A program made the translations under genes and the position numbers. Positions 1 through 20,000 of a stretch of DNA of 20,000 nt are shown piece after piece. The notes under the pieces were generated by a model. It was not told the origin of the DNA. It made no database searches and was given only the letters and a program-made list of their open reading frames with translations. The first letter of the stretch is position 1, and every line of letters starts with the position of its first letter. Origin of the DNA: an uncultured virus (IMG/VR IMGVR_UViG_3300043436_000999) (Duplodnaviria; Heunggongvirae; Uroviricota; Caudoviricetes); IMG/VR virus record IMGVR_UViG_3300043436_000999; one strand, 5' to 3'.

Positions 1-413
1 AGTCGCGGCTTCCACGAATAGCCGGGAACTTGTTGTAAATCCTTATCAATAGTTACACAAATTGCTTTGAACCCAGACTTAGCAATACCCATCAGGTCAT
101 CAGCCTCAAGTCGTGGTTCACTGGTTGTCTTATAGTTATCCCGTAAGAAAGCAATAGCGTCTGATAGACAATCGGGTGATGGTCTACCGTCTCTGTGTTC
201 TTTGTAACTAGGGAGGTAATCCTTTCGGATATTATCCTTACGTGAACAAGATATAGCGATTGTGATATCGGTAATTCCCGGAGGTGTCCACCGTTTAACG
301 TCATCAATCAATCGTCTATCTAACCATTCAGCTCCCTCTTGATCTGCCCAGAAGGCAGCACGATACGCAATGATGTCTCCGTCTAAGATTGCACGATCAA
401 TACCAAGCTTCAA
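1..413 (-). CDS. 5'-3' exonuclease (T7 gp6-like, FEN/PIN fold), N-terminal part; runs off the window
   Basis: Hand translation, not in the ORF track: (L)KLGIDRAILDGDIIAYRAAFWA...RKDYLPSYKEHR...LEADDLMG...TIDKDLQQVPG, showing the DGD, YK..R, EADD and DKD motifs. Probable TTG start at 413 after AAAGG. Confidence 0.9.
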   Translation of the reverse strand, partial: MKLGIDRAILDGDIIAYRAAFWADQEGAEWLDRRLIDDVKRWTPPGITDITIAISCSRKDNIRKDYLPSYKEHRDGRPSPDCLSDAIAFLRDNYKTTSEPRLEADDLMGIAKSGFKAICVTIDKDLQQVPGYSWKPR

Positions 414-753
414 GGAAACAACCTTTCTCTGCTGCTATCTTAAACCATTTGTTTAATTGCTGCAGCTCTTCGTTAGATATTTGTACACGTCTATTCGCTA
501 CGCTAGAGATGTGGGCAAAGGTATACTCATTCAAGAGACGTGAGATATCTTGAACAGTACCATTCTTAAGTTGGTGATACAATGTATAACCAGTGATCTG
601 CTTAATAACCTCATCATAGTATCGACCACGAATCCAGTTATCTGTTCCCTTTGTTCCACGGACAAGGAGATCAGTACCAGAGAACCAATCCTCTGGTGCC
701 TCCCTAAATTCTCCTTGTTCGTATCCTATCATGGCAATGGTATCAAGACTCAT
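397..753 (-). CDS. hypothetical protein, paralog of 9778..10161
   Basis: 118 aa ORF coupled to the upstream gene by an ATGA overlap; shares MxLDT, RGxxY, YTLY and KWF with 9778..10161. Confidence 0.8.
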   Translation of the reverse strand: MSLDTIAMIGYEQGEFREAPEDWFSGTDLLVRGTKGTDNWIRGRYYDEVIKQITGYTLYHQLKNGTVQDISRLLNEYTFAHISSVANRRVQISNEELQQLNKWFKIAAEKGCFLEAWY

Positions 754-1454
754 TCTTCTTCGTCTCCAAACAACTCTTCAAAGAACTCATCAAGATTCAT
801 AGGCTCATCCTTCTTGGTCTTTGTACAACCAAGGCAATCACAAGATAGATAGCAGTGAGGATCAAGACCCAACCAATCAGGAAGACGTGCGCTTAACTTG
901 GAGTGAAGAAGCTTGGTGTCGCCTTCGTTCTTGATAACCCAATCAAACATCTGAACGTAGTCCTTATCTCCATCCTCGAATCGGTTTGCCATCTCTTCTG
1001 ATTCATGCTTACGCCAATCAGCATTCTGATCTTCTAGGTCTCTTGAACCACGGCTTATGAAGACAGTGATGGCTCCGTTCGTTCGACCGAAGTTAAGTTC
1101 GTTAAGATACCGACAATCGTCAACGATGATTACGGTTTCTTTCCAAAGCTTTTCTTCGTCTTGTGCTGCGTTTGCGTCCTTGATTGCAGCTTCTTTCCAA
1201 GACTTCTTAAACAAGTTCAACCAGTAATCTGGATCTTCCTTGCGCTTGGACTCACCAACATCTTGACAATAAGCACGATACTCTAGTGGCTTAGTTGCCT
1301 TGTCAAATCCAGCAGCTAATGCCTCATCCTTAATAGCCTTAGCAAAGGGAAGGATTATTGGTTTGAAGTCACACTTCTTTGCATACGCTGCAATAAACTC
1401 AGCAGCCGTAGTCTTACCGACTCTCGCTTGGCCGGACAATAAGATGGTTATCAT
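750..1454 (-). CDS. deoxynucleoside monophosphate kinase-like P-loop kinase
   Basis: N-terminal P-loop LSGQARVGKT, then FAKAIK, DPDYW, VDDCRYLNE (DxRxxNE) and HESE, typical of phage dNMP kinases. Confidence 0.75.
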   Translation of the reverse strand: MITILLSGQARVGKTTAAEFIAAYAKKCDFKPIILPFAKAIKDEALAAGFDKATKPLEYRAYCQDVGESKRKEDPDYWLNLFKKSWKEAAIKDANAAQDEEKLWKETVIIVDDCRYLNELNFGRTNGAITVFISRGSRDLEDQNADWRKHESEEMANRFEDGDKDYVQMFDWVIKNEGDTKLLHSKLSARLPDWLGLDPHCYLSCDCLGCTKTKKDEPMNLDEFFEELFGDEEE

Positions 1455-1932
1455 TGAATCTCCTATACAACTCTGCTGGTGTAAAGCAGTCTTCGATATT
1501 AAAGAAAGAACAGATATGTGTTGTACAATTCCGTGGTCTTGTTAAACCAATGAACCGCCCAACAAAGTAATGGAAAATCATATCCCAAGCATTACTGTCG
1601 GTATATGATGATGCCCCCGTTATAGCATCCTCAAGTGACATATCCTCAGTGATCCACATTTCTGTTCGACCGATGAGGACAGCACCTAAACCTTGTAAGG
1701 TTTCTAGATTGTATAGTTTACTGACTGGTACTATACGACCATCCCATTCTTGTTTTGCACTACAGATTACAAAGTGGTACTCCTTGCCGCCAGCCTCAAG
1801 GATGAGGCCAGCGTGTGTTACATGGCTACCATTAAGAATCTTAGCCAACAATCCCAAGTACCTACCCTGAATCTTATTGAAGTCGTAGAAGCCGACAGAT
1901 GCTTTAGTGAGTTTGTGACCAGTTGTTTCCAA
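1414..1932 (-). CDS. permuted papain-like NlpC/P60 (YaeF/YiiX-like) protein
   Basis: His before Cys: SHVTHAGL ... RNCTTHI ... FTPAELY. Probable TTG start at 1932 with GGAG 7 nt upstream; the ORF-track start at 1995 overlaps the polymerase more. Confidence 0.6.
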   Translation of the reverse strand: METTGHKLTKASVGFYDFNKIQGRYLGLLAKILNGSHVTHAGLILEAGGKEYHFVICSAKQEWDGRIVPVSKLYNLETLQGLGAVLIGRTEMWITEDMSLEDAITGASSYTDSNAWDMIFHYFVGRFIGLTRPRNCTTHICSFFNIEDCFTPAELYRRFNDNHLIVRPSESR

Positions 1933-3610
1933 TTTTATACTCCGCGTTGATTGGCATAGCGATAGCAAGTCTAGTACCCGCTTCGATTGCCGCATTAGTA
2001 ACTATCTTGCCAGCCTCTTCAGCAATCGCTGATGGGCAGGAGAACTGAAGTTCGTCATGCACATACGCTAGTTGCTTGACAACGTTAGCACCAAACCGTT
2101 CTCTTAGTCTGGTGTTAGCAAGGATCATCCAGTACTTAGATACCACAGCACCACTACCTTGCAATAAGGTATTGAGTGCGGCGTGTGCGCTACGTACTGG
2201 TGCATAGCGACCGTCAACTAACTTAACCGCACTACGCTTGGCTACTTGAAACTCAACATCTTGCTTGACCTTAGCAAGTGCTGGCAACTCTCGAAGAAAC
2301 TTCTCCTTGAGTGCTGCACCCTGCTTAGATGAACCTTCGATGATCTTACCAATCTTTGCATCGCCAGCCCCATACAAGAAGCCGTAGATAAAAGTCTTAG
2401 CATTGTTACGAGTAGGTAGACCAGCCTTCTGTTGGTTGTGGGTGTGAATGTCTCCGTTAAGAATAACGTCGGCATACGCACCCTTGTCGTATGGTGCCAT
2501 GTAGTGGGCAAGCATACGCAACTCAAGACCACTAAGGTCTGACCCAAGTAACACCTCGCCATCGTGTGGAATCCATAACTCTCTGGCACGGTGATCGCCA
2601 GACACCTGTGCAACGTTTGGTTGCGAGTGTGTGCATCGACCAGTAGCAGCACCCTGTACGTTTACAAAGCCGTGGATGCGACCGTCTCGACTATACGATG
2701 AGCGACTAACCCAATCGTCTACCTGACCCATAAGCTTCTGAACATCGAAGTACTCGACAAGCTTCTTGGCTTCTGGATAATCAAGTTGACTGAGGATTGT
2801 GGCATCCACGTTGGGATTACCGTTCTCTGTCTTTGGTGCTGACCAACCATACTTCTCAGACAACCGCTCAGCAATCTGCTTGCGAGAGCCGGGATTAAAA
2901 GCCTCAACGGAATCCTTGAGACGCTTGCCCGTCTTCTCTGAGTAACGCTCAGTAACCTTATCTGGGAAGATGGTACGCATTTCATCTTCAACAGATGCCT
3001 TGAACATCAACAGATCATGTTGTAGTTTCTCAGCAGCCTTGATGTCGAAGTTGAAACCATTGGCTTGCTGCTGTGCAACAACAGCACTAGCAAGAAACTC
3101 AAGCTGAACAATCTTCTCATACTTGTTATCAGCAATCCACTTCTGTTGGTGGTTGTAGATGTGATGGGCAACGTGTACGTCCTGAATGCAGTACGTAATC
3201 ATGTCATCCGTCAACTCCTCCCATGTACCTTGATAATTAATCTTCTCATTACCAAGGTGCTTACCCCAACACTCAAGCGAGTTACCACCAAGCGGGTGAT
3301 TTGTAAGATCTGGATACATCAGTTTACTAACAACCAGTGAGTCGTAGATCTTAGCGGTACCCTTGTACCCAAGCATACGCTTAAGACATTCAAGATCGAA
3401 ACCATAGAGATTGTGTCCAATGAGTTGCGTTGCCTTGTTGAGATACGCATCGAAGGTCTCATCAAACACAGTCCATGTTCGAACCTCTCCGCTATCAATA
3501 TCCTTTGTAACAACAACGTGAACTTTTGTACACTCCTTGACAGGTCTACCCTTATTGTCGAGGGTCAACTCCATCAGGGCATTCGATTCGATGTCGATAA
3601 CCAAGCGCAT
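1904..3610 (-). CDS. DNA polymerase family A (T7 gp5-like) with 3'-5' exonuclease
   Basis: ExoI IDIE, Exo[10 protein letters not shown], ExoIII YCIQDV; motif [11 protein letters not shown], motif [15 protein letters not shown], motif C VHDELQ. Start placed at MRLVIDIE. Confidence 0.97.
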
Positions 3611-3779
3611 TAAATCTAGTATCTCTTTCTGCCAACATCTCGTCGGCAAGGTTACAAATCTCTTTTATGGTTTTGGGTTTAGCTGCATCCCGTGTTGTAC
3701 CAGGATGTAAAGACATACCCAAGATGGACGCAGCAAACATATCCCATGCTACCATTCGCATGATTTCATGTTGTTCCAT
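3552..3779 (-). CDS. hypothetical protein (~75 aa, [13 protein letters not shown]...)
   Basis: Fills the gap between primase-helicase and polymerase; start overlaps the helicase end, and the 3' end overlaps the polymerase by ~59 nt. Confidence 0.6.
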
Positions 3780-5499
3780 TTTGAATAGGTTGGAAGACAA
3801 CCTCTCCTTCGTCGTTGGTTGCCCAATCAACTTCTTGCAAACGACCAGTTGTTCTGTCATAGAACAAAGCACTAGCAATGCCAGCACGACCAGTCAAGCG
3901 ATTCTTAAGAACACGAATGATGGTTGTATTGGCTAGGGTCTGGTCTTGATTCTGTCTATCGCGTTCAAGAGCGATGACCGTATTAGGTACAGATGCCAAA
4001 GCACCAGAACCACGAAGATCCTGAAGCGTAATTCTATCGCCTTCTTCATAAGCCTTATCCGTCTTCTTGAGTTGCGAAACGATATCGACGTGAACACCAG
4101 TACGAACAGCGAGAGATCGTAGTTCCTTCATAAGCGTGTCGATGATGATACGCTCTGAACCACCACCCTCAATGTCCTTGTCGGATGTTCCCATTAACCC
4201 AGCCGCTGCTGCTGTGATATGGTCTAGGACAATCACGTCTACCTTCAGAGACACAGCCATGTACTCCATGCGAGCAAGCAAGTTAGCCATAGCGTTGTTG
4301 CCAAGGTGATCGTAGATGTACATGTTGGTGGCAGACAGCTTCTTCTTAGCCTCCAAGTATTCGTCAGTAGAGAAGTCATTGGTTAACAACTCAATGTCGA
4401 TTGGTGGCTTACCCATACGGACACGAAGATCATTCATCATCTTCGCTGCATTGATAGCACGAACTGGCTTGTTAATCATAAGCGAGATCATGTCATCCAT
4501 AGTTTCTTGAGGGGATTCCTCAAGCATGATAGCACCAACAGATCGACCTTCTTCAAGGTGATGATACATCAACTCACGTAGGATGGTTGACTTACCAGAA
4601 CCCGTACCTGATGCCCACAATGTAATCTCGCCTGATCGTTGTCCGATGAGGAACTCAGACAACTTGTCAAACGGGAAGGGGTAAACCCTAGCCTGAAGAC
4701 TATCGGTAGACTCTACAATCTTAGAGATGTGAAGAATCTCATCGGGGCTATAGACTTGTGCTTCCCAGATCGCAGACACAACAGCCTTGCCTTGGTTTGT
4801 GACCAAGCATTCGTTTGCATCCTTGAGTGGAAGCTTAGCAATCTTACACTTGCCAGGTGGAAGAATCTCACTGATAGCCTTGGCCGCATCTTGACCAGCG
4901 TCATCCATATCAAAGCAGAGGACAACCTCTTGGTAAGAAGAGACGAACTCAAGGTTATCCTTAATAGCCTTGAGTGCTGATTGCGCTCCGTTAGGAACAG
5001 ACACAACAGGCCAAGTACCACCAAGCAATTGACACACGGTCATGCAGTCGATCTCACCTTCGGTGATAACCAACCGCTTACCTGACATCTTCCACAGATG
5101 TTGACCGAAGAGTTGAACACTCTTGGGTGAACCCTTCCAAGCGAATTGCTTGTTGGGTCCACGGATATGTTGAGCAACCAACTCACCTTCTGTGGAGAAG
5201 TAGTTGGCAATCTCGACATCGTTGTTGTTTACGTGTGCAACTTGATAACCAAATTGCCGACACGTCTTCTCCTCAATGCGTCGATGACTGAGGTCGGAGA
5301 AGGTACCATTCAGTTTGTTAAAGTTAGAAGTACTAGGTTCGGCTGACATTTTGTTTCCTTTGTGATATCCGCAGCAATAGCAGTGTACGTGACCGTCACT
5401 ATAGACGGCAAGATTATCTCCGCTGTTGTCACCGCCCATTGCGGCACACTTGGGACAACGATCTCTCGAAACTACAGTTGACTCATTCAAGGTTTCCAT
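3766..5499 (-). CDS. DNA primase-helicase (T7 gp4-like)
   Basis: Zn finger CPKC...[18 protein letters not shown] and FDMDDAG; Walker [12 protein letters not shown]4 motifs LDHI, VSQL, DLRGSG and LKNR. Confidence 0.97.
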
Positions 5500-5668
5500 T
5501 TAGTTCTTTCTTATAGCACACGATCTCGCCTGTTGCAATATCGTGTAGAAAATCTAACAGGCCATCAATCATTGCTTCCTCGTCGGTAAGCAAACTGTAT
5601 GGCAGACCACTCTCAATTAGTTCGATCTGTTCCTTTAGAAGAGTTACATTAATGTTTGCGCGTTTCAT
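5483..5668 (-). CDS. hypothetical protein
   Basis: 61 aa; ATGA-coupled to the upstream deaminase-like gene and overlapping the primase start. Confidence 0.65.
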   Translation of the reverse strand: MKRANINVTLLKEQIELIESGLPYSLLTDEEAMIDGLLDFLHDIATGEIVCYKKELNGNLE

Positions 5669-6027
5669 AGCCTCACAAAAACTCCATCCTGATTTGTATA
5701 CCAGACATCTTTAAAAACCTCCGACACCCACCCAAGACAATATGGGCAGGGCTTAGACATACCAACAGAACCCGTTGGCGTGATCCGCATGTTTATCAAC
5801 GTACACTCCTTTGCGATTGACTTGTCGATTGCCATGAAGGCAGCAAGTTCAGAGTGGATTGTTGGGTATTTATAGCCAAGCTTCTTTGCCTTAGGGTGTG
5901 TCTTCTTTCTATTCTCCTCGCCACAGGCCATGATCTTATTACCATGCAACACAACCGAATAGTGTGTTCGTTCCTTTGGTGGAAACAACCGTGCAAGTTT
6001 CAGTAGATCATTCAGATTGAACGCCAT
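5665..6027 (-). CDS. zinc-dependent cytidine/dCMP deaminase-fold protein
   Basis: HSE (HxE) followed by SKPCPYC (PCxxC) zinc motif; lies directly downstream of thyX. Confidence 0.75.
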   Translation of the reverse strand: MAFNLNDLLKLARLFPPKERTHYSVVLHGNKIMACGEENRKKTHPKAKKLGYKYPTIHSELAAFMAIDKSIAKECTLINMRITPTGSVGMSKPCPYCLGWVSEVFKDVWYTNQDGVFVRL

Positions 6028-6655
6028 AGTTCGTCAACGCTCTCCATGAAAGTGGAAAGTACTTGTCACATATTGAACCTATTGCGGTAGCATAACTCCG
6101 AACCTCAACTTGAGAGTGTGAATCTGCTCGAAGATTATACATACGAGACCAAGCATACAATGATCCAGTCCAAATCCATTCAGTCATCATGGCTTGTGGA
6201 AGAATTGCACGTGCTTGTTCTGGGCAGATGTTATCCTTTAACATATCACTATAGATACTAGCCGCTTGCTTACACAAAGTATCAAGTTGTGTCTTATAGA
6301 GTTGAGAGTAATAATTGACTGTGTTGGATGACCCCTGCTTTACGTTGTCTGCCTTATCTCTAAACTCGTCTGGAGTCCAAAACTCTGGATCGCTTGAGAC
6401 GTATCGACGTGATACTTCATTCCAAGAGAAACCAACCTGATGCTTTGCCAGTTGACGTGCGATAAAGATTGGTGCTGTTACACGAACCTTTAGGACACAG
6501 TGCGAGAAAGGACTCCAGTGATTGTGTCTTGCCAAGTAGTTAATCAGTCTCTCGTTCTGCGTAACGGTAAACAGATCAGCCGTCTTGTTCATGCTAACGC
6601 GAGCAGCATCACACACAGACTCATCACAACCCATATGATCTACATAACTGAGCAT
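6008..6655 (-). CDS. thyX: flavin-dependent thymidylate synthase
   Basis: AARVS, HWSPF, PIFIARQLAKH, SWNEVSRRY, EQARAILP and HSQVEVR match the ThyX signature; RBS AAGGAG. Confidence 0.95.
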   Translation of the reverse strand: MLSYVDHMGCDESVCDAARVSMNKTADLFTVTQNERLINYLARHNHWSPFSHCVLKVRVTAPIFIARQLAKHQVGFSWNEVSRRYVSSDPEFWTPDEFRDKADNVKQGSSNTVNYYSQLYKTQLDTLCKQAASIYSDMLKDNICPEQARAILPQAMMTEWIWTGSLYAWSRMYNLRADSHSQVEVRSYATAIGSICDKYFPLSWRALTNYGVQSE

Positions 6656-6667
6656 TCAATCTCCTTA

Positions 6668-6862
6668 TTAATTACGCCAACTCTTTCCCTGCAATACGAT
6701 GTACACCTCTTCGATCAACTTAGCAAGTTCCTCTGCGTTGCCTTTCCTAGTCTTGGGATTATAGTAACCATCCCAATCAGCCAAGAGGATAGAGGCATTG
6801 TAAATACGTTGCTGAAGAATCTCTAGTTTAATTTCAGGATCTTCTATATCATGGTAATCCAT
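6668..6862 (-). CDS. hypothetical protein (64 aa, MDYHDIED...)
   Basis: AAGGAG RBS upstream of the ATG at 6862; tightly packed. Confidence 0.7.
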   Translation of the reverse strand: MDYHDIEDPEIKLEILQQRIYNASILLADWDGYYNPKTRKGNAEELAKLIEEVYIVLQGKSWRN

Positions 6863-7091
6863 TGGTCTTTTTCTCCTTGAAGGCCAAGTCACAAGTTCTT
6901 TTATCAATCCCAAGTGCATCGAAGAACTCGCGGAGAGTCATTGATGCACCGTAGATATGCACGAACCCATCGTAGTATCCACTAAGTTCTAAACGGTTTC
7001 GTGTAGGTGTCCAAGTAACTTCTATGGCAGCCGTTGGTCTGAAGCCCAAGTCGTTTGGTTCATCTGGTGGAAAGTGTACTGTCTTTGGCAT
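6849..7091 (-). CDS. hypothetical protein (MPKTVHFPPD...)
   Basis: Start just after the upstream stop, preceded by AAGGA (alternative ATG at 7097). Confidence 0.65.
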   Translation of the reverse strand: MPKTVHFPPDEPNDLGFRPTAAIEVTWTPTRNRLELSGYYDGFVHIYGASMTLREFFDALGIDKRTCDLAFKEKKTNGLP

Positions 7092-7101
7092 CGCCATCCT
7101 C

Positions 7102-7401
7102 TTACTTAATAGAGTCTCGAAGCTTCTTAATAACAGACTTCGTTTCAGCGACACGACGCTTCTCGTCTTCCGCCTTCTTGATATCGGCAAGCGAGTGTTG
7201 CCATGCTGATATCTCACGAACAACTGCACTGATTCGGTTGTTAAGACCCTGTTCTGTTGTTGCCTTGAGTTCGTACATCAGTTCATGGTTTTCTTCAACC
7301 TCTTTTCGAAGCTTTGCAATCTCGTTATCTTGCATCTTCCACTGTATAACTACGCTACCAATAACCAACACCACGCCACCAATAAAAATAATAGTATCCA
7401 T
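7102..7401 (-). CDS. hypothetical membrane-anchored coiled-coil protein (99 aa)
   Basis: MDTIIFIGGVVLVIGSVVIQW hydrophobic N-terminus followed by a charged helical region; AAAGGA RBS immediately after tRNA-Arg. Confidence 0.75.
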   Translation of the reverse strand: MDTIIFIGGVVLVIGSVVIQWKMQDNEIAKLRKEVEENHELMYELKATTEQGLNNRISAVVREISAWQHSLADIKKAEDEKRRVAETKSVIKKLRDSIK

Positions 7402-7416
7402 ATGTTTCCTTTCTAG

Positions 7417-7490
7417 CATCCCTGAGTGGACTCGAACCACTGACCATTCGCTTAGAAGGCGAATGCTCTATCCAACTGAGCTACAGGGAT
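7417..7490 (-). tRNA. tRNA-Arg (anticodon UCU)
   Basis: Cloverleaf: acceptor ATCCCTG/CAGGGAT, D GCTC/GAGC, anticodon TTCGC-CTTCTAA-GCGAA, T AGTGG-TTCGAGT-CCACT. No encoded CCA. Confidence 0.95.
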
Positions 7491-7497
7491 AATTTAT

Positions 7498-7728
7498 TTA
7501 TTCGACGATGTTTAAGGTATCAGTATCGAAATCAATTACTTCAAGAATTGTTTCAGAAATATCTGATGCCTTGACGCATTCAACACGGGATTGTTTAAAC
7601 AACAGAGACGGATCTTCTTGAATTTGTTTGAAGATCTTTGTTGGCTTATCATCATCGTCTATGTCAAACGACCATGTTTCATAGCGACGATAGACGATCT
7701 CAACTGTTACACTCATCACGTCTGCCAT
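7498..7728 (-). CDS. hypothetical acidic protein, tandem paralog of 7716..7934
   Basis: GGAGG RBS; shares SVTxExV, ETWSF and DPxxL with its neighbour. Confidence 0.8.
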   Translation of the reverse strand: MADVMSVTVEIVYRRYETWSFDIDDDDKPTKIFKQIQEDPSLLFKQSRVECVKASDISETILEVIDFDTDTLNIVE

Positions 7729-7934
7729 TCGAAGCCCTCCATAATTTGTGTTACTTTCTCATCAAAGTCATCCGACATTACAAGGTCTGCATCAAACTTT
7801 GTCCATAAGATATTTGGGTCGCGCTTCAAGTCTTCTTCAAGTTGAGCGACATCAGTGTCCTCAGGGATTGGGAATGACCATGTTTCCGAAACGTTCCTAA
7901 CTAACTCAATTGTCACGCTGTACATTCGTTGCAT
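7716..7934 (-). CDS. hypothetical acidic protein (MQRMYSVTIE...), tandem paralog of 7498..7728
   Basis: AAGGAG RBS before the ATG at 7934. The longer ORF-track start would lie inside tRNA-Leu. Confidence 0.8.
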   Translation of the reverse strand: MQRMYSVTIELVRNVSETWSFPIPEDTDVAQLEEDLKRDPNILWTKFDADLVMSDDFDEKVTQIMEGFEWQT

Positions 7935-7948
7935 ATGATCTCCTTTAA

Positions 7949-8021
7949 TACCACAGGTGGGACTCGAACCCACACTACACAGATTTTAAGTCTATTGACT
8001 CTGCCATTGGTCTACTGTGGC
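7949..8021 (-). tRNA. tRNA-Leu (anticodon UAA) with a short variable loop
   Basis: Acceptor GCCACAG/CTGTGGT with A73; D GAC/GTC; anticodon ATAGA-CTTAAAA-TCTGT; 5-nt variable region GTAGT; T GTGGG-TTCGAGT-CCCAC. Confidence 0.9.
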
Positions 8022-8027
8022 TGATAG

Positions 8028-8105
8028 TAGAAGGGGTGGGAGTCGAACCCACATGAGCGCGATTATAAGTCACGACCTTTTACCAAATCTATCAGGCACC
8101 CTTCC
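8028..8105 (-). tRNA. tRNA-Ile (anticodon UAU)
   Basis: Acceptor GGAAGGG/CCCTTCT with A73; D CCT/AGG with an enlarged loop; anticodon CGTGA-CTTATAA-TCGCG; T GTGGG-TTCGACT-CCCAC. Confidence 0.88.
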
Positions 8106-8142
8106 ATGAACGTGCGTTGGAGAGCCGCACCCCTCTGTTACA

Positions 8143-8346
8143 TTAGAAGATTGGGTCGTTGGTGTTCAACGCACGGATGATCTGTTCAAGATCGTCAAGG
8201 TAAACCTTGCACGTGCATGTTGTTCCGTATTCCATAACAGAAACAGTAACCTTATTGCTGTCTTCTTCACACCGTTCGATGACAACAGCAGCCTTGCTAT
8301 TGTCTTCGCTGCTATACATTGTTCCAGTAAGCTTCCAATTAGACAT
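8143..8346 (-). CDS. hypothetical protein (67 aa)
   Basis: GGAG RBS; overlaps the rusA stop; ends in the acidic/aromatic tail NDPIF. Confidence 0.7.
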   Translation of the reverse strand: MSNWKLTGTMYSSEDNSKAAVVIERCEEDSNKVTVSVMEYGTTCTCKVYLDDLEQIIRALNTNDPIF

Positions 8347-8704
8347 CTTGAATCTCCACAGTAAAGTAGCCAGTGGACTTGGCCCACTCTTTAGTTGCTT
8401 CTACGAATATGATCTGACGGTCATCTGTCCACAGGCGACCGTTCATTAGATCAAACACAGACTTAAGGTAGTTGTCGATATCAGGTCGGGGATAATCCAG
8501 TTTACTGGACTTGGGCTTATCGACATAGAGTTGAACGTACACACGTAGATTATTATCTGTTGGTTCGTATCCCTCTAATACTTTTTCAATTACAGGCACG
8601 GCCTGTTCTCGAAACTCTTTATAAGTTCCAGTATAGTAACTGCCCCACTTACTCACCCGTGGCCGTGATGCAGCCACAGGTGAGATTGGGAACTTCCATT
8701 TCAT
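8339..8704 (-). CDS. rusA: RusA-family Holliday junction resolvase
   Basis: N-terminal PVAASRPR and RPDIDNYLKSVFD...WTDDRQI (DxDNxxK..D, DD) signature; TAATG coupling to the SSB gene. Confidence 0.9.
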   Translation of the reverse strand: MKWKFPISPVAASRPRVSKWGSYYTGTYKEFREQAVPVIEKVLEGYEPTDNNLRVYVQLYVDKPKSSKLDYPRPDIDNYLKSVFDLMNGRLWTDDRQIIFVEATKEWAKSTGYFTVEIQDV

Positions 8705-9252
8705 TAGAACGGAATCTCGTCATCCGTAATTCCAGCAGGAGTTGGGGAAGCCTCAGTCGGCTTGCTTGTTGTTGGTGCATCGACGTGCGTCCCAACAAAC
8801 CCTCCCTCAACAGGTGCGAAACCATTGGTCTTCTTCTCCATCGTAGCATTCTTCTGAACGATCTGAACACCGTTGAGATAGAACGACATAGACTTACTTG
8901 CACCCTTGGTGATAACAACAGGGGCAAGCTTAAGACGAACAACGTCTTCACCGAATGGAACAACATCGGTAAAGTTACCAGTTGCATCTTGGCAAGGATA
9001 TGCACCCTTGTCAACGTGCGACTTACTCTTGAACTTGATGGTCTTAACACCATCCTTTTCGTAGGTACCGTTTACCTTCTTCACACCATTGTCCTTAGCA
9101 ATCTGCATAAGTGATTGCTCAAACTCTGGAGTCAATACCACGGTGATGTTGTGGTTTGCAGACGCATCTCCGAACATGGTATCAGGCTTAAGAAGATTGC
9201 TCCACTTAACAGTAAGATTGGTGGTGATAAAGTTCTTGATACGATCAGCCAT
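8704..9252 (-). CDS. single-stranded DNA-binding protein (gp2.5-like)
   Basis: WSNLLKPDT, SFYLNGVQIV and the acidic C-tail DDEIPF; sits upstream of the resolvase, as in T7. Confidence 0.8.
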   Translation of the reverse strand: MADRIKNFITTNLTVKWSNLLKPDTMFGDASANHNITVVLTPEFEQSLMQIAKDNGVKKVNGTYEKDGVKTIKFKSKSHVDKGAYPCQDATGNFTDVVPFGEDVVRLKLAPVVITKGASKSMSFYLNGVQIVQKNATMEKKTNGFAPVEGGFVGTHVDAPTTSKPTEASPTPAGITDDEIPF

Positions 9253-9421
9253 TGCTTGGTGTCTCCGTAGAAAGGGTGTCGATGTTGATGATTACTACAC
9301 CAACCTGATTACTAAGTTCGTTGGCAAAATCACGGATTCGATTGATGTCCGTCTGCATTGCTGTCAGGTAGGTCCGAAGATCGCTGACGGCTACCACTTG
9401 ATTCTGAACTTGTTCTTCCAT
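9245..9421 (-). CDS. small hypothetical protein (58 aa, MEEQVQNQVV...TPSNG)
   Basis: Hand-translated; GGAG upstream; its stop overlaps the SSB start; overlaps the 3' end of the HExxH ORF. Confidence 0.55.
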   Translation of the reverse strand: MEEQVQNQVVAVSDLRTYLTAMQTDINRIRDFANELSNQVGVVIINIDTLSTETPSNG

Positions 9422-9776
9422 TATTCAATAACTCCGATAGACGATTGATCGTCTGTTCCATAGCCGTCTCCCATTGATCGGTAGGAGACTTGATTGAGAA
9501 ACCCGCCGCCGATTCCAGCGGGAACATAAAAAGGTGCAGCAGTTCGTGTATAAGCGTTTCCTCTACGTTATACGTTTCGTCTGCATCCTTGGGGTTCAAG
9601 ACTTGAATTAGAGATGTCATGTGATTGGGATCATAGGTGTTCAACCCATAGACCCGAAGGTTATCTTCATCGTCTAATTCTCCAGCCTTGGCCCACACAA
9701 CTTTAATTGTCCAATGCTTGAGGCCAAGTTGGTTTTGCCAATACTTGGCTCGCTTTCTGAGTAAGGTTAGATTCAC
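9330..9776 (-). CDS. putative zincin metallopeptidase (HExxH; SprT/ImmA-like)
   Basis: EETLIHELLHL followed by a downstream Glu (AMEQTIN); GTG start 1 nt after the upstream stop. Confidence 0.7.
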   Translation of the reverse strand: MNLTLLRKRAKYWQNQLGLKHWTIKVVWAKAGELDDEDNLRVYGLNTYDPNHMTSLIQVLNPKDADETYNVEETLIHELLHLFMFPLESAAGFSIKSPTDQWETAMEQTINRLSELLNNGRTSSESSGSRQRSSDLPDSNADGHQSNP

Positions 9777-9777
9777 A

Positions 9778-10161
9778 TTACCACCAGCCTACAACGACAC
9801 CTTTGTTATCCACCACAATCTCAAACCATTTGAGAAGGTCAATAGTCTGTCCGTAGGTGATGTCACTACCTGTTTCACGAACAAACTGTTTGTAGTATGT
9901 ATCTTCTTGCTTACGGTACAAATCATCATAGATATCACGAACTTGATTCTCGCTCAACTCTTCCGTGTAAAGGGTGTACCTACCGTTTGTACACCACTCA
10001 ATCCATTCGTTGTATACCTTACCACGAAATGAAGCACCACCACCAGAGAACAAGCCACCACACAAACGATTAGGTGGGAACAAATGATCTGGCATCATCT
10101 TGTATTCATCAGTAGCGTGTGGACTAAGCGCACCATAGTAAGCGAATGTATCCAAGCCCAT
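9778..10161 (-). CDS. hypothetical protein, paralog of 397..753
   Basis: AAGGAG RBS; shared motifs with 397..753. Confidence 0.85.
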   Translation of the reverse strand: MGLDTFAYYGALSPHATDEYKMMPDHLFPPNRLCGGLFSGGGASFRGKVYNEWIEWCTNGRYTLYTEELSENQVRDIYDDLYRKQEDTYYKQFVRETGSDITYGQTIDLLKWFEIVVDNKGVVVGWW

Positions 10162-10170
10162 GAGTTCTCC

Positions 10171-10830
10171 TTAAAGATTCATCAGTTCAAGATAGGGATG
10201 ACCATTGATAACAACAGCACACGAAACGATTGGCTTCTTAAGATATGCCGAACCATATTGCATTGCGGGATGGAAGCGATCAACACCAGACCCAACATTC
10301 ATTCCGAAGATACGTGAGGTTGGCCCAACAATCCAGTTGATACCAGCCACACTGTGATAGTGACCCATCACTACAGATTGAAGTCGCATCTTAGCAGCGT
10401 TGATTGCGGGGTACATACCGCCAGCACCAACACCGTGATAGTAATAGACGTTATCTTCTTCGTGTGAGTTAACCCACGACCAACCCTTGGTCTTGTAGAT
10501 AGCATCATACTCTCGAAGATAGTGCGAGGGAATACCCGCATCAGCAGCGAGACGTGCAACACGTTCGTCGTGATTACCAATCGTCACAACAGCCTTAGGA
10601 AAAGCCTTGATCCACTTCTGCAAAGACTCAGCAGTCTGATGGTATTCATCCATTGCTGCGGGATGTTCGGGATTCTTCTTGTGAAAGGAGATGGATGCGT
10701 GATCCACCACGTCACCAATGAACACAGTTGTATCAGTACGATACTTCTTCTTGACATCCTTCACAAAGTCCAAGTACTGTGGATGTACAGCAGGACAATG
10801 CAAGTCACCGATAACTAGAACTCGACTCAT
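10171..10830 (-). CDS. calcineurin-like metallophosphoesterase
   Basis: All five motifs present: GDLH, GDVVD, GNHD, HG, GHYH. Confidence 0.92.
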   Translation of the reverse strand: MSRVLVIGDLHCPAVHPQYLDFVKDVKKKYRTDTTVFIGDVVDHASISFHKKNPEHPAAMDEYHQTAESLQKWIKAFPKAVVTIGNHDERVARLAADAGIPSHYLREYDAIYKTKGWSWVNSHEEDNVYYYHGVGAGGMYPAINAAKMRLQSVVMGHYHSVAGINWIVGPTSRIFGMNVGSGVDRFHPAMQYGSAYLKKPIVSCAVVINGHPYLELMNL

Positions 10831-11006
10831 TTATTCTTCCTGTTCTTATATTCCTCTCGCCATTGTTCAGCGAGGGATGGAAGTGGAGGCCCATCCTTTT
10901 GTGGGATAGGTGCGTAAACGTTAATGCCAGTACCATCGAAGTGTGCTTGTTGATGCACGTTCCAACTATCGTAGAGATCTCCAGTACGATAGCTTCGTCC
11001 ATTCAA
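10827..11006 (-). CDS. hypothetical protein (~59 aa, xNGRSYRTGDLYDSW...)
   Basis: Stop overlaps the phosphoesterase ATG (ATGA). Probable TTG start right after the upstream stop; start uncertain. Confidence 0.55.
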   Translation of the reverse strand: MNGRSYRTGDLYDSWNVHQQAHFDGTGINVYAPIPQKDGPPLPSLAEQWREEYKNRKNK

Positions 11007-11007
11007 T

Positions 11008-11235
11008 TCAACTTTGTTCTTCGATGTAGATGTCAACTTTGACATGGGTAGCCTTCTTTGCTTTCTTTGCGCCAAGGTACTTGGCTAAGTAGGATAGAAA
11101 CTGAGTGTGCATGAAGTCACTTGGACACATGAAACTCAATGTTACTTCTGTCTTCTTCTTGTCAATCATAGCCTTGTGAATAGACTTGACTGCTTCTTCG
11201 ATTGCCCCTTCATTATCTACGATGTGTACTTTCAA
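11008..11235 (-). CDS. hypothetical protein (75 aa)
   Basis: TTGA overlap with the RNA polymerase stop; fills the gap. Confidence 0.6.
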   Translation of the reverse strand: MKVHIVDNEGAIEEAVKSIHKAMIDKKKTEVTLSFMCPSDFMHTQFLSYLAKYLGAKKAKKATHVKVDIYIEEQS

Positions 11236-13628
11236 TGGAAGAAGTACTCACTTTCTAATACCTTGTTGATGTCAAGTGTACCCGTTTCAGGAACAGGTGG
11301 CAACTCAACACCAAGATACTTTTCTAATTGCTCCTTAAGATTTGCTAGCAGATTCTCACTGTGGAGTTCAACAAACTTGCGCTTAGTAATCTCACGCATC
11401 TTGTTTACCAGTGGAGCATGGCAACCATACGAGTCATGGATAAACGAGAAGTCTTCGATACCCTCATCTGCCATCTCACAGATGGTGTTGACCATATGTG
11501 CAGCATCGAAGGAGTGGATGACGTTTGGTGAGATACCATTCTTTGCACGTCGTGGGTGAACAGCATAGCGATCAAACTCAGCGAACAAAACTTGCCGACG
11601 CTTGACCAACGTATAGATATCAACCGATCTGTTTATCATCGGGTAGTATCGGTGACGAACAAGGAACCCAGTAGGTGTTACCCAAGCAAGGTGCTTGTTC
11701 ATTTCAGCAGCAATCTTCGTGACTTCCTTAAGCCACAACTTACCTTGGTTTGGAATCTTCAACAGATGATCCATAGCCTTGATGATATGATCGGCTAGAT
11801 AGTTAGCAGCCTTGTGTCGTTCCTTGATGTCGATGAACAACAGGTTGCCATCATTCACTAGACCGTCCACAATGCCACGCCTAGTGACACCATAAGGATC
11901 TGTCATAACAGCCCGCTTCACAACACCGCGACCAACAGATCCCTTCCAGTACTCCATAAAGATCGTTGCCCAATCATCCTTGCCAACACACGCTGCAACA
12001 CTAGCAGTCACAGACTTGGCAACAACTGAGTAAGCATCTCCTGGCTTATCTGATGGTAACAGATTAACCATAGCACCGATGACTGGATCTCTTGCAATAG
12101 CAGCCCAATGTTGGATACCATTGCATGAACCATCCATACCAATCGGAAGCTGTGTCATACCATCAGTACGAAACAACTCGAACACAGCAGCAAGACGTTG
12201 GAAGGATTGATTCTTCTTTGGCTTATCGTCTGCCCACAAACGAACCGTACCATATGGATCGTTATGGATACAGCGTAGCATATCCATGTTCTTATCCACC
12301 CATGCCACACGATCAGCGAATGGTAACTTGTCTTGGTCAAACAGATTCGCAACCTGTACCTTCAACCAATACAATCCGTCAGGTGTTTGCTTCATGGGAT
12401 TGGCAAACAACAGCAATGACTTGTCGTGATCTCCCGATTGTGGGGACAACAGATCAGACAAGGCATAGGCTCGACCACGAAAGTCGAACGTCCAACCATG
12501 ATAGAAGTATTCGTGACCAATCATGTCGTTTGCAATCTTCAATCGAAGGTGCATACGAACGGTGTCATTCAATCGTCTGAACCAATCCTTCCAGAGATTG
12601 ACCCGAATACTTTCTTCGTTTCCTGAATCAGAAAACAATTTAGGATCGGGTTCATATGATGGAAGGTTGCCAACCCTAGTGTTGTTCTCGAATAGATTCT
12701 TCATCACCTCGAACACACGTTCGTTGACACACCATTCGGTAGACATCAAACGATTAGCAGCCTCGACACACTTGGACGATGGCTCTGATCCAACATACTT
12801 AGTCTTATACGTATCGTCTTGAAAGAAGAGATACGACGATGACACAATACCCTTGCGGAGATGTGGTGAATGTGTACCACCACACTCGTTGATTGTGTGA
12901 CGTACTGGTGGAACAATCATGGGGGCATAGATAATCTTTGCCATTGCCATAAGTTCTTCATGCACGGCATTCAAGTTATCCGTGACAGAATCAGATGGCA
13001 TCAACCACGTTGTTCTGTTTCCCTTACTGTCGTAAGAGTGACGTTCAACACACAACCCTACCTTGATTAACACCTCGATAAGATGAAGACACAAGGTATC
13101 TCCATCCTTCTTTGGGATTCTGCAATCAACAGATGCACTATGTGTCTTCATAAACTGTTGCATCTGACGCTTCGTCCACTTTGTTCCAAGAGAACGTGAA
13201 GCAAGAACCCATGCACCTGAGTTGTCTGAACGTGTCTGATGGAATGTACTTGCGAGTTCAAGGTTGACACGCATATGTTTGATGACTGACTGTAACTTAG
13301 GAAGAGAGCCATCAACAAACACAAAATCCAAATACGTAGAGACAATGATAGCAGAGACAGTCCTAGATCCAAGTTTGTAGATCGGGGTAATCCAAGAAAG
13401 GTTTCTCTTAGATAACTCGCTAAGATATTCCTCAATGGCTTGTTCAGTCTTGTCTACCAGAGCATAACATAAATCTGTTTCAGGTACTCCAAGGATTCTA
13501 TTACGTTCCTTACAGTAATCCATGATAGACTTATCAGCCATTGCTTCTTCTATGACAGCATTAAGATTAAGTTTATGTTCCTTATTCTTTTCTGCTATCC
13601 ACTTCTTACCATAACAGAGATTGTTCAT
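11232..13628 (-). CDS. single-subunit DNA-directed RNA polymerase (T7 gp1-like)
   Basis: DFRGRAY, motif A MDGSCNGIQH, motif B RGVVKRAVMTDPYG, WVTPTGF, PNVIHSFDA and motif C IHDSY; C-terminal YFFH. Confidence 0.98.
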   Translation of the reverse strand: MNNLCYGKKWIAEKNKEHKLNLNAVIEEAMADKSIMDYCKERNRILGVPETDLCYALVDKTEQAIEEYLSELSKRNLSWITPIYKLGSRTVSAIIVSTYLDFVFVDGSLPKLQSVIKHMRVNLELASTFHQTRSDNSGAWVLASRSLGTKWTKRQMQQFMKTHSASVDCRIPKKDGDTLCLHLIEVLIKVGLCVERHSYDSKGNRTTWLMPSDSVTDNLNAVHEELMAMAKIIYAPMIVPPVRHTINECGGTHSPHLRKGIVSSSYLFFQDDTYKTKYVGSEPSSKCVEAANRLMSTEWCVNERVFEVMKNLFENNTRVGNLPSYEPDPKLFSDSGNEESIRVNLWKDWFRRLNDTVRMHLRLKIANDMIGHEYFYHGWTFDFRGRAYALSDLLSPQSGDHDKSLLLFANPMKQTPDGLYWLKVQVANLFDQDKLPFADRVAWVDKNMDMLRCIHNDPYGTVRLWADDKPKKNQSFQRLAAVFELFRTDGMTQLPIGMDGSCNGIQHWAAIARDPVIGAMVNLLPSDKPGDAYSVVAKSVTASVAACVGKDDWATIFMEYWKGSVGRGVVKRAVMTDPYGVTRRGIVDGLVNDGNLLFIDIKERHKAANYLADHIIKAMDHLLKIPNQGKLWLKEVTKIAAEMNKHLAWVTPTGFLVRHRYYPMINRSVDIYTLVKRRQVLFAEFDRYAVHPRRAKNGISPNVIHSFDAAHMVNTICEMADEGIEDFSFIHDSYGCHAPLVNKMREITKRKFVELHSENLLANLKEQLEKYLGVELPPVPETGTLDINKVLESEYFFH

Positions 13629-13711
13629 TTATGTTCTTTCTGTTTTGGTTTAGTTATTGGAGTCCAACCGTTGGATTCCTAGCACGGAATCAGGGACTGG
13701 TGGTTCACAAG

Positions 13712-13903
13712 TTATCCACAATCACCGTCTTCTTCCTCCACCTCAATGTCATCCTCGAATGCGCCCTCATCCATCAATGCGTCAGTATCTACCCAGTAAT
13801 CCGTGCAATGATATTCGTCAATAAACATATCCCACATTCCTCCATCCCATTCGTCTCGACCAGTATCGTCGTTCACAAACTCTCCGAATTCGTCATTGAA
13901 CAT
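13712..13903 (-). CDS. very acidic small protein (63 aa, MFNDEFGEF...)
   Basis: AAGGAG 7 nt upstream of the ATG at 13903; 25 D/E against 1 R and 0 K. Confidence 0.7.
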   Translation of the reverse strand: MFNDEFGEFVNDDTGRDEWDGGMWDMFIDEYHCTDYWVDTDALMDEGAFEDDIEVEEEDGDCG

Positions 13904-14321
13904 TAACATCTCCTTCCTTGAGAACATCCTTGAGCCATTGCTTACCACGCTCAGACTCCAAGTAACGTCGCACAAAGAAGTCGAGGTTGTTGTCAAGGTA
14001 CTCATCGACCGCACTTTCCGCAGCCCGTTCAAGCGTATCAGACTGGCACACAACCGAGTCAACACAATCCGTGACCATCTGCATCATTGTATGCTCAAGA
14101 TTACAACGCAAGTCATACACCGCATCGTTGATTACCTCGTTGGCTTCCTGAGACACAGCCTGACTAACAGAGTCCTCAAGTTCCTTCTTGATATCATCAA
14201 CACTCATTGAGAGATCATTGATCTCGTCGCTGATAAGACCCTTGATAGAGTCAACCAATTCCCAGCCACCATTATAGTCGAGTTTCAGAACGGTAAAGAA
14301 CGAATCAACATACTTAGACAT
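13893..14321 (-). CDS. hypothetical acidic helical protein (142 aa)
   Basis: AAGGAG RBS; TAATG coupling. Confidence 0.8.
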   Translation of the reverse strand: MSKYVDSFFTVLKLDYNGGWELVDSIKGLISDEINDLSMSVDDIKKELEDSVSQAVSQEANEVINDAVYDLRCNLEHTMMQMVTDCVDSVVCQSDTLERAAESAVDEYLDNNLDFFVRRYLESERGKQWLKDVLKEGDVNVQ

Positions 14322-14680
14322 TAGAAATGATCTCCTTGTTGTTCAATGATGTTTGCGAGTTCTTCGAACGAAAGTTTCTCATGGTCATTCAGATCGCTGA
14401 TAACCATAGTCCGACCGTTATAAATAACGGGAGGATCATACGATTCAATCTCAGCCCACTCACGAACTGGAACGGGAAGATGGTGAAGACTTCCACCAAT
14501 ACCCTTCACTCCATTCTCTTGTTGGTACCACAGTGTATCACCACATCGTTGCTGATCGTACAGATCACACAACACACCGAGACAGCAGAAGCGATCCTGA
14601 TAGTTCAGAGCAAACTTTCCCTGCTGATACTTGCCCGAACGAAGTGCATCAATCCAAAGCTTCTTGACATCTTTATCCAT
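14321..14680 (-). CDS. conserved phage hypothetical protein (ALRSGxYxQ...CCLGV type)
   Basis: MDKDVKKLWIDALRSGKYQQG...FCCLGVLC...LND...SFEELANIIE, a pattern I recognise from uncharacterised phage proteins. Confidence 0.8.
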   Translation of the reverse strand: MDKDVKKLWIDALRSGKYQQGKFALNYQDRFCCLGVLCDLYDQQRCGDTLWYQQENGVKGIGGSLHHLPVPVREWAEIESYDPPVIYNGRTMVISDLNDHEKLSFEELANIIEQQGDHF

Positions 14681-14765
14681 TGTTATCATCCTTGCTGAAG
14701 TAGATACCGATAGCAACAACCACAAAGATCAACACGATTTGTCCCCACGGAATTGGCTCAAGCAT
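14673..14765 (-). CDS. small membrane peptide (30 aa)
   Basis: MLEPIPWGQIVLIFVVVAIGIYFSKDDNNG; GAGG RBS; fills the gap exactly. Confidence 0.55.
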   Translation of the reverse strand: MLEPIPWGQIVLIFVVVAIGIYFSKDDNNG

Positions 14766-14895
14766 TCTGATACCTCAACACATGGCTAAGAAAGAGATGA
14801 GCATCATCCTCTTCTCGAAACCCGTCAATGTGTTGACCGTTAACAAAGACATTCCACCACTTACCATCGAACGATACATAGTTATTGTTGTCCAT
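14758..14895 (-). CDS. hypothetical protein (45 aa, MDNNNYVSF...)
   Basis: GGAG upstream of the ATG at 14895. Confidence 0.6.
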   Translation of the reverse strand: MDNNNYVSFDGKWWNVFVNGQHIDGFREEDDAHLFLSHVLRYQNA

Positions 14896-15025
14896 TCTTC
14901 TTCTCCAGTTGGAGTTCTCGAATAACCCGCGCCGCTTCTCGCAACACATTCACATTGTAGTTGAGAGGGTAATCAGTTTCAAGACGCTTGAGCAACAATG
15001 TAATATCAATCTTCTCGTTGGTCAT
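14882..15025 (-). CDS. hypothetical protein (47 aa, MTNEKIDITLL...)
   Basis: Hand-translated; AGGAG RBS; ATG immediately after the upstream TAA. Confidence 0.6.
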   Translation of the reverse strand: MTNEKIDITLLLKRLETDYPLNYNVNVLREAARVIRELQLEKKNGQQ

Positions 15026-15271
15026 TTAGTTCTCCTCCTCGATATCTTCGAGGACAACTTCGCGGTTCATGTATTCGGACAAGTCACGTGCCAAGGAATC
15101 GAAGTACATCTCAGGATCTTCGTAGTTATCCGAAGTGAGAAGGTGGACATCGAAGAAACACACACCCTCTTCAATCTCCACATTCTGTGGGATAATACCA
15201 AGATCCTCACACGCATCCTTCAAATCCTGCAAACTAGATTCGACATAGAGCAGACCGATATAGTGATTCAC
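15026..15271 (-). CDS. hypothetical acidic protein (81 aa)
   Basis: GGAGG RBS; GTGA overlap. Confidence 0.75.
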   Translation of the reverse strand: MNHYIGLLYVESSLQDLKDACEDLGIIPQNVEIEEGVCFFDVHLLTSDNYEDPEMYFDSLARDLSEYMNREVVLEDIEEEN

Positions 15272-15552
15272 TTAGTGACCTCCGTGTAGTATTGAATAAG
15301 ACGCTCTGGTTCAAACAGAGCCATAACCCACAGTTGCTCGAAGAATTCAATCTTCAGAGTTGGTTCATGTCGATGTTCAGTCCCATCCTTATAGCGGACG
15401 AAAGACACGTCCCACGTCATGCCACTCTTACGGTAGCACCGCGAGAGATAGACGGTCAACAGACCTTGATAGTCTCGACCATCATCAGACATCACAGACA
15501 AATCCACAGCGATTGATTCACGATTACTGGTGTAGATGTTATACGCTTTCAT
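15268..15552 (-). CDS. hypothetical protein (94 aa, MKAYNIYTSN...)
   Basis: GAGGAG RBS before the ATG at 15552. Confidence 0.75.
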   Translation of the reverse strand: MKAYNIYTSNRESIAVDLSVMSDDGRDYQGLLTVYLSRCYRKSGMTWDVSFVRYKDGTEHRHEPTLKIEFFEQLWVMALFEPERLIQYYTEVTK

Positions 15553-15715
15553 TGTTGTACTCCTCAATGAGATCTTTGAGAATGGAAGATTCGGCATCGT
15601 TCAACCAGAAGTTGGCAGCCACAAACTGCCACCAGTTATACTCCTGCTCGTTACGAATCCCGAACATTGCTGACTGAACAAGGTTGTCCGAAATGTATGT
15701 CGTTGTTCCGTTCAT
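15539..15715 (-). CDS. hypothetical protein (58 aa, MNGTTTYISD...)
   Basis: Hand-translated; GGAG RBS; ATGA overlap with the upstream stop. Confidence 0.65.
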   Translation of the reverse strand: MNGTTTYISDNLVQSAMFGIRNEQEYNWWQFVAANFWLNDAESSILKDLIEEYNNESV

Positions 15716-15906
15716 TCGTCTTCTCCAGGAATTGTGGCATCTTCACCAGCCAACAATTCAACGATAAGTTGTACTGGTGGATACGTATTATCTTGATCCA
15801 CGTAGTACAACACACACGCCGTTTCTTTAGTTGGGGCGAGAAAGATTTTGGATTGAGTAAGTTCATGACTATAACCAACACCGTGAACAACATAGAGATT
15901 CATCAT
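15712..15906 (-). CDS. hypothetical protein (64 aa, MMNLYVVHG...)
   Basis: ATGA overlap with the upstream gene; GGAG upstream. Confidence 0.65.
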   Translation of the reverse strand: MMNLYVVHGVGYSHELTQSKIFLAPTKETACVLYYVDQDNTYPPVQLIVELLAGEDATIPGEDE

Positions 15907-16208
15907 AGGAAGAAAGACTCCACTTCTTGGCGAAGAATGAGGACACTTTGTTGATTCAGTTGCAACTTGATACTTGCTGCAACACGTTGTGTGTTGAGAG
16001 ATTCCGCACACGTTTCGACAATGAACACACTTTCATTGACGATGTGCTTCCCGTTACTCCAGTACCCCTTACCTTCGGTGACAGTTGCACCTCCAGTTTC
16101 GTTGACAATCTCCTCGACAATCGACAGGCCAATCTGTTTGGCACACACAGAGGGGTTGCCAGTTTCGTCGGCAATGTAGAACGGAATGTAGATCGTATAC
16201 TTGTTCAT
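15903..16208 (-). CDS. candidate SAM lyase / DUF3574-like PII-fold protein
   Basis: GGATVTEGKGYW...VNESVFIV...IKLQLNQQSVLI resembles the GxY/W..E...Q(E/D)SV pattern of phage SAM lyases; located in the early region. Confidence 0.55.
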   Translation of the reverse strand: MNKYTIYIPFYIADETGNPSVCAKQIGLSIVEEIVNETGGATVTEGKGYWSNGKHIVNESVFIVETCAESLNTQRVAASIKLQLNQQSVLILRQEVESFFL

Positions 16209-16678
16209 TGCAGTCCTTTCAGTTTGATTGCGGGATCAAATACCCACTTGACTTCGTTGCATTCACGGAGATAACAAACACCGTCATGGTATTCGTATCG
16301 CCAACGTTCGCCACACTCTCCAACAATGTCAACGTAACTACCATCGCCAATCGCAGGGGCAATAGTTGAGAAGAACAATTCATCGTCTCCCCACTTGCCG
16401 TCCTTACTGATCTGAATAGATCCATCTCCACACTCATCAACTGAATATCCGAAGAGATCAAAGATTCGGACAACAGAATCTTTGATGAATGCCATACGCA
16501 CATCGTCGGGGTCAATGAACTTGAGAGACTTTACAACGCTTCCGTCATCTCCCCACGAATATGTCTCGCCATACTTGGCGATATTCTCAGGAGAGAACAG
16601 ACGCTTGACACATTCAACGAACAAAGTTTCGTCACAGATTGAGATGTCTGAACGTTCTGTCGAAACATGGTAGCCCAT
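16205..16678 (-). CDS. hypothetical phage protein (157 aa)
   Basis: AAGGAG RBS; contains the motif IAPAIGDGSYVDIVGECGERWRY. Confidence 0.85.
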   Translation of the reverse strand: MGYHVSTERSDISICDETLFVECVKRLFSPENIAKYGETYSWGDDGSVVKSLKFIDPDDVRMAFIKDSVVRIFDLFGYSVDECGDGSIQISKDGKWGDDELFFSTIAPAIGDGSYVDIVGECGERWRYEYHDGVCYLRECNEVKWVFDPAIKLKGLQ

Positions 16679-16690
16679 TGGTTTATCTCC

Positions 16691-17029
16691 TTAGCCCATA
16701 TCCGTAGTACGGAAGTCTTGGTTGTTTGTGTTCGCGTCAACTAAATCATTGTAGAAGCAGTCCCAGCCTTGTTGCTTCGCGATCTGATTTGGGGTACATC
16801 GACCAATTAACGCTGCCGCGTGGCAGTACATACGTTGCAGTTCCTTTGCCTCCCTGTTGAGTTCCTCACACTTCAAGGCACAACGCTCCGCAAATCGCAT
16901 TGCATCACTAACAAGTTCCCTGAATTCATTCCGTTCCTTCTGGATACGTGCCAAATCGGAACGAAGAGTATCGTTATCTGCCTCAACACCCTCACACCAC
17001 TCACGAAGTTCTTGTTCGGTGCTGCTCAT
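16691..17029 (-). CDS. hypothetical coiled-coil protein (112 aa, MSSTEQELRE...)
   Basis: AAGGAGG RBS; ATGA overlap. Confidence 0.8.
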   Translation of the reverse strand: MSSTEQELREWCEGVEADNDTLRSDLARIQKERNEFRELVSDAMRFAERCALKCEELNREAKELQRMYCHAAALIGRCTPNQIAKQQGWDCFYNDLVDANTNNQDFRTTDMG

Positions 17030-17259
17030 TGGTTTGCCTCCTTTAGTTGAACAACAAAGTTCAGGTGAAAGACTTCGAATGTCTCCACAACTGGACGGTA
17101 TGTCCACGTAGACACATTCTTTACACAAGTAAACTCCACGAGTGTGGTTTGAAACATCGCACACGCATATCCCTCTAGAAAGAGTCGTGCATCACGCTCC
17201 GTTTCAAATCTACCAAGATCAACGGTTGATGTATAAGTCTTCTTCTGAAGGTGGAACAT
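17026..17259 (-). CDS. hypothetical protein (77 aa)
   Basis: AAGGAG RBS; coupled to the next gene. Confidence 0.75.
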   Translation of the reverse strand: MFHLQKKTYTSTVDLGRFETERDARLFLEGYACAMFQTTLVEFTCVKNVSTWTYRPVVETFEVFHLNFVVQLKEANQ

Positions 17260-17262
17260 TTC

Positions 17263-17457
17263 TTACTCCTTGTTTGGAAAGACACAGCCAACGATTGTCA
17301 TTTCGGTTCTATCGAAGAAGTTGAATTCTGTTTCTTCGTTAGACACCTCACGACGAACCAACTCATTCTCTACTTCCAACCACGACATAGTTGGTGGAAA
17401 GTATCTAACAAACTTCTCATCGCCAAACCAAATTGTTGCAATGGCGTGATCGGACAT
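17263..17457 (-). CDS. hypothetical protein (64 aa, MSDHAIATIW...)
   Basis: GGAGGT RBS before the ATG at 17457. Confidence 0.75.
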   Translation of the reverse strand: MSDHAIATIWFGDEKFVRYFPPTMSWLEVENELVRREVSNEETEFNFFDRTEMTIVGCVFPNKE

Positions 17458-17484
17458 AGTACCTCCGTTGAAGAAACACACGAT

Positions 17485-17516
17485 GAAACGTATCGGATAT
17501 TTCACCCATACATTTC
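17485..17516 (-). repeat. GGGTGAAAT hairpin repeat, copy D (imperfect)
   Basis: Minus strand GAAATGTATGGGTGAAATATCCGATACGTTTC. Confidence 0.75.
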
Positions 17517-17646
17517 GGAACATCTCGCGGGGGATTCTAACCCCCGACATAGTACCACATACGTTGGGAAGACGTATGCGTTGCCACTAGATTATCTTCC
17601 CTTGATAATCTGTGACCTAACTATGTGTCACGACAGACCGAGTAAA
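17517..17646 (-). ncRNA. candidate structured RNA (four hairpins with two possible long-range pairings)
   Basis: Stems GTGAC/GTCAC, AGATTATC/GATAATCT, CATACGT/ACGTATG and CGGGGG/CCCCCG; complementary loops GGGAA/TTCCC; loop ACATAGT complementary to the linker ACTATGT. Confidence 0.5.
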
Positions 17647-17678
17647 GGAACGTGTGGGGTATTTCACCCACACCTTCC
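17647..17678 (-). repeat. GGGTGAAAT hairpin repeat, copy C
   Basis: Minus strand GGAAGGTGTGGGTGAAATACCCCACACGTTCC followed by TTT. Confidence 0.8.
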
Positions 17679-17682
17679 GCGA

Positions 17683-18012
17683 TTAGTTGCAGAGGAAGAT
17701 GACGGTTTCGGTTGAGTCCATCGGGAACGATTGACCACACACCTTATACTTCGGCTCAAACTTCTCCGTATAGAGACGAGCCCCAGTCCCGAACGAATGG
17801 AGAAGAGCATTCAGTCTCGACTTCGTTGTGGGAGTATTCCACCCACACAAGCACACCGACAACGCATGAGCGGCACGATGATATCGTGCGATACGATTCC
17901 CGTGCAGGAACACCTCACACCCCTTATCCGTGACTAACACCTCTGTGTTGCCACGACGGAAATACTTGTTCGAACGAACTGCGATGCACATTGCCTGTTC
18001 AATTTGACGCAT
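17683..18012 (-). CDS. conserved phage hypothetical protein (109 aa)
   Basis: MRQIEQAM...VFLHGNRIA...GWNTPTTKSRLNAL, a pattern I recognise from aquatic phage early proteins; GAGGAG RBS. Confidence 0.85.
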   Translation of the reverse strand: MRQIEQAMCIAVRSNKYFRRGNTEVLVTDKGCEVFLHGNRIARYHRAAHALSVCLCGWNTPTTKSRLNALLHSFGTGARLYTEKFEPKYKVCGQSFPMDSTETVIFLCN

Positions 18013-18116
18013 TATCGCTTCTCCTCAAGGTGAGAGACCATGTTGCCAGCCACGTAGATACATCCCGCCACAACCATTGCGACGGTACACAACACGAACA
18101 ACTCAATCCACATCAT
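18012..18116 (-). CDS. small membrane peptide (34 aa)
   Basis: MMWIELFVLCTVAMVVAGCIYVAGNMVSHLEEKR; ATGA overlap upstream and TAATG overlap downstream. Confidence 0.65.
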   Translation of the reverse strand: MMWIELFVLCTVAMVVAGCIYVAGNMVSHLEEKR

Positions 18117-18301
18117 CGCCGCACCACCTTGTAACGGCGAGAAACTTCCGCGAAGAATGCCCACCCAACGAAGATGAGCAGTTGACCACCAATCAAACCC
18201 TGCACCACACTCTCGTACTGAACTTCAACGAACGAAAGGACGGTGAGAACTAGACCGTTCACAAACACCCACAGAAACGCAAACTTCTCTTCAATGTCCA
18301 T
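18113..18301 (-). CDS. two-TM membrane protein (62 aa, MDIEEKFAFLW...)
   Basis: GGAG RBS before the ATG at 18301; two hydrophobic segments. Confidence 0.7.
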   Translation of the reverse strand: MDIEEKFAFLWVFVNGLVLTVLSFVEVQYESVVQGLIGGQLLIFVGWAFFAEVSRRYKVVRR

Positions 18302-18346
18302 GACGTATGCTCCGAAAGAGTTGCGAGTGACACACACACAATGAAA

Positions 18347-18378
18347 GAAACGTTCGGGATATTTCACCCGAACGTTCC
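18347..18378 (-). repeat. GGGTGAAAT hairpin repeat, copy B
   Basis: Minus strand GGAACGTTCGGGTGAAATATCCCGAACGTTTC followed by TTTC. Confidence 0.9.
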
Positions 18379-18479
18379 AGCGTCATTATCTTATTCATAG
18401 ATAACGCGGCACTATGAATTGCACAAACTTGGGATAACGTACAGAGAACGTAGCAGTTTGAACTACACTCAACGGGAAA

Positions 18480-18512
18480 GAAACGTTCGGGATAATTTCA
18501 CCCGAACGTTCC
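18480..18512 (-). repeat. GGGTGAAAT hairpin repeat, copy A
   Basis: Minus strand GGAACGTTCGGGTGAAATTATCCCGAACGTTTC followed by TTTC; differs from copy B by one loop T. Confidence 0.9.
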
Positions 18513-18515
18513 TGA

Positions 18516-18836
18516 TTAGTCACACTCTACGCCCCAGTTTGCGTCGATATCTTCGACGTTGAATCCCTGCGGGACAACCCACACGGGAGCGGGACACTTT
18601 GTGTGAACATAGTCGGCCAACTCAATATCCTCCCAACTAATCCCGACACTTGCGGGATTCACACGTCCCCATTCAATCGGCCTATCGACATCGGCCCAAA
18701 CCAATGCCACCACACACTTTGTGGTGATATAGTCGCCGCACGTCTCACACGTTTCCTTGCGGTGAACAAATTCCGCAGGAACGATGTCGGCACAATGCCC
18801 CACACACGTTCGAAGGTAGTGAACTGGCTTGACCAT
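18516..18836 (-). CDS. hypothetical Cys-rich protein (106 aa)
   Basis: GGAG RBS; CVGHC and CETC possible Zn-binding pairs. Confidence 0.75.
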   Translation of the reverse strand: MVKPVHYLRTCVGHCADIVPAEFVHRKETCETCGDYITTKCVVALVWADVDRPIEWGRVNPASVGISWEDIELADYVHTKCPAPVWVVPQGFNVEDIDANWGVECD

Positions 18837-18890
18837 TGTAGACTCCGTGAAGTTGCGGAAAGTTTCGAGGGAACATCCCCCGAAACGAAA

Positions 18891-18920
18891 CGAAGGGACG
18901 AGCGTTAGCCCGTCCCTTCG
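18891..18920 (-). promoter_or_regulatory. 13-bp hairpin with cUAACg loop (terminator or processing site)
   Basis: CGAAGGGACGGGC-TAAC-GCTCGTCCCTTCG followed by TTTCGTTTC. Confidence 0.6.
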
Positions 18921-18944
18921 GAGGTTGGTTGGTTGGTTGGCGAA

Positions 18945-19337
18945 TCACTCACCCTTGACGTTGGCAGCAACCGCCTTGCGCAAGGCTCCTGCGGAGAGAC
19001 CCACAGATTCTCCAAGGTAGGCCGCCAAGGCCTTCTTCAACGAGATGGTGCATCCGTCCACGTTCACACTTTCTCGTTCCGCCCACTTGTACGCAGAATC
19101 GGCATCTTGCAGACCAACGTAGACTGCAATCAACTGGCTTGCAGCAACTTCCAGCGTCGCAGCAATGGCGGATGGATAATCCGCGAATGCGCCTTCAGCA
19201 CCGAGAGTACGGGGATTCTTCCCCTTCTTTGCGTGCGCCTTGCACGCCGAAATTGCAGACAGGGCAGCGCGAAGTTCAGCGCGAGTAACAACGGAAGATG
19301 ATGCAGCAGCAGCGATATAGGAAGGGGTACGTGGCAT
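18945..19337 (-). CDS. hypothetical Ala-rich protein, probable first early gene (130 aa)
   Basis: AGGAG RBS; first credible ORF after the non-coding end region. Confidence 0.75.
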   Translation of the reverse strand: MPRTPSYIAAAASSSVVTRAELRAALSAISACKAHAKKGKNPRTLGAEGAFADYPSAIAATLEVAASQLIAVYVGLQDADSAYKWAERESVNVDGCTISLKKALAAYLGESVGLSAGALRKAVAANVKGE

Positions 19338-19339
19338 GG

Positions 19340-20000
19340 TAGGAAACTCCTAAAGAGTGAAACGAAGAGGATCGGACGATCCGATCCCACAAGTAAAGCG
19401 CAAGGTAGCACGTTAGCACTACCTTGCGTGATGAAACAAAGACAGGAACGTCGCAAGGTACGTTCCCGATGTGGAGTGTGCGTGGGAAGTGTTTAGTTTA
19501 TACTCTAGCCTATATCGCAGTTTATTTCCTAGGACTTACACACTCGACAACGGATACCCCGAAGGGTATCGGAAGGGGAGTGAGCCTAACACGCTAGCAT
19601 CGGAAAGAGAGGCACGACCTACGCCCGTTGGACGTAGGGGAATCCCTCCCGCTTTACGCGGGATGAACTTTCCTCCGCATCGCGAGTCCTCGTCGCATGA
19701 GAGGAACGCTATCGCGAGAATAGCAGAGTCTACTTCCCGCGCCTACGTTGGGGCGGTCGCATCGGCCTGAAGCGCGGGAAGGTTGGATTGTCAAAGAGTG
19801 TGGCGGTTGCCACAATAGACTGTCCCGAAGAGGGGTAAGCAACCGCAGGCTGGGTATATTTCCCGCAGGGCTGGGGGGGGGGGTAGAGGGGGACGCCAAC
19901 AACAGGTGGGGGAAGGGGGTACCCTCCTAAAATTTTCGATACCTAAAACGTTTTCTTAGAAAACCCCACCTCCCCCGTTAAGGGGAAGCGGGATAGATAG
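19340..20000. other. non-coding, GC-rich structured region, probably near the genome's left end (early leader or terminal region)
   Basis: No credible ORF; many inverted repeats, G-tracts and short palindromes; lies upstream of the first early gene. Confidence 0.55.
19399..19428 (-). promoter_or_regulatory. 13-bp hairpin with cUAACg loop (terminator or processing site)
   Basis: CGCAAGGTAGTGC-TAAC-GTGCTACCTTGCG followed by CTTTACTT. Confidence 0.6.

Follow-up and report, generated by a model that had tools for sequence, protein, structure and literature searches.

A non-coding, structured stretch of about 120 bases lies on the minus strand between two early genes of an uncultured phage, and the question it raises is whether its hairpins belong to a single RNA and, if so, of which kind. 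The window, by which the whole stretch of 20,000 nucleotides analyzed is meant, had been the subject of a preliminary description in which four hairpins and a linker were placed at this locus, namely P1 (17631-17612), P2 (17611-17589), P3 (17578-17558), the linker (17553-17547) and P4 (17546-17528). These coordinates and the minus strand are right, and both of the complementarities on which the description was built, that of the P2 loop GGGAA to the P3 loop UUCCC and that of the P1 loop ACAUAGU to the linker ACUAUGU, are present in the sequence. A doubly pseudoknotted RNA with a T-arm mimic (P4) and an anticodon-like loop (P3) had been proposed from them, with a ribozyme, a tRNA-like decoy, an antitoxin mimic or a nuclease-resistant element as possible roles.

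In the analysis reported here, a compact structured element outside the catalogued RNA families (ARAGORN, Rfam) was confirmed and its architecture was redrawn. The reading that we develop, to which we give about an even chance, is that the element is a tRNA-derived scaffold RNA of about 105-120 nt with a kissing-hairpin fork, encoded in the early operon. Confidence in this structural class is moderate, and confidence in any particular function is low.

Genomic setting

The genes of the window are oriented on the minus strand throughout and include those for a single-subunit T7-type RNA polymerase (RNAP; Table 1), a T7-type primase-helicase, a family A DNA polymerase, ThyX, RusA and an exonuclease. 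Given this orientation, the early region, upstream of the polymerase gene, spans 13.7 to 20 kb. With the cultured phages of the collection, RNAP identity does not exceed about 33%, and uncultured RNAP relatives are numerous, on contigs of 60-70 kb. The closest record in the collection, G001 (64,204 bp), shares 97.6-98.3% identity in the replication genes and is more diverged in the early region. The public runs that contain the element stretch are lake-water metagenomes. In two runs of lake metatranscriptomes, contigs of depth 2 were found over 17067-17537 only, two of them covering 17258-17537, and none over 17538-17650.

Table 1. Positions of the element, its parts and its neighbors in the window, and of the RNAs of the same design in distant relatives (last three rows, positions in their own loci).
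Feature	Position	Strand	Description and basis
T7-type RNA polymerase, single subunit	11232-13628	minus	
Upstream early gene, 109 aa	17683..18012	minus	Pfam PF23790 Kyano_Gp96, E 3.5e-23; PHROG 554 (unknown function)
Hairpin 3	17647..17678	minus	GGAA-G-GUGUGGG, loop UGAAAUAC, CCCACAC-G-UUCC; motif search, terminator-like call
Outer stem, 5' strand	17639..17642	minus	CUCG, acceptor-like; pairs with 17524-17527; minimum-energy fold
Small hairpin, D-arm position	17627..17638	minus	GUC-UGUCGU-GAC; minimum-energy fold
Stem b, 5' strand	17620..17626	minus	ACAUAGU (P1 loop of the preliminary description); minimum-energy and centroid folds
Fork arm 1 (P2)	17583..17616	minus	AGAUUAUC / GAUAAUCU, loop AAGGGAA; extended by GUCAC/GUGGC
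Fork arm 2 (P3)	17556..17580	minus	CAUACGU / ACGUAUG, loop CUUCCCA; extended by CG/UG
Stem b, 3' strand	17547..17553	minus	ACUAUGU (linker of the preliminary description), directly into P4
P4, T-arm-like hairpin	17528..17546	minus	CGGGGG UUAGAAU CCCCCG
Outer stem, 3' strand	17524..17527	minus	CGAG, directly after the T-arm as in tRNA
Hairpin 4	17485..17516	minus	Second flanking motif copy; motif search
Downstream early gene, 64 aa	17263..17457	minus	GGAGG ahead of ATG 17457
L023	1700-1815		RNAP identity 50%; after hairpin, UUU(C); outer stem CCUCG/CGAGG; stem b 7 bp, gap 2-3 nt; inner loops UAUGGUG and UCGCCAU (AUGG/CCAU + G.U); T-arm CACGGG UUUGAUU CCCGUG
L024	1912-2030		RNAP identity 51%; after motif hairpin, UUU(G); outer stem 6 bp; stem b 9 bp, gap 0 nt; inner loops UAAAGCG and UUGCUUG (AAGC/GCUU + G.U); T-loop UUCGACU
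L095	1300-1445		RNAP identity 38%; outer stem 10 bp; stem b 6 bp, gap 0 nt; inner loops UUACAG/CUGUAA, 6 pairs; T-loop UUCGAUU

The stop codon of the upstream early gene lies 4 nt ahead of hairpin 3, and the downstream early gene has no family match in Pfam or PHROG. A coding role of the element was considered and rejected: a 2-nt indel distinguishes alleles, G001 has a broken version of the antisense frame of 154 aa, and the two overlapping frames are both without a family match.

The early region is rich in hairpins. Perfect hairpin matches of at least 7 bp number 25 in the window (about 23 distinct), compared with 8.5 in shuffled sequences, and 11 of the 25 fall in the early region, where 11 terminator-like sites were found against 3.7 expected; a cluster of hairpins alone is therefore unsurprising there. 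A scan for sigma-70-like promoters on the minus strand near the element and its flanking hairpins found none. This setting gives weight to the reading, rather unlikely in our judgment, that the locus is a hairpin-rich spacer, in which independent stem-loops, of a type common throughout the early intergenic regions of this phage, act as message stabilizers, pause or stop signals or cutting sites and form no specific tertiary fold. P4 would then be a degraded motif hairpin and not a T-arm, and the loop match would be due to chance, for which the probability over three loop pairs is about 2%. Another gap that is devoid of genes and folds strongly lies between hairpins 1 and 2. Furthermore, UGUCGGGGG...CCCCCG is common to P4 and to hairpin 1 of G001, the phage's own motif hairpin, which a covariance model of the element (R1, below) places at the T-arm position.

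Fold of the element

The 130-nt stretch folds at -48.4 kcal/mol, compared with -32.8 +/- 3.5 kcal/mol for 200 shuffled sequences, all of which are less stable (z -4.42), and in a context of 261 nt the element has a z of -4.13, with stem b, P2, P3 and P4 retained in the centroid fold. The element holds perfect stems of 8, 7, 7 and 6 bp. In both the minimum-energy and the centroid fold, ACAUAGU (17626-17620) and ACUAUGU (17553-17547) form stem b, a nested stem of 7 bp, so that the pairing taken for a second pseudoknot is more simply explained without one. Stem b closes a three-way fork of P2 and P3, P4 follows b without a spacer, and the short outer stem CUCG/CGAG encloses them all; the nested core reaches -42.0 kcal/mol, compared with -30.7 kcal/mol for the four hairpins as first drawn. 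The partner of GUCAC in both folds is the downstream GUGGC and not the upstream GUGAC of the proposed P1. Among four alleles (below), GUGGC is invariant, and a 2-nt deletion together with one change leaves only 3 bp of the P1 stem in two. A doubly pseudoknotted RNA is thus not supported, one of the two pairings being an ordinary nested stem and the P1 stem not being kept among the alleles.

The loops of P2 and P3 could still pair with each other in this fold. For random 7-nt loops, the probability of sharing at least five complementary letters is 0.0077 per loop pair. Since stem b opens into the fork and there is no anticodon loop, the element RNA cannot decode.

Searches for known RNA families

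No tRNA was found at the element, either by ARAGORN with default settings, which calls two tRNAs in the window, both outside the element, or by Rfam at the gathering score or at E <= 10 over 351 nt; a third, marginal tRNA of the window lies at 8033-8101 (25.7 bits). With thresholds lowered to 70-80%, ARAGORN gave only mutually inconsistent calls on the element. The Rfam search returned no family at all at either cutoff, including the self-cleaving ribozymes (hammerhead, twister, pistol, hatchet, HDV-like) and, at E <= 10, the purine riboswitch RF00167. The hammerhead core does not fit the joining strands of 3, 2 and 2 nt in the element when compared by eye. No published RNA class with the design of the element was found in the literature at the level of listings and abstracts.

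DNA similarity of the 351 nt to 50,697 phage records gave no match. Loop-anchored patterns returned only G001 from viral contigs and three near-identical copies from metagenomes, and two pattern scans of bacterial and archaeal genomes gave no element match. A looser pattern of the P2 and P3 loops hit 36 viral loci by chance, among which G001 alone passed the covariance model. Model R1 itself, run at E <= 10 against 92 sources (1.2 Mb), found only the five known copies, and with filters off it gave nothing above 11.3 bits in L022. With its initial filter on, it had no match in the whole records of L023 and L024. An attachment-site copy of a host tRNA 3' half was also considered and rejected: there is no tRNA-like match, and no integrase among the 37 window proteins.

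Close copies and cassette behavior

Five close copies, representing four alleles, were recovered by pattern scans and protein-anchored searches: those of the window, of G001 and of three metagenome contigs, L017 (identical to G001), L018 and L019. The alleles are 96-98% identical over a core of 102 nt. Because the element identity between the window and G001 (96%) equals the genome background (97-98%), there is no sign of special constraint. The neighboring genes are mosaic, the upstream gene being 70-84% identical among the alleles and the downstream gene being one of three different, unrelated genes.

Within the four alleles, the P2 fork arm and both kissing loops are invariant. The second pair of P4 is G-C, G-U or A-U, and stem b shows one change, from G-C to G-U, and no disruptive one. 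P3 has a C.A mismatch in L018, and the extension has a U.U in one allele. The last pair of the outer stem is broken in two of the four, leaving 3 bp, and the loop of the small hairpin in the D position is 2 nt shorter in two of the four. In total, three changes in the core stems keep pairing and one gives C.A. Covariation among the close copies, which had been named as a check on the structure, has no statistical power here, since 259 and 250 of 500 shuffles do as well.

These changes bear on the strand at which the structure acts. The G-U states are those expected of an RNA in the sense of the genes. A DNA-level recombination or replication site made of inverted repeats would suit a recombination-prone boundary, and the plus strand of the stretch also folds well (z -3.79); it is nevertheless the least probable of the readings weighed here, because two of the stem changes that yield G-U in the gene sense would yield C.A in the complement and in a DNA cruciform, and because the T-loop signatures are strand-specific, with all four types described below in the gene sense.

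The element is an optional cassette that is cleanly removed by recombination between the flanking hairpin copies. The tip of the motif hairpin is GGGUGAAAUA at both flanks (17678-17647 and 17516-17485), and two further copies of the motif hairpin lie at about 18510-18470 and 18378-18347. In L011 and L012, whose polymerases are 100% identical in the best segment, the element is absent and a single hybrid hairpin combines the left arm of hairpin 3 with the right arm of hairpin 4; compared with the window and G001, this is a clean gap of 162 nt exactly between the motif copies. Hairpin 4 is missing in L018, and L022 has a motif hairpin without the element. Seven close-clade loci span this site and five of them carry the element, a count that is biased because three of these five were found by searching for the element. 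That the element can be dispensed with, as in L011 and L012, counts in favor of the spacer reading.

The motif tip recurs on differently sequenced stems in the early regions of L022, L024, L030 and L074-L076, and the stems covary in relatives down to 38% RNAP identity. A comparable system is PeSL of T4-type phages, described in two reports as short conserved intergenic stem-loop motifs among small non-essential early genes, copies of which recombine to give indels and cassette swaps (PMC2839356, PMC4122927). The present locus is like PeSL in the 162-nt gap exactly between two hairpin copies and in the swapped neighbor genes. It differs in having no sigma-70-like promoter beside the flanking hairpins, in that the conserved part is the hairpin tip GGGUGAAAUAUCCC with covarying stems, and in the phage genome that carries it, which is of podovirus type with a T7-like RNAP and not T4-type. 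The flanking hairpins were also considered as hairpin promoters of the N4 type, which is unsupported; a 4007-aa protein of G001 has no match to RNA polymerase or any other family.

The same design in distant relatives

T-arm-like hairpins outside ARAGORN tRNAs were collected from the lineage loci (70 of 249), and those upstream of the polymerase gene were folded. Three RNAs unrelated in sequence to one another and to the element were found in this manner in gene-free early gaps of L023, L024 and L095, at RNAP identities of 38-51% (Table 1). All have an outer stem, a stem b directly 5' of the T-arm (gap of 0-3 nt in all four types), and two inner hairpins with complementary loops, and in all types the 3' strand of the outer stem comes directly after the T-arm. 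Loop complementarity of the kind first noticed in the window is thus present, with different sequences, in all three of these related-phage RNAs: the match spans 5 bp in the window, 4 (plus G.U) in L023, 4 (plus G.U) in L024 and 6 in L095. L024 and L095 have no counterpart of the small hairpin in the D position, the joining strands are unconserved in all three, and each type occurs only once among the loci.

In 1.14 Mb, a strict architecture scan, the thresholds of which were chosen after L023 and L024 had been seen, returned the window-type copies, L023 and L024, and nothing in the reversed sequence; looser scans added L095, together with artefacts within tandem tRNA arrays. As a null, 20,000 natural segments of 135 nt were each placed before a T-arm: a stem b with two hairpins occurred in 3.8%, with loops also matching in at least four letters in 0.4% and in at least five letters in 0.045%. 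With an estimated 30 or so distinct orphan T-arms, about 0.1 cases would be expected at this null rate, and four distinct types were seen.

Letters are shared with L023 only, in which 19 of 23 letters of the T-arm and 3' flank are the same as in the G001 allele, with one swap from G-C to C-G; there is no similarity to T4 rnaC. A pattern of a T-arm followed by GCGAG hit 38 viral loci, comprising 30 ordinary tRNAs, six unrelated orphans, L023 and G001. With filters off, R1 aligned L023 end to end at 16.2 bits and L024 at 11.3 bits, which is noise level. In the fitted alignment A10, 23 of 35 pairs are changed on both sides and none of 500 shuffles does as well; this count was rejected as evidence of covariation, being inflated by fitting, because a control match of R1 at 13.1 bits inside a gene (L019 1782-1882), with 23 of 26 cells paired, pairs equally well.

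Together with the element, these RNAs are best seen as at least four versions of one design in the phage lineage. Such recurrence weighs against the hairpin-rich spacer, in which an ordered arrangement with canonical T-loops in three sequence-unrelated relatives would have a chance of about 0.4% per T-arm, in which the T-arm and flank of L023 would not be expected to align letter by letter with P4, and in which the b-to-T-arm gap would not be held at 0-3 nt in all four types.

Comparison with tRNA, T4 RNA C and the purine riboswitch

Like tRNA (RF00005), the element presents in order an outer stem, a small hairpin, a long arm, a T-arm and the outer 3' strand. The likeness of P4 to a T-arm, already pointed out in the preliminary description, is borne out by U54 and U55, the purine at 57, A58 and the closing pair G53-C61; GGGGG UUAGAAU CCCCC fits all features but C56, position 56 being A where tRNA has C, and the relatives have UUUGAUU, UUCGACU and UUCGAUU. 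The P4 T-arm 17-mer recurs in a predicted phage tRNA of L002. However, the element lacks the acceptor stem of 7 bp, the GG of the D-loop, the anticodon loop and the variable loop of tRNA. In place of the acceptor stem it has only CUCG/CGAG, 4 bp, or 3 bp in two of the four alleles, and in place of the anticodon arm it has stem b, which opens into two hairpins. The suggestion that P3 is anticodon-like is not supported: position 37, a purine in an anticodon loop, is C in its loop CUUCCCA, and a cutoff as loose as E <= 10 brings up no tRNA model.

An improbable reading of the same features is a decaying tRNA gene that has lost its acceptor stem and D-arm, has gained insertions and has no function now. 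It would account for the T-arm hallmarks, for the GCGAG next to the T-arm, which is found in the acceptor strands of many phage tRNAs, for the degenerate outer stem and for the loss of the element in siblings, in a phage that carries tRNAs, one of them below threshold. The perfect stems of 8, 7, 7 and 6 bp and the z of -4.4 are unlike decay, though, the relaxed ARAGORN calls contradict one another, and the same non-tRNA inner design is present in three independent lineages.

In the window, T4 rnaC, L023, L024 and L095 alike, a T-arm near the 3' end runs straight into the 3' strand of the closing stem. T4 RNA C (rnaC, species 1 RNA; NC_000866 70908-71046, 139 nt) is a small stable phage RNA with a fold z of -4.57. 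Its closing stem is imperfect, and a body of hairpins takes the place of the D and anticodon arms, as in the element; two of these hairpins share, by eye, a match of six letters, UUGACG / CGUCAA. T4 RNA C and RNA D have been known for decades, and a review describes their roles as unknown (PMC3014915). T4 RNA C matches no Rfam family, its best match being tRNA-Sec of the tRNA clan at 17.5 bits, a faint signal which the element does not show. The two RNAs have no sequence in common, and the T4 gene lies within a tRNA cluster, whereas the element is in an early operon. In T4 RNA C, the T-loop is the canonical UUCGAAU, the closing stem has about 7 bp with two U.U, and the hairpins leave the central junction separately, whereas those of the element share stem b. 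The likeness is one of design only.

The fork itself has a parallel in the purine riboswitch aptamer (RF00167), a three-way junction with parallel hairpins of similar length that are locked by pairing between 7-nt loops. A cis-acting three-way-junction sensor for the next gene, a 'tuning fork' of this type, was therefore weighed and is considered very improbable. With GUCAC/GUGGC open, the stem would have 7 bp, the hairpins 8 and 7 bp with pairing loops of 7 nt, and the joining strands 8, 10 and 4 nt, a layout near that of the aptamer; the element stands upstream of a gene, and in the window and L018 the start-codon region of this gene offers another possible partner to the 5' strand of b. However, the nested fold closes the would-be pocket, no Rfam riboswitch matches at E <= 10, the alleles have three unrelated genes downstream of the element, L018 lacks hairpin 4, and the joining strands differ in L023, L024 and L095. 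The junction letters are likewise unconserved among the four types, unlike in the purine riboswitch; the loop lock of the types comprises 4-6 Watson-Crick pairs, and the attached T-arm and outer stem are absent from the riboswitch.

Discussion

The tRNA-derived scaffold reading may be put in terms of a sequence of steps. The cloverleaf outline would be kept, with a short outer stem in the acceptor position, a T-arm and then the outer 3' strand, and stem b would occupy the position of the anticodon stem and open into two hairpins with pairing 7-nt loops (GGGAA/UUCCC). The element would be transcribed within a long early message, with readthrough of hairpin 3. Stacked on the T-arm, the outer stem could then serve as a handle for enzymes that recognize the top half of tRNA, such as RNase P and RNase Z, and a handle-directed cut next to hairpin 3 might free a stable RNA in which the locked fork is the working part. 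The stacked handle has 10 bp in the window and 11, 13 and 16 bp in the three relatives, not a fixed 12.

A discrete element RNA is a prediction. The outer stem of only 4 bp and the lack of a tRNA signal count against this reading.

One conceivable role is that of a decoy for tRNA-directed host factors. A wider proposal, which is unlikely, would be that several phage lineages make an uncatalogued class of tRNA-derived RNA, of which T4 RNA C was the first member. In this class, the T-arm and closing stem would be kept as a handle for the host tRNA machinery, the decoding arm would be replaced by a kissing-loop fork, and expression at the onset of infection would tie up or mislead a host enzyme that acts on tRNA, such as a processing enzyme or a defense nuclease that cuts tRNA; the window element would be the early-operon version.

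If the hairpin-rich spacer were the right explanation, the finding would amount to an ordinary spacer of that kind only. If tRNA-framed kissing-fork RNAs recur in unrelated phages, the class would be open to comparative study. The natural siblings with and without the element (the window and G001 versus L011 and L012), together with four sequence-independent versions, make hypotheses on the loop lock, the T-arm and processing testable. Such RNAs are missed by tRNA finders and by Rfam, and the intergenic gaps of phages may hide many more.

Repeated hairpin motif of the early regions

A hairpin motif recurs in the early region of the window, which lies upstream of the T7-type RNA polymerase gene, and at other viral loci (L-numbers in the table below). 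Throughout the window and the relatives' loci its tip is conserved as GGGUGAAAU(U)AUCCC, and the stems of 8-12 bp are fully covarying. A stop codon (TAATC...) usually stands a few bases before the start of the motif and a U/C-rich run usually follows on its 3' side. The motif is retained in phage early regions at an RNA polymerase identity of only 38-51%, and its copies sit at the breakpoints where cassettes are gained or lost. It may serve as a terminator, a 3'-end stabiliser, a processing site or a protein-binding site.

Coordinates of the features in the window and in the compared loci
Feature	Location	Strand	Remarks
Hairpin motif	Window 18470-18510, 18347-18378, 17647-17678, 17485-17516	Minus	
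Hairpin motif	L022 4548-4590, L024 1880-1915, L030 1410-1450		Relatives
Hairpin motif	L074 830-870, L075/L076 1460-1500		Relatives
Second gene-free gap, with three further stem-loops	Window 18385-18470	Minus	Between hairpin copies 1 and 2
Three terminator-like hairpins in succession	Window 19368-19468	Minus	Directly upstream of first early gene
Long C-rich runs	Window 19860-19960	Minus	Near window end
Third tRNA-like gene	Window 8033-8101	Minus	Adjoins tRNA-Leu
tRNA-shaped RNAs	L071 3945-4015, L082 6762-6832, L062 1255-1335		Not called by ARAGORN
Promoter-like pair and ~100 nt ending in T-arm plus GCGAG	L163 150-290		Unrelated 99-kb viral contig
Open frame, 4007 aa	G001 45403-57426 (= L098 5403-17426)		Just before genome's early end
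11-letter repeat GGTACTATGTC	Window 17546-17556, 17453-17463	Minus	

Together with its flanking hairpins, the gene-free gap folds with a z of -6.5; it had no match among any of the loci compared and is missing from the nearest relative genome (G001) and from L012. The first early gene begins with an ATG at 19337, and the C-rich runs perhaps mark the genome terminus. The 4007-aa frame of G001 had no match in PHROG, Pfam or solved structures.

tRNA-like features missed by tRNA finders

The third tRNA-like gene reads CUUAUAA (UAU) in its anticodon loop, and its terminal pair is G1.U72. It is not found by ARAGORN and scores 25.7 bits, below Rfam's threshold of 29. Its T-arm also occurs in L011-L014, L020, L026, L028 and L029. 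The three tRNA-shaped RNAs have 7 bp acceptor stems and T-arms with odd middle parts, such as a 5-nt loop on a stem of 4 bp at the anticodon position. In L163, the promoter-like pair (TTGACA...TATAAT) lies 5' of the T-arm-ended stretch, which is called by no tRNA finder.

Possible alternative pairing of stem b

One copy of GGTACTATGTC comprises the 3' strand of stem b, the nested 7-bp stem of the kissing-hairpin RNA, and its neighbours; the other spans the start codon of the gene that follows. The repeat (BLAST E of 0.46 within the window) is present only where the downstream gene is of the window/L018 type. Given its recurrence over the start codon, the 5' strand of stem b could also pair with the start region of this gene.
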